IMG/VR virus record: IMGVR_UViG_3300048009_000750
Strand: one strand, 5' to 3'
From: an uncultured virus (IMG/VR IMGVR_UViG_3300048009_000750)
Taxonomy: Duplodnaviria > Heunggongvirae > Uroviricota > Caudoviricetes
DNA length: 64,000 bases
The position numbers were made by a program, and so were the translations under genes. Under the pieces are notes generated by a model. The model made no database searches. It was not told where the DNA came from and worked only from the letters and a program-made list of their open reading frames with translations. Positions 1 to 64,000 of the stretch are shown in pieces (the first letter of the stretch is position 1; the number at the start of each line of letters is the position of its first letter).

Positions 1-168
1 GAAGAGTTCCGTTCTCGGTATACGGAGCGAGCGGGTCTTGAGGGTCCATTCTTCTATGAAGGGAACCGTGTACTGTATTATGATCCACAGTGGGGTGCCT
101 ATTTAAATCCAAACACAGATACCTATCTATCATATGATGAGTATCACGAGGAGTATTCACAATGGTAA
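1..168 (+). CDS. Hypothetical early protein, 5'-truncated (...EEFRSRYTERAGLEGPFFYEGNRVLYYDPQWGAYLNP...)
   Basis: Open frame from base 1 to TAA at 166-168; same strand as the neighbouring early genes. Confidence 0.7.
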   Translation, partial: EEFRSRYTERAGLEGPFFYEGNRVLYYDPQWGAYLNPNTDTYLSYDEYHEEYSQW

Positions 169-320
169 AATTCGTTGCAATGACATTGAATTGTTTTATT
201 GTAGGAACCATAATATATCTTTATGGTGTAGAAGTTGGCAAGAATCAGCAGATTCCGGTTGACTTTCAGCAGCAGATCAACTATACTGTATATAGAGCAC
301 TTTTAGAGGGAACACAATGA
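162..320 (+). CDS. Small hypothetical protein with N-terminal hydrophobic segment (52 aa)
   Basis: GAGGAG SD upstream; ATG at 162; TGA overlaps the next ATG (ATGA 317-320). Confidence 0.55.
   Translation: MVKFVAMTLNCFIVGTIIYLYGVEVGKNQQIPVDFQQQINYTVYRALLEGTQ
259..287 (+). promoter_or_regulatory. sigma70-type early promoter
   Basis: TTGACT-17nt-TATACT. Confidence 0.75.
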
Positions 321-718
321 GTCACACATTTTTTGAAAACAATTCGAACTATCACGTAGAAGAAACACGTGAAGTGGATCAGTTCACCGTAGAGATTGCG
401 TTCGCACCAGATGACACGCAGCTGGATCTCTTGTTTGATACTGACGCTGATTACTATCCAGAGCTGATTGAGAACTTGGAGTCAGGCTTTTGGCAGCATA
501 TGATCGTTCGTGTCCAAGCCAAATACGATGGTAAGGTTATGGGTGAATCATATCTAGGCAGTTGCGTAGCAGAAGGACCTCAGGAGTGGATGTTCAATGA
601 CAGAGATCAAGTAGACGACCTTGTTGACCAAGCCGTAGACGAAGCTCGCAACGAAGCGGTTCGTATGTTAGATATCCTGAAAAAAGATTTTTTAGGGGTT
701 GACACTGTAGCAGAGTGA
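317..718 (+). CDS. Acidic hypothetical early protein
   Basis: 133-aa ORF; GAGGG at 306-310. Confidence 0.85.
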   Translation: MSHTFFENNSNYHVEETREVDQFTVEIAFAPDDTQLDLLFDTDADYYPELIENLESGFWQHMIVRVQAKYDGKVMGESYLGSCVAEGPQEWMFNDRDQVDDLVDQAVDEARNEAVRMLDILKKDFLGVDTVAE

Positions 719-727
719 TGCTATAGT
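699..727 (+). promoter_or_regulatory. sigma70-type early promoter
   Basis: TTGACA-17nt-TATAGT with extended TG. Confidence 0.85.
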
Positions 728-760
728 GTATGTATAAGTTGGCAAAGAGGGAAACAACTA

Positions 761-928
761 ATGAACGACTTATTTGAAATCGTAGAAGACTTGAAAGACA
801 TTGATACCTTTGGTAGCGATACCACAGCGTTTGAAGATATCATCACCAAGTGGGAAGCACGTTTGTCAGATGCACAAGCTGACGCAGAACGTCAATATGA
901 ATTATTTGAAATGGATGACGGAGCGTAG
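761..928 (+). CDS. Small very acidic hypothetical protein (55 aa, MNDLFEIVEDLKDIDTFGSD...)
   Basis: Own promoter; GAGGG at 747-751; ATG 761 to TAG 928. Confidence 0.75.
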   Translation: MNDLFEIVEDLKDIDTFGSDTTAFEDIITKWEARLSDAQADAERQYELFEMDDGA

Positions 929-935
929 TATAACA

Positions 936-1021
936 GCCTCCTTGGTGGAATGGTAGACACTACAGACTTAAAATCTGTTGCCTGTATAGGCGTGCCGGTT
1001 CGAGTCCGGCAGGAGGCACCA
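936..1021 (+). tRNA. tRNA-Leu (anticodon TAA)
   Basis: GCCTCCT/AGGAGGC acceptor stem; ACAGA-CTTAAAA-TCTGT anticodon arm; long variable arm; GTTCGAGTC T-loop; encoded CCA. Confidence 0.95.
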
Positions 1022-1033
1022 ACTGTTTTTGCT

Positions 1034-1111
1034 GGTCACGTAGCTCAGCTGGATTAGAGCAAGTGCCTTCTAAGCACTAGGTCGGGGGTTCGAGTCCTCC
1101 CGTGATCGCCA
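1034..1111 (+). tRNA. tRNA-Arg (anticodon TCT)
   Basis: GGTCACG/CGTGATC acceptor stem; AGTGC-CTTCTAA-GCACT anticodon arm; GTTCGAGTC T-loop; encoded CCA. Confidence 0.95.
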
Positions 1112-1126
1112 AAAGGAGTTGATAAA

Positions 1127-1291
1127 ATGGCAAGCTGTCCAAGATGTTTTAAGGAGAAAGAAATGTTCGCTACAAGATGTCCACACTGTGTGGCCGATGT
1201 ACCGATCAGCAATCAATTGAACCACAGTCTCATTACCACTATAATTGTTTGGGGCGTAATTATTATTGGATTATTATATCTTTTTGGTTGA
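1127..1291 (+). CDS. Small zinc-ribbon protein (CPRC...CPHC) with C-terminal transmembrane helix
   Basis: AGGAG SD; 54-aa ORF with two CxxC motifs and a hydrophobic tail. Confidence 0.75.
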   Translation: MASCPRCFKEKEMFATRCPHCVADVPISNQLNHSLITTIIVWGVIIIGLLYLFG

Positions 1292-1315
1292 CAATGATTA
1301 AAAAGATGCTATATT
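1288..1315 (+). promoter_or_regulatory. sigma70-type early promoter
   Basis: TTGACA-16nt-TATATT with extended TG. Confidence 0.75.
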
Positions 1316-1342
1316 AAATGTAGCAAAGGACAACAGAGGGCA

Positions 1343-2344
1343 ATGGATATGATGTTATTTGAAGAAGGCACTTTCAAGTTGAGAGGCAAAGATGTAAATG
1401 TAGCAGGGCAAACACTGCCCGTAGTCGAAGGTTATAAGGTAGGCGTTCGCGGCGGTTACGTGACTGTTGATGGTAGTGCAGTCCCCGGCTTCCCAGACAG
1501 AAAGATCAAAGTTATGGTGTCGAGTGCAGACAGTGTCAAAGATACTGGATCCGTAGCCGCCGCAGAGGCGGACAAAGAAACAGATGCAGAAGCAGTAGAA
1601 CGCATCCGTGGACGATTTAAAATGCTAGGCGAAATGACCAAAGCGGTGCGAAAAGGCGATGTACGTGCTATGATCGTATCAGGACCTCCAGGTGTTGGTA
1701 AGTCACACGGTGTAGAAGAAGTACTAGACCGATACAAAACGTTAGAACAACTAGGAGGACGCAAATCATTTGAAGTTGTCAAAGGTGCTATGTCACCTAT
1801 TGGATTATATTGTAAACTGTTCAAGATGGCAGATGCTGGTAATGTAATAGTCTTTGATGACTGTGATAGTATCTTCAACGATGAGTTGAGCTTGAATATA
1901 CTTAAAGCCGCATTGGACTCTAAGAAATCACGTAAGATCCATTGGAACACTGATTCATTCAAGTTACGCAACGAAGGTGTGCCAGATTGTTTTGACTTCA
2001 AAGCCTCAGCTATCTTTATCACCAACTTGAAGTTTGACAAAGTCAAAGGCAAGTTGCGAGAGCATTTGGATGCACTTGAGAGCCGTTGTCACTATATGGA
2101 CTTGACAATTGACTCAGAACGTGATAAAATGTTACGTATCCGTCAAGTGGTACAAGACGGTATGCTCAATGCATACAAACTCAGCGAAGAAATCAAAAAG
2201 GAGATTGTAAACTTCGTAGACGATAAAAAGAGTAGCCTAAGAGAACTATCCTTGCGCACAGTGCTCAAGGTAGCTGATCTAGCAGTAGCCTTTCCAGATG
2301 ATTGGAAGGCCTACGCAGAGAATACTGTGATGCGTCGAGCATAG
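1343..2344 (+). CDS. AAA+ family ATPase (true start may be the ATG at 1349)
   Basis: Walker A GPPGVGKS, Walker B VIVFDD, sensor-1-like FITN, arginine-finger-like ALESR. Confidence 0.9.
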   Translation: MDMMLFEEGTFKLRGKDVNVAGQTLPVVEGYKVGVRGGYVTVDGSAVPGFPDRKIKVMVSSADSVKDTGSVAAAEADKETDAEAVERIRGRFKMLGEMTKAVRKGDVRAMIVSGPPGVGKSHGVEEVLDRYKTLEQLGGRKSFEVVKGAMSPIGLYCKLFKMADAGNVIVFDDCDSIFNDELSLNILKAALDSKKSRKIHWNTDSFKLRNEGVPDCFDFKASAIFITNLKFDKVKGKLREHLDALESRCHYMDLTIDSERDKMLRIRQVVQDGMLNAYKLSEEIKKEIVNFVDDKKSSLRELSLRTVLKVADLAVAFPDDWKAYAENTVMRRA

Positions 2345-2443
2345 CCCTCATCGCTCCGCATACAGTAGGAAGCAAGCAAGCCCTCACGCTCTGCTTCCAC
2401 ATAGAAGCAGCAGGACCGCCCTCATCCTGCTGCTTCACCTTTT
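2323..2443 (+). ncRNA. Candidate triple-hairpin RNA element with GCCCUCA loops (3' end/UTR of the ATPase gene)
   Basis: Stems at 2323-2367, 2368-2398 and 2404-2436 (the last a perfect 12 bp, followed by ACCTTTT); GCCCTCA in each loop. Confidence 0.7.
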
Positions 2444-2456
2444 CTAAAATAAATGG

Positions 2457-2485
2457 TTGACACAGTGGGCATCCCGTGCTATATT
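2457..2485 (+). promoter_or_regulatory. sigma70-type early promoter
   Basis: TTGACA-17nt-TATATT with extended TG. Confidence 0.85.
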
Positions 2486-2523
2486 ATATGTATAGGGCAA
2501 CACAGTAAGAGGGAACTTACACA

Positions 2524-2721
2524 ATGGCAGACATTTGCATTTTTAACTCAGCATACCGTGACAGCGAAAAGCGTTGGATCTCAGTAGACGATGTGCGTGT
2601 AGTAACAATGAAAATGGACTACAACAACCGTCCTTATATGCTGTTCGAACACAGTGACTTTCCACTAGGCGGATTACGTGCAGACTTCAAAGACGGCAAC
2701 TGGTACTGCGATTTAGATTAA
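2524..2721 (+). CDS. Hypothetical early protein
   Basis: 65-aa ORF with own promoter; GAGGG at 2509-2513. Confidence 0.8.
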   Translation: MADICIFNSAYRDSEKRWISVDDVRVVTMKMDYNNRPYMLFEHSDFPLGGLRADFKDGNWYCDLD

Positions 2722-2728
2722 AAAGAGG

Positions 2729-2759
2729 TTGACAGTATACGGTGTATGTCGTATACTGT
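2729..2759 (+). promoter_or_regulatory. sigma70-type early promoter with embedded 10-bp inverted repeat
   Basis: TTGACA-17nt-TATACT; ACAGTATACG...CGTATACTGT. Confidence 0.85.
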
Positions 2760-2791
2760 ATATATAGGGCAAACAGACAACGAGGGTAACG

Positions 2792-3016
2792 ATGTCAACA
2801 GATTTAAAATCATCAACACAAGACGTAAGTCTTACACGCTTCTGGGCAGGCTTAGAGCAAAAGGTTCAAGTCACTACACCACGTGCAAGCAACCTAGGTC
2901 CGCTTACTACAGCAGACAAATTCTTTCAATCAGTTCAGCTTACACGTGATGAAGCTAGAACATTAGCATTAGACCTGTTTCGTTTCGCCGAAGGTCAAGA
3001 AGTGGAGGAAGTATAA
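2792..3016 (+). CDS. Hypothetical early protein
   Basis: 74-aa ORF; GAGGG at 2782-2786. Confidence 0.8.
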   Translation: MSTDLKSSTQDVSLTRFWAGLEQKVQVTTPRASNLGPLTTADKFFQSVQLTRDEARTLALDLFRFAEGQEVEEV

Positions 3017-3174
3017 TGGACTATCGTGATCGTTGTATAGAGTTGGTTGAAGATGGTATGGTTGATCCTATGATGATGTTGATCGCTGCTGTGAAGTATA
3101 TGAGTGAAGACGAAGTCAAAGAAATGCTCGAGATCAACGAACTGTTGGAGGAAGAAGATGTATGTGATTCGTGA
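3016..3174 (+). CDS. Small acidic hypothetical protein (52 aa, MDYRDRCIELVEDGMVDP...)
   Basis: GGAGG SD; TAATG coupling to the upstream gene. Confidence 0.7.
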   Translation: MDYRDRCIELVEDGMVDPMMMLIAAVKYMSEDEVKEMLEINELLEEEDVCDS

Positions 3175-3283
3175 ATACCTCACAGATCAAATCGTAGCCT
3201 ATGCGTCACGCAAGGAGGATGCGATTGCATTGATCTCACAAACCAAACCCACGGAACCCCGACTAATACTGGAGCGAATATGA
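3158..3283 (+). CDS. Small hypothetical protein (41 aa, MYVIREYLTDQIVAYASRKEDAIA...)
   Basis: GGAGG SD; ATGA overlap with the next gene. Confidence 0.6.
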   Translation: MYVIREYLTDQIVAYASRKEDAIALISQTKPTEPRLILERI

Positions 3284-3510
3284 TCAGTCAAAGACAAACC
3301 CAACAAGTAATGTATCACCTACGCTGTGCAGCAGAACGTGATCCCAATGACATTATTGCCAACGCTGCCAGCCAGCTTGCTTTTGAATTGGAAACGCCCG
3401 AACGTGTGAATCGTCTAACAGATCGGGATCGTGACTTGATACGCTATTCGGTGCGAAAAGGTTACACTCCGTTGAAATCAGGGGTTGACAAAACAGAATT
3501 CATCGTGTAG
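3280..3510 (+). CDS. Hypothetical early protein
   Basis: 76-aa ORF with GGAG SD. Confidence 0.75.
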   Translation: MISQRQTQQVMYHLRCAAERDPNDIIANAASQLAFELETPERVNRLTDRDRDLIRYSVRKGYTPLKSGVDKTEFIV

Positions 3511-3513
3511 TAT
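3485..3513 (+). promoter_or_regulatory. sigma70-type early promoter
   Basis: TTGACA-17nt-TAGTAT. Confidence 0.75.
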
Positions 3514-3548
3514 ATTAGTATAAGTTAAACAAACATAGAGGGCACACT

Positions 3549-3827
3549 ATGAAAAATCTAAAACATTACATTGATAACCGCAACCAGTGGAACAGTTTCT
3601 TTCCTAATTCAAAGACAATCACCTTTCCGTTGGATCAGAAGACAGTAGACGATCTAGCTCGTAGCCTAGACGGCGACTTGAGCCCTGAGAACCTACACTG
3701 CGATGGTGAGATTTCAGCTACACAAGCACAGAACAAATACGACTACTACGGTCGAGTGATCAAAGAGTTGGATCGCTATTGTGCAAATCAATCACTAACA
3801 ATGCCACAGGTATACGAATATTATTAA
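3549..3827 (+). CDS. Hypothetical early protein (LSPENLHCDGE motif)
   Basis: 92-aa ORF; GAGGGC at 3538-3543. Confidence 0.85.
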   Translation: MKNLKHYIDNRNQWNSFFPNSKTITFPLDQKTVDDLARSLDGDLSPENLHCDGEISATQAQNKYDYYGRVIKELDRYCANQSLTMPQVYEYY

Positions 3828-3835
3828 AAAAGAGG

Positions 3836-3866
3836 TTGACAGTATACGGCACCTGTCGTATACTGT
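3836..3866 (+). promoter_or_regulatory. sigma70-type early promoter with embedded 10-bp inverted repeat
   Basis: TTGACA-17nt-TATACT; near-copy of the promoter at 2729. Confidence 0.85.
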
Positions 3867-3902
3867 TTGTATAAGTTAAACATTGTAAGAGGGCAAAACA
3901 CA

Positions 3903-4361
3903 ATGGCATATGTATCACAGCAAGACAAAAAAGATCTAACACCAGCTATCAAGGCAGTACTCAAAAAGTATTCAATGAAAGGGAGCGTGTCAGTTCGCAA
4001 TCATTCAACATTGGTTGTCAAAGTACGTTCCGGCAGCATTGACTTTCAAGACTATGCTAATCCATACCAAGACGGATACATTGATGTGAACGTGTATCAC
4101 ATTGACTCACACTACAACGGTGTGGCACGTGCATTCCTAAACGAACTGTTGGAGGCTATGAAAGGTCCTAAGTACTTCAACAATGATGATGCGATGACAG
4201 ACTACTTCCACCGCAGCCACTACACTGACATTGAGATTGGTGCATATTCAAAACCATATGTGTTCACTGGCTGTGCTATTCCTGTAGAGCTAAGAGCAAA
4301 CCCAGCCAAGCCTGCTAACATTGTGAGCAACAACATCAACACAGATGCCATAGTATTTTAA
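3903..4361 (+). CDS. Hypothetical early protein (possibly related to polyvalent-protein-associated LPD29-like domains)
   Basis: Start reassigned to ATG 3903, after GAGGGC at 3889-3894; family resemblance from memory only. Confidence 0.8.
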   Translation: MAYVSQQDKKDLTPAIKAVLKKYSMKGSVSVRNHSTLVVKVRSGSIDFQDYANPYQDGYIDVNVYHIDSHYNGVARAFLNELLEAMKGPKYFNNDDAMTDYFHRSHYTDIEIGAYSKPYVFTGCAIPVELRANPAKPANIVSNNINTDAIVF

Positions 4362-4363
4362 GG

Positions 4364-4392
4364 TTGACAGCAAGAACGCCCTGTGTTAGTAT
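4364..4392 (+). promoter_or_regulatory. sigma70-type early promoter
   Basis: TTGACA-17nt-TAGTAT. Confidence 0.75.
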
Positions 4393-4429
4393 ACTAGCAT
4401 AGGGCAAACAAACGTAGAGGGAATACACT

Positions 4430-4711
4430 ATGACAATGATTAATACAGTACTAGATCAAATCCAACGTATGGACAACGAAGAACTCAACAGAGTAATCCA
4501 GGCAGTGAAGAGTCAGCGAACATACATTGCTAGAACAATGACACGCAAGCTGTTGGTAGGTGATACAGTCAGCTTCGAAACCAAGCGTGGCACAGTCACA
4601 GGCACAGTGCGCAAGGTCAACCCTAAGACTGTGCTGGTAAAGGACAGTGCGTCAGCTACACAGTGGAAGGTTACAGCTACACTTCTAACACCATTGAGCA
4701 TAGGAGGATAA
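4430..4711 (+). CDS. Hypothetical protein with SH3/KOW-like C-terminal domain
   Basis: LVGDTVSF...GTVRKVNPKTVLV pattern; GAGGG at 4417-4421. Confidence 0.8.
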   Translation: MTMINTVLDQIQRMDNEELNRVIQAVKSQRTYIARTMTRKLLVGDTVSFETKRGTVTGTVRKVNPKTVLVKDSASATQWKVTATLLTPLSIGG

Positions 4712-4751
4712 CGGTCGCACATAATACGCAAAGACGGCGTGTGACTAGGAG

Positions 4752-4782
4752 GAGGCAATCAGAAATGGTTGTCTCTTTTTTT
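4752..4782 (+). terminator. Rho-independent terminator closing the early region
   Basis: GAGGCAATCA-GAAA-TGGTTGTCTC followed by T7. Confidence 0.85.
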
Positions 4783-4921
4783 ATGAAAAAAAATAAATTT
4801 CTCGGGGGGTAGGCGTATAAAAAAATTTTCTTTTAAATACAAACACTTAGCTTAATGGGGTGTAGAAAAGACCACCCCAAAACTGTAAGTACTTCCCTAT
4901 AATTTTTTGCGCAGCAAATTT

Positions 4922-5083
4922 TTAACCCGCAGGACCCATTTCGGGTGGTTCATACCACGAGTCTATCCACTCAGGAGGATTTGCCATTATATCACATATG
5001 CTACAGTCTTTGACCACCATTGCAAACACCATCAGTGCTACTAGGGCAAGTATCACTACTGTAGTTCCTTTTGTATCTTCCAT
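4922..5083 (-). CDS. Small membrane protein (53 aa, MEDTKGTTVVILALVALMVF...)
   Basis: Hydrophobic helix followed by CSIC; start reassigned to ATG 5083. Confidence 0.55.
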   Translation of the reverse strand: MEDTKGTTVVILALVALMVFAMVVKDCSICDIMANPPEWIDSWYEPPEMGPAG

Positions 5084-5212
5084 AGTGTATATATTTGTAC
5101 ACCGCAAAAACCTCACCAATAACGAGTTCACGTAAGGTAAGACAAGCGAAGCGTTCTTACTTTGTGTTACGAGTTATCGAGCACTGCGAGATAGTCAACG
5201 GATATATACAGT

Positions 5213-5326
5213 ATGCACGGTACCAACGATCCACACGCTAAACGCAAGGTAATACTAATGGTAAGCATATGCGTAGGTTTACATTTTATTGTAATACCCG
5301 TGTGGATGTACTGTTTAGGATTGTAA
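5213..5326 (+). CDS. Possible small membrane peptide (37 aa)
   Basis: ATG-TAA frame encoding one hydrophobic helix. Confidence 0.4.
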   Translation: MHGTNDPHAKRKVILMVSICVGLHFIVIPVWMYCLGL

Positions 5327-5327
5327 T

Positions 5328-5402
5328 ATGGGTTCAGTGGAATTGTTAGGTTGTGCGTTTGCCGTTGCGATCATTTTAATCTTATCGGGTGTTTTTGATT
5401 AA
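5328..5402 (+). CDS. Possible small hydrophobic peptide (24 aa)
   Basis: Starts one base after the previous stop; almost entirely hydrophobic. Confidence 0.3.
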   Translation: MGSVELLGCAFAVAIILILSGVFD

Positions 5403-5410
5403 ATAACTGT

Positions 5411-5668
5411 ATGAACTCATACTTTGTACACGTACACCGAGATAATTCAGATCCATTCAATTATCCACACTTGGGTAAAGTACAGTATTTCAAAGTAGAA
5501 CTCAACTATCACGGTTTCTCAATACTAGAACATCCTGCATATCCAGGTGCACATCGTGCTAGGTTTATTGTAAGACATCATCGTGATAGTATATGGAGTT
5601 ATATACTGTTGCGCTACGACGATGTTGCTTTTAGGTATCGTAGAATCTTTCCACAAAAAATGCGCTGA
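5411..5668 (+). CDS. Hypothetical protein
   Basis: 85-aa ORF with TAAATA 5 nt upstream of the ATG. Confidence 0.6.
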   Translation: MNSYFVHVHRDNSDPFNYPHLGKVQYFKVELNYHGFSILEHPAYPGAHRARFIVRHHRDSIWSYILLRYDDVAFRYRRIFPQKMR

Positions 5669-5745
5669 ACCGCAAGCGGCTTTTGGCGGCGCTGACCTTT
5701 CAGGCTTTCGGGCTAGTGTTGAATCTTATCGCTAAATACCTCGGC

Positions 5746-5846
5746 GGCATACACTATCGGTCCCAGCGGACACTCGTCCTACGGTGAATCACATAGTGAT
5801 AGCACTACATAAATCAGCGCTGAGCGCACCTGGTGTATGCCCTTTT
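5746..5846 (+). ncRNA. Candidate structured ncRNA (four-way junction)
   Basis: GGCATACACTA/TGGTGTATGCC closing stem with three internal hairpins; TAAATA at 5733; CTTTT after the stem. Confidence 0.5.
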
Positions 5847-5876
5847 AGCTACATAGAATGACGTTAAATTCATAAC

Positions 5877-5920
5877 CGTGTCGTTAAACACCGTATGACG
5901 TGTCGTTAGTGGCCGTATGA
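5877..5920. repeat. Two tandem 22-bp repeats CGTGTCGTTA-N4-CCGTATGA
   Basis: Units at 5877-5898 and 5899-5920 differ only in the 4 central bases. Confidence 0.8.
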
Positions 5921-5971
5921 CACGGTTGTTTTAAAATTGTTTTAGTATATGTGAATAGTACTGTGTATGCT

Positions 5972-6709
5972 CTAAGTGTATTTTGCTACAAAATCTTCGT
6001 AACTTGTATCTAATACTATTTGCAATGTGTAGCGTGTTTGATCAGTGAAGTTGTTTGCGGCGTGCCATATGTCTTGATTGAATATGATCCACTCTCCTAT
6101 GGGGAACAGTTTCTTTCCGTATATGTGTCCATCTTCCCAAAGGTGTTCTGTAGGAGCATATGTTTGTCCTGGATGTGGCAACGGCAAGTACAAACAGCAC
6201 CAACGCAGCGGTGTATCTCTGTGTGGATGCATACAGCTACGGGGTGGAATGCGACTAAAGTTAGGTGGATCTCCTCTAGCTATATCACCTAAACGATGTT
6301 GTATTTGATCCAACTGTCTATACACCACACTATGATACTGCGCATCTATGTCCTGTATATACTGTATGTCAATGTATTTGCCTGGAGGTCCGTACTGTTT
6401 GTCCCAGTCGATGTGGTTATTACAGATATCCAGCATTTCCAGTATATCCTCTTTGGGCGTGGTTATCCAAGGCACAGTTTTTACACAGTGTTGTTCTATT
6501 TCTGGTATCCACTCTGATTCTCCACGGACTTCACTGCGATCCATCAGCACTTCTCTGGTGCGCATTGATTCAAACCAACTAGGTGGAAATTTGCCTACAC
6601 CTACTTGAGGTTTGCGTTCGCCCGAAAATCTACGTCGGCCCGCTGTGCCTCTCCACATTTTTTTATGACTGAGTTCTCTGTTTACATCGTTTATTTTTAG
6701 TTTACGCAT
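5972..6709 (-). CDS. 2OG-Fe(II) oxygenase (Asp/Asn beta-hydroxylase-like cupin)
   Basis: HPHRD (HxD), distal WH, and downstream R-x-T-L. Confidence 0.75.
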   Translation of the reverse strand: MRKLKINDVNRELSHKKMWRGTAGRRRFSGERKPQVGVGKFPPSWFESMRTREVLMDRSEVRGESEWIPEIEQHCVKTVPWITTPKEDILEMLDICNNHIDWDKQYGPPGKYIDIQYIQDIDAQYHSVVYRQLDQIQHRLGDIARGDPPNFSRIPPRSCMHPHRDTPLRWCCLYLPLPHPGQTYAPTEHLWEDGHIYGKKLFPIGEWIIFNQDIWHAANNFTDQTRYTLQIVLDTSYEDFVAKYT

Positions 6710-7718
6710 TGGATTTTCCTGGTATGATCACATTCTGTTTACGTAAGTAATTATCATAATTGCTGAGACGAAATTCATTTCTGTGCAATACTCTACAGTT
6801 GTTTTGTGCTTGTGTTACAGTTGGATCTCTTTGATGCAGTGTTATTATTTGATCCATTAGCACGATATCGCCAGGCTGCCAACAATGCACGTACTTGTAT
6901 TCATCTTGGAATGCACGACTGCGTATCCAAGCATCCGTATCCTCGTCACCGTTGTGTGTATGTTCGTTGAGATAATGATAATAAAATCCTCGTACACCTG
7001 CTGAGTTTTCTTGCAAGAACCACAGCCTGTATGGACCTGTGTATCCGCCGGCCTGGAATGTGGTTTTGCCAGTGCCTGATTCACCAAAACTTTCTGCAAC
7101 ACCGCTGCTCCAGTTGAGATGTGCTTCCCGCCAGTTGTAATACAATCCTTCAAGCCGGTGTAGTTCGTCATCAGTGAATGTGGCTCTACACAGTGCAGTG
7201 TTTAGGAATTCAGTGGTGGTGCCTTCACAGTGTTCCCATCCTTGCAGTCCTACTCCGTCTGCTTGATCATATCCATTTATGTTGCTGTGCCAAGCCAACC
7301 TAGCACCTGCAAATATTCCTGTGCTTTTATTGTCACGGGTTTTCTTTCCAGTCACACGTTGCACAGGATAAAGTTCTGGTGTATCTTGATACTGTTGTGG
7401 ATCAGGATATCCGTCTTTAACCAATGCCTTGTAGCGTTGCATTCCTTGCAATCCAGGATAACGTTCTTCGCCGGTGTTGTACCAATTGAAACTGTACCAG
7501 TTGTGTATGCTTTCTGTGGTAGCAATGCCACGTTTGCCCCAACCTATGTTGTGTGTGAGCCTTGCAAATTCATAACTGCTGGGCTCTTGATTACGAAACA
7601 CCACAATCAAATGTTTCAGTAATAATTCTCGAATGTTGAGATAATCTTTGGTTTCTAATGCACGTATATCCTCTAGTATTTCAATACCAGTATGGTTTTT
7701 TAAATACTGCCATTTCAT
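6702..7718 (-). CDS. TauD/TfdA-like dioxygenase, paralog 2
   Basis: LIVVFRNQ, WHSN, WQPGDIVLMDQIITLHQR, RVLHR; start set at the ATGA overlap (7718). Confidence 0.85.
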   Translation of the reverse strand: MKWQYLKNHTGIEILEDIRALETKDYLNIRELLLKHLIVVFRNQEPSSYEFARLTHNIGWGKRGIATTESIHNWYSFNWYNTGEERYPGLQGMQRYKALVKDGYPDPQQYQDTPELYPVQRVTGKKTRDNKSTGIFAGARLAWHSNINGYDQADGVGLQGWEHCEGTTTEFLNTALCRATFTDDELHRLEGLYYNWREAHLNWSSGVAESFGESGTGKTTFQAGGYTGPYRLWFLQENSAGVRGFYYHYLNEHTHNGDEDTDAWIRSRAFQDEYKYVHCWQPGDIVLMDQIITLHQRDPTVTQAQNNCRVLHRNEFRLSNYDNYLRKQNVIIPGKSNA

Positions 7719-8743
7719 TCGCTGTCTCTTGCTACCCTGCCTGGTATAATAACATTGTTCTTTTGCATCCACATATCATAGTTGCTGAGTCTGAATTCGT
7801 ATCTATGCAATACTCTGTGTGCTAGTATTTCTGGATCGTGCTGTCCACGTTGATGCAGTGTGAGCAGTTGATCCATCAAAACAATATCACCTGGTTCCCA
7901 CCAATGCACATACAAGTATTCGTTGTTGAAATAATGATCGTATACTGTGTTCCATAGGTCGTCTACATCACCAAATAGTTTTGCACTGTTCAACGGATTA
8001 AAAAATATACCTTGAGTGCCTGCTCTGTTGGTTTGCAGTACCCAGGCACGGAATCTACCAGCACCCCAATTCATTCCTGCCTTTTGTACTATATCTATTT
8101 CGGGGCTCCATTGGTCAGGAGATATTCGATACTCACCGTATGCAGTGTGCAGTGCCTTCAGCAGTTCAGGATCCATATCCGCCCTACAACGTGCAGTGTT
8201 TAAAAATTCAGTGCTGGTGTCTACACATCCTTCCCAGCCTTGTAAACTAACACCATCTGCCATACGTATACCATTCAAGTTACTGTGCCACAGTAGTTTA
8301 CCTTTGCCAAATATACCTCCAGGTATTTCATCTTTGTCTTTTTGTCCAGTAACACGTTGTATAGGAAATCCAATAGGATCGTCTGCATAGTCTTCAGGAT
8401 CATTGTATTTCCTTCTATACCACTCAGACATTTTACCCAAGCTGCCTTGTCCTCCATTTGGATCAGGCTTGTAATATTCTACCAAGCGTTCTGCATTGCC
8501 ATTCCAAAAACAACTTTCTTGATTGCTGATGCTGCCTTCACTGGCTACACCTGTTTTACCATAACCAATATTGTGTATCAGTTTACCATATGCATAAGTA
8601 TCTTTTGGTTGATGTTTTAGAACCACAATCAGTTTTGTCATTAACCATTCACGTATTTGTGCATAATCTTCTGTGGTTAATTTTGTAATGTCTACATCTT
8701 TTACTTGCCAAGCATTACCTTGGTCTATTGGTTCTATATACAT
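7715..8743 (-). CDS. TauD/TfdA-like dioxygenase, paralog 1
   Basis: WHSN, WEPGDIVLMDQLLTLHQR, RVLHR; clearly similar to the neighbouring gene. Confidence 0.85.
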   Translation of the reverse strand: MYIEPIDQGNAWQVKDVDITKLTTEDYAQIREWLMTKLIVVLKHQPKDTYAYGKLIHNIGYGKTGVASEGSISNQESCFWNGNAERLVEYYKPDPNGGQGSLGKMSEWYRRKYNDPEDYADDPIGFPIQRVTGQKDKDEIPGGIFGKGKLLWHSNLNGIRMADGVSLQGWEGCVDTSTEFLNTARCRADMDPELLKALHTAYGEYRISPDQWSPEIDIVQKAGMNWGAGRFRAWVLQTNRAGTQGIFFNPLNSAKLFGDVDDLWNTVYDHYFNNEYLYVHWWEPGDIVLMDQLLTLHQRGQHDPEILAHRVLHRYEFRLSNYDMWMQKNNVIIPGRVARDSE

Positions 8744-8745
8744 AA

Positions 8746-9447
8746 TCAATCCTTAAATTCTAATTGCATCAATGTCTGATCTAATTTACCAAAGTTATAC
8801 AAGTGTAAGGGTTGTCCGTTTAGATCGTTAACAAATCTCAAAGTATCAAATCCGTCTGTGCTTACATATCTCACACCACTTAGATTTCCTAATGCGTATG
8901 CTACGCTATCTAACAGTCCGCATAGTTTTGCATACTTGTACAAGCCTTTGAGAGTACAATTTGTCGGAACTCCTATTCTTGTTTTTACACTCCAACTGTT
9001 AAGAAGTCTAGGGTTCAAACACAATTGAGTTATTCCTCCAGTAAAATGTTGATACTTTGACATTTCAACATTGTTTAAATTTTCGCTTTGAGGATACACT
9101 CCGCAGTACATTTCAAATCCGTAATCTTGTATTACTTCTTTTACTTCGTAAAATGTTTGATACACCTTACCTTCGTATGTGCTGCCGCCTATGATTAATA
9201 CTTTGTTAACACCTGCTTTACGCATTGCTATACAGTTTTCGTGTAGTTCGCTTTCAGATTGTAAATTACGTGCGCCAATATGAGCAACAGCTTTTGCACT
9301 GCCTGCTTGATCATTTAATGCTATTGCTGCATCTTTTACCACACTTAGATCTGTACCGGGTAAGTGTGTAACACTTACTGAACTAGCTGTATCAACAGCA
9401 TACTGACTGAGTTTTTGTTTTGGTGTTTTTTCTACGCTTATGTCCAT
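8746..9447 (-). CDS. MetF-like methylenetetrahydrofolate reductase family protein
   Basis: HIGARNL, GVNKVLIIGG, GVYP, ITQLC and KYAKLCG motifs resemble the short MetF-like flavoproteins. Confidence 0.65.
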   Translation of the reverse strand: MDISVEKTPKQKLSQYAVDTASSVSVTHLPGTDLSVVKDAAIALNDQAGSAKAVAHIGARNLQSESELHENCIAMRKAGVNKVLIIGGSTYEGKVYQTFYEVKEVIQDYGFEMYCGVYPQSENLNNVEMSKYQHFTGGITQLCLNPRLLNSWSVKTRIGVPTNCTLKGLYKYAKLCGLLDSVAYALGNLSGVRYVSTDGFDTLRFVNDLNGQPLHLYNFGKLDQTLMQLEFKD

Positions 9448-9450
9448 ATG

Positions 9451-11097
9451 TTACTCTTGATAAATGTTTTTTCGCCATTCGCTGAAAGTCCAGAGTTTTG
9501 CATCTGTACAATTTATATAGTCGGAATTATTTTGATGTCGTACTACTCCTGAACCGCTTACTATGTCACCGTCTCTGTATTGAAACGGGCGTTGTATAGT
9601 AACATCTACATACTCTCCGTAGTTTGTACCTAGCGTAAGGAATGTTACATACCTGCCTGTCTTGCCACGGAATGTTCTGCCGTTGGCAATAACACCTGCA
9701 AAGTTTACACGTTCAAGATATTTTTGTTGTACACCTAGTCCTTGTGGGAAACCTCTGTGCCACCAACCTGGTTCTGTGAGTATGTCTCTCCTGTGAGCTT
9801 CTGTTTGGTATACCCATCCTCTGTAACTGCCTTGGCAGTGTTTGAGATTTGCTCTCCAGAATGCTTCTGGGTTGTGTGCTTTTTGGTAGGCCAAGGCCCA
9901 TATAAGTCTTCCCAAATTAACGGCGTGTGCCCTACACAAACCAAAACCGGATAGCTCCTGTAGTGCAGCCATAGCTTGTGCTCGTTTTGGATTGTTTCCC
10001 ATTCTTTCCACAAACTCCAGAATTTTTTCATCGTGCTTTTTAGCGAACGCCCTACGATACGAATCAGCTTCATATGCATCTACTCCTATAATGCTACTTA
10101 TGATTTCAATAGCATCGTCTTCGAATACAATACTATCCTGCATTGTTTCTTGACTCCAGTCTTGGAACACTGCTGCTTTCTGCCTGCCTGACATAGCAAC
10201 AGGTCTTACCATAGCTGTAGCAAACACACAGTCGTGTACACCAGTGGGTTGTATTGCTCGGAACAGTCTACGCATAGCAGGGCTTTCCCCTTGTGTAACC
10301 CCTAGTACATCGCCTCTAGCAAGCAATGCTGCTGCTTGGTCGTCATACTCTGGGTAGTCTTCTAATGCTGTATGCGGATCTATTTCCAGTAGTTGTGATA
10401 GTCCTCTGTTTGCCAGTATGTCAACCTTGAGGTGTTCAAGGTCCTCTACTTCGTGTTTGTCTAATAATATTTGATTGTCTTGTGATATAAGTGATTTAGG
10501 TAGTTGCCTAGTGAACATAACGATTCCTCCACAGTGTTTTGATATTGCTCTTTTCTTGCCTAATAATTTACGCTCTATGCGTTTTGCCTCAACAGGGTCT
10601 ACACCCAGTGATTCATACGTAAAATTTCTAGGAAGTCTACCTGTGGCGCCCAAGCGTTTGGCCGCTTCGCGTCTGGCACTCTTTTGCTTAAACGTGACAT
10701 AGTTGCTTAACCTTGCCGTTTTGCCGGGCCACTTTTTGAATATGCGATTCATTACTTCTAGTTGTCGCCAATGTTCAAAGTCGATATCAACATCCGGCAG
10801 GTCGTCACGGAGTGGGTTCATAAACCTCGCCACAGGTATCTTCCACTTGATGGGATCCACGTCTGTAATCCCAAGCAAGTAACATACAAGACTACTGCCC
10901 GCCGATCCACGTGTCATATGTTTAATATCGGTGGTGAGGTCTATTATGTCGCATATTTGTAGGAAGTAATCTGTGAAGCGTAGGTTAATTATTAACTCAA
11001 ACTCTTCAACAAGTCTCTGTTCGTATTGTGTACCTTCTGGTATTTGCCTTTTAAATCGTGCGAGTAGTTTTTCAATGTTTTCTAAATCTTTTGCCAT
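9451..11097 (-). CDS. dnaE: Compact family-C DNA polymerase (DnaE-like alpha subunit lacking PHP), 548 aa
   Basis: RGSAGSSLVCYLLGIT, PDVDIDF, KHCGG, KVDIL, C-terminal OB-like region; start reassigned to 11097 (GAGG SD). Confidence 0.9.
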   Translation of the reverse strand: MAKDLENIEKLLARFKRQIPEGTQYEQRLVEEFELIINLRFTDYFLQICDIIDLTTDIKHMTRGSAGSSLVCYLLGITDVDPIKWKIPVARFMNPLRDDLPDVDIDFEHWRQLEVMNRIFKKWPGKTARLSNYVTFKQKSARREAAKRLGATGRLPRNFTYESLGVDPVEAKRIERKLLGKKRAISKHCGGIVMFTRQLPKSLISQDNQILLDKHEVEDLEHLKVDILANRGLSQLLEIDPHTALEDYPEYDDQAAALLARGDVLGVTQGESPAMRRLFRAIQPTGVHDCVFATAMVRPVAMSGRQKAAVFQDWSQETMQDSIVFEDDAIEIISSIIGVDAYEADSYRRAFAKKHDEKILEFVERMGNNPKRAQAMAALQELSGFGLCRAHAVNLGRLIWALAYQKAHNPEAFWRANLKHCQGSYRGWVYQTEAHRRDILTEPGWWHRGFPQGLGVQQKYLERVNFAGVIANGRTFRGKTGRYVTFLTLGTNYGEYVDVTIQRPFQYRDGDIVSGSGVVRHQNNSDYINCTDAKLWTFSEWRKNIYQE

Positions 11098-11152
11098 TGT
11101 ATGCCTCTTGTAGTTTTTTATATGCCTGGTGCTTTGCAGCACGTTCTATTTA
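11098..11152 (-). promoter_or_regulatory. dnaE leader: TAAATA promoter, GTGCT-GCAA-AGCAC hairpin and two AGGCAT motifs
   Basis: Read directly on the minus strand. Confidence 0.5.
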
Positions 11153-11177
11153 GCATTGAAAAAACGTAGGCAGAAAA

Positions 11178-12602
11178 TTATGAACCAAGTTTGTTTAAAA
11201 AGTTTCTTAGTTCAACTGTGCTTGCTTCTGCTTTTATCTTACCTACAGTATCACCTTCGCTTGGATCTTCCTTGGATTCTTCTACTGTTGGTGTACCATT
11301 GCCTCGTTTGATTTGATCAAACACAGTACTCTTACGTTTCTGGAACTCTTGATATTCTTCATCCTCGCCCAAATCACGTATGCGCAAACTGTCTACATCA
11401 AACTCTAAATCAATCTTTTGTCCAACACCACTACTGCTTCTAGTCTTCATAAGTTGTATTTGATATCTGCCACGCTCACGCATAGCCCTACTTGTAAAGA
11501 TACCAATCAAGTTATCTGCTGTATTAATCTTACTTATACCACCACTAATATGCGAATGATCAAATTCAATTTCTTCCACACTTGATCTATTCAACTGTGA
11601 CGCTGTAACAAAGATAGTGTTAAGTTCCATAGCCAAGTTACGCAGTTCTTCTGACACATACTTGTCTTTAACAAACAAGTTCTCTGCACTAATCTTAACA
11701 GCATTTGGATGCATCAAATCCAAGTAGTCAATCAACAGTACATCTACTTTACGTCCTGTTTTAATCTCGTACTCTTTTAGATACGCTCTTATATCGTTGC
11801 TGTTTTTACCTGTGGGCATATACTTGACTTGAAATGCACCCGACTTCTTGCCGATAATCTTAACCTTCATTTCAACATCATCAATGCTTTTGAACACATC
11901 ACGACTTGGAATATCTGTGGTCATACTATCTAGTCGCATACTAACCAATGCTTCTGAAAGTTCAAAAGTCAAGTACATAACATTCAATCCTTGCAAACAC
12001 CAGTTTACACCCATATTTGCTAAGAACAAACTTTTACCAGATCCTGATCCACCTGCAAAGATGTTTAGTTCGCCCCTGTTGAATCCACCAAACAGTTTCT
12101 TGTCTAGTGCCGGCCAGCCTGTACTAACTTGTCCATTTTGATCTTTGATACCTTCTAGTCTAGCTCTTGGATCTGCAAAGTAATCTGTGCCTAGATCTTT
12201 TTGTAATCCAATCTGTACTGCTTGCTTAACCAAGTCTTCACACGCACCATATTGTCCGTTTTCTAATAAATCTGCACTCTTAAGAATTGCCGACTCTAAT
12301 GCTTTGTGTTTGCTAAAAGTTTCAAAGTCTTGTAACAACCAGTCATAATGATTCTCTGCTAATTGCCCTGGATCTTTTAAGTTGCTATCTGTTGCTGCAT
12401 TTACAATATCAAAAGTAGGCAATGCATTATGTTCGTCAACATACTGCTTTACAAATTTAGCAGGTTCTACCAAACGTCTATCAAACGCATCAGGATTAAA
12501 CACACCCTGACAGCGCACAAAACTTTGTGCGTCTGTCATAAACATTTCAAGATATACCTTTTGTATATCATAACCATAATCAGTGTTTTGTCTTGTTGCC
12601 AT
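11178..12602 (-). CDS. Replicative DNA helicase (DnaB / T4 gp41-like)
   Basis: GGSGSGKS Walker A, LIDYLDL, TASQLNR, MKTR. Confidence 0.95.
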   Translation of the reverse strand: MATRQNTDYGYDIQKVYLEMFMTDAQSFVRCQGVFNPDAFDRRLVEPAKFVKQYVDEHNALPTFDIVNAATDSNLKDPGQLAENHYDWLLQDFETFSKHKALESAILKSADLLENGQYGACEDLVKQAVQIGLQKDLGTDYFADPRARLEGIKDQNGQVSTGWPALDKKLFGGFNRGELNIFAGGSGSGKSLFLANMGVNWCLQGLNVMYLTFELSEALVSMRLDSMTTDIPSRDVFKSIDDVEMKVKIIGKKSGAFQVKYMPTGKNSNDIRAYLKEYEIKTGRKVDVLLIDYLDLMHPNAVKISAENLFVKDKYVSEELRNLAMELNTIFVTASQLNRSSVEEIEFDHSHISGGISKINTADNLIGIFTSRAMRERGRYQIQLMKTRSSSGVGQKIDLEFDVDSLRIRDLGEDEEYQEFQKRKSTVFDQIKRGNGTPTVEESKEDPSEGDTVGKIKAEASTVELRNFLNKLGS

Positions 12603-12744
12603 TCTTTTCTTCTCTAATGTGTGACTGTGCTTTAACTTGCCCGCAATTTTTACAATAATTAATTATAACACGATATGCAAACTTGTCAACTTTAATTATT
12701 TTTTCGTGCCGTGATATATCTACGTTTTTGCAGCAACCGTACAA
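12580..12744 (-). CDS. Possible small Cys-rich protein (54 aa; CC...CKNC)
   Basis: TTG start after GGAG; fills the gap between the carbamoyltransferase and helicase genes. Confidence 0.35.
   Translation of the reverse strand: MYGCCKNVDISRHEKIIKVDKFAYRVIINYCKNCGQVKAQSHIREEKNGNKTKH
12662..12689 (-). promoter_or_regulatory. sigma70-type promoter for the helicase
   Basis: TTGACA-16nt-TATAAT. Confidence 0.65.
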
Positions 12745-14240
12745 ACTTTTACTCCATAATGTTTTTCAAACACTTTAGCATCGGCCTCGTCGTTTACAAT
12801 CGGCTGACCTTTTATGTTTAGACTAGTATTTAACAGTAACGGACACCCTGTCTCTTCATACCAACGTTCTAGCAATTTTCTAAAGCCTGTGCTTTCATTT
12901 TTAGAAACTGTCTGTACCCTACTGGTGCCGTCCCCGTGGATGATTGCAGGTAGTCCAGGATCTGTGCAAGTTGATGTATATTGCATATATGGTCCGGTGT
13001 AGCCGTCAAAGTAATCTTTGGTATGTTCCTCCAATATAGCGGGTGCAAAGGGTCTGAAAAGTTGCCTCTGTTTAATGTTGTTGACTCGGTCTTTAATATC
13101 TTCTCCTCTGGGATCTGCAAGTAAGGAGCGGTTGCCAAGAGCTCTAGGTCCAAACTCTGCACGGCCGTTGGCCACGCCAACAATACCAGTAGTAAGTAAT
13201 TCTTGTAATATTTCTTCAACAGGATATTCTCCTTCTATGTTGTGTCCTAAATACGGACCCGGCCATTCGATATGCTGCCGCCAATGAGCTAAAGGTGCAC
13301 CAATAGCACTGCCGGCGTCTCCCGGGTTAGGCATTATCCAAACATTATTCCAATCACTGCGTATAGTACTATTAGCCGCACAATTCAAAGCACAGCCTCC
13401 TATTAGTACAAGATTACCCGAAGGAGATTTCCATCTAGCCCAGTTGCTTATATATTTCAATATGTACGCATATATTGATTGCACAGCAGCCGCTATGTCC
13501 ATTAGGTCTTGTGGGGTATCAAGTTCTGGCCGCCACCACATACATCCTCTATGCAAATTATGACGTAATTTGACCCTGGGTCTATCCCAAGCTATATTAA
13601 CCAAGCCTTGTAAGCCGTCGTGACTATCAATAGGGTGGAAGAACTCCTCTAATATTTCATTAAAGAATCTTAAAGGGTCTCCATATGCTGCCATACCCAT
13701 AAGAATGTATTCATCCTCTTGTGGCTTTAATCCTATTCTTTGCGTGAACGCGGAGTACCATAGTCCCACGGAATGTGGATACGTCTGTCTATAGATACGT
13801 TTGAGCCCTTTTTCTTTGGTTGCGTTCCAGATAGTGAGTGTATCAAACTCTCCAATACTGTCGATAACCACAACACTGGCTTCTGCAAAAGGACTAGTAT
13901 AAAAACCGGCAGCACCATGGGCAAGGTGATGATCAGTATACTTAATAGGAGCAGATATACCATACTGTCGAAGATAGCGACTAATATTGTTTTTCCTAAA
14001 GTACCCGAAGCTTTGTCCTGCTCGAATCTGTCTAAGAGTTTTTCTAAAGGGTCTCTCGTACCAAATAATTTCATCAGGCTCTCCCCATTGACGTGCATAG
14101 TTAATTATCTCTTTATTAAGGTGTGGATCATTCTTAATACCACTGTATCGTTCACTGTGGCTTGCATATACTAGTTTTTTATCTTTAAATACTGCTAGTG
14201 CTGCATCGTGACTGTTAGCACTTATTCCCCAAGTGATCAT
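12720..14240 (-). CDS. Carbamoyltransferase (NodU/CmcH/TobZ family)
   Basis: HDAA, HHLAH, EYILMGMAAYG, GGCALNC, EFGPRALGNRS, FRPFAP, LNTSLN. Confidence 0.95.
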   Translation of the reverse strand: MITWGISANSHDAALAVFKDKKLVYASHSERYSGIKNDPHLNKEIINYARQWGEPDEIIWYERPFRKTLRQIRAGQSFGYFRKNNISRYLRQYGISAPIKYTDHHLAHGAAGFYTSPFAEASVVVIDSIGEFDTLTIWNATKEKGLKRIYRQTYPHSVGLWYSAFTQRIGLKPQEDEYILMGMAAYGDPLRFFNEILEEFFHPIDSHDGLQGLVNIAWDRPRVKLRHNLHRGCMWWRPELDTPQDLMDIAAAVQSIYAYILKYISNWARWKSPSGNLVLIGGCALNCAANSTIRSDWNNVWIMPNPGDAGSAIGAPLAHWRQHIEWPGPYLGHNIEGEYPVEEILQELLTTGIVGVANGRAEFGPRALGNRSLLADPRGEDIKDRVNNIKQRQLFRPFAPAILEEHTKDYFDGYTGPYMQYTSTCTDPGLPAIIHGDGTSRVQTVSKNESTGFRKLLERWYEETGCPLLLNTSLNIKGQPIVNDEADAKVFEKHYGVKVCTVAAKT

Positions 14241-14243
14241 ATT

Positions 14244-14441
14244 TTATACATTATTATTTCTATCATTGTGTACTTTCTCCCAATACTCGTCATTTGTCAT
14301 ACGTGGCTTTTTAGCATTTTCTGCTTCTTTGGCTTTGCGTTCTTTCATTGCTTTGCGTATTCCGTACCAAAACCAAAGCTTCCAAAATATTTTAGCCCAA
14401 GGATCAGTATGCATTATATAATCAAGTATTTTTTTCTTCAT
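14244..14441 (-). CDS. Small hypothetical protein
   Basis: 65-aa ORF coupled to its neighbours. Confidence 0.65.
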   Translation of the reverse strand: MKKKILDYIMHTDPWAKIFWKLWFWYGIRKAMKERKAKEAENAKKPRMTNDEYWEKVHNDRNNNV

Positions 14442-14560
14442 TTGTAAATAAATGGATCTCTTTTTTTGAGTTCTTTTAATCTTTTACGATAACGTAATTC
14501 ATCTCTAATTCTTGTGTACGGCCATATAATTAAACGTATTAATTTTTTAATGTAAACCAT
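14438..14560 (-). CDS. Small basic protein ending KKRDPFIYK (40 aa)
   Basis: ATG at 14560; TGA overlaps the next ATG. Confidence 0.6.
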   Translation of the reverse strand: MVYIKKLIRLIIWPYTRIRDELRYRKRLKELKKRDPFIYK

Positions 14561-15525
14561 TTTTTTGCCTTTAATCTAATTTTCAACGGACTGCTTTCGG
14601 CAGCACTTGCTATACTGTATAAAGTATATAGCCTTCCATACTTTTCTACAGCTTCTCCAATATCATTTATCTCATCTTCCCAATCAGGCAAGCTAACGTG
14701 CCATCCTCGATCAATAGCTTGTTCTACTAACTTACTACCGGCTTTATCTCTATCAGGAACAACATATATATCTTTTCCTAGTCTATTCAATAGCAAAGCT
14801 TGAGCATCTCCAATGTCGCTGCCTGTTAGTGCAGTACCTTCTATGTGTATTGCATCTAGCGGGCCTTCGCACAATATACAAAACGCTTTATTATGTCCTT
14901 GTTCGTCTAAATTATATACAAAACCAGGTTGACTATCAGTAAGATACTTTGGCTTGCTTTCCCCTACTGTACGGGCTGTATATCCAACTATACGCCCCTC
15001 ATATGTAAAAGGTATTATCAGTCTTTCTCTATATCCTAACTGTGAAGACCAGTAATAATTTGTATCATCCAAGTTTAAATTACGTGCGGCCATATATTCT
15101 AAAACAGCCATACTATGCTTGTTAAACTCTGTAATGTCTGCAATGCGTACACTGTCTTCGGGCAAATGCACAGTGCCAAATGTAGGTAGTTCTACTTTAC
15201 GTTGTTGTACTTCTACACCTTCATTTTCACGCATAACATCTAGTGCTAGTTTTGTAATATCAGCATCTGGTGCATTTAACCATTGCAAAAGTTTTTTAAA
15301 TTTATAACTTAAATTACGTCCTGGTTGCCAACTTGCTTTGTACCCGCAATTGAAACAATGATAGCTTACAGTATCGCCTTCGTATATAACACCACCACGT
15401 CCTCTTGTGTCTGTGTTTTCATTGTTATGTACACAACAAGGCGCATTAAAACTGGTCCACCCACTAGGTGTAGTTTTGCGCTTGCCAGGCAGATATAGGG
15501 TAAGGACGTCAGACACAATGCTCAT
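14539..15525 (-). CDS. DNA primase (T4 gp61-like)
   Basis: N-terminal zinc finger (PCC...HCFNC), KYL, TOPRIM EGPLD and PDRD. Confidence 0.92.
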   Translation of the reverse strand: MSIVSDVLTLYLPGKRKTTPSGWTSFNAPCCVHNNENTDTRGRGGVIYEGDTVSYHCFNCGYKASWQPGRNLSYKFKKLLQWLNAPDADITKLALDVMRENEGVEVQQRKVELPTFGTVHLPEDSVRIADITEFNKHSMAVLEYMAARNLNLDDTNYYWSSQLGYRERLIIPFTYEGRIVGYTARTVGESKPKYLTDSQPGFVYNLDEQGHNKAFCILCEGPLDAIHIEGTALTGSDIGDAQALLLNRLGKDIYVVPDRDKAGSKLVEQAIDRGWHVSLPDWEDEINDIGEAVEKYGRLYTLYSIASAAESSPLKIRLKAKKWFTLKN

Positions 15526-15531
15526 ACTATT

Positions 15532-15560
15532 ATACTAGCATCGTACCGATACAATGTCAA
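15532..15560 (-). promoter_or_regulatory. sigma70-type promoter giving a probably leaderless primase mRNA
   Basis: TTGACA-17nt-TAGTAT; ATG follows 6 nt later. Confidence 0.65.
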
Positions 15561-16405
15561 TCTTTTTCTATAAGACTCATTATTTCTGTGTTTGTAATAT
15601 CTTCTTTACCATATAAACGCTGAGAAGCAATGTCTGCATTTTTAAAATACTTGTTAGACATCTCGTCTAAAAAATCTTCTAAATGACTTGAATTAGGTAT
15701 TTGACTTTTAGATATCATTGCATTCACAAGATTTATATATCCTTGAACTTCTAGCATTGCTACTTGGGGATGTACACCATACTGTTGCATATATTCTATG
15801 GTGCTAGTTGACACACGACCGCCATCCATTAAGTTACGATACATTAATTCAAAGCCACGTCTTACGTGATGTTGTTTTTCGCTGTCTTCGAATTCTTGTT
15901 CAGTCCAGTCTTCTACATTGTAATTTTCTTTTAGATTATTATATGCATTTACAAGTGTTGCAATATCTTTAAATGATCCATTTATCTTGCTTTCCATCAT
16001 TTCGATACTTACAAATGCACTACGTAATTTTGCACTTGTAACTCCGTCGTCTGGATTGTCATCTAATTTTTGTTGAAGCTTTTCAATTCTTTTTAATGCC
16101 TTAGCGTGACTAACCTGAGCTTCTGCTAATGCCATTTTACGTTTTGCTGTTTCAGCAAGGACCTGTCTCATTACACGCATTGGAGATTGTCCATTGAGCA
16201 TTGTAAGACTCATCATAGTTAGTGTTGACTGCGAATTGTTCCTATCAAAGTATTTTGTCTTTTGCTCTAATTCAGGCAAAAATTCATTTACAATAGCAAC
16301 AGCTTGTGGATTAATTTTACTAGAAGATATAGGTGTGATTCCAAATGTAACTGGATCAATCTGTTTTATTTCTGTGCTAGATTTAGGTTTTGCAATTTCT
16401 GTCAT
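15557..16405 (-). CDS. Hypothetical coiled-coil protein in the tail-fibre operon
   Basis: 282-aa helical ORF; TAAGTA element 4 nt upstream. Confidence 0.8.
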   Translation of the reverse strand: MTEIAKPKSSTEIKQIDPVTFGITPISSSKINPQAVAIVNEFLPELEQKTKYFDRNNSQSTLTMMSLTMLNGQSPMRVMRQVLAETAKRKMALAEAQVSHAKALKRIEKLQQKLDDNPDDGVTSAKLRSAFVSIEMMESKINGSFKDIATLVNAYNNLKENYNVEDWTEQEFEDSEKQHHVRRGFELMYRNLMDGGRVSTSTIEYMQQYGVHPQVAMLEVQGYINLVNAMISKSQIPNSSHLEDFLDEMSNKYFKNADIASQRLYGKEDITNTEIMSLIEKD

Positions 16406-16429
16406 ACTGTACTTATAGACGAATATAAA

Positions 16430-18847
16430 CTACGATGCACTTCCTGATACACCACTTGCAGTTCCTTTGGCTATGGTTAAGTCTCCAAAATCTGTTGCAT
16501 TGCCGGGCGTATCTATTGTAATGTATTCCATATCAACAACATAACCACCTGAACGTTGTAAGCCTGTAAACATACCTCTACTGCCGTTGGTAGTAGAAGC
16601 CATATTAATTGCCCCTGCTGTCATATCACCAAAGTCAGTGGCATTGGCTGTGGTTTGCACTGTAATTTTTTGAAGAACATTTGAATGTACATAGTTAGTA
16701 TCAGGATAACCACCGCCAAACACACCTATTGTATCATTACCGACATTACCTCTACTACCATATAGTATTTGTTGTAATGGATCTCCGAAGTCTGTAGCAT
16801 TACCTGGAGTTGCCATTGTAATATAATCCATATTGTTTAAGAAACCACTTTGAGGCTGACCGGCAATACTTACACCACGTGTGGCATCATTTGTTGACGT
16901 AGCATATCTAACAACAGATAATGTTAAATCACCAAAGTCCACAGCATTACCTGGTGTATCAATAGTAACACGGTCAATTACATTTGAACCATAGCTACTT
17001 TGTATTTGACCACCCATAAATATACCATATGTTCCATCACCAACACCGGTTAGTCCAGTTCTACCATATTCGCTTCCGTTATCGCCAGTTACGTCACCAA
17101 AGTCTGTAGCATCTCCTAGTGTAGCACAAGTAATATAATCTATAACATTTGTAGGTCCTGCAGGTATACCGCCTGATGCATATAATGCTCTTGTACCGTT
17201 ACTAGCAGCAGCACCATTATTTCTTGCTTGGGTTAAATTTCCAAAATCAGCAGCATTCCCAGGGGTAGTGATATCATAATATTCTATATCATCAACACGG
17301 CCTGAAGTTTCACCTCCCATAGCAAATCCACGGTCTCCGCCCCAAGCAATACTTGAGCCACCACCACTTGAACCACCGGTAATTGGATCAACGTCTTTAG
17401 TAAATGTATTTGTAAAAATTGGCAACAATGCATAACTGCCGCTGTTGTAATCAGCAGTTTCAAAATCGCTACTAACATCTGACATACTATAGGTAGTGTG
17501 TGTAATAGCAGAAGGACTGTATGCGTAATCAACTGCTGTTCTATCAGTAATTACTAAATCAGTAAATGTTCCTGCTTCAAGTATAGCTGGTAATTTAAAT
17601 ATTGATGTTCTTGCAGATCCTGTTTTAGACATCTGAAACCCAAGTAATATATTACCATTACTATCTATATCCATTGTGTTAATTGAATTATATAATGTGT
17701 AACCATTACCTCCGGCTATGCCCCATTGATTTTGAATCACACCCGAAGAATTATATTTGGTCAATACAAAATTGTATGGTGTGGCTGGACCATAAGGACC
17801 ACATAACCATATGTTGTCGTCATTATCAACAACCATTCCTTTAATGTCATCTACACCTGTTCCTGGGTTTGTTCCAGTATTAAGTTGTTTAGACCAAGCT
17901 ATAGTACCGTCAGCAGTATTAAGTTTTGCTATCGTACCTGAACTAGGACTTTGTCCAGTATAACCAGATACATAAACATTTCCACTAGAATCCAAATCAA
18001 ACTGATAACCACGATCACTATTATATGTAGTGTCTGAATACATTTTAGTCCATTGTATTGCAAATGAACTATTTAATTTTTGTACCCCAACTCCTGAGTT
18101 AGAACTGTTAGGGTCATATACTTGCCACAATAGATATATATTTCCACTAGCATCTAACTTCATACCATAAATGTTATCCTGTTTGGTATCTGGAGACTTT
18201 GTGCGTTTGTGCATAGACATTAAAGCACCGTTGCTGCCATTTATTTTCGCAATATGTAAATTGCTTTCGGTATTTGTACCTTTGTATCTTCCTATTAACC
18301 AAAGATTTCCGTCACTATCTGCTACACTATTTGATATTGAATTATCAAACCCATCATTAACACTTCCTATACTGGTTTTCTTAATAACTTTCATCCAATC
18401 AACGGAACCATCAGATTTAGCAAACTTAGCAGCTATACTAGCAGCTACATTTGTTCTACCTGCCGCAGCTTCATTTGCTCCCCATCCAAAATCATTACCT
18501 GTTGCAAAAAGACTGGTTCCGTTTGCTGAAGCACTATAAAATCTAGCATAATATGCATTAGCATTAAGTTGTTTGACCCACTGTACATCACCGTCAGTAT
18601 CTGTTAACATTGCAAAGCCTATATCGTCTGCATTTTCATTACCTGATACAAAAACGCCGCCATCTGATAATCCTGCAACGCCTCTTATACCAAATGATGG
18701 GCCACCTCCACTAGAGGAGTCACTAATTATTGTATTAGCTTGCCAACCGTCAGCACTTGGGCTACTACTACCTCCGCCACCACCAGTACCTGGTAATATT
18801 ACTCTAGCGTTTGTAAATCCTGCACTTATGGCTGCTAAAAATGGCAT
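16430..18847 (-). CDS. Virion adhesin-like protein with two beta-propeller-type regions
   Basis: DSxGN / W-x-K blade repeats, Gly/Ser linkers, then six GNAxDFGD-like repeats. Confidence 0.75.
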   Translation of the reverse strand: MPFLAAISAGFTNARVILPGTGGGGGSSSPSADGWQANTIISDSSSGGGPSFGIRGVAGLSDGGVFVSGNENADDIGFAMLTDTDGDVQWVKQLNANAYYARFYSASANGTSLFATGNDFGWGANEAAAGRTNVAASIAAKFAKSDGSVDWMKVIKKTSIGSVNDGFDNSISNSVADSDGNLWLIGRYKGTNTESNLHIAKINGSNGALMSMHKRTKSPDTKQDNIYGMKLDASGNIYLLWQVYDPNSSNSGVGVQKLNSSFAIQWTKMYSDTTYNSDRGYQFDLDSSGNVYVSGYTGQSPSSGTIAKLNTADGTIAWSKQLNTGTNPGTGVDDIKGMVVDNDDNIWLCGPYGPATPYNFVLTKYNSSGVIQNQWGIAGGNGYTLYNSINTMDIDSNGNILLGFQMSKTGSARTSIFKLPAILEAGTFTDLVITDRTAVDYAYSPSAITHTTYSMSDVSSDFETADYNSGSYALLPIFTNTFTKDVDPITGGSSGGGSSIAWGGDRGFAMGGETSGRVDDIEYYDITTPGNAADFGNLTQARNNGAAASNGTRALYASGGIPAGPTNVIDYITCATLGDATDFGDVTGDNGSEYGRTGLTGVGDGTYGIFMGGQIQSSYGSNVIDRVTIDTPGNAVDFGDLTLSVVRYATSTNDATRGVSIAGQPQSGFLNNMDYITMATPGNATDFGDPLQQILYGSRGNVGNDTIGVFGGGYPDTNYVHSNVLQKITVQTTANATDFGDMTAGAINMASTTNGSRGMFTGLQRSGGYVVDMEYITIDTPGNATDFGDLTIAKGTASGVSGSAS

Positions 18848-18856
18848 ATTAATTCC

Positions 18857-21586
18857 TTATGAATAAGATGTAAGCTGTCCTAAAACTACGTAAGCACCGC
18901 CTGATTGTGTAATACTGAAACTTACTATGTCAGTTCCACTTGTTGTTCCTGTTGGCGCACTACCACCTTGCCACAATATAGTTTGTGCTGCTCCACCTAT
19001 TTGGACTGCTGTTGGAATATATGCTGTGCCGCCTTGTGTAAGTATTAGTGCGATCATTGTTCCGTGATCGTTTGTTAAACCTAAGTTAGTAAAGTTTGCA
19101 GTAAAATCTGCTGCAATACTTGCGTGTTTGAATATATGTCCATTAGCACAATCGTGAGCAACAGTTCCGGTTGCACCTGTTAAATTACTAAATCCTTCGA
19201 TTACGCCTTTTTCAAACACTGCAATACCATTGGTTGTTGTAGTACCTGTAACTGTTAAGTTACTGCTGAGTGCTACATTACCGCTTATGTCTGCACTTGT
19301 AGCTTGTATATTATTGTCAACCACAAGATTATTTTGAACTGTTAAGTCGCTGCTCATTGTAACAGCAGGTGTTACTGTTATTCCACTACTGTCAGTTGTA
19401 TCAATAATACTAGACGCTAAACTAAAGTTGCCAATGTTTCCAACCAAAGTACCTTGGAAGTTTGTTGCATATACATCACCGTCTACATCTAAGATACCGT
19501 TAGCAGGTACTTTACCAATACCAACTTTGTCTTCTCCAGAATCAACAAACACAAGCAATCCGTCATTAGAACCTTTTATGTTAAAATCAATTCCTGCGTT
19601 ACTGCTGGGGTTAATTACCATACCACTTTTTGCAAGTGAACTACCGTTTATTTCAAATATTTCTGTTAGTGTACCATTTACTCGTGTTGCCCACTTAACC
19701 TCACCGTTGTTGGCGTAATCGTCTGGCCCTGTTTTAAATGTAACTTTATTAAATTCGTTTGTGCCGTTTGAAGCAATTATACTACCAATGGTTTCGTCGT
19801 TGCCACTAACAACAGTTTTAAAAGTTAAGTTTTTGTTTGTGTCTAATTCAATGTTACCATTACCTGTGATATCATTTCCGTTGAGATCTAAACCACCTCC
19901 AAGTTGCGGAGTAGTATCTGTAACAATATCTCCTGCAGGTATATTAGTAAGGTTACCTGCATCAAGAGCAGGTAATGCTCCACTTAAATTTGCTGCTGGT
20001 ATAGTATTGTTTACACCATCTACAAGCACTGTACTGTCATCTCCAAACACACTACCAGTGATATCACCGTCGTACTTGTCATCATTCCAATGTCTAACAA
20101 AGATGTATTCGTCACCTAATGCACCTGCTTCTTTCCATCTTTCGATTTCATAGATATCAAATCTTCCAGTTTGAGTTTTAGGTACAGCTCCACCGGCCCA
20201 GTTAATAGTTTTTGAAACACCGTCTAGTTTTAATGCTGTCATTCCTACACCAGGTGATATATTATTGTTTACAACAATAATCCATTTATTATATACAGAA
20301 GTAACAGTTGGTACGCTTGTAATATCTGCTGTAAAATTATTGTTTACATTTTCTAAAGTCCATCTACCAGATGATCCATACACTCCAGCATCCAAATTAA
20401 ATGTAACATCATCACCTTCAGAAATTGTCAAAGGTGTATCATACATATGACTGTTGAGTGTTACTCCAGGGCCAGTAGCAGCCAAACCTGCACGGAAAGT
20501 AATACTATGATCTATTTGATTTGTATTTTCCCATTTTTGTGATGAACTATCGTATGCTAATAGATAACCATTGATTGGTCCACTGTTTGCTTTAGTATCA
20601 ACGTCTGGTAATGTTGAAAGACTATTACCAGCAGTTAAAAGATGAGCATACCAAGTTTCATCTGATCCGCCATCACCTCTAAAGCAATATATTTCATATA
20701 CATCATATATATCTTCTCCACTTACTGATGGCAAAGATCCGTTTATCCAGTTTACTGTTTGTGTTGATCCAAATCTTTTTATTCCAGAAATACTACCTTT
20801 AGTGGCACCAGATGTATTATCGATTATAATTCTAAAATACGACGATGTGTTGATGTTTGTTGGTCCTGGAGTTAGGTTAGCAACAAAGTCTGTACCCGGA
20901 TTATTTACTTGCCATTCAATTCCTGCATCGGTTCCGGAAGTTGTTGGAAAATCTACTGTATCTCCTGAACTTATTGAACCAATTGTAATTAAAGCATTTC
21001 TATATTCAATATAGCGATTTGTACGGAATCCCGATAAGAAAGATGTTGCACTTGAATTAAAGTCCCAAGTGTTTATCCAAGCCGAACCGTTCCATTGTAA
21101 ATGTTGGCCGGCACTAGCACCTGATACACTAGTAGTTAGATAGCCTGAATCATTTGTCCATTGCGAAATGTTACCTGTTTTATTAGTAAGTGCATTAGAT
21201 GAACTACCTGTCATAAAACCAGTGTTGCTATTATTGTAGTTTGCAAGATCAGTATCAATAGCAGCAGTAATATTGTCACCTGCGACGGTTAAGGTGACAT
21301 TTGTTCCTGCTACAAGAGTTACTGAATCGTTTGTTGAATCACTGCCAGTGAGTGTGATATTTGCATCACTACCACTTGCTGTTGTTCCGAATGTATATGT
21401 AGTATTAGCATCTCCATCTACTGCATCGGGTGTAAAATACGACAGGCTGGTCCAGGCAGTACTGCCATTTCCTATTTTCATATACCCTGTATCTGTTTCA
21501 TACGCCAATTCACCATCACTGAGCGTTGGATTTGCACTCGTCCAGTTTGTTGCCGTGTCTCTTCTAACTTGTAATTTTGTCGCCAT
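18857..21586 (-). CDS. Tail fibre protein with Mtd-N-like N-terminal domain
   Basis: LQVRRDTATNWTSANPTLSDGELAYETDTG...KIGNG; DTTPQLGGGLDLNG fibre motif. Confidence 0.85.
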   Translation of the reverse strand: MATKLQVRRDTATNWTSANPTLSDGELAYETDTGYMKIGNGSTAWTSLSYFTPDAVDGDANTTYTFGTTASGSDANITLTGSDSTNDSVTLVAGTNVTLTVAGDNITAAIDTDLANYNNSNTGFMTGSSSNALTNKTGNISQWTNDSGYLTTSVSGASAGQHLQWNGSAWINTWDFNSSATSFLSGFRTNRYIEYRNALITIGSISSGDTVDFPTTSGTDAGIEWQVNNPGTDFVANLTPGPTNINTSSYFRIIIDNTSGATKGSISGIKRFGSTQTVNWINGSLPSVSGEDIYDVYEIYCFRGDGGSDETWYAHLLTAGNSLSTLPDVDTKANSGPINGYLLAYDSSSQKWENTNQIDHSITFRAGLAATGPGVTLNSHMYDTPLTISEGDDVTFNLDAGVYGSSGRWTLENVNNNFTADITSVPTVTSVYNKWIIVVNNNISPGVGMTALKLDGVSKTINWAGGAVPKTQTGRFDIYEIERWKEAGALGDEYIFVRHWNDDKYDGDITGSVFGDDSTVLVDGVNNTIPAANLSGALPALDAGNLTNIPAGDIVTDTTPQLGGGLDLNGNDITGNGNIELDTNKNLTFKTVVSGNDETIGSIIASNGTNEFNKVTFKTGPDDYANNGEVKWATRVNGTLTEIFEINGSSLAKSGMVINPSSNAGIDFNIKGSNDGLLVFVDSGEDKVGIGKVPANGILDVDGDVYATNFQGTLVGNIGNFSLASSIIDTTDSSGITVTPAVTMSSDLTVQNNLVVDNNIQATSADISGNVALSSNLTVTGTTTTNGIAVFEKGVIEGFSNLTGATGTVAHDCANGHIFKHASIAADFTANFTNLGLTNDHGTMIALILTQGGTAYIPTAVQIGGAAQTILWQGGSAPTGTTSGTDIVSFSITQSGGAYVVLGQLTSYS

Positions 21587-22863
21587 TATGCGCTTCCTCC
21601 GTCTAGGATTAAATCTCCATTTGTATATACCGCGGTTGCATTACCTCCGTCAATGATATAAACATCATTACCGTTTGTACCGTTGACCCATTCACTTGCT
21701 GTGCTATCATAAATTAATGCTTGACCATTTTGTACACTAGTAATATTTACACTATCTACAGTATCTGTAATGCCGTAACCGGCTACTGTTGTTGGTTTTC
21801 CTGTTAAATCGGCAAAACTAGCATTGAATGTGGAAACTGGTGTTCCACCAATTGTACTGCCAGTTGGTAGTTCTACAATGCCACCTGATCCAGATGATAT
21901 TGTAGATGTGCCTAAATATATTGTATTGCCGCTTAGATACAAATCTTTGAATCTAGCACTTGCACTACCGAGATCGTATGCCTCGTTAGTATCAGGTGTT
22001 AATGTGCCAGTAACCGTACCCGCAATCGTTGTTATGTATGAGCTATTATCATAACTCCAAGTACCTGACCCGTCGTTCTTTAAAAATCCTGTGCCGTCTG
22101 CAATGTTAGAAACTGTTGCAGCCGTGAATACTGGATCAGTTTCTGTTTGTAAATAACGTCCATCTAAACTAACAGTTAAGTCCGCTAATGAGCCTGTACG
22201 ACCTAGTGTAAGTGTACCGCCTGAAAACCCAACTGTGTCTACATAATCATTAGTATCAGTATCATCTAGTAATGCACTAAAGTCTACAGTAAATGTACTT
22301 GCGTCATCTCTGCTAAATGTTGCTATACCGGTTCCTGCATTCAATGTACCCGATGTCAGTCGTGCCAGATTAGTATCATCTAAATATAAACTCAAATCTA
22401 TAGTATTAGCTGTACCAGCTTCGTCTGTATATGTTAGTACATTAGCATTTATTGACAAACTTGTTAATGTTTCTTCTGCAGAAATATCAGGTGGTGTATA
22501 GACAAATTGACCTGTACTATCGTCGTATGCAACACCTCCTGTACCACTTGCACTTGCATTTGAGCCTATACTAATATCTGTTAACTCTATTTTGTTACTA
22601 CTATCTGCAGGTGTAAATGTAAATGTAGAAGTACCTGCTGCAAATGATAACGAACCGTTTCCGGATGGTGAATTTGTTGTGATACTAATATCGTCAAAAC
22701 TACCTTTGATTGCATAAGCCAATGCAGTCCAAGCAGTTGTACCGTCACCTACTTTAATAAACCCAGTGTCTGTTTCGTAGCCTTGTTCACCAGCTGCTAA
22801 AACTGTATTTGCTGCTGTCCACTGAGCCGCTGTACCTCTTCTTATTTGTAATGTTACTGCCAT
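21586..22863 (-). CDS. Tail fibre protein with Mtd-N-like N-terminal domain
   Basis: LQIRRGTAAQWTAANTVLAAGEQGYETDTG; YDLGS...RFKDLYLSG; GKPTTVAGYGITD. Confidence 0.85.
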   Translation of the reverse strand: MAVTLQIRRGTAAQWTAANTVLAAGEQGYETDTGFIKVGDGTTAWTALAYAIKGSFDDISITTNSPSGNGSLSFAAGTSTFTFTPADSSNKIELTDISIGSNASASGTGGVAYDDSTGQFVYTPPDISAEETLTSLSINANVLTYTDEAGTANTIDLSLYLDDTNLARLTSGTLNAGTGIATFSRDDASTFTVDFSALLDDTDTNDYVDTVGFSGGTLTLGRTGSLADLTVSLDGRYLQTETDPVFTAATVSNIADGTGFLKNDGSGTWSYDNSSYITTIAGTVTGTLTPDTNEAYDLGSASARFKDLYLSGNTIYLGTSTISSGSGGIVELPTGSTIGGTPVSTFNASFADLTGKPTTVAGYGITDTVDSVNITSVQNGQALIYDSTASEWVNGTNGNDVYIIDGGNATAVYTNGDLILDGGSA

Positions 22864-24701
22864 TATGGAGCTCCTCCATCAAGTACCAAGTCACTACCGC
22901 TTGTGTAAACTTGTGGTGCTAATTGTATATCTTGCCATTCACCTGCTGCATTATTCCAAGCCATTAAAGCATTATTTGCAGGCGCTGTAATATTGAATGT
23001 ATCAAGATCATTTACTCCAAGATTGCTTAATGTACTACTACCAAAATCTAAGTTACCTGATCCAAAATTTACATCTCCTGCACCAAAGTTAATTGTTGTA
23101 CCATTATCATACGTAATATTTTTACTTGCATCAATAGTAATTGCATTATTCAATACCATAGTATTTGTATTACTTACAGAAAAAACATTAACACTATTGT
23201 TTGTTATATCGTATGAGTTAGATATCATATCAATATTATTGCTGTTGTCAACATTCATTACTTTTACACTGTTGTTTGTAATGTCATACGTGTTTGAAAC
23301 AAATGATACATTGTTACTTGCGTCAATGGTTAATACATTGTTTAAATTATATGTGTTTGCTGTATATGTTACATTGTTACTGTTATCAATTGTAAATGCA
23401 TTGTTTATAGTAAAATCATTAGTGGTATCTATATCAAATGTATTTGTTGTCATTGTAACATTATTGCTGTTATCAATTGTTAGTGCGTTGTTTACAGTAA
23501 AATTATTTGTTGTGTCAATATCATAATTTGCAGTTGTCATTGTTACATTATTTGATATATCAACATTCATTGTTTGAATATTGTTATTTTCAATATTCCA
23601 AGTTGTAGATTCAATAGTAACTCTATCGCCGTTGTCTATGTTAATTGTATTTTGTATATTTGTAGAATTGCTGTTAAGTGTAACATTGTTACTGTTATCA
23701 ATTGTTAACACGTTGTTCATATTAATGCTTGTTGAATTAGTAATAAAGTTTTGACTAGCATCAATATTTAAAACATTTGTTGAAGAATTATCAATAGTTA
23801 CAGCAGAACCGCCGATTGTAACCTCTGTATTTGTTACATCTATTTCTACCAAGTTGTTAAAATTAATGTTGCCGTTTTGTTGTATTATATTTCCATTAAT
23901 TGTAACAACTTGTGCGCCACTTACAGTGACAGCTTCGTTAACACCTAATGTTGCTTGGTTAGTGTTATCTAACGTAAACAAATCGTTATAGTTAACAGTA
24001 TTGTTTGCATTTATTATAAAAAATTCATTTATAGTAACATTGCCACTTGAGTCAATAGCAATTGCATCGTTAAGTCCCATATTAATATTATTAGACAAAT
24101 CTATACTAAAAATATTGTTTATGTTTGTAGCACCTGTTACTACTACATCGCCTGTAACTGCATTGATGTTAATATCGCCGTATGTCGGTCCTGCTAACAC
24201 AATGTCTATATCATTATTGTTAAATGTTATTGCATTATCATTGGTTGGCGAAGATATTGAAGGAATATTTAATTCAGTAGTTGTGTTGTTAATTATAAGT
24301 TGATTATTTAAATTAATATTATCAGCAGTCATTACAATATCGTTGTTAACGGTTGTAATGTTAATGTCACCAGATGTTGAAACAATATTGATTTCATTTT
24401 CTGCTGTCATATTGAGTTGATTAGCAATTGTCATAATTATGCTTTGATCAACATTTACAGTAAGGTTGTTGCTTAGATCAACTTGTAATTGTACTACAGT
24501 TTGATTACTGCTGTTTTGCAGATTAATATTTTGTGTTGTAGTTATTGTATTATCAATATCAACAGTAATAACGTTTTGTGTAATGCCAATAAGCGTAAAT
24601 ACATTAGTAAAATTGCTGTTAATTTTTACAAAGGCATCACGAATACATTCGCCGTCTGTTGCGAGTTTTCCTGATCCTACATTTACTAATTCAAAACTCA
24701 T
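22863..24701 (-). CDS. Asn/Thr/Ile-rich repetitive fibre protein (probable beta-solenoid)
   Basis: N-terminal DGE-IRDAFVKINSNF attachment-type motif; TIDNSNNVT repeats. Confidence 0.8.
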   Translation of the reverse strand: MSFELVNVGSGKLATDGECIRDAFVKINSNFTNVFTLIGITQNVITVDIDNTITTTQNINLQNSSNQTVVQLQVDLSNNLTVNVDQSIIMTIANQLNMTAENEINIVSTSGDINITTVNNDIVMTADNINLNNQLIINNTTTELNIPSISSPTNDNAITFNNNDIDIVLAGPTYGDININAVTGDVVVTGATNINNIFSIDLSNNINMGLNDAIAIDSSGNVTINEFFIINANNTVNYNDLFTLDNTNQATLGVNEAVTVSGAQVVTINGNIIQQNGNINFNNLVEIDVTNTEVTIGGSAVTIDNSSTNVLNIDASQNFITNSTSINMNNVLTIDNSNNVTLNSNSTNIQNTINIDNGDRVTIESTTWNIENNNIQTMNVDISNNVTMTTANYDIDTTNNFTVNNALTIDNSNNVTMTTNTFDIDTTNDFTINNAFTIDNSNNVTYTANTYNLNNVLTIDASNNVSFVSNTYDITNNSVKVMNVDNSNNIDMISNSYDITNNSVNVFSVSNTNTMVLNNAITIDASKNITYDNGTTINFGAGDVNFGSGNLDFGSSTLSNLGVNDLDTFNITAPANNALMAWNNAAGEWQDIQLAPQVYTSGSDLVLDGGAP

Positions 24702-24710
24702 TGTTATTCC

Positions 24711-25142
24711 TTAATGATTCATCTTAATACTATTAATTGTACCGCCTACCCAACGTGTGATATATGCACGTACCCAAGTGTAGTTGCCTACAAAGTTATA
24801 AATTTTAATACTTGTTTCTGGCTCGTCATATTGTAGTTTGAATGGTACTATTTCGCTTTGCCATAATCCTGTGGTAGAAACACAAACAGGTTTATCACTT
24901 AAAACGGGAGTCCAATCTGTTCCGTCATTACAATTAGTATAGAACGGATCTTGTGGATCAACTCCGAGTGTTCCTTCTATTTCAATGATGCCTACAAAGT
25001 TTGTCAGTCTGACTTGAACAGTGTGTAAACCGTCATCTCGGCTATAATATCCGTCGCCTTTAAACTTATCACCCCTAATAGTTTGTTCACTACTGTCTCC
25101 TGGGTGTGATTGTAATGATAATATTGTCTCACTGTTACTCAT
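24711..25142 (-). CDS. Hypothetical virion-associated protein
   Basis: TAAATA late-type element upstream; shares the GxIEIxGTL...W motif with its neighbour. Confidence 0.75.
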   Translation of the reverse strand: MSNSETILSLQSHPGDSSEQTIRGDKFKGDGYYSRDDGLHTVQVRLTNFVGIIEIEGTLGVDPQDPFYTNCNDGTDWTPVLSDKPVCVSTTGLWQSEIVPFKLQYDEPETSIKIYNFVGNYTWVRAYITRWVGGTINSIKMNH

Positions 25143-25170
25143 ACTTATATTTATCCATACTGGTTTTTTA

Positions 25171-25980
25171 TTAGTTTCTCACCAAAATCTTTAACAACTT
25201 TTCTTCAGGATCTGTATCTGCTATAAAGCGCAAATACGAATAAACGCCTTTAAACACATTTAGCACAGGTCGAACTTCAGTGCCATCAAATGCAATAGTG
25301 TCAATAGTGTACCAATCATTTGATCCGGTGACTTGATTATCTAAAGTTCCTTGTATTTCCACGTTTCCTATATATCCTTTATCATTGTAAGCATCGGTAT
25401 AGAAAGCAACAGTATGTACAGCTTCGTTTTTATTAATTTTAGGTTGTGCAGTGATTCTGTTTGCATCGTCGTACCCAGCAATCCACGTTTCATTTGTGGG
25501 CAACCAGTTAATAACTTTGTTGCTACTGCGTATTGTAGGATGTGTACAATCATCTACATATATGTGTCCACAGGCATCAAAGCCTCTGTTGGTGTATGTG
25601 ACTTCTCTTGTATCGCACGTTTCTAGTAGGTAGATTGTGTAGCTTAAATATTGCGACGGCAATGGCAATAAATCATTCTCGGTTATCGTTACATAAAACA
25701 AACCTTTGGTTGCTTTAGTTGATCCGTCATCTAATATGGTTGCATCATAAAGCAATACTTGATCTTTCTCTTCATCAAATGCTTCAAATTTTACTACCTT
25801 ACCGTTAATATCAATTGGCTTCTGATCAGCGTTGAGCATTCTAAATTGTACTTTATTGTCAACGCCCTTATATACTTTTACTTGTCTACTATACACTGGT
25901 CTATACTCCACAATGAATCCTACATCGTTTGATACAACGTCAATTTGATTTTTGTATAAATATCTTGGTATTAGTTGCAT
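25171..25980 (-). CDS. Hypothetical virion/baseplate-associated protein
   Basis: Start reassigned to ATG 25980 (AGGA SD, TAAATA upstream). Confidence 0.75.
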   Translation of the reverse strand: MQLIPRYLYKNQIDVVSNDVGFIVEYRPVYSRQVKVYKGVDNKVQFRMLNADQKPIDINGKVVKFEAFDEEKDQVLLYDATILDDGSTKATKGLFYVTITENDLLPLPSQYLSYTIYLLETCDTREVTYTNRGFDACGHIYVDDCTHPTIRSSNKVINWLPTNETWIAGYDDANRITAQPKINKNEAVHTVAFYTDAYNDKGYIGNVEIQGTLDNQVTGSNDWYTIDTIAFDGTEVRPVLNVFKGVYSYLRFIADTDPEEKLLKILVRN

Positions 25981-26028
25981 AAAGGATCCTATAACTATAT
26001 ACATATTTATTAAATATAATGAGAAAAA

Positions 26029-26394
26029 ATGTTATTGAAAGATATTGAAAAAAAATTTCCATATGTAAGTGTTGTTGCTTACGGTGGTAACGAATATGTA
26101 GGTATCGTTTCAAATCAAGATACCTTTGTGACAACAATGTATGTTTTTAATAAATTAAAAACAGATCAAGAAAAAAAGTATTTTTTAGAACTTGGTGAAG
26201 TTTGGTGGTGGGAATCAAACAGAATGATTCCAATTAATATATTTTTAAAATCAGAAATGTTACCTTTTAATTATTCAATGATGACTATGAATACAAAAGA
26301 TGTAAAAATATCTGTAGGCCCTTGTGTCAATTTAAATAATTTATCAAACAAAAGAATAAAAAGAAAAAGCGTACAAGTTTTAAGAAAACGCTAA
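26029..26394 (+). CDS. Hypothetical protein (WWWESNRMIPI motif)
   Basis: 121-aa ORF; divergent TAAATA at 26011. Confidence 0.8.
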   Translation: MLLKDIEKKFPYVSVVAYGGNEYVGIVSNQDTFVTTMYVFNKLKTDQEKKYFLELGEVWWWESNRMIPINIFLKSEMLPFNYSMMTMNTKDVKISVGPCVNLNNLSNKRIKRKSVQVLRKR

Positions 26395-26940
26395 TTCACA
26401 CAATAAATTGATATGTACTATAACACTCATTGCATAAGCAAATGCGTGTGCCTTCTTAAAGTAATATTCACCGTTGGTTGGTTTTATCCAAACGTCTTTT
26501 AAGATTTCTTCCCAACTTTGATTTGCCAAATGCCGCTTGGCAGGCCTTATAATCGCAAGGGTAGCAGCCAATTGTTCTACCGATGTGGGCTTCAATTGTT
26601 TCAACAGTTTGTCGTGTCCTGAGAGATGAAAAACTTTGTCTACGAAGTCTTTGTGCTCCAGAAGTTGCCATAGTGGTGTCCTTTCCATTAATTCTGTTAG
26701 ATGTTCCTCGTTGCGTATATCTTTGTAGATGCTTACATTAAGGAAGTCTAGTTTGAAGTAGCCACGTTCTTCCGCAGTCTTATGTTCAATAGTACTTATG
26801 CCATCTATAGGATTATGCGGAATCTCTGTAGTGTAAACACCAGTGTTGTGCTTCTTGCCTGTATCTAGTTTTGCCACACGATGTTTTAGCTGTGATAGTA
26901 TCACATCTCTGTCTGCAAAATCTATATCAATATCTGGCAT
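26380..26940 (-). CDS. Minimal DnaE-like polymerase fragment (186 aa)
   Basis: MPDIDIDF, KHNTGVY, GYFKLDFL, LAIIRP, FKKAHAFAY. Confidence 0.85.
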   Translation of the reverse strand: MPDIDIDFADRDVILSQLKHRVAKLDTGKKHNTGVYTTEIPHNPIDGISTIEHKTAEERGYFKLDFLNVSIYKDIRNEEHLTELMERTPLWQLLEHKDFVDKVFHLSGHDKLLKQLKPTSVEQLAATLAIIRPAKRHLANQSWEEILKDVWIKPTNGEYYFKKAHAFAYAMSVIVHINLLCELAFS

Positions 26941-26951
26941 TTATTTACTCC

Positions 26952-27632
26952 TCATAGTTTTGCTTCTTTCACAACTTGTTTTACAAGTTCAACATCTTTT
27001 GGCTGTCGTTTAAATCTTAATGCCCAGTGCTGAGGATCTAGTACATTGTTTAACATTCCTAATTGTTCGTCATTAAGTTCGTTTAAAACTTTTTTACCAC
27101 TATTACAGTTTAGTACCAGCCAAGGAGAAATTTTACCATCTTTAATATCCCAGGTTATTCTATTTGTACTTGCATATAAAAAGTAGTGATTATATGAACT
27201 ATTTTTTTCTTTACTCCATTCAGCCATAGTATTTATTGAGCGTTCTAATGCGGTTTCAACTCCTTCTTTGCGAATAAGTTCAATTGCATATTTTTCATAC
27301 ATTTCATCACGACACCAGTGATCAAGTTTTACATTACTAGTAACAACATAATCGATATATTTGTCAGGATACAAAGGACGCACGTTATTAACAAAACTGC
27401 CAAACTTAACAAAAGCATTGTAAAATGATGACTTAACAAATTCTTCATATGTTTTATCTTTTTTATGTCCTGCACTTAATGTGTAAAATCTTTGAAATGC
27501 ATAAAATCCTAGGGTAACACGTTTTTCATCTTTTTGTAGCCAGCGTCTTTTGGGCTCACACATATGCGCTAAGAGTGTGCTTTCTTTAACATAACTCTTA
27601 TTACAATATTCACAAGTATATTTAGATGTCAA
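26952..27632 (-). CDS. Hypothetical protein with N-terminal zinc finger (CEYC...HMC)
   Basis: Zinc-finger pattern; start uncertain (TTG 27632 chosen). Confidence 0.75.
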   Translation of the reverse strand: MTSKYTCEYCNKSYVKESTLLAHMCEPKRRWLQKDEKRVTLGFYAFQRFYTLSAGHKKDKTYEEFVKSSFYNAFVKFGSFVNNVRPLYPDKYIDYVVTSNVKLDHWCRDEMYEKYAIELIRKEGVETALERSINTMAEWSKEKNSSYNHYFLYASTNRITWDIKDGKISPWLVLNCNSGKKVLNELNDEQLGMLNNVLDPQHWALRFKRQPKDVELVKQVVKEAKL

Positions 27633-28092
27633 CTTTTTCGTAACCGTATTCAAGGGCGAGTTGTTTAATTTCTTTTTTTGTAGATATTCTAGCAAGGGTT
27701 TCTACCTCGTCCATTTTCATTTCAGGATATATGTTTGATAATAATTTTACTGCTTTGCTGCTGTCGTCTTTTTTCTTTTTGAGTCCAATCCAAGGATGAA
27801 ACTGTTTCTTTCCTGTTTTACCTGCAACGCATAATAATTGCCATTGTAACTTCACGTGATTAGTACCGCCGAGCACATTCCAATTTTTGTTGTAGTATTC
27901 ATTAACTTTAAACAATGCTAATGCGGTCTTTTCGTAATTGCCTTTTACACTACTAATATAACGGTTCAAGTTCCATAAGTCAAGTTTTATATCTTTCTTG
28001 CCATCTTCACTTGCTGCATCATACAACTCTTTAATGCCCATATCAATAGCAGGAATAAGTTCTTTAAAAAGATCTAATTCTTTATTTGGCAT
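27622..28092 (-). CDS. Putative clamp-loader small subunit (gp62-like) or replication accessory protein
   Basis: QWQLL...FHPWI...YP.MKMDE pattern; start reassigned to ATG 28092; function tentative. Confidence 0.55.
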   Translation of the reverse strand: MPNKELDLFKELIPAIDMGIKELYDAASEDGKKDIKLDLWNLNRYISSVKGNYEKTALALFKVNEYYNKNWNVLGGTNHVKLQWQLLCVAGKTGKKQFHPWIGLKKKKDDSSKAVKLLSNIYPEMKMDEVETLARISTKKEIKQLALEYGYEKVDI

Positions 28093-28240
28093 TTTTTGCT
28101 GGCGCTTTCTTTTTCTTTGAACCAAATGTATATACAATATCTTCAGTGATAGCACCCGCTTCACAAATTGTAATTTTATTATTTTTTAACCATTGTTCGA
28201 TTAATTTTTTATCTTCTTTAACAATTATTTCTTTAGCCAT
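28082..28240 (-). CDS. Small hypothetical protein (52 aa, MAKEIIVKEDKKLIEQWLKNNKITIC...)
   Basis: Fills the gap and overlaps both neighbours. Confidence 0.6.
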   Translation of the reverse strand: MAKEIIVKEDKKLIEQWLKNNKITICEAGAITEDIVYTFGSKKKKAPAKNAK

Positions 28241-28901
28241 TATTTTTTTCCCACTTTTCTAAATCTGCTGGTGTGTTTATTTCTATACCATTAAATTCTA
28301 CTTCAACTACGCCTATACGTACACCATTTTGTATCCAACGTAACTGCTCTAGTTTTTCAATATCTTCTTCTACAAATTTTGTACTTGCATTATACATAGC
28401 CTTTGCTTCTCTATTATAACCATATATACCTAAATGATGATCGCCATATTCTAAACTAGCACGTAAAAACCAATGTGCTCTGCCCCTGCTGTGTATCATT
28501 TTAACACTGTTTGGATCATTTCGCAAGTTAAAATCCATAGGTGTATATGCCGTTGCTACATCGCTTCTATGTAATTCATTTTCAACTGCAAGTATTATTT
28601 GTGCTGTAATATCTGGCATATCTCCTTGCACATTTATATATCTATCGTATTGTAGTACTTCGTCAATTGCTTGCATACAACGTTCGGTGCCATTTTCTGC
28701 TTGTTGTGTCATAATGCACTTACCAGCGCCTATATGATTGTACACTTCTTGTGCATCTGTGAGAACATATGTATCTAGTCCTGTAGCTGCACATTTATTG
28801 TAAACAACCTCTACTAAAGGAACTCCATTTAGTGGTGCCATCATTTTACCAGGAAATCTTGTGCTTGCATATCTTGCAGGGATTAATATTGCTGTTGTCA
28901 T
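28233..28901 (-). CDS. kdsB: 3-deoxy-manno-octulosonate cytidylyltransferase (CMP-Kdo synthetase)
   Basis: IPARYASTRFPGK, GTERC, INVQGDMP, HLGIYGY, EKLEQLR. Confidence 0.92.
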   Translation of the reverse strand: MTTAILIPARYASTRFPGKMMAPLNGVPLVEVVYNKCAATGLDTYVLTDAQEVYNHIGAGKCIMTQQAENGTERCMQAIDEVLQYDRYINVQGDMPDITAQIILAVENELHRSDVATAYTPMDFNLRNDPNSVKMIHSRGRAHWFLRASLEYGDHHLGIYGYNREAKAMYNASTKFVEEDIEKLEQLRWIQNGVRIGVVEVEFNGIEINTPADLEKWEKNNG

Positions 28902-28902
28902 T

Positions 28903-29469
28903 TTACATCCTTATCATTTCGTACAAATTATCCTGTACCTTTTGTACAGTAGGAATAGCGTTAAAATCTACGTAAGTTTGATTGCTAAACTTACAACTAT
29001 TTTTTGTTAACATTACTTTTGCCTTTGTCTTATGTAACCAAAAGTTAAATCCTAGCGGTCTGTCTCGAACACAAATATCCCAGGCTGCTCCGTACATATA
29101 AACTGATTGTATTTCATCAATGTTTTGAAACTCCCAAGGATAATGTATTGTATACACATTTTTTGTTTTTGTCAACCTCCATACTTCTGGATTTGTTAAG
29201 TGATCTCTTCTACCATTATGCATTTTATCGTAATCAATGTTTTTTATTTTTTTATTCCAATTATCACTTCCTACGAATTTTCTTGTGTCTAATGCTATTG
29301 GTGTTTTCCATTCTTTTTTTATAACATCATATGAAGCAACAATAACTGTATCGATTGTTTTATTGGTGTCAATTTCTTTTATCCATTTTTTGTGTGTAAG
29401 TTTAGTAAATAGATCTAAGTTAGAATTTTTGTCTACCCAAAAATCAATTAATACAGCAACATTTTTCAT
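28903..29469 (-). CDS. Hypothetical protein, possibly isochorismatase-like cysteine hydrolase
   Basis: VLIDFW and GAAWDICV motifs; TGATG coupling to kdsA. Confidence 0.6.
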   Translation of the reverse strand: MKNVAVLIDFWVDKNSNLDLFTKLTHKKWIKEIDTNKTIDTVIVASYDVIKKEWKTPIALDTRKFVGSDNWNKKIKNIDYDKMHNGRRDHLTNPEVWRLTKTKNVYTIHYPWEFQNIDEIQSVYMYGAAWDICVRDRPLGFNFWLHKTKAKVMLTKNSCKFSNQTYVDFNAIPTVQKVQDNLYEMIRM

Positions 29470-30257
29470 CACATCCAATGCCAGCTATTGCCTGCTCTGT
29501 AGCAGTGATATATCTGCTTAACTACGTCTTCAAAATCTTTTAGGTACAACATATTAGGACCATCGCTTGGTGCAGCATCAGGATCTTTATGTACTTCTAT
29601 GAAAAAATTTGTAATCCCAAGAGCACTGCTTGCCCTAGCCAGACCAGGAATATAATCCCTGTTGCCACCACTAGATTCCCCAAGTCCTCCGGGCTTTTGG
29701 CACGAGTGGCTAATATCGTACACAATTGGAGTGTTATAAGTGTCAAGCATATACTGCAAACCAGTAAAGTCAACGACAAGATTATTGTAACCAAAACTTG
29801 TTCCCCTTTCAGTTATCCAAACTTCTTTGGCACCTTCTGTTTTAGATAAAATGCCTTTGACGTCCCAGGGTGCAAGGAACTGTCCTTTTTTAATATTAAC
29901 AATTTTATCTGTAGCACAGGCCGCTTTGATTAAGTCAGTCTGTCTACACAAGAATGCAGGTATCTGTAATACATCTACAACATCTCCTAACATATCTATT
30001 TTGTGTATTTGTTCTATAGTATGTACATCAGTTAATGTTTTTACATTGAATTTTTCTTTGATCGCTTTGAAATCTGTCATAGTAGGTCCAAAGCCGGCAC
30101 CACGTTTGCCTTGCATACTACTACGGTTTGCCTTATCAAAACTTGCCTTAAAGTAATATTCAATGTTATACCTATCACATACTCGTTTACATTCACGTGC
30201 AATTTCTGAACTTTGTGCTAATGTCTCGTGCTGACACGGTCCTGCAATAATTCTCAT
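29469..30257 (-). CDS. kdsA: Kdo-8-phosphate synthase
   Basis: IIAGPC, FKASFDKANRSS, LQIPAFLCRQTDL, NIKKGQF, ERGTSFGY, SDGPN. Confidence 0.95.
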   Translation of the reverse strand: MRIIAGPCQHETLAQSSEIARECKRVCDRYNIEYYFKASFDKANRSSMQGKRGAGFGPTMTDFKAIKEKFNVKTLTDVHTIEQIHKIDMLGDVVDVLQIPAFLCRQTDLIKAACATDKIVNIKKGQFLAPWDVKGILSKTEGAKEVWITERGTSFGYNNLVVDFTGLQYMLDTYNTPIVYDISHSCQKPGGLGESSGGNRDYIPGLARASSALGITNFFIEVHKDPDAAPSDGPNMLYLKDFEDVVKQIYHCYRAGNSWHWM

Positions 30258-30517
30258 TTTGATTCCTTTATAAGATAGTAAGTTGTTACTAGTTTATCAA
30301 GTTGTTTCATCAAAGTTTTGTTTTGTAATGCTAGTTCACATAGTTCTTTCCAACTACCATAATCCAACAACTCACCTTGCGCTCTGGCAACTGCACCCGG
30401 ATCTCCTCCGATAATCCATCTTGGTTTAGTGTTATGAGGAGGATCTCGATACCTTGCCCAAACTACTCCGTTTGCACGTTCGTAAATCAATGCTTCCCCT
30501 GTAACAAGTTTACTCAT
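30254..30517 (-). CDS. Hypothetical protein
   Basis: 87-aa coupled ORF. Confidence 0.75.
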   Translation of the reverse strand: MSKLVTGEALIYERANGVVWARYRDPPHNTKPRWIIGGDPGAVARAQGELLDYGSWKELCELALQNKTLMKQLDKLVTTYYLIKESK

Positions 30518-31058
30518 TTTTTTCTAACAAAACAATATACTTAACCATATGTATTTGCTGTCCTTGTATAAATTTTTCTTTTTCTTTAACTTTTTCAAAC
30601 ACAATCTTCCAGTTATATTTTGAAAGTTTGTTTTTCCACCAGTCAGGTGTTTCTACAATTAAATGAGCATTTCTTCCGTCTTTTAGTTTTTTCTTTGCTG
30701 GATGACAAGCAATTAAATGATATTGATATTTTGTTGTAATATTAAAAAGCATATCTAGTGTTTCTTCAAGATATGCCGGCTCTATGTGTTCTAGGACATC
30801 GCTACTATATGTCATATCAACAGTAGTTGGTAAATCTATACAAGATGTTACAGGATCGTATGTATATAAATTAATATCTTTATAATGTTCTTTTACAGTA
30901 TTAGAAAAGAATCCCTTTCCACTTCCAAAATCCAATAAGCTTTTTATTTTTTCTAAATAAGGCAAAATTGTTTTAGGTAAGTTTGTTCCACCACTTCCGA
31001 ATTTAGTTGTGTTATGCAGATGCGAAAGTTGATCTAGATATTCTTTTGATAAACTCAT
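30510..31058 (-). CDS. SAM-dependent methyltransferase
   Basis: LLDFGSGKG, YDP, DVLEHI. Confidence 0.85.
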   Translation of the reverse strand: MSLSKEYLDQLSHLHNTTKFGSGGTNLPKTILPYLEKIKSLLDFGSGKGFFSNTVKEHYKDINLYTYDPVTSCIDLPTTVDMTYSSDVLEHIEPAYLEETLDMLFNITTKYQYHLIACHPAKKKLKDGRNAHLIVETPDWWKNKLSKYNWKIVFEKVKEKEKFIQGQQIHMVKYIVLLEKNE

Positions 31059-31399
31059 ACAGTTGTACCAACAGACCTTCTTACAATATCATTGTGATTA
31101 AACTCAGCCCAATACAGTTCAAAAGCAATACCGTCTTCTAATCCTTCGAACTGATGAATTACTCCTGGCTTGACTTGTGTAAAGTCTCCTGGACCAAGAA
31201 TAGTTTCATCTACTAAGTCGTAATCTTTTTGCCATACACGAACTAGCATTTTTCCCGACTCGACAAAAAATCCGTTCCATTTAAATTGATGTTCGTGTTC
31301 GCTACACTTGTAGCCACCTTTGAATTCAATCCGGTGAAACTCTAGTACACCGTTAGCGTGGATAAGTTCAGTTTGTCCCCAAATCTTTCCTGCTTTCAT
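31055..31399 (-). CDS. Cupin protein (sugar isomerase-like)
   Basis: KIWG, CSEHEH, PGVIHQF. Confidence 0.8.
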   Translation of the reverse strand: MKAGKIWGQTELIHANGVLEFHRIEFKGGYKCSEHEHQFKWNGFFVESGKMLVRVWQKDYDLVDETILGPGDFTQVKPGVIHQFEGLEDGIAFELYWAEFNHNDIVRRSVGTTV

Positions 31400-31408
31400 A
31401 TTAATCTC

Positions 31409-31915
31409 CTATAACAATTTTCCAAAGTCAATAACTTCACTTTGGCGGTTTATATCTTTTACAAAAAAGGCACAATACGGATTATCGCCTTCTTCTATTG
31501 GAACACTTAAAAGTTGACCTGTTTTAAGCTTTGGAAAATACCATTTTACATCATTGTAAAAATTTACTATTTCTATTGTTCCAAATTTTGGGTTACTACT
31601 TGTTAACGGGTTAAAAAGGTATGCTTCAAACCCTCTTTGATTTAAACTTGTTAGTGGTAGTACTTCTAAGTCACTTCCTGCTTGACTACAACCCACTGCT
31701 AAACACCAATCCAATGGCATTGTTATCTGCTTATTATTTATTTCAAGTACAACTGCCGGTGAACTAAAGCTTTCTAAAAAAATTAATGGGATAAAAAAGA
31801 AATCTGGATCTTGAGGATTACTATTATCTAGCACACTAAATCTTACTGAATCGTCTACTTCTTCTGGTACTGTATTTAAATTAAAACTTTTGTTTTCTAA
31901 TGTTAAAATATTCAT
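31409..31915 (-). CDS. Hypothetical protein
   Basis: 168-aa ORF directly downstream of the helicase. Confidence 0.8.
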   Translation of the reverse strand: MNILTLENKSFNLNTVPEEVDDSVRFSVLDNSNPQDPDFFFIPLIFLESFSSPAVVLEINNKQITMPLDWCLAVGCSQAGSDLEVLPLTSLNQRGFEAYLFNPLTSSNPKFGTIEIVNFYNDVKWYFPKLKTGQLLSVPIEEGDNPYCAFFVKDINRQSEVIDFGKLL

Positions 31916-33379
31916 TTATTTCCAATCCACTTTTTCTATTGTGAATGGGTATTGTGCTTCCTTATAAAACTTTTTACGTTGGGTAAGGTGCCGCTTCGCA
32001 AACTTACAAGTGCTTGTAAGATCCCATATTTGTACGAAGTCTTTGTCTTTTGCCTTTCGAACGCCTCTGCCTATGCTTTGTATAACTCGAACAAAACTCT
32101 TTCCTGGCTCTATAAGAACAAGATTGAAAATTCTAGGTATGTTTAAGCCAACTGCTGCAACGCCGTATGTTGCAATAATAACTTTGTTTGTACCTTCTTT
32201 AATTTCGTCGTAAGTTTCTTTTCTGTCTTTTACTTTAACACTACCGCTAACAAATGTGCTATCGGGTATTAGTTCTGCTAACATTTCACCTGCACTAATC
32301 CTATCTACAAGTATTAAAGTATTGCCTGATTCTTTTACTGTTTTTAATAATTTGCCTAAATAATTTATTCTATCTTGATTTGTTACAAGATATTTTAATT
32401 CTTCCTGATAACCTCTGTGTGCTACTGTATCAATAAGTTGCACAATATTTACGTGACATTGCGATAGTACACCTTTGTCTTGCAATTCTTTAGCACTAAT
32501 GTTTCCAATAACTGGACCCAATGAAGCGTGTATGCTTTCAAACTCAAACTTCTCTTTAGGTACTGTACCAGTTAGTCCCCAACGTATGGGTGCATTACGT
32601 AGGTTGCGTGTAAGCAAGTTCTTGAGAACTTCTGCTTTAGCTTGGTGTACTTCGTCAACAATAATAGTGCTTACACCTTCCAAGAACTCTGCAAGTGATA
32701 ACACTGCTGATCCGTCCTTGTTCTTCTTGTCGAGTATATTCAAACTCTGCCAAGTGCAAATAGTGTGAGTCTTACCTAGGTTCTTCCTGTCTCCGAAGTA
32801 CACCCCTACATCCAAGCCGCAGTTAATATAGTCCTCTTCTGTTTGTTCTACCAACGACTTGTTAGGAACAATCACAAGACTTCTGCCATACGGCTCGCTT
32901 ATGTGTGACAGCGTTGCTGTGGTAATTGTTTTGCCTGCACCAGTAGCAATCTGTTGCAAGCTCTGTGGATTTTCTAAGAAATTGTTAATTGCTTCTACTT
33001 GATAGTCACGTAGAATAATATCTTCGCCTTCTGCTGGATGTCCTTCAGGCCATACAACGCCTTGGTCTTTCCAGTATGTTTCTGTGACTGGTTTGAAGTT
33101 TAATTGTATTGGATGACGTCTATCATCAATGTCAACAATTTGTACTCTGTTCTTAGCAAGTACTTCTTGTACAACATCAAGATGATTAACATAGCCAGTA
33201 CCGCCTATGCCAAAGAAAGCAACCTTGCCGTCCCAACGTCCTAGTTTGTACTGCGGCATATATCTTGCATATGGCACATCGAACTTGAGAGCATTTGACA
33301 ACTTCCGCCGAACATCGACTTCTAGTCCTTCTAGTTTAATATTTACTTCGTCTTCAATTATTAATCTACAAGTTGCCAA
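31916..33379 (-). CDS. uvsW: SF2 DNA helicase (UvsW-like)
   Basis: LRDYQ, ATGAGKT, DEVH, GLTGT, QSIGRGVR. Confidence 0.92.
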   Translation of the reverse strand: MATCRLIIEDEVNIKLEGLEVDVRRKLSNALKFDVPYARYMPQYKLGRWDGKVAFFGIGGTGYVNHLDVVQEVLAKNRVQIVDIDDRRHPIQLNFKPVTETYWKDQGVVWPEGHPAEGEDIILRDYQVEAINNFLENPQSLQQIATGAGKTITTATLSHISEPYGRSLVIVPNKSLVEQTEEDYINCGLDVGVYFGDRKNLGKTHTICTWQSLNILDKKNKDGSAVLSLAEFLEGVSTIIVDEVHQAKAEVLKNLLTRNLRNAPIRWGLTGTVPKEKFEFESIHASLGPVIGNISAKELQDKGVLSQCHVNIVQLIDTVAHRGYQEELKYLVTNQDRINYLGKLLKTVKESGNTLILVDRISAGEMLAELIPDSTFVSGSVKVKDRKETYDEIKEGTNKVIIATYGVAAVGLNIPRIFNLVLIEPGKSFVRVIQSIGRGVRKAKDKDFVQIWDLTSTCKFAKRHLTQRKKFYKEAQYPFTIEKVDWK

Positions 33380-34596
33380 TTATTAAATCCTTTGGTATAG
33401 TATGTTTCAGTAAAACTACTTAAACTTATATCATTGTAAACTATCAAATCGCAATTAAAATTTACATAATTAGTTACTAATCTATTAGAACGTAAGCTAG
33501 ATTTACAAACTGCTGTTCGTGGCTTAAAATCTGTTTTAAGTAAAACTTTAGGTAGTTTATCTTTTTTAATATACACTACTTTTGTTGTTTTGTCTACCCA
33601 GTTGTTAAGAATATTTTCTTTAACAAAATTATTCAGTTGATTATTTTTTTTATCACTACTTTCAACTCTAAACATAACACTTTGTAAATTATTTGGAACG
33701 TATTTTGATATTGCTGTATGCATTTCTTTAACTTGATCAAATGCATCGTCTTTATCTATACAAACTATCAAAGGATATCTTTCTAAATAATCTATACAAT
33801 TTACTATATCGTATAAACTATTTGTTTCAATGTTAGCAAGTACAGTTGGTTGTTTGCGATATGCAATCTTATCTAATAATGTATTGTCTTGTATATCAGA
33901 AACGTAAAACCCATACGCAATAGATAAATCTGCAATTTTTAATTTTTCAGTCGATTGTAATTGCGTAGCAACATTTGTATCTACATTTAAAAATTTATTA
34001 TTTTTATATTGGGGAATAAATGCATCTTTATTATCATAAATTTGCTGTACTTTTTTAGATACATCTGTAATAGTTTGATCAATTTGCCAATCAGGAAATG
34101 CTGAATGTAATTTGTAACAATTTAATGCAGTAAATTTAAAATAATGTTCGTGAGAGTTTTTTTCGTGAAAGTATGTTTTATTATTGTTACTATGTATAAT
34201 TGACTCTAACTTTGTTATATATTTTTTATTAAAAGGAAATCTAATTTTTATATATAGTCCTTCTTTTAATGAATAATGTGATCTACTATTTTTAACAATA
34301 TTATCAAATTCAACAAGTGATATATATTTTGATCTATCTATTTCTCTAAACTCAGTGCTTATACTTTGTAATGCAGCACTCCAATTAGGTATGTTATTTT
34401 TTTCAAATTGTTTTGTATATATTTCTAATTTTAATTTTAGTAAATTATATTGTCTATCTGTGAGAGCAACACCCTTAACAATTTGTCTATCAAAACTATT
34501 CAATAACGATAAGTCAGAATCTCTCAATGCGAAAGTGTGTCCCCATTTGCCTAAGACACACGCTAACAAGTCTTCGATGTATTGTATTTCATTCAT
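33361..34596 (-). CDS. Hypothetical protein (AT-rich gene)
   Basis: 411-aa ORF with its own sigma70 promoter. Confidence 0.8.
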   Translation of the reverse strand: MNEIQYIEDLLACVLGKWGHTFALRDSDLSLLNSFDRQIVKGVALTDRQYNLLKLKLEIYTKQFEKNNIPNWSAALQSISTEFREIDRSKYISLVEFDNIVKNSRSHYSLKEGLYIKIRFPFNKKYITKLESIIHSNNNKTYFHEKNSHEHYFKFTALNCYKLHSAFPDWQIDQTITDVSKKVQQIYDNKDAFIPQYKNNKFLNVDTNVATQLQSTEKLKIADLSIAYGFYVSDIQDNTLLDKIAYRKQPTVLANIETNSLYDIVNCIDYLERYPLIVCIDKDDAFDQVKEMHTAISKYVPNNLQSVMFRVESSDKKNNQLNNFVKENILNNWVDKTTKVVYIKKDKLPKVLLKTDFKPRTAVCKSSLRSNRLVTNYVNFNCDLIVYNDISLSSFTETYYTKGFNNWQLVD

Positions 34597-34602
34597 AATT
34601 TA

Positions 34603-34631
34603 ACTATAACAGATTATAAATGATTAGTCAA
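34603..34631 (-). promoter_or_regulatory. sigma70-type promoter, probably leaderless transcript
   Basis: TTGACT-17nt-TATAGT; ATG follows 6 nt later. Confidence 0.6.
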
Positions 34632-35465
34632 TCTATTTAAAGGAATACCCTTTTCTATTTCATCTATGGTATATTCTGTCCAAGCATAATCATTTAACCA
34701 TTGTTGTCTTTCGGGTGTGATTGGATTTTTTATCTGCGACAATTCTTGATTTGCTACTTCATAAGCCAAACTACTCGGTCCTGTAAAAACAGGTATGCCT
34801 GCAATTGCTGCTTGCACACCGGGATTACTACTCCAATTAACCACTGCAAAAACATCTTTGAAACTAAGGTTAAAGTCGTCATATGTGTTATCAAGTTTTA
34901 CAGGTTCGTCTCTATAAACATTTTGGTATTGCCTTTCTATATGTTCTAATCTGCATCTAGGATGTGGCCGAAACACAATAGGCATATCTGTATAACTTTT
35001 TATTTCGTCAATTATACTCATCAACCAATTACTCATACGTGGCATATTTTCCCATTGTAAACTTTTATCGTGTTGTCCACAAATTAAAATATGAGTTCCG
35101 CTTGTCTTCCAAGGTTTTAGAAATAACCCAAGAGAATCAGCGCGAGAACTATTATTATGAAGTCCACCAAAATAAGCGTCACGATTAATTCCATTTAGTC
35201 CTACCTTCCAAGTTGTTCCACGTTTTATACCACCTACTTCAAGTACAATAACAGGCTTATTTTGTTTTTTACATACGTTCCATATATGCCTATTTGGAGT
35301 CATTCTTCCGGCAAATAATACACTCCATATTACGTGTACATCAGCACTGCCTATTGAATCATTGTCAGACAAACTATGTCCTGCATTAAGCAAACTATTT
35401 TTAAAAGCATCAAATACTGGCTTTGAATTCATTGCTCCATATTCATTCCATAATTTAAATTTCAT
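34614..35465 (-). CDS. KpsS/KpsC-like capsular polysaccharide (beta-Kdo transferase-like) protein
   Basis: LICGQ..D, FRPHP, NWSSNPGVQAAIAGIPVF. Confidence 0.7.
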   Translation of the reverse strand: MKFKLWNEYGAMNSKPVFDAFKNSLLNAGHSLSDNDSIGSADVHVIWSVLFAGRMTPNRHIWNVCKKQNKPVIVLEVGGIKRGTTWKVGLNGINRDAYFGGLHNNSSRADSLGLFLKPWKTSGTHILICGQHDKSLQWENMPRMSNWLMSIIDEIKSYTDMPIVFRPHPRCRLEHIERQYQNVYRDEPVKLDNTYDDFNLSFKDVFAVVNWSSNPGVQAAIAGIPVFTGPSSLAYEVANQELSQIKNPITPERQQWLNDYAWTEYTIDEIEKGIPLNRLTNHL

Positions 35466-35502
35466 ACTTAAATACTCCAGTACTATTTAACAAGGAAGAA
35501 AT

Positions 35503-36345
35503 ATGGCAAACATAACTGTGGTAACAACATTTCATAAACAAGGACTAGACAAATACGGACAACGTTTCCTAGATAGTTTTGCTGAAAATGTTGATCCAAA
35601 CATAAATTTACTTGTTTATGCAGAGAATTGTTTTCCTGCTATAACTAATAGATCGCAAATAATAGAAATACAAGCAACCAGAGAACTTCCTAAATTAAAT
35701 AAATTTAAACAGCGTTGGAAAGATATACCAAAAGCAAATGGTATACCGCCTGCTGATATTAAAGCACGTAGACCAAGAGATTGGCATAAAGAGTTTAAAT
35801 GGAATGCAATTCGTTTTGCAAACAAAGTTTATGCTGTTTTTGATGCATTTGAAAAAAGCACAGATTGGTGTGTGTGGATGGACGCCGATACATTTGTACA
35901 TAATAAGTGGAGTTACAAACAATTTAAAAAATTGTTGCCAGACGATAAATGGATTACATATGTAGGTAGAGGTAAAGGTTCGCAAACTTGGCCGGAGTGC
36001 GGGTTTTATGGATTAAATAAAAACCATCCAATGTGTATACAATTTATAAAAGAGTTTGAAAGATTTTATGAAGAAGCCGAAAACGGTATTTTTGAATTAG
36101 AAGAATGGCACGATAGTTTTGTTTTTGGACACATTTTAAACCAACTAACAAAAATTGACAATAATGTATTGGATTATAGTGCCGATATGTATTTGAAAGA
36201 AGCAAAAACTGGCGGCGGTGGACATCCGTTAATTAACACTGAACTTGGTAGATGGATAGATCATATGAAAGGTGATAGGAAGAATACTGGTAAAAGTTTA
36301 CCTAAAGATATAATGGTAAAAAGAACCGAAAGTTACTGGACGTAA
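35503..36345 (+). CDS. GT-A fold glycosyltransferase
   Basis: KVYA, WMDAD (DxD), ECGF, WHDS, HMKG. Confidence 0.8.
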   Translation: MANITVVTTFHKQGLDKYGQRFLDSFAENVDPNINLLVYAENCFPAITNRSQIIEIQATRELPKLNKFKQRWKDIPKANGIPPADIKARRPRDWHKEFKWNAIRFANKVYAVFDAFEKSTDWCVWMDADTFVHNKWSYKQFKKLLPDDKWITYVGRGKGSQTWPECGFYGLNKNHPMCIQFIKEFERFYEEAENGIFELEEWHDSFVFGHILNQLTKIDNNVLDYSADMYLKEAKTGGGGHPLINTELGRWIDHMKGDRKNTGKSLPKDIMVKRTESYWT

Positions 36346-37265
36346 TTTTTTATATGACTCCAGCATTGTCCTGTTTCGAGTTCACTAAAATTCCAATGAA
36401 ACATACTAATTCTTTGTAACCATTTTAATCTATCAAAAGTTTTTGGGTTTTCTATATCTTGTAAATTATGATTGCTTACTTCTGAACATTGACTTTTATT
36501 TGGCTCTGTAACAAAGGCATTATATCCTTTTATAATTGGCCCTACTATACCACTACTATTTTTATTAACAACTGCATAACAATTTTTTAAGTCATTTTCT
36601 AATCTGTTGGCAGGATCGCATATCATAACTTTGTTTAATTTATAAAAAGGATTAGTTCTTGGGTTTAAAAATTGTTTAGATTTTTTACAACCCGGATGCG
36701 GTCTGATTCTAATCATTCGATCACATCCTGCTTTTCTAATTTGTCTAATAGTTTTGTTTGTCCAATCAATTACGTTTTCTCCGCCCATACTCCAGCCGCC
36801 TTGTCTTTGCAAAAGTATAAGAATATGACTTCCGTTTTTTTTGTTTTCTTCTAAACGTATTCCTGTATTGATAGATATTTGATTCCATCTTGTTTCATCA
36901 ATATTATTATCACAATAAATTCCCGTATCTGGAAAAACACCGTTCAAACTATAACGCAAATAGCCTTGAGGATTAATCTTATTTGCATACAAAAACAAAT
37001 TTGCATCAGCAACTATTGTGTATCTGTTTGTTTTTTGTTGATGTTCTATAACCTTTTTGCGTAAACTTAAATGTGATGGTGTAGTATCATTATATACCCA
37101 TCCTTGTATAAGTGCCGCATCGCAGTCTACGGTAAAATATTCTCTATGCAAATGAGACTCGTCGCCAGTACGTTGCACACCATTATGAAATTTCATAAGC
37201 AATTCTTCTTTTTGCTTATTGGTATTACCTCTAGGAACACTAGTTAGATAATTAACTACTTTCAT
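36333..37265 (-). CDS. KpsS/KpsC-like glycosyltransferase
   Basis: ILILLQ, IRPHP, VVNKNSS...G. Confidence 0.65.
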   Translation of the reverse strand: MKVVNYLTSVPRGNTNKQKEELLMKFHNGVQRTGDESHLHREYFTVDCDAALIQGWVYNDTTPSHLSLRKKVIEHQQKTNRYTIVADANLFLYANKINPQGYLRYSLNGVFPDTGIYCDNNIDETRWNQISINTGIRLEENKKNGSHILILLQRQGGWSMGGENVIDWTNKTIRQIRKAGCDRMIRIRPHPGCKKSKQFLNPRTNPFYKLNKVMICDPANRLENDLKNCYAVVNKNSSGIVGPIIKGYNAFVTEPNKSQCSEVSNHNLQDIENPKTFDRLKWLQRISMFHWNFSELETGQCWSHIKNYVQ

Positions 37266-38991
37266 TTAAAATTCGCCACGCCGTTCCGTCTTGCATTTCT
37301 TGTTTTGTAAATTGACAATATGTTAGATGTGCAGCATATCCTTCAATTGTCAATTTATCAAAAGTATTTAAATTTTCAACTTCGGATAAACTTGTATTAC
37401 ATAACACAGTTGCAGCATTGGGTCCTAAAGCAATAGCAGGTTTACCATTAAGTAATGCTTCAGTTGCTGCAATACTATTATATGTAACTACACAGTGTAC
37501 GTCATTTTGCAAAGCGTGTACAATATTACCATCTGCTATTCTTTCGTTACGTTTAGGTTTTAACCTTACCTCAATCGGTCTGTCTGTGTAACGTTTCAAC
37601 TCTTTAATAGTTTGTTGTGTCCATTCTTCAGGTGTAGGTTGATCCCAAAATTTCATAACTTTCTCACTAGGCGGACAAATTAATATTTTACTTCCTGGAT
37701 GAAATTTAAGGTATTTGTAACCTATTTTATTCATCCTGTCATTTGCTCTATCTTTGATAGGTCCTAAATTTTGTAAAGCATTTTTAGTTATACGATGCCA
37801 TACTTTACTTTTAGTTCTTTCATTGCCTAAATACCCACTATCAATTGCATAAAATGTTTGTTGTTTTTCCCAGCAGTTTTTTATAGCTAATTGACTCTTT
37901 TTACCTAAGCCTCTTATAAGTAAAGGAACATTTGATGTTTTTTCTTGTTCCCAAGTACTAAGCATACCTTTAGGAATGCCCTGTACTAATGCTTCTAAGT
38001 ATTCATCAAACTCGTATCCTTTTTTTTGTGGGTTAAAATTGCCATCTTCATCGTCAGAATCAGGAAAGATTGCTGCTACTCTATCACCTCGTATTGCCAT
38101 TAAATCCTCCTTAAAATTTGTATCGTAAAAATTACCATCTGGATCTTTAAGATAGTTAAAAAATTTTTCAATTAATTTTTTTTTTTGATCATCCATTATT
38201 AAATTTGTTGGATGTATTCTTTCACTTATGTCTATTTCTCTATCACGTTTTCTTTTTTCGCCTAAGCTTGAGGCTTTGGCATTTGCGTGTACATAGGCGT
38301 TTTCAAAGTACTTACCTTTTGCTTTGTACCATTCCTTGGCATACTCGCAGTCTTCGTATTGTTTAAACCAGGGCCCGCCTTCAGTATAGTGCAATGCTTT
38401 TGGTCTTCCATCTTTTGGTTCGTTATACCATCCTACAAGCCAATTCCACTCGTGACTTAATTCTCCTACTTCGGCATCAGGCACCCAACTAAATCTATGA
38501 AAATATGCGCCAGTTTTTAAAGGATCGTTTACAAGTTCTTTGGTTAATACACCGTTTGTATAAGAGCCACAATTTATTAGCATCATACTTGACCAGTTCT
38601 TACGTGGATAAACTGTTTGAACTTGCCCATCCATTTTTGTGCCTTCTTTGGGCGTATAGTCGTGTTGCGCACACATTACAGCATATTTGTTATTAATCTG
38701 ATCGAATAATTTTTTAACATCATCTAAAAACACAAAATCACAATCTATAAACAATGCCCATCCTTGATATCCCATTAAGTAAGGAACTAAAAATCTTGTA
38801 AATGTGAATTCTGTACTTGCAAGTGCATCAATAGGTCTATTGTAGAGATCTTTTTTTCTTAAATCATCTTGTTTCAAAGGTATAACTTTTACAGGTACAC
38901 TGGCGTGTTCTAAAATACTTTGTTTACAAACTTGGAATGCAATATCTTCTCTGCTATCCCATCCTACAAATACTTTAAGGGGTTCGGTCAT
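37252..38991 (-). CDS. Two-domain glycosyltransferase (GT8-like plus KpsS-like)
   Basis: VFVGWDSRE, STEFTFTRF, DCD, YPRKNWSS, HYTEGGPW; C-terminal VTYNSIAATEALLNGKP. Confidence 0.8.
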   Translation of the reverse strand: MTEPLKVFVGWDSREDIAFQVCKQSILEHASVPVKVIPLKQDDLRKKDLYNRPIDALASTEFTFTRFLVPYLMGYQGWALFIDCDFVFLDDVKKLFDQINNKYAVMCAQHDYTPKEGTKMDGQVQTVYPRKNWSSMMLINCGSYTNGVLTKELVNDPLKTGAYFHRFSWVPDAEVGELSHEWNWLVGWYNEPKDGRPKALHYTEGGPWFKQYEDCEYAKEWYKAKGKYFENAYVHANAKASSLGEKRKRDREIDISERIHPTNLIMDDQKKKLIEKFFNYLKDPDGNFYDTNFKEDLMAIRGDRVAAIFPDSDDEDGNFNPQKKGYEFDEYLEALVQGIPKGMLSTWEQEKTSNVPLLIRGLGKKSQLAIKNCWEKQQTFYAIDSGYLGNERTKSKVWHRITKNALQNLGPIKDRANDRMNKIGYKYLKFHPGSKILICPPSEKVMKFWDQPTPEEWTQQTIKELKRYTDRPIEVRLKPKRNERIADGNIVHALQNDVHCVVTYNSIAATEALLNGKPAIALGPNAATVLCNTSLSEVENLNTFDKLTIEGYAAHLTYCQFTKQEMQDGTAWRILNESS

Positions 38992-39761
38992 TAGTCTCTT
39001 CTTTCTATATCATTTTCGGTTAAATTATTGCCAATCCATACTTCAATAACTTTTGCAGATTTATTATCTAAATTTACAGCTTTGTGCCAATAGCCTACTG
39101 GGATGTCAATACTATCTCCTGGTACTAACAATGTGCTTGTTTTATTACCTTGCTTATCTTCTAGGAACATATTAATTACTCCATCTACAACGTGCCAGTG
39201 TTCACTACGTTTAAAGTGTCTTTGGTCACTTAATGCTTTGCCGTGATAAAACTCAAGTTGTTTAACTTGCCAGCCATTGCCTTTGTCTAATATTTTGTAT
39301 TCGCCCCACGCACGTTCTGTAGTAGGCTGACTCCATTCTTTGAGTATCCAACTACTACTATTCTTTTTATCTTCGCCGCCAACACCAAATACAAACTCTA
39401 CGTCTGGATGATCGCCGTATGTTGCTTGTTCTGGAATTTCGCCTTCAACTCTATCCCCACCGTTTGCAACAATAAGTTTACCAGTTGTTGTTTGTAAAAG
39501 ATATCCAATTGCTTTTGTTGTGCCGCCAGTTTCGTCGTCTTCGACTAGCATAACATCGTCAACCATTTCAAGATGTTTGACAATATTTGCACGTTCTTCA
39601 AACGGCATAAATGCACGACCTTTTTTATTCTCAAGCCACGTATCACTATTAAGCCCTACAACTAATTTATCGCCCAAAGAACGTGCTGATTTAAAATACT
39701 CAATGTGTCCACTATGTAACGGATCAAATCCTCCAGTTACAATTACAATTTTACCATCCAA
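38991..39761 (-). CDS. Cytidylyltransferase (HIGH family) fused to a mannose-6-phosphate isomerase-like cupin
   Basis: GGFDPLHSGH, ANGGDR, KNSSS; ERAWG...QRHFKRSEHW. Confidence 0.85.
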   Translation of the reverse strand: MDGKIVIVTGGFDPLHSGHIEYFKSARSLGDKLVVGLNSDTWLENKKGRAFMPFEERANIVKHLEMVDDVMLVEDDETGGTTKAIGYLLQTTTGKLIVANGGDRVEGEIPEQATYGDHPDVEFVFGVGGEDKKNSSSWILKEWSQPTTERAWGEYKILDKGNGWQVKQLEFYHGKALSDQRHFKRSEHWHVVDGVINMFLEDKQGNKTSTLLVPGDSIDIPVGYWHKAVNLDNKSAKVIEVWIGNNLTENDIERRD

Positions 39762-40371
39762 AAATAAAATCTTTCCTAACGTTTGTTAATTCAACAGCAC
39801 CGTGTGATTTCAAAAATTCTCCTGCACAGTATTTTGTATCAGGATGTTGTTCGACTATTACAATGGGCTTGTATTTTTTTAGAGTGTTTATACCACCCTT
39901 TAAAACTTCTAATTCGTGTCTTTCGCAATCAATTTTTATTAGTTCAAATGGAGGCATAAAACTTTGATCAAGTGTTTTTACTTTAATGTCGCCTTCTTTA
40001 CCGTTGATAAAACTGTTTCCTGTATTGTTTGGATCATAAGTCATAGCTACGTTTTTTTGTTCACTACCTAGTGCAAAATTATTGATAATAACATTTTCAA
40101 TACCTGTTGTATTTTCTATTAAGCATTCAAAAACTTGTGCCATAGGTTCAAACGAAATTACTTTGTTAAATTTCTTTGACAGAGGAACAGTCCATAATCC
40201 TACATTTGCACCAACATCAATTGCTGTATTAAATTCTTTAACATATTTGTATGCTGCGTTTCTAACATCATCTTGATATTCAGGAGGCCCGCCTTGACTA
40301 ATACGCTTGTTTATCATTTTTTCAAAGTGTATATCTGTATCTGGCAAATAATAATTATGAACTTTTTTCAT
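39751..40371 (-). CDS. FkbM-family methyltransferase
   Basis: IDVGANVG, FEP, IKIDCE, KPIVIVE. Confidence 0.88.
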   Translation of the reverse strand: MKKVHNYYLPDTDIHFEKMINKRISQGGPPEYQDDVRNAAYKYVKEFNTAIDVGANVGLWTVPLSKKFNKVISFEPMAQVFECLIENTTGIENVIINNFALGSEQKNVAMTYDPNNTGNSFINGKEGDIKVKTLDQSFMPPFELIKIDCERHELEVLKGGINTLKKYKPIVIVEQHPDTKYCAGEFLKSHGAVELTNVRKDFIFGW

Positions 40372-41281
40372 TAATAATTCTTTCTAGCTCAAGCCATTTA
40401 TCTACTACTTTAATTGGTGTATAGTACTTAGTAATATGGTCTTGGCCCATTAAAACTTTTTGATAAACTTCTTCTGGATTATGTACAAAGTATTGAAATC
40501 CTGCTGTTAAATTACCTGTCCAAATGTAATCTTGCAAGTCAACATAACTTGGTATGTAACTTTGTGTGATAACAAACTTTCCTTGCTGTAGTGCATCAAT
40601 TGGTCTGTTGTTTCCTTTACCTTTTACAAATTTTTCTATTTTGTCTTTGTAAAAAATTGGCAACAAAATAGCATCGCTATTATTGACCATTTCTTCTTGT
40701 GTTTCATAACTCCAATCTGTCCACCAACTTGGATCGTCTATATTTTTATTTGTAACAACATCTATATGTACGTTTGGATGTATAGTTTTCATATTAGCAA
40801 GTATCATATCAAAGTTTACTTTATGAATATTTTTTCTTGCTCCATAACATACAAGTTTTACAATGTCGGTTTTTGTAAACACTTTTTTTGTTGGCTTGCT
40901 TTGTTTTCTTTCTGTTAAGTCTGCTATAACATAACATTTGTTTTTAAATAATCTTTCTACATCTTTTGCTAGATATTCACAAGTAGCAACAAAAAACTTA
41001 CAATACTTTGCAGCCTTTGTATATAAATTTATTACATCTTGTTTATAAAATTTATAGTCAGATATATCACAAATAAATTTTGCATTTTTTTCTATCAATA
41101 CATCTAATATTTCATTTGTAAATTTTTTACCAAATACAAATAATCTATTGTCATTATGTTGTATTTGATTTATATCTGTAATAAGCCCATTATTATTACT
41201 ATCCATATTTTCAAGTAATAAAGTTCCTCTTGATCTAAAACTATATCTATTGTGTTCTTTATCACCAACATAAAAATACAT
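40355..41281 (-). CDS. Putative GT-B glycosyltransferase
   Basis: DAILLP...KGNNR..DALQQGKFVI C-terminal pattern. Confidence 0.6.
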   Translation of the reverse strand: MYFYVGDKEHNRYSFRSRGTLLLENMDSNNNGLITDINQIQHNDNRLFVFGKKFTNEILDVLIEKNAKFICDISDYKFYKQDVINLYTKAAKYCKFFVATCEYLAKDVERLFKNKCYVIADLTERKQSKPTKKVFTKTDIVKLVCYGARKNIHKVNFDMILANMKTIHPNVHIDVVTNKNIDDPSWWTDWSYETQEEMVNNSDAILLPIFYKDKIEKFVKGKGNNRPIDALQQGKFVITQSYIPSYVDLQDYIWTGNLTAGFQYFVHNPEEVYQKVLMGQDHITKYYTPIKVVDKWLELERIINEKSS

Positions 41282-42009
41282 TATTCTTCCTGATATTCTG
41301 CTAACAATCTACGTATTTCATTCCACGTACCTAAGTCTATATAGTCATTAACTTCGATACCTTCTGAATTATAAAACGGAGTAGCTGTCATTTGTTTAGG
41401 ACTAAACTTTTGTTTGAGTGTGCTTTTTTCCATATATTCTATTGCAGGCATAAACGAACTAGCTCTAAATGCAAAGCTACACCAATATGCATTAAATTTT
41501 GTAAAGTCAGTTTGAGGTTTGTCTTCATAATATTTTACAATATTATTCTCCATTTGTAATGCACCTTTTGTAGATAACATCAATGGATCTTTTTCTTTTT
41601 TGTAAAAGAATACAAATTCATTGTTATTTAATTTGTCTTTGACTTGTGTATATAAATCTTCAGTGCCTTTTAATTTTAAAATAGTATCAGGCAATAATAC
41701 AACATTATCTTCTCCAAACCAACTAAATGCACTTTTTATCGCACCAGTGTATTCTAATTCTTTAGGATTTTGATATACGAAAGCAATATTATATTTGTGT
41801 TTGTACTTTGACAAATATTCTACTATTTCGGTTTTGTATTCATTTATTACTACAACAAAATCAACACTGTTTCTATCATAGTCTTTGAACCAGTCAAAAC
41901 TATAATCTATAAGTGCTTGATTTTTATCTAGTCTTAATATTTCTTTAGGATAAGGTAAGTTTAATCTAGTACCTTTGCCTGCGGCTGGAAGTATAACTGT
42001 TAGGGTCAT
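41281..42009 (-). CDS. Sugar-phosphate nucleotidyltransferase (RmlA-like)
   Basis: ILPAAGKGTRL..PKE, EDKP, YIDLGT. Confidence 0.88.
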   Translation of the reverse strand: MTLTVILPAAGKGTRLNLPYPKEILRLDKNQALIDYSFDWFKDYDRNSVDFVVVINEYKTEIVEYLSKYKHKYNIAFVYQNPKELEYTGAIKSAFSWFGEDNVVLLPDTILKLKGTEDLYTQVKDKLNNNEFVFFYKKEKDPLMLSTKGALQMENNIVKYYEDKPQTDFTKFNAYWCSFAFRASSFMPAIEYMEKSTLKQKFSPKQMTATPFYNSEGIEVNDYIDLGTWNEIRRLLAEYQEE

Positions 42010-42016
42010 ACTCTAT

Positions 42017-42472
42017 TTACAAAGTTGCGTCTTCCATTCCTGCAACTCTGAGTTTTACAACGTTAGTAATTTGCCACTGTTTTTGATCAAGTGCTTTAAG
42101 TACACCTAACCATTTGTTTCGCATTAGTGCAAAATCGTTAATAATTTTCTCATAGTCAACAACATCAGCTTCGCCATCGACATATTTTTCAACATCACGA
42201 CTACTTAATGCTCTTTGATAGTTTTCTAAATACTTTCGGAAAAACGAGCTACGTAATCTACGTAGCTCTATGTTTAAATATTCTAGTATGGCTTCAATTT
42301 CTTGCAACTGATTAAATCTATGTTCAACAATACCTGGCATTAACGATGCTTGTTTTTCAACATTACCTACAAACTTACACTCTTTTTTAGCTTCTATAAG
42401 TTCAGATTCAAAATGCTGAATCGCTGCAGGTATTTCATTTACATTTCGACTTACACGACTGTACCAACCCAT
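42017..42472 (-). CDS. uvsY: Recombination mediator (UvsY-like)
   Basis: Helical protein with YVDGE motif, downstream of the recombinase. Confidence 0.7.
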   Translation of the reverse strand: MGWYSRVSRNVNEIPAAIQHFESELIEAKKECKFVGNVEKQASLMPGIVEHRFNQLQEIEAILEYLNIELRRLRSSFFRKYLENYQRALSSRDVEKYVDGEADVVDYEKIINDFALMRNKWLGVLKALDQKQWQITNVVKLRVAGMEDATL

Positions 42473-42702
42473 TACTCATCCCATTCATCATCATCGTCAA
42501 TGTCACTATGATCCATTTCTAAATAATATTGAATAGCATAATCTAAGTGTTTGTCAGTTCCTAACATTTCTTGTAATTGATCATCTGCTAAACCATAATC
42601 TATTAATGTGTCGACATATTTTTCAGCTGCCATTTCAATATGCTTTTTATCAAAATACTCTTTAAAAAGCATCCACAAATCCGCCACAAATTCTTCATTC
42701 AT
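42472..42702 (-). CDS. Small acidic hypothetical protein
   Basis: 76-aa coupled ORF. Confidence 0.75.
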   Translation of the reverse strand: MNEEFVADLWMLFKEYFDKKHIEMAAEKYVDTLIDYGLADDQLQEMLGTDKHLDYAIQYYLEMDHSDIDDDDEWDE

Positions 42703-43783
42703 CTAAGATCGGCTCCTCGTTATGATCCACAACTTCTTCGGTTGCGTTAGCGATATTTACCATTTGTTCTTCTTTTGCCGGTAAATCGGCCATGACCATC
42801 TCGAGTAGTTCACCTGTCCATTTCTTACGATATTCTAGTGTTTCTTCTCCGTTACTATCAATATACTTGTAACGATTACCTTGTTTTTCAAGTAAGCCTT
42901 TTCCTTCTAATAAATCAAACATACCTGAATATGGATTCATACCTGTTTCGTATGGAATCTCAACTTGTACACCTTCAAAGGGTTTAGCGTAACGTGTTTT
43001 CATTACTTTACACGCTGCTCTAATACCGTGTACTTGTGATGTTTTATTACCTTCGGCATCTACTTTAAGTTTTAGTTTCTTCATAGCAACCACCATCGAA
43101 GAAGCATACACAAAGCCTGAACCACCTGAGATCTTATCATCTGGGTCAAACATATCCTGCGATGCATATGTGTGGTTAGTAACGCACATACCTACATTGT
43201 AACTGCCAAACATATTAACACAGTTAGTTACAAGGGCTTTCAGTGCTTTTGCTTTACGACCAAAGTCGCCTTTCATATCACCTGCTTCAAACTGAGTAAC
43301 CTCAGTTGGTGACATAAGCATACCGAGCGAATCAACTACAAACAATACCTTAGGACGGTCTTCTTCGTTCATTGAACGATAGTCATCCATAAATGTACTA
43401 ATAGTTTTAGCAACATCGTCAATCATTGCCATATTAAGTTTAAGAATTTTGTCGTCAGTTGTTTCGACGCCAAGTGCTTGTAACCAACTTTCGTCAAGTG
43501 CATTTTCGCTATCAATAAGAACAACAAAAATACCTTGTTCTTGTGCTGCCTTGACAATGTTGCCGCTTACAATATATGATTTACCAGCACCGGACTCTCC
43601 GGCAAATACTGATACTTTACCAAGCGGAATACCTTTTTGAAAGTCGCCACTTAGTAGATAATTAAGTGCAAAGTTACCTGTACTAATCCAGTCTTGTGGA
43701 TCGTTAAAGCCTGCGCTCATACCCTTAATTGATTTAGTTAAACTGTTTCGAAACTTTGAAGGATCGAATGCTTTAGTAGCCAT
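42695..43783 (-). CDS. uvsX: RecA-like recombinase (UvsX)
   Basis: ISTG, GESGAGKS, IDSENA, VVDSLG, SGG, KTR. Confidence 0.95.
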   Translation of the reverse strand: MATKAFDPSKFRNSLTKSIKGMSAGFNDPQDWISTGNFALNYLLSGDFQKGIPLGKVSVFAGESGAGKSYIVSGNIVKAAQEQGIFVVLIDSENALDESWLQALGVETTDDKILKLNMAMIDDVAKTISTFMDDYRSMNEEDRPKVLFVVDSLGMLMSPTEVTQFEAGDMKGDFGRKAKALKALVTNCVNMFGSYNVGMCVTNHTYASQDMFDPDDKISGGSGFVYASSMVVAMKKLKLKVDAEGNKTSQVHGIRAACKVMKTRYAKPFEGVQVEIPYETGMNPYSGMFDLLEGKGLLEKQGNRYKYIDSNGEETLEYRKKWTGELLEMVMADLPAKEEQMVNIANATEEVVDHNEEPILDE

Positions 43784-43834
43784 ATTATCTCCTATTCTAA
43801 AAAACGAATGAAAGGGCCGAAGCCCTTTCTATTA

Positions 43835-44833
43835 TTAACCTTGACGTGCTCTGATCATTGCAAGAATGTCTTGCGCACCGCCTGCGTTTTCTTCTGCAGG
43901 TGCTGCTTCTGCTGCTGGAGCAGGTTGTGGTGCTGCTTCTGCTGCTGGAGCAGGATCTTGCCATCCTGTATCAGTTGCTGCTGGTGCTGCTGGTGCTGCT
44001 GCTGGTGCTGCTGCTGGTGTTCTATTTTGTGGATCACCAGTACGTGCTTGCATACCTGCAGGACGGAAGTAATTGCTCCAACGTTCTGCATCGTATGCTT
44101 CACCGTCTACACTTGCTTCAAACATTTCTGTAAGAACTTTAACAGCCACTTCGTCTGGCTTTTTAGGAAGGAAATCGTTTAGATTAAACAAGCCGTGTGT
44201 ATTCACTGCTGCCATCTCTGCATCACCTAGCGGACGTTCTCTACGTGCCCAATTACTTGCGCCATAATCAGCATAACCGCCTTTTGTTCCTTTTGATAGA
44301 CGGAAGTCTACACCAGCAGTATAATCTGTTGGTAATTCTTCCATATCTGGATCCATAAGAGCTGCTTTGATTAGTTGGAAAATTTGTGGACCAATAATAA
44401 AGCGACGGATTGGATTCTCTGGTGAATCTTCCTTTAATGGATCTTCTGTTACGAAGCCTTGGAATACATACGAACGTTTCTTCCAATACTTACGACCCAT
44501 ATCTTCTAAACTTGGATCTTTAAACCAACCACGTACTTCTTGTAGGATTGAACAAGATTCGCCATACATTTCCATACACGGAACTTGCACTTGTACAGGA
44601 CGTGAGTCTGTCTCGCCTTTAATTCCTGCAAATGGAAGTTTGATCATCAAACGTTCTTTCCAAAAGAAAGTGTTTGAATCGTCGCCATCTGGCAAGAAAC
44701 GAATAGTTGCCTGTTCGCCTTCTTTCATATTCCAAAATGGGTAAATTGCGTTGTCGCCACCGCCTGTGCGTTGACCGCCTGCGCCGGCTTCTTGTTCTTT
44801 GAGCTTTGCTCTAATTTCTGCTAATGATGCCAT
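43835..44833 (-). CDS. Single-stranded DNA-binding protein (gp32-like)
   Basis: IRFLP, C..C, YWKKRSY, Ala/Pro-rich linker; start reassigned to ATG 44833 (GGAGG SD). Confidence 0.9.
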   Translation of the reverse strand: MASLAEIRAKLKEQEAGAGGQRTGGGDNAIYPFWNMKEGEQATIRFLPDGDDSNTFFWKERLMIKLPFAGIKGETDSRPVQVQVPCMEMYGESCSILQEVRGWFKDPSLEDMGRKYWKKRSYVFQGFVTEDPLKEDSPENPIRRFIIGPQIFQLIKAALMDPDMEELPTDYTAGVDFRLSKGTKGGYADYGASNWARRERPLGDAEMAAVNTHGLFNLNDFLPKKPDEVAVKVLTEMFEASVDGEAYDAERWSNYFRPAGMQARTGDPQNRTPAAAPAAAPAAPAATDTGWQDPAPAAEAAPQPAPAAEAAPAEENAGGAQDILAMIRARQG

Positions 44834-44921
44834 AGTAATGCCTCCTATAATGTTGCCTATGTCTTGTGCCTTAAATGTGTAGCACAATTACTATACTACA
44901 CAATGTTATTTATCTTGTCAA
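44834..44921 (-). promoter_or_regulatory. SSB promoter/leader: sigma70 promoter with embedded TAAATA; three AGGCA motifs
   Basis: TTGACA-17nt-TAGTAT; AGGCA at 44871, 44858 and 44843 (minus strand). Confidence 0.65.
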
Positions 44922-44957
44922 CTATTATTTTGACAAAATTTTCAAATAGTTAGCTGA

Positions 44958-46838
44958 TTAATTTAAACCAGCTAACTTTAGAATATCTTGAGATTCTTTT
45001 TTGTACTTGTCTTTAATACGGCCTAATTCTTCTTCACTTGCGCCATCTCTGCCTGCTTGTGCTAGTTTAGCCATTCCGTCTTTACCGTACTTCTTTTTAC
45101 CTGTGTAGTACTGTAATCCTGATTCTTCAACATCTGTTTCTTTGTATCCCATTATTTCTGCGACCTTTGCGTCGATGCGTTCTATGAACTCCATTGCTGG
45201 TTTTATATATGCTTCTCCGTATTCTTTTTCTACCATAGTAAGTACGGCTGTTGGGCCTTTTGGAAATGTGCCTTGTTCTCTATCAAAGTAACTTAGTACA
45301 AATTCGCCTAATGGTGTTTTTTCTTTTTCGATTACAATATCATCTTCGTCTTTATCTGGGTGATCGATTTTGTCGCCTTTTTTCTTACCATTCATTTTTG
45401 CAGTTCTTACAGCGTGTGCATAGGCATTGCCTTCATTTTCGTCCATATGATTTCTAGGATCATCACACTTTTCATCATCACAATTGCACTTTGTTTCATT
45501 TATAGACTCAGCAAACTGACCCATAAGTGTGTTGAGTGCTGCTTCAAATGCAGCCTCCATACTAGGATTTGTAAGACGTTTAAAATCAGCAGCACTGTAA
45601 TTGTCTTTTGGATCAATACCTCTTGTGCTACCGCCTGGCATTCCTCCAATATCAACTGGTTCGGATGCTACTCTTGGAATCACTAATTCAGTACCAACTT
45701 GTATTAATTTTGGATTAGCAATACCATTTGCATCCACAATTTCTTCAACACCTTGTTGTACGCCACCTGGAAAATGATCGGCATACTTTTGTGCTATACT
45801 TGTAATTGTTTCGCCAGGAGATACTTTGTGATATGTATCCTGTTCCGATAAAAAGCTTTCTGGTGTAAGTGTTTCTGCTAATGTTGATTCACTTACTAAA
45901 TTGTATATGTAAGGAAATATATCTTTTAATTCTTCATTAAATTGCTTTACGGTTAATTGATCAATCCAATTTTCTGCAACATCATTTGGCACTTCTTCCA
46001 TTACCGGCACTGTATAATTTTTTACTGCTTCGGTGTAATAAGATGGCTTTTGTAAATTTGCAATTTCTTTTTTTATACTAGTCATACGCTCTTTAACATT
46101 GCCGGTATATTTAGATAAAGTTTCTGCCATTACACTACTACGATTTAAGTATTGATTAAATTTTCTTAACTTTGATAATTCTTCACTTAGTCCTGTAATA
46201 TGTTTACCAAAGTCGTCATATGCGTGTCCACCTTCACCAATATGTGTTGCTAATGCTCTAGCGCCACTCAAATGCTTAAATGGATATTTAAATTTTTCAC
46301 CATCTACTGTTTCAATAAACAAAGAACCAATTTTACTTGTTCTACTTTCACCTTCACCAATTGTACCATTGTGTTTAATAGAAAGTTTGGCACTTCCAAA
46401 TTTTTGGAAACTTGTTTTATGATTTCCATACATTTTTGATTCTGACATTGTATTATCTCCGGGACGATTTGTTGCTAAAAATTTGTAATCTCTTTTCTGT
46501 AGGTTTGAACGTGTGATATCTCTCACTTCAAATTTAAGTAATCTTCTTTTACTAAACATTCGCATATCTTTTAAGAACGTAAACCAATCATTTTTATGTT
46601 GACCATAATTTTCGTCAATCATATCTTTGTTGTATATAATAACAATTCCGTTTTCTTCGTCTAAGCTAACACTAACTTTTCCAATGGGTTTAGCCTGTGG
46701 ACCAAAATCAAAATCAAAAAATCTTGCTTCTTTTGGAACATTAGTCACATCGCCCTGATCATTGCCAATTGTCAAATTGCCAAAGCGACCTTTAACTGAA
46801 TTAAACAGTTGTTCTGCTATTAAATCTAAATTCATCAT
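44958..46838 (-). CDS. Probable head/internal virion protein with a LysM domain
   Basis: YHKVSPGETITSIAQKY...NPKLIQVGTELVIP; TAAATA upstream. Confidence 0.75.
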   Translation of the reverse strand: MMNLDLIAEQLFNSVKGRFGNLTIGNDQGDVTNVPKEARFFDFDFGPQAKPIGKVSVSLDEENGIVIIYNKDMIDENYGQHKNDWFTFLKDMRMFSKRRLLKFEVRDITRSNLQKRDYKFLATNRPGDNTMSESKMYGNHKTSFQKFGSAKLSIKHNGTIGEGESRTSKIGSLFIETVDGEKFKYPFKHLSGARALATHIGEGGHAYDDFGKHITGLSEELSKLRKFNQYLNRSSVMAETLSKYTGNVKERMTSIKKEIANLQKPSYYTEAVKNYTVPVMEEVPNDVAENWIDQLTVKQFNEELKDIFPYIYNLVSESTLAETLTPESFLSEQDTYHKVSPGETITSIAQKYADHFPGGVQQGVEEIVDANGIANPKLIQVGTELVIPRVASEPVDIGGMPGGSTRGIDPKDNYSAADFKRLTNPSMEAAFEAALNTLMGQFAESINETKCNCDDEKCDDPRNHMDENEGNAYAHAVRTAKMNGKKKGDKIDHPDKDEDDIVIEKEKTPLGEFVLSYFDREQGTFPKGPTAVLTMVEKEYGEAYIKPAMEFIERIDAKVAEIMGYKETDVEESGLQYYTGKKKYGKDGMAKLAQAGRDGASEEELGRIKDKYKKESQDILKLAGLN

Positions 46839-46851
46839 ACTTGTTATTTAT

Positions 46852-48432
46852 CTAATTGCTACTTATAAAGATCGGCATTGGCATTTCGTAATCCTCTTCG
46901 TGATCTACTTGTGTAAACGTATTATAAACAGTTGGATCCCAATCTTTCATAACATTTATAATCCTCAATGTTAAAATTAACGCACTAACCAAATCGTCAG
47001 TGTTTCCTGGTTTTGCTTGGAAACTACTTCCTGTAGCAATAAACCCTTTTAATTCTGTAATTAAAGGTTTGCTTCTTATTACAAGTTTATCATTTTCTAT
47101 CATAGTCTTTAATCTTGCACAAGCTGTAGTTTTACTACCGTGTGTTGTGTTGAACCCTTTGCGGAACTTCCTAATATGCCCTTTCCGTATAGGTTCACTA
47201 ATAAACAATCCTGGTATATTCTCTTCGCCAAAGTCTTGGATAACAATAAGTGCTGCTTCTCCTATACCGTTATTTTCAACACTCCAGTAAATATTACTAC
47301 CTTCACTTTTTGTTGTATCAGAAATATATTTACATATATCACGCATTACTCTAATCTGCCCAGGTATTGCTGTTAAATTATGTTTCCATTCTGCTACTTG
47401 TTCGTATGTTGGTAGTTCTAAAACTTGTATTGCAGCATTATCCCCACCTGTGCCCATTGCAGGATCTAAAGCAACTGTGTAGTTTTTGTCTAAAGACGGA
47501 GTTTTATACCAGCGCACTTGTCCCATATTTAATGTTGGATTATTTCCTTCCATAACTGCAAGTTTAAGACTATTAATTAATGTTTCATCAAATACCAAAA
47601 ACTCGCAGCCGTATTCACGACGAAACTTTTCTTCGCCGATGCGCCCTATTTCGTCTATTTTCCAATCTTCATCTCTGTCTGGATGTTCGCTCCAATGTGC
47701 AATAAATGAATGAAATCCATTAATACCTACCTCACGTTCGTTACCGTGTTCATCAAACTTTTGTTCTGCTTGCTTCCAAATAGTAGCAAATGTGTCTTCA
47801 TCACTATTAGGTGTACTAGTAATAATAGCACGACCACCTGTTGCTAGTGTAGGTGATATTGATGTCCAAAACTCTTCTGCGATGTTAGGTTGCACAAATG
47901 CAAACTCGTCACAGTATAATAAAGAAATAGAAAGACCACGTCCTGTAGTTCCTGTTGTTGTTTGACTGATAATCCGTGAACCATTTTCAAACTCTATACT
48001 ACCTTTATTATAACTAGTAACACCTGCACGTATATGGTCAGGACAAAGTTCATAAACATATCTTATACGTTGCATAATCTCCTGTGCACCGGTATATTTG
48101 TGTGCAGCAATAAGGATGGTTTGATCTGGATTAAACATTGCAAACCAAGCCAAATATATACTTGCACAAGTTGTTTTTCCTGTTTGTCTTGGCATCATAT
48201 TAATGTTGAAACGATAATTATGGTAACTATGCATAAGTCCTAATTGGTATTCAAAAGGATCGAATATAAGTTTACCTTGAACAGGATGTTGTATATGTGC
48301 AAACTTACGTGCGAAATATAGATAGCCTATATCTTTATCCATACAAGACATTAAATCTTGTATTTGCGCTTCTGTATATGTTTCCTGTTTATTTGCTTTT
48401 TTGGTAAGGACACCGTCGAGTGATTTAGACAT
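46852..48432 (-). CDS. terL: Terminase large subunit (T4 gp17-like)
   Basis: PRQTGKTT, YCDEFAF, STPN, FRREY, LDPA, DDLV; start reassigned to ATG 48432. Confidence 0.95.
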   Translation of the reverse strand: MSKSLDGVLTKKANKQETYTEAQIQDLMSCMDKDIGYLYFARKFAHIQHPVQGKLIFDPFEYQLGLMHSYHNYRFNINMMPRQTGKTTCASIYLAWFAMFNPDQTILIAAHKYTGAQEIMQRIRYVYELCPDHIRAGVTSYNKGSIEFENGSRIISQTTTGTTGRGLSISLLYCDEFAFVQPNIAEEFWTSISPTLATGGRAIITSTPNSDEDTFATIWKQAEQKFDEHGNEREVGINGFHSFIAHWSEHPDRDEDWKIDEIGRIGEEKFRREYGCEFLVFDETLINSLKLAVMEGNNPTLNMGQVRWYKTPSLDKNYTVALDPAMGTGGDNAAIQVLELPTYEQVAEWKHNLTAIPGQIRVMRDICKYISDTTKSEGSNIYWSVENNGIGEAALIVIQDFGEENIPGLFISEPIRKGHIRKFRKGFNTTHGSKTTACARLKTMIENDKLVIRSKPLITELKGFIATGSSFQAKPGNTDDLVSALILTLRIINVMKDWDPTVYNTFTQVDHEEDYEMPMPIFISSN

Positions 48433-48445
48433 ATTGTATTTAATC

Positions 48446-48472
48446 AAAAAAATAGCGCCCGAAGGCGCTATT
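48446..48472 (-). terminator. Rho-independent terminator
   Basis: AATAGCGCC-TTCG-GGCGCTATT followed by a T-tract. Confidence 0.85.
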
Positions 48473-48492
48473 GAGTTCTGGGGGTATTTACT

Positions 48493-49506
48493 TTATTTTT
48501 TCTTTTCTTGTAAAGCTGCACTTAATTGCGCACGTAATGTATCTTCTAGTGCCATTGGATTATCGCCGCCAGCAACTTTTGCATATGATTTTTTCTTCTT
48601 ATGTAAGTCGTCACCGTGTGGTATACTTGCACTTACATCGTTGCTGTAAACTTCGTCTGGAGCACTTGGTTCGTCGTCATATTCGTCTCCCATTACTCCA
48701 TCATCTTCTTCTGTAGCAGAAATCATTCTTACCATATCGCCCATATCTGGTTCTGAATCGCAACCGCAAGAAGAATCTTGATTTATATCATTTGCATCAA
48801 CTGCTTTTGCATCTGCTGCTCCAGCTAGTTGCATCATACGAATTAAATCCTCTGCACTACCCGAAATAGTTATATCTTCATTTATAGGTGTATTTGTGTT
48901 GTTTGTACTTGCCATCTGGTTACTCCTTGGTACATTTGGATTACCGCTTTGTGTATTTCTAGATGGAGGTGCAAAACTTTTGCTTTGAATTTTTTGATTT
49001 TTATTATTATCAGGTGCAGCTAGTTTTTCTAATCTTTTCATAGTATTAGGACCTACAATACCATCAACTTTGAGTCCTTGATTTTTTTGGAAAGTCATTA
49101 CAGCTTTTGAAGTTTGTGGTCCCCATTTGCCGTCTACTTTTTTAGAGTTTTGCCCATATAATAATTTTTGTAATTCTTTTACCATAGGGCCTGTTCTAAT
49201 CATTTTTTTGTTATAGTATACACCGCCTGGAGCTTTAGGTGCTGCTTGTGCTGCTTTGTTTTTGTCATAAACTGCTTGAGCAGCTCTTGCTCCTGCTTGC
49301 TCGGCATCATCGCGTCCTTGTGGAACTCTAGGTGCTTTGTCAGGATCATTCCAAGTACTACCACCTTGTGATCCACCTTGTGTTTTATTCACTGCTTGCT
49401 GTGCTGCTTTTTTTGCTTTATTTTTTTCTAGCCCCATACCGACTAGAGCGCCCATTAACGCTGCCACTAATGGTGCTACTTCATTTATTTGTTCTTTTTT
49501 ACTCAC
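48493..49506 (-). CDS. Protein with a peptidoglycan-binding (PG_binding_1-like) domain
   Basis: VKELQKLL...VDGKWGPQT..AV..FQ...GLKVDGIVGPNT. Confidence 0.8.
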   Translation of the reverse strand: MSKKEQINEVAPLVAALMGALVGMGLEKNKAKKAAQQAVNKTQGGSQGGSTWNDPDKAPRVPQGRDDAEQAGARAAQAVYDKNKAAQAAPKAPGGVYYNKKMIRTGPMVKELQKLLYGQNSKKVDGKWGPQTSKAVMTFQKNQGLKVDGIVGPNTMKRLEKLAAPDNNKNQKIQSKSFAPPSRNTQSGNPNVPRSNQMASTNNTNTPINEDITISGSAEDLIRMMQLAGAADAKAVDANDINQDSSCGCDSEPDMGDMVRMISATEEDDGVMGDEYDDEPSAPDEVYSNDVSASIPHGDDLHKKKKSYAKVAGGDNPMALEDTLRAQLSAALQEKKK

Positions 49507-50057
49507 GATAATACCGCCTTACTATTTTCAACATCGCCAATGTCTTTGCTTTCACCTGTTGGCACTTCTGCCATTGGATCAACTTCGCGATCTTTGCGAG
49601 ATGCTTCTAATTCTTTTAATAAATCCATTACTCTATTTGCTCCAGCATTTTCCTGTGCTGATTCACCACCTAATTCTTCTTGTGTAAGTTTTGCTATATA
49701 TTCTTCGTCGTCTTTTTCTTGCTGATAAAGTTCTTGTGGTTCGTTAGGGTTACGTACAATTATATGGCTTTGTGGAACTTTGCAAACACTTCCTAAGTAT
49801 TCTTGTAATACTCTACTAGTTGTTGGATACATTAAATCCACTTCATAGTAGTGTACTTCTGTATTCTCCAACTGTGGAAAATCTAGTGGGCGTTCTTGAA
49901 TTGGTGTTTTTTTGCCTGTTGACATTTTGCCAACGCCAAATTTTTGCAATCCTCTTTCCATATGATCTTCAAAATGTTCAGGTAGTTCACCTGCCACGCC
50001 TACTTTAAAAGAATATACTTTTTTGGATTCGGCTAAGTACTCTGTAAAACTTTTCAT
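49503..50057 (-). CDS. Probable internal head protein
   Basis: N-terminus MKSFTEYLAE resembles the T4 capsid-targeting sequence. Confidence 0.7.
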   Translation of the reverse strand: MKSFTEYLAESKKVYSFKVGVAGELPEHFEDHMERGLQKFGVGKMSTGKKTPIQERPLDFPQLENTEVHYYEVDLMYPTTSRVLQEYLGSVCKVPQSHIIVRNPNEPQELYQQEKDDEEYIAKLTQEELGGESAQENAGANRVMDLLKELEASRKDREVDPMAEVPTGESKDIGDVENSKAVLS

Positions 50058-50077
50058 AATTGTATTCCTATTATAAA

Positions 50078-50566
50078 CTATTTATCTTTATCTAGACCTT
50101 TTAAGCGTTCAAGTAGACTATTTCTGTCAGTGACAACATATCCTTCACCATTGACTATACCATCAGGAGCTACGCCGCCGTCTTTGTCCATTTTTTCTTT
50201 TTTAAGTTGCAAGTCTACCATCTTTAATTTTTTATCTAGTTTTGCAATTTTAGCATCTAATGATGTTTTAAGCATTGTTCCTGCTACTTCAAACACTCTG
50301 CCGGAATATCTTGACTCTACGTTCATACCTAAATCCATTAAATCATCGTATGCAGTCATAGCTTTGTTTGCAACTTCATTAAGTTCTTTGTCTGCCATAT
50401 CTCCTAAGCCTTTAACAGCAGGCAGAGCACTTGCAATTTTATCAAAGTCGGCAATATCTCTAAATGTATCTTCTTGTTCTACAATAGCATTTTGTGCTTT
50501 TTCTTTATTTTCTTCTTTGATATCATCAGGTGCAATATTTAATAAATCTTCTAGTTTTTTGGTCAT
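50078..50566 (-). CDS. Putative terminase small subunit
   Basis: Helical coiled-coil protein with R..EVA..ML pattern near terL; function tentative. Confidence 0.5.
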   Translation of the reverse strand: MTKKLEDLLNIAPDDIKEENKEKAQNAIVEQEDTFRDIADFDKIASALPAVKGLGDMADKELNEVANKAMTAYDDLMDLGMNVESRYSGRVFEVAGTMLKTSLDAKIAKLDKKLKMVDLQLKKEKMDKDGGVAPDGIVNGEGYVVTDRNSLLERLKGLDKDK

Positions 50567-50595
50567 AATATTATTCCATTATATGCTACTATTAT

Positions 50596-51222
50596 TTAGT
50601 CAATATTATTGGTTAGTGCATTTATTTTTTGTTGTGCTGTCCATACTATACTTGTCCTAGCAGTTATCCAATGTGTGTAATCTTGTAATTCTTGTTTGTT
50701 TTCTGTCTTAAGTTGTTGTTCGCTTTTATGTTGATACTGTACTAAATTTTCTATTTGCCAAATATTCATAGGATGATCTGTTGTAGGTGGATTATTTAAC
50801 ATTGTTTTTGCTTGTTCTACAACTTTTTGTGCTGCACTAGGTGTGAATACACTTGCTGACACTCCTCCTAAGTACCCTCTTTTTTGTCTTTGTATACGCC
50901 ATTGTTCTACATCAATTTTAGGAAAGTTTTGTTTTTTGACTGCTAAACAATTTATCTGTGTACATAATATATTTTCTTTTTTGTAATAAGGTAAACAAAG
51001 CCAACGTAGTAGATAAAAGTGTTCTCTTGTAGGATTAGTAGGAAATAAATTTGTAACATCTACACTTTCTACTTTGTATTTCTTACATTTTTGTATAATA
51101 CTGTTGCTTGGTTTATACAAAGCAATTATTTTTTTATTGTTATAAAATTTATTTAATTGTTTAATCCATAAATCAAAGTAAAGATTAAAGTATACAGGAT
51201 CAGCTGCACAATATATTATCAT
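50596..51222 (-). CDS. Hypothetical protein (IYCAADPVYF; possibly glycosyltransferase-derived)
   Basis: 208-aa AT-rich ORF inserted in the structural operon. Confidence 0.7.
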   Translation of the reverse strand: MIIYCAADPVYFNLYFDLWIKQLNKFYNNKKIIALYKPSNSIIQKCKKYKVESVDVTNLFPTNPTREHFYLLRWLCLPYYKKENILCTQINCLAVKKQNFPKIDVEQWRIQRQKRGYLGGVSASVFTPSAAQKVVEQAKTMLNNPPTTDHPMNIWQIENLVQYQHKSEQQLKTENKQELQDYTHWITARTSIVWTAQQKINALTNNID

Positions 51223-51656
51223 CTACGTTTGCCTTGATGAAATATATCTCCTTCATTTACAACTCGAAACAGCATACCCTTTTGTTTACAATAGGCTCTA
51301 GCTGCTGACCATTTTGCTTGATTCACTGCGTAGTGCAATTGATTAGTTCTACTACGGCCTGCTTTCTCTAATGTAGTTTGATTTGATGGTTTTACTTCAA
51401 CCAGTTCAACTTTTTGTTTACCTGTACGATCAACATAAACCATAAAAAAGTCAGGAACATAAATTGTGTACTTTCCACTTAGTGGGTTTCTGTAGGGTAT
51501 TTTTACTGCTTCACTTGCCCATTTTGTTATATTTTCATTTGTATCACACATACGCATAAAAGCGTATTCCCAACTACTTCTATATGTTGGCGTTCTGCCT
51601 CCTATATATTTGCTAGGATTTTTAAGCGCATACTTTCCTTGAGCAAAACGAGCCAT
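51219..51656 (-). CDS. Head completion nuclease (T4 gp4-like)
   Basis: NPSKY, YRSSWE, WASE, YVPDF, VEVKP, NQAKW. Confidence 0.9.
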   Translation of the reverse strand: MARFAQGKYALKNPSKYIGGRTPTYRSSWEYAFMRMCDTNENITKWASEAVKIPYRNPLSGKYTIYVPDFFMVYVDRTGKQKVELVEVKPSNQTTLEKAGRSRTNQLHYAVNQAKWSAARAYCKQKGMLFRVVNEGDIFHQGKRR

Positions 51657-52036
51657 TACAACACAATATTTCTAGCTTCTCTACTTTGTACCAATGGTAA
51701 CACTTGATAACCTAATGCACTTGATTTACTTCTGTTTACATTAATAATTGTGGTAACTAATTTACTAATTTGTACTTCGGTTAATCCTTTTAAAGTATCT
51801 AAAATACTATACACAGGTGTCTTTTCTAATTCAGCTTGCTGTAATATTACAGTAGATACAGCAATAGCACTTTGTTTTTCAAAACCTCTTTTTTCAAAAA
51901 AACCAACAACACTATCTACTTGATTAGATGTAAAATTAATTTGTTTGGTAAAATATTTGTTAAAGAATTCTTTTACTTCTCCTGCACTATCTTGATTTTT
52001 TGATATACCTGCTATATCTGTGTAATTATTACTCAT
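51656..52036 (-). CDS. Hypothetical virion-module protein
   Basis: 126-aa coupled ORF. Confidence 0.75.
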   Translation of the reverse strand: MSNNYTDIAGISKNQDSAGEVKEFFNKYFTKQINFTSNQVDSVVGFFEKRGFEKQSAIAVSTVILQQAELEKTPVYSILDTLKGLTEVQISKLVTTIINVNRSKSSALGYQVLPLVQSREARNIVL

Positions 52037-53364
52037 TGCGCATTCCTTATATTATCAAAATTATCTATTGCAACTTGTCCAAACGCATCTTTTTGTGATC
52101 TACTTAAACTATTCCAACTTTCTTTTCTATCGTTTAAATTTCCCGATTGTTGTGAATTAAAGTAAAGATTTCTAAATGCAAAGTCGTCTTTGGCTTGTTG
52201 ATTATTATTTAAAACATTCAAAGCATCATTACGTGGTAAGCTGAAGATACTATTATTATTATCTGCAAGTTGTAATGATTGTGTTTGTGCAGCAGTATTT
52301 CCAGAAGGAAATACTGCGTTGTTCAATCCGTTTATAGCAGAAGTTGCAAATATAGCTAATGCACCATTTAAAATAGAATCTTTTTCTGCATTTAGATCAG
52401 CATTTGATAAATTTTTAATATTCCTAATCGTGTTTATACCAGTTAATACAGTGCCTATATTACTATTACCATTTTCTATATCTTTAAACACAGATGTAAT
52501 ACCACTTAAAATACCACCGTCTCCGAATAAATTAGTTGAGCCTCCACCTTCTATAGATAATGGACTAGGTGTAACATCGTAATGTGATGGATCAGCAAAG
52601 CCTGCTGGATTGTCTTGTGTAGTCAACCCTCTGCCATACATAACAGATTCATACTCAACTTGCATTTCGTTTTTTGTAAAACTATTTGACCCTTGTTCGA
52701 GATTATCGTGTCTTAAACTAGTTATCAAAGGATTTACCATTGTATAACTAGTAAATGTACTTTGTCCACTATTACCGTGCAATTGATTTATTGTAATACT
52801 ATTAAAGAAAGGTGCTGATGGTCTAGTTTTGTCCAAGCCATATCTGTAACTGTTCCTAATGTCACTTCCGTATATATTATCAGGATTGTTAATATAAGGT
52901 AACGGTACCGTTGTATCAGGTTGTCCTGCAGCATTTTTTCTTGCATAATTTGGATCTTGGTAGTAATATCTAAAATATGTTTCCCATAGTAATGTTGTTA
53001 AACCTGCATTATCATCGTGGAATGTAAGACTTACAGGATCATATCTCAATCCTGTTTGTATAAGTTTTTTCCTATTGTATTGATTCTTTGTATCAGTTTG
53101 TAAAGTGTAACTAGGCAAATCTGCTGATGATACTAATAGATTAAATTCTTTTTTGTTTAGTAATTGTCCTACTGAGTTTCCCAATGATGCTAGGGCAACT
53201 TGATTTATATCAAATACAACGTGATATAAAAATTTGAAGTTAGGTGCAAGGCGTAAATTATTGCGCACATACAATGCACTAGCGTGAGCATAGTCGCCCA
53301 TATTGCCTTTAGGATTTCCTAAAGAACTAGTAAAATTATCAAAGAATCCATTAAACTTACTCAT
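52033..53364 (-). CDS. Tail tube initiator / baseplate-tube junction protein (gp54/gp48-like)
   Basis: Tube-like motifs (ADLPSY, YDPVSLTFHDD); adjacent to the tube gene. Confidence 0.65.
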   Translation of the reverse strand: MSKFNGFFDNFTSSLGNPKGNMGDYAHASALYVRNNLRLAPNFKFLYHVVFDINQVALASLGNSVGQLLNKKEFNLLVSSADLPSYTLQTDTKNQYNRKKLIQTGLRYDPVSLTFHDDNAGLTTLLWETYFRYYYQDPNYARKNAAGQPDTTVPLPYINNPDNIYGSDIRNSYRYGLDKTRPSAPFFNSITINQLHGNSGQSTFTSYTMVNPLITSLRHDNLEQGSNSFTKNEMQVEYESVMYGRGLTTQDNPAGFADPSHYDVTPSPLSIEGGGSTNLFGDGGILSGITSVFKDIENGNSNIGTVLTGINTIRNIKNLSNADLNAEKDSILNGALAIFATSAINGLNNAVFPSGNTAAQTQSLQLADNNNSIFSLPRNDALNVLNNNQQAKDDFAFRNLYFNSQQSGNLNDRKESWNSLSRSQKDAFGQVAIDNFDNIRNAQ

Positions 53365-53400
53365 AACGTATTTATCATTTTACAAAAACACGTACATAAT

Positions 53401-53429
53401 AAAAAAAGGAGCCATAAAGACTCCTTTTT
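53401..53429. terminator. Terminator hairpin after the tail tube gene
   Basis: AAAAAGGAG...CTCCTTTTT. Confidence 0.7.
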
Positions 53430-53450
53430 GTGCAATCTCTATGTTATGTG

Positions 53451-54077
53451 TTAGCTGCCGCCACCTGTTGAAAGGCTGCTTACATTTCTTGCTACTGTAC
53501 TACCTACGCCTGTTCCGACTGGTGTTTGGATTGCGTTATCGTACATAATTGTAAGTGCAACTGTTACTGGATCACTACTTGCATAAGCAACTGACCCATA
53601 ATCGACTGATGTTAGGTATGCACCGTAAATTTCCCAAGTTTCTAAAACATTTGGAGCATTTACACCGTTACCACCATCTAGTATTTCTAAACGCTGTGTG
53701 AACTTGTAATCAATACCTGATGCAGCACTTGCTTGTTCGAAGAAATCAAATTGCTTCTGTAGTTGCTCGCCGACTAGCTTAGTAACATTTCCGTTTACAT
53801 CATCTCGCAAGTTGACAGTAATTTCATTCCAGCTGTGCTTACCAGCAATGTTTACTTTACTGTTGTAAACGTGTAGTTCTTGATTTTCAAAACTAATTGT
53901 TGGACGACTTGCATCTATAACTTGTTTTGTAAGTTCCTGTGTTTCATTTGATACACCAAAATTTTCTAGTGTAACACGGAAACGATATTGTAACTTTGGC
54001 ATAAGCAAACCTTGGTTGGTTGCGCTTGTATCATTTGCCAAAGGCACTGTAATATTTGTGAGTGTTGAGATTGCCAT
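53451..54077 (-). CDS. Tail tube protein (gp19-like)
   Basis: PKLQYRFRV, AGKHSW, WEIYGAY, YDNA; follows the sheath gene. Confidence 0.9.
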   Translation of the reverse strand: MAISTLTNITVPLANDTSATNQGLLMPKLQYRFRVTLENFGVSNETQELTKQVIDASRPTISFENQELHVYNSKVNIAGKHSWNEITVNLRDDVNGNVTKLVGEQLQKQFDFFEQASAASGIDYKFTQRLEILDGGNGVNAPNVLETWEIYGAYLTSVDYGSVAYASSDPVTVALTIMYDNAIQTPVGTGVGSTVARNVSSLSTGGGS

Positions 54078-54143
54078 ATATAACTCCTATCTACAAGTAT
54101 TTATCATTGTAGGATGTTAAATTAATAACACCCTACTTAATGA

Positions 54144-57100
54144 TTATAATCCTGCTATTTCTCCTGTGTTTTTCAAACGTAGCGGAATGTAAATAAATTC
54201 TACTGCTTTTACTGGTTCTACAGCAATATCTACATACAATTCGTTTCTATCAATTCTTGCTGGTGTGTTGTTTGTTTCATCACAAACTACTAAGAAGTCA
54301 TAAAGAGCTCTAAGTCCTACTAGTTCGATCATTAAACTTTCAACTTGTTGCTTGATTTCGTCACGTGTGATTTTATCGTTTGGTTCAAACAAGTATGGTT
54401 TAGCAAGCTGATTTAGCTGACTACGTAAGTAAACAGTAAGTCTCGCTACATTTACTCTATCTAAGGCACTTGCAGCTCTAGCACGAGTTTTTTGTCCAAA
54501 TACAACTAGTCCTGCACCTGTTAAGAATGTAATTGGGTTAACATTGTTTTGATACAATGTATCTCTTTGACCTTCATTAAGTGCAATACTTACAAATTCG
54601 CCTTCAGCATTGATATATCCTGTTGCTGTTGCATTGTTTACACCGCCACGTCTTGTGCCTGCTGGTGCAAACCAAGGATAAGCAACTTGATCATTTAGTG
54701 CCATTGTACGTAGCACCATATGACTTGGAGGAACAACTACATTATTACCTGCATTGTCACTTGTAAACCCACTTGGATAGTAAACACCTAAGTATTCATC
54801 ACGTGTTACTAAGCCGTCATCGTTATCTTCTGGTGCCAATGCTTGATTAGTTGCCCAGTTATTCAATGAAGTTGCATCTGGTGTTAAACGCATTGGTGAA
54901 TCACCTATAACAAATCCTGTCAATCCTCTGTCTGCATTTAAGCTTATCATTTCTCCGATTAATTCAGGATATCCTGGTGTTGCAATTAAGTTAAAGATAC
55001 GTGATTCGTCATCTCTAATATCATCGTTACTGTTAATCATTGCTTGCAATGCTTGTACAACAACTTTTCGCTGTGCAATTCTACCAAATGCACCCGAACC
55101 ATCTGCATTGTTTGCTGACTCGGTTACCCATCTATGTGGATAATAAGTTGCTTGGCTTGCTTCTCCCATACGCACATTTACACCTGATACGTCTACATAA
55201 TTACGTACAAAACGCTTAACGTTAAATCCGCTCTTACGTGTGTTCCATAATAACATACCTTTTGGATATAGTGCTGGATCTGGACAATCTGTGTCTACAA
55301 AGTTGCTTACAATCAGATCAGCAATTTCACCTTCGGTATGCGTTGTTGCTGTACCACCATTTGTACTCCAACGTGCATCTGCAAATAGTACACCATTTTC
55401 GGTAGTTTGATCAGTATTGTCTAACAATACCCATTTATTACCTGTTAACGCACTATTGTACACGTATATTTTTGGAAAGTTTTCTAAATCTGATGTGCTA
55501 ATCCAAACATCGCCAGTTACTAAGTTATTACCATCTGGACGACTTGAGTTATCTGGTTCTGCTGCACTTACAATTGGTCCTGCTGCACTAGGTGCATTTG
55601 CAGGAGTTGCGTTATACACTGGAGAATCAGCATTTAGATATCCTGCCCATTTTGTACCATCGTGAATCATAATATCAATTTCATCAATTACACTACTGTA
55701 CCATAGTGCTCCATCTGCTGCTAGTGCAGTTGGTGCAGTGCTACTTGCTGTATATGATAGGCCTTTCCATAACGATGCAGTAAGTTTTTCTGGATTACTA
55801 CCATCTTCGCCCGGTTGCCAGTATAAGTTAGCAGTGGTTCCTGCTACAAATCCTGCATCAGAAAGCGCATTATCTGTATCTACTAAGTTTACTTCTCCAC
55901 CTAGTCTATGTGTAATAGTAACTCTATTTTGACTATCTACAGTTGCTGAAACATTAACTAAACCTAAGTTGTTTACTGCTTCTGCCATTAAATCTGCATC
56001 TCCAATTGCACCTGTTGCTGTAAACGTTGCTGTTACAGGCGCAGTCATTGTAGCATTGCCTTTTAATGATTCACTTACAGTAAATGTTTTTGCACCTGAG
56101 CCAAATGTAGTTCCGATAATTTTTTCTGATGTAACATTTGTTGCACCAGATGAGGCTCTATAATATACATAATATGATGCTAATTCTGGAGTATCATTAG
56201 CAGCATTATATTTTACATACAATGAATTAGATGCTAAATTTGCACCACCACCTGAATTATCTAGCTTTTGTATAGCTGTTGCATTATCAGTATAAATTGG
56301 TGAAGATGTTAAATCCCAAGTTTCTGTAGAACCATTCCATCTACGTACTTTCCAATTTGCTCCTAAATTTGGTTCTGTAGTTTTAACCCACAAGCTTCCT
56401 GTTGGTCTAGGATTTGTATCTCCTGACTTGTATTCTGGAACACTTGTATGCGGTGCAATAGTTAATGCAGTGGTATAATATGTAGCTGCTGTTACGCCTA
56501 CATCTGCTAATGGAGTACCTGTACCGTCTGCAATTACTATATAGTCTCTTCCACTACCGTCGTTGTAAATTTCTAGTTTGTTATCAACAACTGCTGCTGT
56601 AATGCCTGTAATACCTGCACCGGTAATATCAGATGCCAAAGATGTAAGTGTTGTACCTGAGGTTGTAATAGTAACAGGTACTCCACTTATATCAATAGTA
56701 AGTGTTTCACCTGTGCCAGTTGTGCCCCCGGCTGTACTTGTAACTGATGGCCAACTTTTCTTCCAAGCTGCACTACCTACTTCTACCCACGCTCCGCTTT
56801 TATTTTTGTAATATGTTTTTAATGTTGTGCTTGTAGCTCTAACCGCATAATCACCAACTACACCAACTGACCCTTTTGGTGCGCCTGTTGCGCTTCCGCC
56901 TACTAGCTGCGTAACATCTGTAATTACAATAGGTGTTTTATTTCCAAACGTTTGTCCACCTGTAGTTGTAATTGCTGATGAATTCCATTCTTGAATACCA
57001 AACAACGATGTTTGTGTATCCAACCACCAAGTTCCATCTGCTGGATTTGCAGTAGTTGGAGTTGCACTTGCTGATATATTTGATAAGTCAACATCACCTC

Positions 57101-57431
57101 TTACGATATATGCTCTGTTACTTACACCTAAATACGAGTAAGCAGCTTGTAAACCGTATTCGTTTTGTTCGCCACCGTGTATTGGATTATTATTTGAATC
57201 AGTGTAAAACGATGGATCCCCAAACGTTTCTACCAAATCTCTTTGAGATGTCATCAAATACACTTTACCAGCATTTGCTTTTGTTGTACCTGGGGCAATA
57301 CCGGTTCCTGCTCCATTTAATTTGTCTTGAGCAGTTGCTACAAAGATAATAGGTGTTGTGCCTGGTTCAGCTGGAGTATAGAAACTCTCGTCAATTACGC
57401 TAACCTGTACACCTGGTGATGTTAAAGCCAT
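54144..57431 (-). CDS. Tail sheath protein (gp18-like)
   Basis: SPGVQV..IDES, PWFAPAG..RG, VFGQKT, DRVNVARL, PVKAVEFIYI; start reassigned to ATG 57431. Confidence 0.95.
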   Translation of the reverse strand: MALTSPGVQVSVIDESFYTPAEPGTTPIIFVATAQDKLNGAGTGIAPGTTKANAGKVYLMTSQRDLVETFGDPSFYTDSNNNPIHGGEQNEYGLQAAYSYLGVSNRAYIVRGDVDLSNISASATPTTANPADGTWWLDTQTSLFGIQEWNSSAITTTGGQTFGNKTPIVITDVTQLVGGSATGAPKGSVGVVGDYAVRATSTTLKTYYKNKSGAWVEVGSAAWKKSWPSVTSTAGGTTGTGETLTIDISGVPVTITTSGTTLTSLASDITGAGITGITAAVVDNKLEIYNDGSGRDYIVIADGTGTPLADVGVTAATYYTTALTIAPHTSVPEYKSGDTNPRPTGSLWVKTTEPNLGANWKVRRWNGSTETWDLTSSPIYTDNATAIQKLDNSGGGANLASNSLYVKYNAANDTPELASYYVYYRASSGATNVTSEKIIGTTFGSGAKTFTVSESLKGNATMTAPVTATFTATGAIGDADLMAEAVNNLGLVNVSATVDSQNRVTITHRLGGEVNLVDTDNALSDAGFVAGTTANLYWQPGEDGSNPEKLTASLWKGLSYTASSTAPTALAADGALWYSSVIDEIDIMIHDGTKWAGYLNADSPVYNATPANAPSAAGPIVSAAEPDNSSRPDGNNLVTGDVWISTSDLENFPKIYVYNSALTGNKWVLLDNTDQTTENGVLFADARWSTNGGTATTHTEGEIADLIVSNFVDTDCPDPALYPKGMLLWNTRKSGFNVKRFVRNYVDVSGVNVRMGEASQATYYPHRWVTESANNADGSGAFGRIAQRKVVVQALQAMINSNDDIRDDESRIFNLIATPGYPELIGEMISLNADRGLTGFVIGDSPMRLTPDATSLNNWATNQALAPEDNDDGLVTRDEYLGVYYPSGFTSDNAGNNVVVPPSHMVLRTMALNDQVAYPWFAPAGTRRGGVNNATATGYINAEGEFVSIALNEGQRDTLYQNNVNPITFLTGAGLVVFGQKTRARAASALDRVNVARLTVYLRSQLNQLAKPYLFEPNDKITRDEIKQQVESLMIELVGLRALYDFLVVCDETNNTPARIDRNELYVDIAVEPVKAVEFIYIPLRLKNTGEIAGL

Positions 57432-57574
57432 TTTAATTCTCCTATGGGTCAATTTCTTTATTACTATTATTTAGCTGATTTGGTGAAATTCTAAGGTTTA
57501 TAACAAGTAATACACGCATTTTTCTGTTGACTTTTTTTAAAAAATACACTATTATAAAAAGAAAAGGATTGCTT

Positions 57575-57850
57575 ATGGATATAAACTACAAATTTGACGA
57601 AAACAAATATATTGAAGAATTCTCGAAGTACATTGATAAAACGTATAACGGACATTATAGTACAAATAAGTTTCAGTCAACTGAGGTTATAATTGATAGA
57701 GGACACGGCACAGGATTTTGTATGGGCAATGTTGACAAGTATGCAAATAGATATGGTAAAAAAGGCACAAAAGACGATGCCAGAAAAGACTTAATGAAAA
57801 TTTTACATTATGCTTTAATTCAATTATACGTTCACGACAACGACCTTTGA
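57575..57850 (+). CDS. DUF3310-like (putative nucleotide kinase-related) protein
   Basis: GHY...GFCMGNVDKY..RYGKKG...DLMK..HY; upstream TTGACT-17nt-TATTAT. Confidence 0.75.
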   Translation: MDINYKFDENKYIEEFSKYIDKTYNGHYSTNKFQSTEVIIDRGHGTGFCMGNVDKYANRYGKKGTKDDARKDLMKILHYALIQLYVHDNDL

Positions 57851-58659
57851 TTCTCAATAAACGTACAAAATCTATCTGCCCAATGTTTATGTGCTGCCTC
57901 TAGTGGATGAGATCGCGGACCACATTTATATCCCCTTTTTACTGACCAATCATTAAAGCCTAAATTGTCCTCTGTGTGTATTATGTTATCTAGATTCAAA
58001 CGTTTTACCATACTATCTATAAAAATATTAGATTCTCTTTCGTAATTTACATACCTGTTGAAATCGTCAAAAGCACTTGTAAAGTAAAATTTTACACCTT
58101 GTAAATTTAAATAACTCATCAAGTATTCTATTTGTTGTAAAGGATAATATATTATGTTTGTATTATCAGCACGTTTCCTATAAAAATCTAGCACTGTTCT
58201 TTTGAGATGTTCGTCATTTATTAAATCTTTACGTTGTTTTACTGTTTCAGATTTCCAGTTAAGATAACCTTCTGCATCCGAGGGTAAAGAACACCAAAAT
58301 TTATCTTCGTCATCTTCAAAAAATGGAATTTTATCTTTTGGTAAAATACGAAGATATTCTCTACGCAAAAAACTAGTCCACATTACTACAACAACAATTT
58401 CTTGTGGTTGGTATGATTTTAATAAATTGTCTATGTGGAATACTACTCTTCTAACACAACTACCAAAATCACTTCCTGGCATAGCTACATTATCAACTAC
58501 TGCATTTGTATATAATTTTCTTTGCACCCAATGTGCCCAAGTAGATTCACCTTTAAATCTTATACATCCTGAAAAAGGCCAAATAGGACTATGATCAGCT
58601 AATTCTGCTCCAGCTGTAAAACTACATCCACCTGCAACAACTTTTTTTATGTCATCCAA
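57832..58659 (-). CDS. SGNH/GDSL-like hydrolase family protein
   Basis: GCSFTAG, NVAMPG, C-terminal HP...H. Confidence 0.65.
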   Translation of the reverse strand: MDDIKKVVAGGCSFTAGAELADHSPIWPFSGCIRFKGESTWAHWVQRKLYTNAVVDNVAMPGSDFGSCVRRVVFHIDNLLKSYQPQEIVVVVMWTSFLRREYLRILPKDKIPFFEDDEDKFWCSLPSDAEGYLNWKSETVKQRKDLINDEHLKRTVLDFYRKRADNTNIIYYPLQQIEYLMSYLNLQGVKFYFTSAFDDFNRYVNYERESNIFIDSMVKRLNLDNIIHTEDNLGFNDWSVKRGYKCGPRSHPLEAAHKHWADRFCTFIENQRSLS

Positions 58660-59419
58660 TTAGAAAGCCATAACCTGTGCCACCAGCAACAGCCATTGAA
58701 AGATCCATTTCAAGTTTTTCCATTTCGGCCTGCGCTTCTGCTTTTAGACTATCTCCATTAAGAGTGGTGCCCCCGCCTGGACCGGCAATAGTTGAAAATT
58801 TACTTCTTGCTTCACCAAGCATATGTTTACAACTTGCTAATGTATAATCTTTCAACCATTGTATTGCTTTGTAATCTTTCAATAGTTGCATATCAGGACG
58901 ATAATTGTATGCAAAAAGTAAAACTTCTTCGTCAGCTCTTGGTCTTTGTAAAATAGTTAGCACAGAGGTAGCAGGATTCCATTTAAACTCCATAAAGCTA
59001 CCAAACATTCTTCCTACTAGTTCTTGTTGTTGAGCAAACAAATCATATGTAGCAAGGCCTCCAATTCCGGAACCTGCTAACAAATATGTATTTGTATAGG
59101 CTAAGTTAAATGGTTCAAATAAACTTCCGCCGTCAGCACTTCCGCCTAATCTGCTGCCAACACTACGCCTATATATTTTTCTTACTTCTATAACTTCTTG
59201 AGGAAGGGTATAAGTATTTTGATCTTGTGCTAGTTTTACAGTGATATAACTTTCTTCTACAGCATTTTCACTACGTTGCCTATACTTTGTTAATGATTTT
59301 AACAATGCAGCTTCATAATGCATCGGATCAAGTTCAACATCGACCATACCTCCGCCTAAAAATGCGTTTACATAATCAAATACTTGTTGTTTTTGTGTTA
59401 CTAAATTGCTATCTGCCAT
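58652..59419 (-). CDS. Neck protein (gp13-like)
   Basis: LGGGMVDVEL, KF...PGG..LNG. Confidence 0.8.
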   Translation of the reverse strand: MADSNLVTQKQQVFDYVNAFLGGGMVDVELDPMHYEAALLKSLTKYRQRSENAVEESYITVKLAQDQNTYTLPQEVIEVRKIYRRSVGSRLGGSADGGSLFEPFNLAYTNTYLLAGSGIGGLATYDLFAQQQELVGRMFGSFMEFKWNPATSVLTILQRPRADEEVLLFAYNYRPDMQLLKDYKAIQWLKDYTLASCKHMLGEARSKFSTIAGPGGGTTLNGDSLKAEAQAEMEKLEMDLSMAVAGGTGYGFLIG

Positions 59420-59435
59420 TGAAGTTCTCCATATA

Positions 59436-59452
59436 TATTTATCGCATAAATA
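59436..59452. promoter_or_regulatory. Divergent late-type TAAATA promoters
   Basis: TATTTA 59436-59441 and TAAATA 59447-59452 between the divergent neck genes. Confidence 0.65.
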
Positions 59453-59457
59453 TAACT

Positions 59458-60615
59458 ATGCCACGTTTAAGTTTATACAGACCAGAAAAAAGTCACGATT
59501 ACGATTTCCTAGATAAAATTATCTATGAACAATTTACTGTAGGCGGTACAGATCTTTTTATTCACAAATACATTGGAACAAAAAATCCTACAGGTGACAA
59601 TATTACAAAAGAACAGCCGCAATACGCTGAACAAGATGTAACAAACATACAAGATTTACTTTTCTTAGAAAATAGAGATAGAAAATACGACGAAGATATT
59701 TACACACTGCGTGGACATTACAATGTACAAGATCAAGATTTTGATTTAAGTCAATTTGGTTTGTTTTTACAAAACGATACATTGTTCTTAACAATACATT
59801 TAAATAGTAGTGTTAAAACTTTAGGCAGAAAAATTATAAGCGGAGATGTTATTGAATTACCGCATTTAAATGATGAATATGCGTTAAATGATTTAAGTGT
59901 ATCGTTAAAAAGATTCTATGTTGTAGAAGATGTAAATCGTGCAGCTGAAGGATTCAGTCAAACTTGGTATCCTCACCTGTATAGATTAAAGTTAAAACAA
60001 ATTTATGATAGTCAAGAATACAAAGATATACTTGATTTACCAGCAGGCGATGAAGAGAATCCTAATACAACGCTACGTGAGTTGATGTCAACATATGAAA
60101 AAGAAATGCAAATCAATAATGCTGTAATTGCTCAAGCAGAAGAGAATACTCCAGCATCAGGATATGATACCAGCCATTTTTATACTATTAGCGTATTAGC
60201 AAATGGCGAAGTTAATTTGGTTACAGCAGATGAGGAGTTCCTAGTAGATCAAGAAGTTGATGTTAGTCAACTTGTAGAAAATCCTCCAAGATCGGGATAT
60301 CCTGGTTACTTAGTAGGCGACGGGCTACCGCCAAATGGTGCTCCACTAGGAAGTGGTGTAGGATTTCCTAGTAATTCAGCATTAGGTGATTATTTTTTAA
60401 GAACGGATTTTATTCCTAATCGTTTGTTTCGATATGATGGAAATAGCTGGCGCAAGGTAGAAGACAAAGTACGCACTACACTTACACCTAATATAGAACG
60501 TAATACTCTAAAAGGAACATTTATTAACAACACTGCTGTAAATAACATTGCTGGAGAAGAAGTTATCGAAAGACAAAGTTTAAGTAAGGCACTAAAACCT
60601 AAGGCGGACAATTAA
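59458..60615 (+). CDS. Neck / head-closure protein (gp14-like)
   Basis: LSQFGL...GDVIELP...; start reassigned to ATG 59458. Confidence 0.75.
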   Translation: MPRLSLYRPEKSHDYDFLDKIIYEQFTVGGTDLFIHKYIGTKNPTGDNITKEQPQYAEQDVTNIQDLLFLENRDRKYDEDIYTLRGHYNVQDQDFDLSQFGLFLQNDTLFLTIHLNSSVKTLGRKIISGDVIELPHLNDEYALNDLSVSLKRFYVVEDVNRAAEGFSQTWYPHLYRLKLKQIYDSQEYKDILDLPAGDEENPNTTLRELMSTYEKEMQINNAVIAQAEENTPASGYDTSHFYTISVLANGEVNLVTADEEFLVDQEVDVSQLVENPPRSGYPGYLVGDGLPPNGAPLGSGVGFPSNSALGDYFLRTDFIPNRLFRYDGNSWRKVEDKVRTTLTPNIERNTLKGTFINNTAVNNIAGEEVIERQSLSKALKPKADN

Positions 60616-62348
60616 TGCAATATTTTTATGACGGACAGATACGTAGATATCTTACACAAATTATTAGAGCTTTTAGTAATTTTAGTTATAAAGACGGCGA
60701 CGGAGATTTGCGTGTAGTACCTGTAACATATGGAGATTTGACACGTCAAGTTTCAAATATAATTAGAGAAAACAGCGAAAATAAATTACCAAGTGCTCCT
60801 AGAATGAGTGTATACATTACTAGTATGCAAATGGATAGAGCTAGATTAAGTGATAGTAGTTTTGTTAGTAAAATAAATGTAAAAGAAAGAGATTTTGATA
60901 CTTCTGCGCAAGAATACAAAAATCAACAAGGAAAAGGTTATACTGTTGAAAGATTACATCCTACTCCATATACATTAAGTGTAAATGTTGATATTTGGAG
61001 TACGAATACTGAACAAAAATTACAAATACTAGAACAAATTTTTATGTTATTTAATCCTGACTTAGAATTCCAAACTAATGATAATTATGTTGACTGGACA
61101 AGTTTAAGTGTTTTGCAATTAGAAAATATTAACTTTAGTAGTAGAAGTATTCCTACTGGAACAGAATCTGAAATAGATATCGCAACATTAAGCTTTATAG
61201 CTCCTGTGTATATTTCACCACCAACAAAAGTTAAGAAACTTGGTGTAATTACAGAAATAATCAACAGCGTTCTAAACTTTGATGCTGGTACTATAGAATT
61301 AGAAGGATTTAATCCTGACACAGGAGATACAACAAAAGCAGCAACAGGAACAGTTGTAATGCCAGATGGTACTGTAATAACACAACAACCTTCTACTCCT
61401 CCAGGTGCAGTAGTCGACGACAACGGACAAATTAATTATAAAAAACTTACCCCTGATGACACTCGTGCAACCATAATTAAAACTTCTCCAGATGGTAACT
61501 TAAATGTTGCAAATGTAAACACTGCAAGTTATAGGAATTTTGATATTATTGTTGAAGGTGATATTGTTAAACTAGGAAAAAATGCTGCACGTATTGGAGA
61601 AATAAATTGGTACAATGTAATAGAAGCAGAAGCCCCTGCTAAGTATCAACCAGGTATAAGTCAGATAAGATTAAAAAGAGGCGAACTGCTTACACCTATT
61701 GTAGCAACATTTCAAATAAATGGAAATAACTCACAGGAATTAGTTTTAAATTATGACATTGACACAAAACCAAGTGATACTGTAATAACTGGTGTAACAA
61801 GTAGAGGTACAATTGATTATATTATAAATCCACGTGATTTTAATCCAAATGTTGTAAAAGCAGACGGTATAAGGCTTTTATTATTACAACCCATTGGTGG
61901 TGCAATTGAAAGAATTTATACAGTTACAGGTAGCACAACAAGAATAGAAACCGAAGTAGATGCAGATGTAGTTTATGATTTTGATGTATTTGTAGAAAAT
62001 ACTAGAGTTACAGATGCTGCTACACAAGAAACAATTGACGGATCGTTGGTAATTAGATTATCAGACGCTCCTAGACCCGGTGATGAAGTAAGATATGTTT
62101 TATATATAAATGAAGACGGTGCCGATGCTTGGAAGAGCACAAGTAGCAGAGACTTTATTGCTGATACACACGACATAGTGGAATGGGACGGATCTCAGTG
62201 GAATATAATATTTGATGCTAGTGAATCTACTAATCCAGTTTATATTACAAACTTAAATACAGATCAACAATTTTACTACAATCAATATTATTGGCAATAT
62301 GCAATTGACGGATTATATCCAAGAGGCGCTTGGGATTTAATTATATAA
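60615..62348 (+). CDS. Tail sheath stabiliser / tail terminator (gp15-like) with C-terminal extension
   Basis: YFYD..IRRY, VPVTYG, PRMS, PTPY, QILEQI...FNP. Confidence 0.82.
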   Translation: MQYFYDGQIRRYLTQIIRAFSNFSYKDGDGDLRVVPVTYGDLTRQVSNIIRENSENKLPSAPRMSVYITSMQMDRARLSDSSFVSKINVKERDFDTSAQEYKNQQGKGYTVERLHPTPYTLSVNVDIWSTNTEQKLQILEQIFMLFNPDLEFQTNDNYVDWTSLSVLQLENINFSSRSIPTGTESEIDIATLSFIAPVYISPPTKVKKLGVITEIINSVLNFDAGTIELEGFNPDTGDTTKAATGTVVMPDGTVITQQPSTPPGAVVDDNGQINYKKLTPDDTRATIIKTSPDGNLNVANVNTASYRNFDIIVEGDIVKLGKNAARIGEINWYNVIEAEAPAKYQPGISQIRLKRGELLTPIVATFQINGNNSQELVLNYDIDTKPSDTVITGVTSRGTIDYIINPRDFNPNVVKADGIRLLLLQPIGGAIERIYTVTGSTTRIETEVDADVVYDFDVFVENTRVTDAATQETIDGSLVIRLSDAPRPGDEVRYVLYINEDGADAWKSTSSRDFIADTHDIVEWDGSQWNIIFDASESTNPVYITNLNTDQQFYYNQYYWQYAIDGLYPRGAWDLII

Positions 62349-62360
62349 AATAATTACTAT

Positions 62361-62813
62361 ATGAACCAGATAATTTGTAGTGGTGCTTTATTTTATTCTT
62401 TAAGTACCAAACGTTTTTTGCTATTACATCGTACACAAAGTAAAACAAAAAATCAGTGGGGACTTGTAGGCGGTACTAACGAAAGTTCAGAATCTCCTTG
62501 GGAAGCATTACAACGAGAAATAAAAGAAGAAATTGGTACAATAACAGATATAAAAAAAGTTGTTCCTTTGGAAAGTTTTATATCTAATGACCAACATTTT
62601 TATTTTCATACATATCTTTGTGTAGTTGACAAAGAATTTTTGCCTTTATTGAATAACGAACACGATGGCTATGCGTGGGTAAGTTTTGGTAAATGGCCTA
62701 AGCCGCTGCACAACGGACTTGCTAATACACTGCGTAAAAAAATAAACGCCACAAAGCTGGAAACTACAATTAAACTAATTGATGTTTTTTTCGATAATGA
62801 AATAGTTGATTAA
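62361..62813 (+). CDS. Nudix hydrolase
   Basis: GG.....E.......REIKEEIG Nudix box. Confidence 0.9.
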   Translation: MNQIICSGALFYSLSTKRFLLLHRTQSKTKNQWGLVGGTNESSESPWEALQREIKEEIGTITDIKKVVPLESFISNDQHFYFHTYLCVVDKEFLPLLNNEHDGYAWVSFGKWPKPLHNGLANTLRKKINATKLETTIKLIDVFFDNEIVD

Positions 62814-64000
62814 GTTCTATAATTTGAAGTATATCGCCAGTAAAAATTGCCATCTTTTCTTGAATAAGATCTACTATTGTTAATTCGCCATCTAGCAATT
62901 TTTTCCAATTATCTTCTACTAACTTAACATTAGTTTCTAATGTTTCCGCAGATTCTTTTATACCAGTTCCGTTTATAGATATATTGCCAACATCTTCAAT
63001 TTCAAATGATATATTTAAATGTGCTGTTTCAATTAAAAAATTGTTGAGTTCGATAATATATAAGGAAATATCTGTTTGGATACCAGCTTCAATATTTTTA
63101 CGTAAGTCTGCAAAAAAATGCTGAGCAAGATCAGCATCGCCTTCGATTACTATAGTGCCTGCTTTATACAAAGCCAATGTATCGGCTTCTCCAGCAAGAG
63201 CTTTTAGTGCAGTTTTTAAATCAACAATTATTTCAGCATCAGCATAGGCTTTACTTATTCTTACACCTTTACTATCAAAATAAATATCTCCTACATTTTC
63301 AATCACAAACTTGACCGTACCTGATTTATATCTATAATTTTTTCCTAATTTTTTTTCTATTTGTTGAAAAATTGATTTTGTAATAGGATTAAATCTAAGC
63401 ATTGCTTGTTCTTCTGATTCGTCTAAAAAATTTAAATCATACTCTTTTACATTGGGATCAAATGTATTTTTAAATTTATCGTTTAGCCACTTAAAATCAT
63501 TAATTTTTCTTAGTGCATCCTTGTTGTTTTTAAATGCTAAACCGTACTTTGCTCCTTCATACGCTCCAGCAATAGTTTCTAGCCCAAAAGGGTTGTCTGC
63601 TCCTCTTGAACACCAGGCTTTTAATCTAAAGGTAGTTTCATCTTCGACTTGTCTATCTATAGCTTTACTTGCAAGTTTTACACACTCTCTAAATCCACTT
63701 CGCCACGCACTAAAGGCATCAGTGTTAAATGCAGTAACATTGCTCATTCTGTTTACACCTTTGAAGTTTTTACTAATACTTGTAGTCATATCAGCAGTTT
63801 CTACATCCATATTCAAAGTAAGTTCAGTTGGTAAAAGTTTTACACCTCCATATCCGTAAATTAAATTATTTACAGGATTTAAGCTTCGCCATACAAAAAC
63901 TGTTTTATAACCATCTATATCGTAGTGTGCAATTTGATGATCAAACTCAAAATCTTCTAGTACTTCTGCATCTCCGTCAACAACCCAAAACATTTTTGTG
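62770..64000 (-). CDS. Glycosyltransferase-like protein with C-terminal SCP2-like domains, 5'-truncated
   Basis: FWVVDGDA (DxD), YGYGGVKL, AWRSGFRECVKL; two G.I...GD-type SCP2-like repeats; frame open to the window edge. Confidence 0.65.
   Translation of the reverse strand, partial: TKMFWVVDGDAEVLEDFEFDHQIAHYDIDGYKTVFVWRSLNPVNNLIYGYGGVKLLPTELTLNMDVETADMTTSISKNFKGVNRMSNVTAFNTDAFSAWRSGFRECVKLASKAIDRQVEDETTFRLKAWCSRGADNPFGLETIAGAYEGAKYGLAFKNNKDALRKINDFKWLNDKFKNTFDPNVKEYDLNFLDESEEQAMLRFNPITKSIFQQIEKKLGKNYRYKSGTVKFVIENVGDIYFDSKGVRISKAYADAEIIVDLKTALKALAGEADTLALYKAGTIVIEGDADLAQHFFADLRKNIEAGIQTDISLYIIELNNFLIETAHLNISFEIEDVGNISINGTGIKESAETLETNVKLVEDNWKKLLDGELTIVDLIQEKMAIFTGDILQIIELNQLFHYRKKHQLV

Follow-up and report, generated by a model that had tools for sequence, protein, structure and literature searches.

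In the 64,000-nt stretch of an uncultured Caudoviricetes virus analyzed here (IMG/VR record IMGVR_UViG_3300048009_000750; hereafter the window), the first gene behind each of eight early promoters carries the word GAGGG at its ribosome-binding site, and three adjacent hairpins directly 3′ of an ATPase gene (positions 2323-2436) each display in their loop GCCCUCA, the complement of this tag. This three-hairpin RNA is very probably the reader of the tag, and the phage probably uses it to shut off early proteins as a group. Our preferred reading of the sequence comparisons, to which we give a probability of roughly 0.65, is that a multivalent antisense RNA derived from a 3′ UTR acts in trans to cover the ribosome-binding sites of the early regulon, as a delayed negative feedback that would do the job of RegB in phage T4.

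GAGGG Marks Promoter-First Early Genes

The eight tagged leaders all lie on the + strand, and each has a σ-70 match (10-11/12) at the first coordinate given here, with the tag 19-35 nt 3′ of it. At 259-316, a TTGACT-17-TATACT promoter and a leader with GAGGGA at 306 precede the gene 317-718 (PHROG 5644, function unknown). The leader within 699-760 (GAGGGA at 747) begins with TATAAGTT and is followed by the gene 761-928, tRNA-Leu, tRNA-Arg and the gene 1127-1291, and that of the ATPase gene (1288-1348) has GAGGGC at 1336. Downstream lie 2457-2523 (GAGGGA at 2509; gene 2524-2721), 2729-2791 (GAGGGT at 2782; gene 2792-3016, then distal genes starting at 3016, 3158, and 3280), 3485-3548 (GAGGGC at 3538; gene 3549-3827), 3836-3902 (GAGGGC at 3889; gene 3903-4361, PHROG 10415) and 4364-4429 (GAGGGA at 4417; gene 4430-4711, encoding a small SH3/Tudor-like protein, DUF2642). 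The original observation that GAGGG precedes all promoter-proximal genes holds for 8/8, each tag standing at Shine-Dalgarno (SD) distance (5-10 nt) from its ATG behind a σ-70 match. The only further + strand GAGGG in 1-4800, at position 40, falls within a coding frame, and the whole window has 17 copies on both strands vs. 35.4 expected from shuffles. By simple arithmetic, GAGGG is expected about 0.004 times per 13-nt slot, so that eight of eight tagged leaders are not a matter of chance.

Leader starts of the TATAAGTT type recur, as first noted, at about 733, 3519, and 3870. A second AGGGC near the 5′ end is likewise present at 2494, 2766, and 4401, but the proposed rule that it belongs to leaders whose tag lacks the final C is only partly borne out: it occurs in three of the five such leaders (306, 747, 2509, 2782, 4417) and in none of the three GAGGGC leaders. 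Among relatives, whose leaders are not independent of each other, it was found in 19/55 C-less vs. 11/333 C-bearing leaders.

The five distal starts (162, 1127, 3016, 3158, 3280) have GGAG or GGAGG and never GAGGG. Four of these SD sites lie inside the preceding reading frame and the fifth (1127) comes after the two tRNA genes, and we therefore regard them as ordinary SDs. Thus, of the two classes of ribosome-binding site originally proposed, the GAGGG class stands, whereas GGAG is merely the default and not a second regulon.

GAGGG could have been equally common before late genes, but it precedes 0/55 genes outside the early block, 24 of which have GGAG, AGGA, or GAGG; in a 275-kb relative, it stands before 8/373 roughly called ORFs beyond the early block. 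This absence makes a host anti-SD that reads CCCUC less likely, and it supports the earlier suggestion that GAGGG marks a class of early messages, presumably subject to post-transcriptional regulation. In related phages, 388/429 GAGGG starts are promoter-first vs. 42/187 GGAG starts. The spacing between tag and start is 3-11 nt in these relatives (4-8 nt in 384/429), and their leaders share only GAGGG(C/A), with flanks that vary freely around the invariant tag.

A Three-Hairpin Element Behind the ATPase Gene

The ATPase gene (1349-2344, + strand) encodes a T4 nrdC.10-like AAA+ protein (PHROG 1250) with a small beta N-domain and an AAA+ module. Its probable start is the ATG at 1349, 8 nt from the tag, as the first in-frame ATG (1343) would leave only 2 nt. 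The predicted fold (pLDDT 87) resembles AAA+ proteins generally (RuvB, RFC, NorQ; TM about 0.4-0.5), and the structure matches gave no function. Hairpin 1 (2323-2367; loop 2341-2352, GCCCUCA at 2344-2350) takes its 5′ arm from the 3′ end of the gene, whose stop codon TAG supplies the G of the loop motif. Hairpin 2 (2368-2398; loop 2378-2387, motif 2380-2386) and hairpin 3 (2404-2445; loop 2416-2424, motif 2418-2424) follow on the same strand, the latter with a short T tract that is a probable terminator; a terminator scan did not list this combination. The three-hairpin fold has a z-score of -6.37, and 0/200 shuffles folded as well. An Rfam scan of 2322-2450 (E ≤ 5) assigned no family, returning a chance miRNA match on the opposite strand (19 bits vs. 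a cut-off of 82), and in five related loci Rfam matches were to tRNAs only. A single contig from a source run merely presumed to be RNA spans 2318-2721.

The element is widespread in relatives. GCCCTC occurs in 59/66 distinct ATPase 3′ regions (160 copies), where its probability of being unpaired is 0.88-0.96 over five bases vs. 0.35 elsewhere. The loop motif reads GCCCUC(A/G) throughout, and the stems are variable. In 13 anchored hairpins, variable outer stem positions are paired in 98/117 cells (shuffled mean 59.6, maximum 81). Among 86 1x1 stem mismatches in 151 hairpins (mismatches counted without allowing G-U), 64 are G-T and 4 A-C, which places the RNA on the mRNA-sense strand and makes it antisense to the tag. 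The same bias rules out a minus-strand, CsrB-like sponge. A cruder whole-fold strand test gave a mixed picture, with 36/59 cases in favor of the + strand and 186 G-U pairs on + vs. 258 on -. RNAalifold on a 12-element MAFFT alignment did not recover the hairpins (0/10 predicted pairs covarying), a miss that we attribute to overly variable stem lengths.

Arrays in GAGGG phages contain two to five hairpins, and loop number rises with the count of tagged leaders (rho 0.63, n = 21). In one locus (L009) the array is shifted behind a second ORF, and in several relatives loop 1 is without the motif. When viral contigs were scanned for spaced triplets of GCCCTC regardless of the neighboring gene (at least 120 stretches), 79 of the 80 examined were not triple-loop hairpins, and the lone match lies behind the same nrdC.10-like ATPase.

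Tag and Loop Change Together Between Clades

We compared tags and loops in 178 distinct IMG/VR loci; the classes were defined post hoc, after data inspection, and these counts, like all others across loci given here, include related sequences. GCCCTC loops are present in 55/56 loci with GAGGG leaders, TCTCACTC loops in 13/14 GAGTGA loci, CTCTCTCC loops in 2/2 GAGAGAG loci and TCGCTCC loops in 21/33 GGAGCG loci. No other loop class was found at GAGGG loci among the 178, four GGAGCG loci also have a GCCCTC loop match, and 54 loci have neither tag nor loop. In an unbiased test, the commonest leader 6-mer was complemented in the loops of its own locus in 40/82 loci, compared with 7.5% in loci with a different tag and 11/82 for a same-sense control. 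For GAGGGC loci the figure is 31/33, whereas the GGAGCG class mostly failed (2/7, and 0/18 where the top word was AGGAGC). About four tag classes make up the co-change; each is mostly a single clade, and the GGAGCG class is not monophyletic. The GAGTGA and GAGAGAG clades have one long loop and mostly one or two tagged leaders.

Predicted Pairing and a Proposed Circuit

The GAGGGC of the ATPase leader (1336) is complementary to the loops (2344-2424) of its own message, and the seven further window leaders fall in the same predicted range of loop pairing (-9.8 to -13.4 kcal/mol), as against -6.3/-6.4 kcal/mol with the canonical anti-SD, from which that of the host may differ. Four of the five distal leaders prefer this canonical anti-SD, which may not be the host's, over the loops, and the tag binds it more weakly than do four of the five distal SDs. 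The pairing is just 5-7 bp long, and the sixth base, C, is missing in 5/8 window leaders.

Several features bear on where the RNA would act. Five of the eight tagged leaders lie 3′ of the hairpins, each behind its own promoter. The four large records examined (4/4) each have one loop array and 10-21 tagged promoters, some of them 50-70 kb from the array and on the other strand. The ATPase leader is without a tag in 3/49 assessable loci (L008, L009, L051), which keep the loops and other tagged leaders. Taken together, own promoters, single arrays, distant tags, tag loss on the ATPase leader and the scaling of loops with leaders hint at action in trans. The nearest record (G001, 32.9 kb) has neither tagged promoters nor a loop array.

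In the circuit that we propose, GAGGG(C/A) would serve both as SD site and as a private address tag on the first gene of each early transcript made from host σ-70 promoters. The 3′ UTR of the ATPase transcript would fold into two to five hairpins displaying GCCCUC, and the hairpin RNA would build up with early transcription, as an mRNA tail or as a processed fragment. It would then pair with the tagged leaders, which are A-rich and predicted to be largely open, block 30S loading and probably promote mRNA decay, and so close or cap the early phase of translation. Since the ATPase message is itself tagged, the circuit would be a delayed negative feedback. Genes with GGAG and host mRNAs would be spared, their pairing with the loops being too weak. 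More tentatively, at slightly under even odds, the jumbo phages of this lineage may share a general scheme in which clade-specific barcodes embedded in the SD are read by a multivalent 3′ UTR RNA, giving a protein-free titration of one temporal gene class that leaves host and late mRNAs untouched, with new early genes joining through tagged promoter cassettes and loop number scaling with the tagged messages.

The end of the early phase of lytic phages is understood in few systems, and in T4 the agents, RegB and RegA, are proteins. To our knowledge, few regulatory RNAs have been described for lytic phages. If true, the silencing of an entire early regulon by a phage RNA that recognizes a private SD tag would represent a third route. 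The natural swaps of tag and loop between clades make this reading directly testable by compensatory exchange, and it provides a concrete hypothesis for extended SD repeats that still lack an explanation, the mycobacteriophage SAS among them. In jumbo phages that have not been cultured, the tag could also serve as a sequence-only marker of early genes, and synthetic biology might gain from the pair a small translational switch that is potentially orthogonal.

Alternative Readings

The tail could instead be confined to pairing with the leader of the ATPase message that carries it, as in icaR, the other tags being copied promoter-leader cassettes shuffled like PeSLs. Consistent with this, GAGGG or AGGGC is retained in 46/49 assessable ATPase leaders, the arrangement in the GAGTGA and GAGAGAG clades looks cis-acting, cassette copying can be seen in a promoter-leader repeat of 70 nt (positions 2720 and 3827, 79% identity), and PeSL recombination is documented (PMC2839356, in the part available). 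We nevertheless consider such cis-only autoregulation unlikely: one loop suffices for one SD, whereas GAGGG phages keep two to five, and more with more tagged leaders; leader sequences differ freely around an invariant tag; and the three loci whose ATPase leader has no tag retain their loops.

The sign could also be the opposite, with the hairpin RNA stabilizing tagged early messages or boosting their translation, for example through protection of 5′ ends or through the transfer of ribosomes finishing at the ATPase stop to early mRNAs docked there. The location of that stop codon within loop 1, the weaker pairing of the tag with the canonical (perhaps not the host's) anti-SD and the AGGGC at the extreme 5′ end of some leaders would fit. 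In known cases, however, pairing across the SD blocks initiation, and here it is the SD itself, at its usual spacing, that is paired. The array behind a second ORF in L009 and the missing motif in loop 1 of several relatives also speak against this reading, which we find quite unlikely. For icaR, the available part of PMC3868564 describes SD pairing that blocks initiation.

Alternatively, a phage protein, either a RegB-like nuclease or a RegA-like repressor, might read GAGGG, with the hairpins as decoy, guide or unrelated stabilizers. T4 RegB does inactivate early mRNAs at GGAG SDs (PMC3014915, in part), and the early block encodes small SH3/Tudor-like proteins, of which the 4430 product has a weak Phage_ProQ_C-like match (E 0.023, below cut-off). 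This is very unlikely, as a decoy should show the tag in the same sense whereas the G-U bias puts its complement on the transcribed strand, and as recognition by a protein would not require exact complements of loop and tag to arise anew in each clade; a protein helper acting on top of RNA pairing might still take part. Finally, that the host, whose 16S tail could differ from the canonical one, has a tail reading CCCUC, or that cassette copying left the motif behind as a neutral by-product without regulation, is highly improbable given the absence of GAGGG before later genes with ordinary SD words and the conserved complementary loops, which neither would explain.

Comparison With Known Systems

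The following comparisons draw on the available parts of the cited sources. The element resembles the Cuckoo/CcsR sRNAs of Alphaproteobacteria, which have two to four adjacent hairpins with variable stems and an invariant C-rich loop motif (PMC4615179, PMC8034643) and of which CcsR1-4 derive from an mRNA 3′ UTR and act on mRNA through pairing (same sources). The phage hairpins share the adjacency, the variable stems, the repeated loop motif and the 3′ UTR location, with processing and trans action proposed only. Unlike Cuckoo RNAs, which have CCUCCUCCC loops of generic anti-SD type and reside in bacterial genomes, the phage loops (GCCCUC) match a private tag, lie behind a phage ATPase, change with the tag between clades and have no Rfam match. 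The element therefore works like these sRNAs, if the proposed circuit holds, but is not a member of the family. In icaR mRNA of Staphylococcus aureus, a C-rich 3′ UTR motif pairs with the message's own SD (PMC3868564). The ATPase mRNA has the same complementarity, but icaR has one motif and one target, whereas the phages have two to five loops and between 8 and about 20 tagged leaders, the majority of which belong to other transcripts.

As in T4, where the SD word that marks early mRNAs for RegB is also carried by the autoregulated regB message (PMC3014915), the tag marks early mRNAs including that of the presumed regulator. RegB, however, is a protein nuclease cutting the common GGAG, whereas here the reader is apparently RNA and the word private. 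Promoter-first genes avoid GGAG (42/187 GGAG starts), and no RegB homologue was found among the 17 proteins of 1-8749. SAS, an extended SD-like repeat before non-structural genes of cluster K mycobacteriophages, has conserved bases that 16S rRNA cannot pair, and its authors left open whether its reader is RNA or protein (PMC3203893). It differs in its 13-bp consensus GGGATAGGAGCCC and its unrelated phages, and the available text names no complementary RNA, whereas our leaders share just GAGGG(C/A). The PeSL cassettes of T4-type phages are repeated strong σ-70 promoter-leader units before small early ORFans (PMC2839356), an arrangement also seen here; their stem-loops are terminators at each promoter and the available text describes neither a shared SD tag nor an antisense partner, whereas this phage has the tag and a candidate partner.

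Our literature searches found no description of a tag-and-loop system. In a catalogue of phage structured RNAs (PMC10690425, available in part), four exact motifs were absent from six supplementary files; the element may still figure in files 1, 2, and 4 among the candidates without annotation. In the cultured relative PA5oct, 38 starts that follow intergenic gaps in the terminal repeat were picked by hand; their most frequent word was the ordinary CAGGAG (7/38), with no tag system seen, and PA5oct ncRNA001/002 contain no complement of the top six leader words.

Protein matches indicate a distant kinship to PA5oct/Rak2-like jumbo myophages, the best cultured relatives by core and early proteins. 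The ATPase is 48.6% identical to those of PA5oct/MIJ3/Paride, and a structural protein (44961-46838) has its best matches in the MIJ3/PA5oct group, then in Asterius-like phages. The source phage itself is an uncultured marine giant phage.

Early Genes Behind Promoters Carry a GAGGG Tag

The window comes from an uncultured jumbo myophage, in which small plus-strand genes with strong sigma70 promoters occupy 1-4790, and from ~6 kb on the minus strand bears most of the T4-like head, tail, RecA, helicase and primase genes (recognized by reading translations). Its nearest cultured relatives are the distant PA5oct/MIJ3/Paride group (48.6% for the ATPase described below, about 25% for a structural protein), and the public sequencing runs that share part of the window, each less than half of its words, are marine.

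The original prediction placed GAGGG at the Shine-Dalgarno (SD) site of the first gene behind each early promoter between 259 and 4430. The word is present at all eight sites, with an upstream promoter that matches at 10-11 of 12 positions and an ATG 5-10 nt downstream. The five starts deeper in the transcripts (162, 1127, 3016, 3158, and 3280) were likewise correctly described as having GGAG or GGAGG; four of these sites lie in the upstream reading frame and one after a tRNA pair. GAGGG is scarce in the whole window (17 found versus 35.4 expected) and precedes none of the 55 genes outside the early block, 24 of which have ordinary SD words. The feature is real, and the observation is confirmed.

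In relatives (57 loci), a promoter precedes 388 of 429 GAGGG starts at a distance of 12-60 nt, compared with 42 of 187 GGAG starts. GAGGG is followed by C in 358 of the 429, with A as the next base in 320, which makes GAGGGC(A) the full tag. All 15 promoter-first ORFs in the early block of a related 275 kb record (G002) are tagged, as are 18 of all 30 ORFs in that block, against 8 of 373 crude ORF calls outside it. The noted link between a missing final C and an extra AGGGC near the 5′ end holds for three of the five C-less leaders in the window, but not for all; in relatives it occurs in 19 of 55 C-less versus 11 of 333 C-bearing leaders. Many leaders of one locus (L050) have the 5′ AGGGC alone with an ordinary GGAG SD, and such a site alone may suffice.

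A Conserved Hairpin Array Presents the Complement of the Tag

GAGGG also has three minus-strand matches (2345, 2381, and 2419), directly 3′ of a gene (1349-2344, plus strand) for an nrdC.10-like AAA ATPase (PHROG 1250; the nrdC.10 label is from Aeromonas phage 25 records), an array that the original prediction overlooked. The region 2322-2450 folds into three hairpins with GCCCUCA in every loop (-51.4 kcal/mol, z = -6.37, 0/200 shuffles), the first G of the first loop coming from the ATPase stop codon. No Rfam family was found at the array in the window or in five relatives. The ATPase is predicted to fold as a small beta domain plus an AAA+ module, for which no specific structural relative was found.

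From 80 viral loci with the ATPase, 66 distinct 3′ regions were folded. GCCCTC occurs in 59 of them (160 copies in total), with an unpaired probability of 0.88-0.96 versus 0.35 for the remainder, and a T-rich tract, by a loose pattern used without a control, follows the array in 53 of the 59. Stem sequences are wholly different among relatives; a test on 13 hairpins with one loop variant as the anchor, relatedness ignored, found 98 of 117 variable stem cells paired (shuffled mean 59.6, maximum 81, 2000 shuffles). RNAalifold on a 12-row alignment did not recover the hairpins. When G-U pairs were forbidden, 64 of 86 1x1 mismatches in 151 distinct stems were G-T and 4 were A-C, which argues for selection of the fold on the mRNA-sense strand and hence for loops antisense to the tag. 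This bias rules out a same-sense sponge; a cruder strand test on the folded 3′ regions did not clearly favor either strand.

Four large related records (237-275 kb, 67-77% complete) have one array each and 10-21 tagged promoters, with 0 matches in a reversed control. Two of them (G002 and G005) each have two tagged promoters far off on the opposite strand; in G002 these precede two promoter-first genes (156534 and 167997, minus strand), 50-70 kb from the early block, which are probably scattered early genes. At another locus (L009, 2640-3065), the array is shifted ~700 nt by an extra stretch after the ATPase, whose leader lacks the tag.

Tag and Loop Change Together Between Clades

Remoter clades combine GGAGTGAGA with UCUCACUC, GGAGAGAG with CUCUCUCC, and GGAGCGA with UCGCUCC as tag and loop. 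Three further scans brought the collection up to 287 sequences, of which 265 include the whole ATPase end; 179 were distinct and 178 were classified. With classes chosen post hoc, the data already in view, the matching loop is present in 55 of 56 GAGGG, 13 of 14 GAGTGA, 2 of 2 GAGAGAG and 21 of 33 GGAGCG loci; four GGAGCG loci also have a GCCCTC match and 11 lack a loop within 1.5 kb. No tag was called in 73 loci; 54 of these lack a loop and 15 carry the loop of the GAGTGA class.

An unbiased test took, for each of the 82 loci with at least five leaders, the commonest leader 6-mer containing three or more G. Its complement is present among the loops of that same locus in 40 of 82 cases, versus 7.5% in loci with other tags, and the same-sense control gave 11/82. 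The test was positive for GAGGGC (31/33), AGGGCA (5/6) and GGAGAG (2/2), and negative for AGGAGC (0/18), AAGGAG (0/7) and mostly GGAGCG (2/7). On a midpoint-rooted FastTree, GAGGG (support 0.92), GAGTGA (1.0) and GAGAGAG (1.0) each form a single clade, unlike GGAGCG; the evidence therefore represents some four evolutionary states rather than hundreds of events.

In the GGAGCG clade (L096-L122, L259-L286), a small Cys-rich ORF follows the ATPase, and the complementary loop lies further 3′ or was not found within 1.5 kb. Three loci outside the class counts (L198-L200) have an AGGAGT leader and ACTCCT plus a C run directly past the ATPase stop, a possible fifth class. In PA5oct, no tag-loop system was found within the part examined (gene starts in its terminal repeat, and ncRNA001/002); an 8-nt match between its ATPase leader (about 7610-7635) and a post-stop hairpin (8790-8820) lies inside the stem and may be chance.

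A Candidate RNA Regulator of Early Messages

The suggestion that GAGGG marks a post-transcriptional regulon is supported, and the array adds a candidate RNA regulator to it. As plain duplexes, without loop penalty, the eight tagged leaders reach -9.8 to -13.4 kcal/mol with the loops and -6.3 or -6.4 with the canonical anti-SD motif. The anti-SD is preferred in four of five distal leaders; the fifth, at 3280, gives -7.2 with loop 3 versus -5.6. Tags are predicted to be 59-85% unpaired within their leaders. Because pairing with the array RNA would cover the SD, its simplest effect would be occlusion of 30S binding; the 5′ AGGGC could be a second docking site that offsets a weak tag.

Sequence arrangement favors action in trans: five tagged leaders sit 3′ of the array, each with its own promoter; some ATPase leaders lack the tag (in 55 loci carrying two or more loops, GAGGG in 39, AGGGC only in 7, neither in 3, unassessable in 6); and loop number rises with tagged-leader number (rho 0.63 in 21 long loci, uncorrected for kinship). 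A cis version of this device is suggested by the GAGTGA and GAGAGAG clades, where a single long loop goes with only one or two tagged leaders. Since a tagged early promoter would itself drive the RNA, the circuit would be delayed negative feedback on early messages, and it would need no role for the ATPase.

The array resembles the cuckoo/CcsR RNAs in its modular hairpins, repeated loop and 3′UTR position (PMC4615179, PMC8034643), but lacks their loop motif and an Rfam match. The icaR arrangement (PMC3868564) is contained in the phage system, but with far more putative targets here, and the job of T4 RegB (PMC3014915) would fall to an RNA rather than a nuclease. Mycobacteriophage SAS (PMC3203893) is a tag of this kind that lacks an explanation, and PeSL shuffling (PMC2839356) can account for the spread of tagged cassettes but not for the loops. 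No description of a tag-and-loop system was found in the full-text literature (mostly open-access; the PMC10690425 supplement was covered in part).

Surroundings of the Early Block

Past its last early gene, the block ends in a hairpin and a terminator hairpin that has a T run (4712-4790); a near-copy lies in the same place in L013 (about 9290-9370), but of 179 distinct loci no more than 2 matched the pattern. The following stretch (4790-5950) has few genes, A/T runs, short repeats (including a 22-nt pair at 5877/5899) and a GC skew going from positive to negative; it may be an origin or mark where a long terminal repeat has its edge; many early genes of PA5oct lie inside its 39-kb terminal repeat. 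Two tandem TauD-family dioxygenase genes and an Asp/Asn beta-hydroxylase gene (5972-8749, minus strand) adjoin the block. Within an early transcript, just 5′ of the ATPase promoter, are tRNA-Leu(TAA) and tRNA-Arg(TCT) (936-1111), and two relatives (L003 and L030) likewise have tRNA clusters in the early block. The promoters at 2732-2759 and 3839-3866 have a self-complementary spacer, ACAGTATACG...CGTATACTGT, from -35 to -10, resembling the PeSL subclass with a stem-loop between promoter boxes.

Follow-up and report, generated by a model that had tools for sequence, protein, structure and literature searches.

Covarying hairpins behind an early phage ATPase gene display loops complementary to the ribosome-binding region of the same message

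In the window, i.e., the whole 64,000-nt stretch of DNA from an uncultured marine phage that was analyzed here, three adjacent hairpins stand directly behind an early gene for an AAA+ ATPase, and each of them presents the sequence GCCCUC in its loop. This sequence is complementary to the ribosome-binding region of the ATPase message itself, and a matched pair of loop and leader recurs in three clades of related phages with very different sequences. The most likely explanation of these sequence patterns is that, by pairing of RNA with RNA, the hairpins allow the phage to hold down the synthesis of its early proteins.

The window opens with a 5.7-kb block of small plus-strand genes with eight near-consensus sigma-70-like promoters, and this early region is followed by a long block of minus-strand genes for replication, recombination, the tail sheath and the terminase. 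The nearest cultured relatives are the Pseudomonas jumbo phages of the PA5oct group (terminase 54% and ATPase 48.6% identical), and related viral contigs measure 256-275 kb at an estimated completeness of 72-77%. DNA of the window was detected in 14 seawater or marine sequencing runs, and a nucleotide search of the phage collection returned no match. Four RNA runs yielded scattered short contigs only, including 2191-2341 and 2406-2567 in X15, which are uninformative on the stability, ends and strand of the RNA. The ATPase open reading frame (1343-2344, plus strand; stop codon TAG at 2342-2344) was assigned to phrog_1250 and is T4 nrdC.10-like; its start is likely the ATG at 1349, giving a spacing of 8 nt. 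The sigma-70-like promoter of the ATPase unit (TTGACA-16-TATATT; 1288-1315, plus strand) is one of the eight located between 259 and 4392. CATG is nearly missing from the window (positions 1-64000; 2 copies vs. 291 expected from shuffles), which looks like avoidance of a CATG-specific restriction system. In addition, a promoter-proximal early protein of 93 aa (4430-4711, plus strand) showed a DUF2642 match with an E value of 3.9e-5, just above the cut-off, and its structural model (pLDDT 81) comprises two helices and a small beta-barrel of five strands, similar to Tudor, KOW and SH3-like domains (Foldseek E about 1e-3); judged from this model, the protein could bind nucleic acid.

The preliminary description of this DNA had reported three adjacent hairpins behind the ATPase gene, each with GCCCTCA in the loop, and direct reading and folding of the sequence confirmed them. 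Hairpin 1 (2323-2367, plus strand) is bulged and its 5' arm is coding; as had also been described, the ATPase stop codon (TAG, 2342-2344) lies within its loop, together with GCCCTCA at 2344-2350. Hairpin 2 (2368-2398, plus strand) has the loop AAGCCCTCAC with GCCCTCA at 2380-2386. Hairpin 3 (2404-2436, plus strand) consists of 12 perfect base pairs closed by GGA/TCC around the loop CCGCCCTCA, with the motif at 2418-2424, and is a probable terminator stem; a short T tract read from the sequence, ACCTTTTCT (2437-2445, plus strand), follows it. Compared with a typical intrinsic terminator, hairpin 3 has a stem of 12 pairs, but the tract ACCUUUUCU contains only 4 U, and the consensus terminator scan, which is limited to loops of 8, passed over this hairpin with its loop of 9. 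The promoter of the next early unit (2457-2485, plus strand), found by the consensus promoter scan, follows 20 nt later. GCCCTCA occurs only three times on either strand of the 64-kb window, with starts at 2344, 2380 and 2418; this count is near chance (2.5 expected), yet all three copies are packed into 81 nt, each of them in a loop. The plus-strand RNA of 2310-2450 folded at -53.6 kcal/mol (z = -6.6; none of 200 shuffles folded as well), while the minus strand of the hairpin region folded less strikingly (z = -2.8). A separate small-RNA promoter was considered and rejected: the promoter-like site at 2102-2130 inside the ATPase frame is not conserved in relatives, and the hairpins thus belong to the 3'UTR of the ATPase message. 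This near-consensus site (plus strand) reads TTGACA-17-TAAAAT with a TG, and it was not retained at synonymous positions in relatives. Of the earlier proposal, a structured RNA within a 3'UTR was supported by the comparison across relatives, which places it on the plus strand at the 3' end of the ATPase mRNA. Rfam gave zero matches for the hairpin array, either at the gathering score or at E values up to 10, and no description of the element was found in the published literature on its motifs and on phage anti-Shine-Dalgarno hairpins.

A search for the ATPase in viral contigs returned 80 loci, and GCCCTC was present directly downstream of the gene in 67 of them. The 13 most distant loci (about 50% identity) possessed neither GCCCTC hairpins nor GAGGGC leaders, and more distant relatives carry a plain terminator at the hairpin position. 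Among 59 distinct in-group flanks, the number of GCCCTC copies was zero in 1, one in 2, two in 22, three in 26, four in 6 and five in 2; the flank scoring zero, that of L009, contains an insertion that shifts its copies further downstream. Hairpins with a GCCCTC loop, numbering 2-5 per flank, were formed in 56 of these 59 distinct ATPase 3' flanks. The preliminary description had suggested examining relatives for stem covariation combined with loop conservation, and this is the pattern that we observed: the stems have been rewritten by compensatory changes, while the GCCCUC loops are conserved. In 36 distinct hairpins with the loop UGUGCCCUCG, the three inner pairs were formed in all 36, with 3-5 pair types, and the covariation score was 0.696, compared with 0.218 after shuffling (0 of 500 as high) and 0.12-0.22 for slid partners. 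In the 15 hairpins with the loop CCGCCCUCA, 85.6% of the cells were paired and double changes were found at 11 of 12 pairs; this set comprises 15 of 21 instances, the six excluded ones following tRNA clusters and having a stem that is not adjacent to the motif. Isolated stem mismatches flanked by Watson-Crick pairs were G.U in 14 cases and A.C in none when read on the plus strand (51 hairpins), and a cruder count over 112 stems gave 27 vs. 13. The restriction of such mismatches to G.U on the plus strand indicates that selection acts on the plus-strand RNA. When the exact hairpin top GGATGTGCCCTCGTCC was used as a query, 35 stretches were recovered; 25 of them lie behind an ATPase homologue, and the other 10 were discarded as chance matches within G+C-rich coding sequence of unrelated contigs.

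The in-group flanks also showed where the match between loops and leaders ends. Loop length and the position of the motif within the loop vary among hairpins, and the bases around GCCCUC are invariant (UGU..G and CC..A). The leaders do not match these flanking bases (0 of 228 for GAGGGCGG and 11 of 228 for GAGGGCACA), which implies a further constraint on the loops and points to loop geometry or a protein helper. Fine co-adaptation within the clade was absent, since the longest loop-leader complement was 7.38 nt within and 7.48 nt between genomes, and rare loop variants did not follow leader variants; in L008 and L009 the ATPase leader reads GAGGAG, yet the loops are GCCCUC. Furthermore, in six relatives (L011, at 1300-1390; L023, L024, L026, L045 and L052) the last tRNA gene is directly followed by a long hairpin that carries CCGCCCUCA close to its tip, and in L011 and L026 a T run and the next promoter come after this hairpin. 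The transcripts of these hairpins are without a tagged leader, which counts against leader pairing; as an arrangement, they fit action in trans better than pure self-pairing. The two tRNA genes of the window, Leu-TAA (936-1021) and Arg-TCT (1034-1111), are not followed by a hairpin of the CCGCCCUCA type.

The counterpart of the loops is found in the leaders of the early genes. The ATPase leader carries the tag AGAGGGCA (1335-1342, plus strand), in which GAGGG at 1336-1340 complements the loops with a predicted net pairing of -11.9 kcal/mol. Strong promoters were located at 259, 699, 1288, 2457, 2729, 3485, 3836 and 4364, and downstream of each of the eight stands a GAGGG at a distance of 4-9 nt from a start codon. 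Apart from the ATPase tag, these are, all on the plus strand, GAGGG at 306-310 (gene 317-718) and at 747-751 (gene 761-928), GAGGGC at 3538-3543 (gene 3549-3827) and at 3889-3894 (gene starting at 3903), and three leaders that combine the tag with a spare upstream AGGGC: 2494-2513 (AGGGC 2494-2498, GAGGGA 2509-2514; gene 2524-2721), 2766-2787 (AGGGC 2766-2770, GAGGGT 2782-2787; gene 2792-3016) and 4401-4422 (AGGGC 4401-4405, GAGGGA 4417-4422; gene 4430-4711). The claim of the preliminary description that GAGGG(C) lies in every promoter-proximal early leader thus holds for GAGGG, but the sixth base is C in only 3 of the leaders, A in 4 and T in 1. GAGGG is found in 17 copies in the window, compared with 35 expected, and 9 of its 10 plus-strand copies fall within the first 4.5 kb, where 8 of the 9 are the leaders of strong promoters. 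Genes of the window without a promoter of their own use other motifs (AGGAG at 1127, GGAGG at 3016 and GGAG at 3280), and neither GAGGG nor AGGGC was found in any of 44 late-gene start regions, which were assigned heuristically as longest-ORF guesses. Depletion of GAGGG outside the early region (5 vs. 9.4 expected) was insignificant after allowing for 4-mer content.

Two observations concern the rest of the window. Under the same longest-ORF starts, 23 of the 44 late genes (5972-59419, minus strand) are without a Shine-Dalgarno-like motif and the others have weak ones, in a region that is A+T-rich (37% A and 28% T on the sense strand). The host may rely little on Shine-Dalgarno pairing, and if so, a strong G+C-rich early tag would stand out more. 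In addition, AGGGA/TCCCT is depleted in 5801-64000 (3 observed vs. 19.5 expected under a maximal-order Markov model, z = -3.7), a depletion outside the early region that may be related to the leader tag.

The same tag was found across the in-group. Of 340 distinct promoter-like sites, 227 had GAGGGC within 20 nt before a start codon, and the remainder comprised 36 with GAGGG[A/T/G], 35 with xAGGGC, 15 with another GGAG motif, 10 with other sequences and 17 for which the start was not found; the leader consensus is aaaGAGGGCAA. A spare upstream AGGGC accompanied 15 of the 36 leaders whose motif lacks the C but only 6 of the 227 GAGGGC leaders, and counting by gene-family units gave 12 of 29 vs. 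2 of 90 (p = 3.6e-7). The window repeats this pattern, with a spare copy in the leaders at 2509, 2782 and 4417 and none in its three GAGGGC leaders. The presence of spare copies where the C is missing indicates that AGGGC itself is selected, beyond the need for a plain ribosome-binding site. The earlier view of the tag as a private Shine-Dalgarno variant changes accordingly, what is selected being AGGGC and not simply the ribosome-binding motif GAGGG. A related contig of 256 kb has 15 plus-strand copies of GAGGGC, 14 of them in its first 8.5 kb, where its 3 hairpin copies of GCCCTC are also located. Overall, 47 of 50 distinct ATPase leaders in the clade of the window contain GAGGG or AGGGC, as do most of its other early leaders.

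A second ATPase search, seeded with the distant locus L060, added other clades. The preliminary description had proposed asking whether the loop follows the leader motif among relatives, and across three clades loop and leader change together: GAGGGC is matched by the loop GCCCUC in the clade of the window, GAGUGAGAG by CUCUCACUC in the second clade, and GGAGAGAG by CUCUCUCC in the third. The ATPase gene of the second clade is followed by a single hairpin that has a 33-nt loop with invariant blocks and a stem compensated at 9 of 11 pairs, with a distinct terminator hairpin downstream of it. All 21 second-clade loci checked carry the 8-mer GAGTGAGA at -11 to -15 relative to the ATPase start codon and the reverse complement of this 8-mer in the 33-nt loop, at +45 to +49 past the stop codon. 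Both are absent elsewhere in the 4-7 kb of these loci, except in L120, which has one extra GAGTGAGA and one adjacent overlapping loop TCTCACTC. The match reaches 9 nt in five second-clade loci, and four loci show a GACAGAG/CTCTGTC match instead. In the 3 loci of the third clade, the leader GGAGAGAG or GAGAGAGA matches CTCTCTCC or TCTCTCTC. No convincing match between leader and flank was found in L060 and L140 (2 of the 26 loci of other clades), and further clades and the PA5oct homologue have no 3'UTR hairpin element.

The longest stretch over which the ribosome-binding region complemented a flank was 6-10 nt within a locus or clade and 4-7 nt between clades, and when the gene's own coding sequence was used as a control, 1 of 70 windows reached a complement of at least 8 nt. 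The match of 6 nt shown by the window's ATPase leader is not remarkable for its length, as 20 of the 70 control windows reach 6 nt. Early leaders of the second clade other than that of the ATPase carry no tag. The restriction of the tag to the ATPase leader in this clade identifies the pairing of this leader with the 3'UTR of its own mRNA as the conserved core of the system, and we regard this predicted pairing as a shared, ancestral feature of the ATPase message. The second-clade flank (L117-L147, about +20 to +60 after the ATPase stop) also contains a second invariant loop block, CUCCUCUGUC, which complements GACAGAG or ACAGAG in several leaders and ACAGAGG in the ATPase leader of the window (7 nt); the order of the two blocks in the 33-nt loop is incompatible with one continuous leader duplex.

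Pairing energies were obtained from an accessibility-corrected duplex calculation, RNAcofold having been discarded because pairing of a loop with a second strand lies beyond its model. The net pairing of the loops with the 8 tagged start regions ranged from -6.0 to -12.9 kcal/mol, whereas the median of 50 other start regions was near -3 (p = 7e-8), and the calculated cost of opening the loops was about 0. For the canonical anti-Shine-Dalgarno tail, pairing with the tagged leaders was calculated at -6.3 kcal/mol. In the window, 4 of the 8 leaders read GAGGGA and 1 reads GAGGGT, which leaves only 5 bp of pairing, to which GAGGGT adds a G.U.

From these data we consider it somewhat probable that the loops pair with the (G)AGGGC of the ATPase leader, and in the clade of the window also with other early leaders, and that translation is damped as a result. 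Under this scenario, host RNA polymerase would transcribe the ATPase mRNA from the promoter at 1288 and end at hairpin 3 and its T tract, so that the three hairpins would form the 3' untranslated end of the message, each showing GCCCUC unpaired. The loops would then base-pair with the (G)AGGGC that stands 4-9 nt ahead of the start codon in the ATPase message itself, and in the clade of the window they could reach the same element before nearly every promoter-proximal early gene. The resulting duplex would cover the ribosome-binding site and might also be a substrate for a double-strand RNase; as the level of the RNA rises, translation of the ATPase, and probably also of the other tagged early messages, would be damped. 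Such pairing and translational repression in the cell are what we infer from the sequences, and the action could be intramolecular or intermolecular, possibly with release of a stable 3' fragment. Since loop 1 contains the stop codon, hairpin 1 would be opened by a ribosome that terminates there, and one may speculate that this couples translation to loop availability. The preliminary description went further in proposing an RNA that shuts off or tunes translation of its early regulon; what is conserved across the three clades is instead the predicted pairing with the ATPase's own leader, and action on a regulon is plausible for the clade of the window only.

The hairpins could alternatively be binding sites for a phage early protein or a host factor, serving as a sponge, an assembly platform or a termination/antitermination signal, with the leader match being secondary. 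The loops are invariant over their whole 9-10 nt, and so are the closing pairs GGA/UCC, which is more than pairing with leaders would require; there is no co-adaptation within genomes, and the same loop is found after tRNA clusters, all of which would suit a protein ligand. However, protein binding alone does not predict that three clades with very different loops should each show complementarity to their own ATPase leader; moreover, loop length and motif position are variable, and no early ORF matched a known RNA-binding family, although one early protein is predicted to contain a small beta-barrel. We therefore regard such protein sites as unlikely to be the main explanation. It is less likely again that the hairpins are mere terminators or 3'-end protectors of the ATPase transcript without a sequence-specific partner. 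Hairpin 3 does combine a 12-bp G+C-rich stem with a short T tract and has a promoter 20 nt on, 43 of 59 related flanks have at least 4 T in a row ahead of the next promoter, and distant relatives have a plain terminator at this position, but an invariant loop in 2-5 copies and leader complementarity in three clades are all needless for termination, and in the second clade the hairpin bearing the loop is distinct from the terminator hairpin.

A role for the opposite strand or for the DNA itself appears very improbable. The minus-strand RNA might act as a UGAGGGC sponge for a GAGGG-binding protein, which the preliminary description had named as its alternative, or the hairpins might be DNA structures or sites for replication, packaging or a DNA-binding protein; the minus strand folds too (z = -2.8), and long blocks of minus-strand genes run towards the early region. 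Such a sponge is disfavored by the mismatch pattern of the stems, in which the 14 G.U mismatches of the plus strand (A.C 0) would be A.C on the minus strand. In addition, every strong promoter points rightward, and double-stranded sites need no covarying inverted repeats flanking them.

Pairing of the hairpin loops with early leaders has several partial precedents. In icaR of Staphylococcus aureus, a C-rich 3'UTR motif pairs with the Shine-Dalgarno region of its own mRNA, blocks initiation and creates an RNase III substrate (PMC3868564). As in icaR, the 3'UTR motif of the phage complements the Shine-Dalgarno region of the same mRNA (1336-1341 and the loops in the window; likewise in three clades), but the phage gene is a lytic early gene, the motif is set in 2-5 hairpin loops whereas that of icaR occurs once, and in the clade of the window the tag also precedes most other early genes. 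The Cuckoo/CcsR RNAs of Alphaproteobacteria are described as 2-4 adjacent hairpins with variable stems and identical C-rich anti-Shine-Dalgarno loops, and CcsR as excised by RNase E from the 3'UTR of a protein-coding gene (PMC4615179, PMC8034643). Adjacent hairpins, variable stems, a shared loop motif and a location in the 3'UTR of a protein gene were all found here as well, but their loop is CCUCCUCCC and the phage loops are GCCCUC; furthermore, theirs often stand beside a DUF1127 gene on a bacterial chromosome, while the phage array stands beside an AAA+ ATPase gene and is without an Rfam match. By analogy, we read the element as an icaR-like interaction between 5'- and 3'-UTR displayed on a Cuckoo-like hairpin array.

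Two phage systems also bear comparison. The RegB protein of T4 is an endoribonuclease that cuts GGAG in the ribosome-binding motif of early messages (PMC3014915). Both systems single out early messages by a particular ribosome-binding motif in an A-rich 3' context, through which these messages are, or would be, turned off, while most later messages escape; however, RegB is a protein nuclease and the candidate effector here is an RNA. A RegB homologue was not found in three related contigs of 256-275 kb, a weak negative result since the control genomes were silent. The PeSL cassettes of T4-type phages, which combine early sigma-70 promoters, a shared Shine-Dalgarno end, small ORFs and terminator stem-loops (PMC2839356, PMC4122927), are the nearest published concept for this phage type. 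Arrays of strong early sigma-70 promoters with a shared Shine-Dalgarno end before small ORFs, as well as terminator stem-loops, are common to both, but PeSL stem-loops stand at each promoter and whole cassettes are repeated, whereas here we found eight promoters and one hairpin cluster behind the ATPase, with the loop conserved and the stems not.

A broader reading, which we hold only tentatively and consider rather doubtful, is that this clade possesses an RNA-only shut-off of the early programme, in which a private AGGGC tag allows the multi-loop 3' end of one message to bind many others. Such a regulon-wide system would have grown from the self-pairing of the ATPase message that is still seen in the sister clades.

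To our knowledge, the timing of early protein synthesis in lytic phages is little understood outside a handful of model systems, and the switches known so far are proteins. What we describe here is a structured RNA element, conserved within an abundant lineage of uncultured marine giant phages. Its predicted pairing partner is legible from the sequence, and the matched pair occurs naturally in three versions. If the regulon-wide reading is true, the 3' end of a phage mRNA would serve as a multivalent regulator of a whole class of genes, and an RNA would do in these phages what T4 does with the RegB nuclease.
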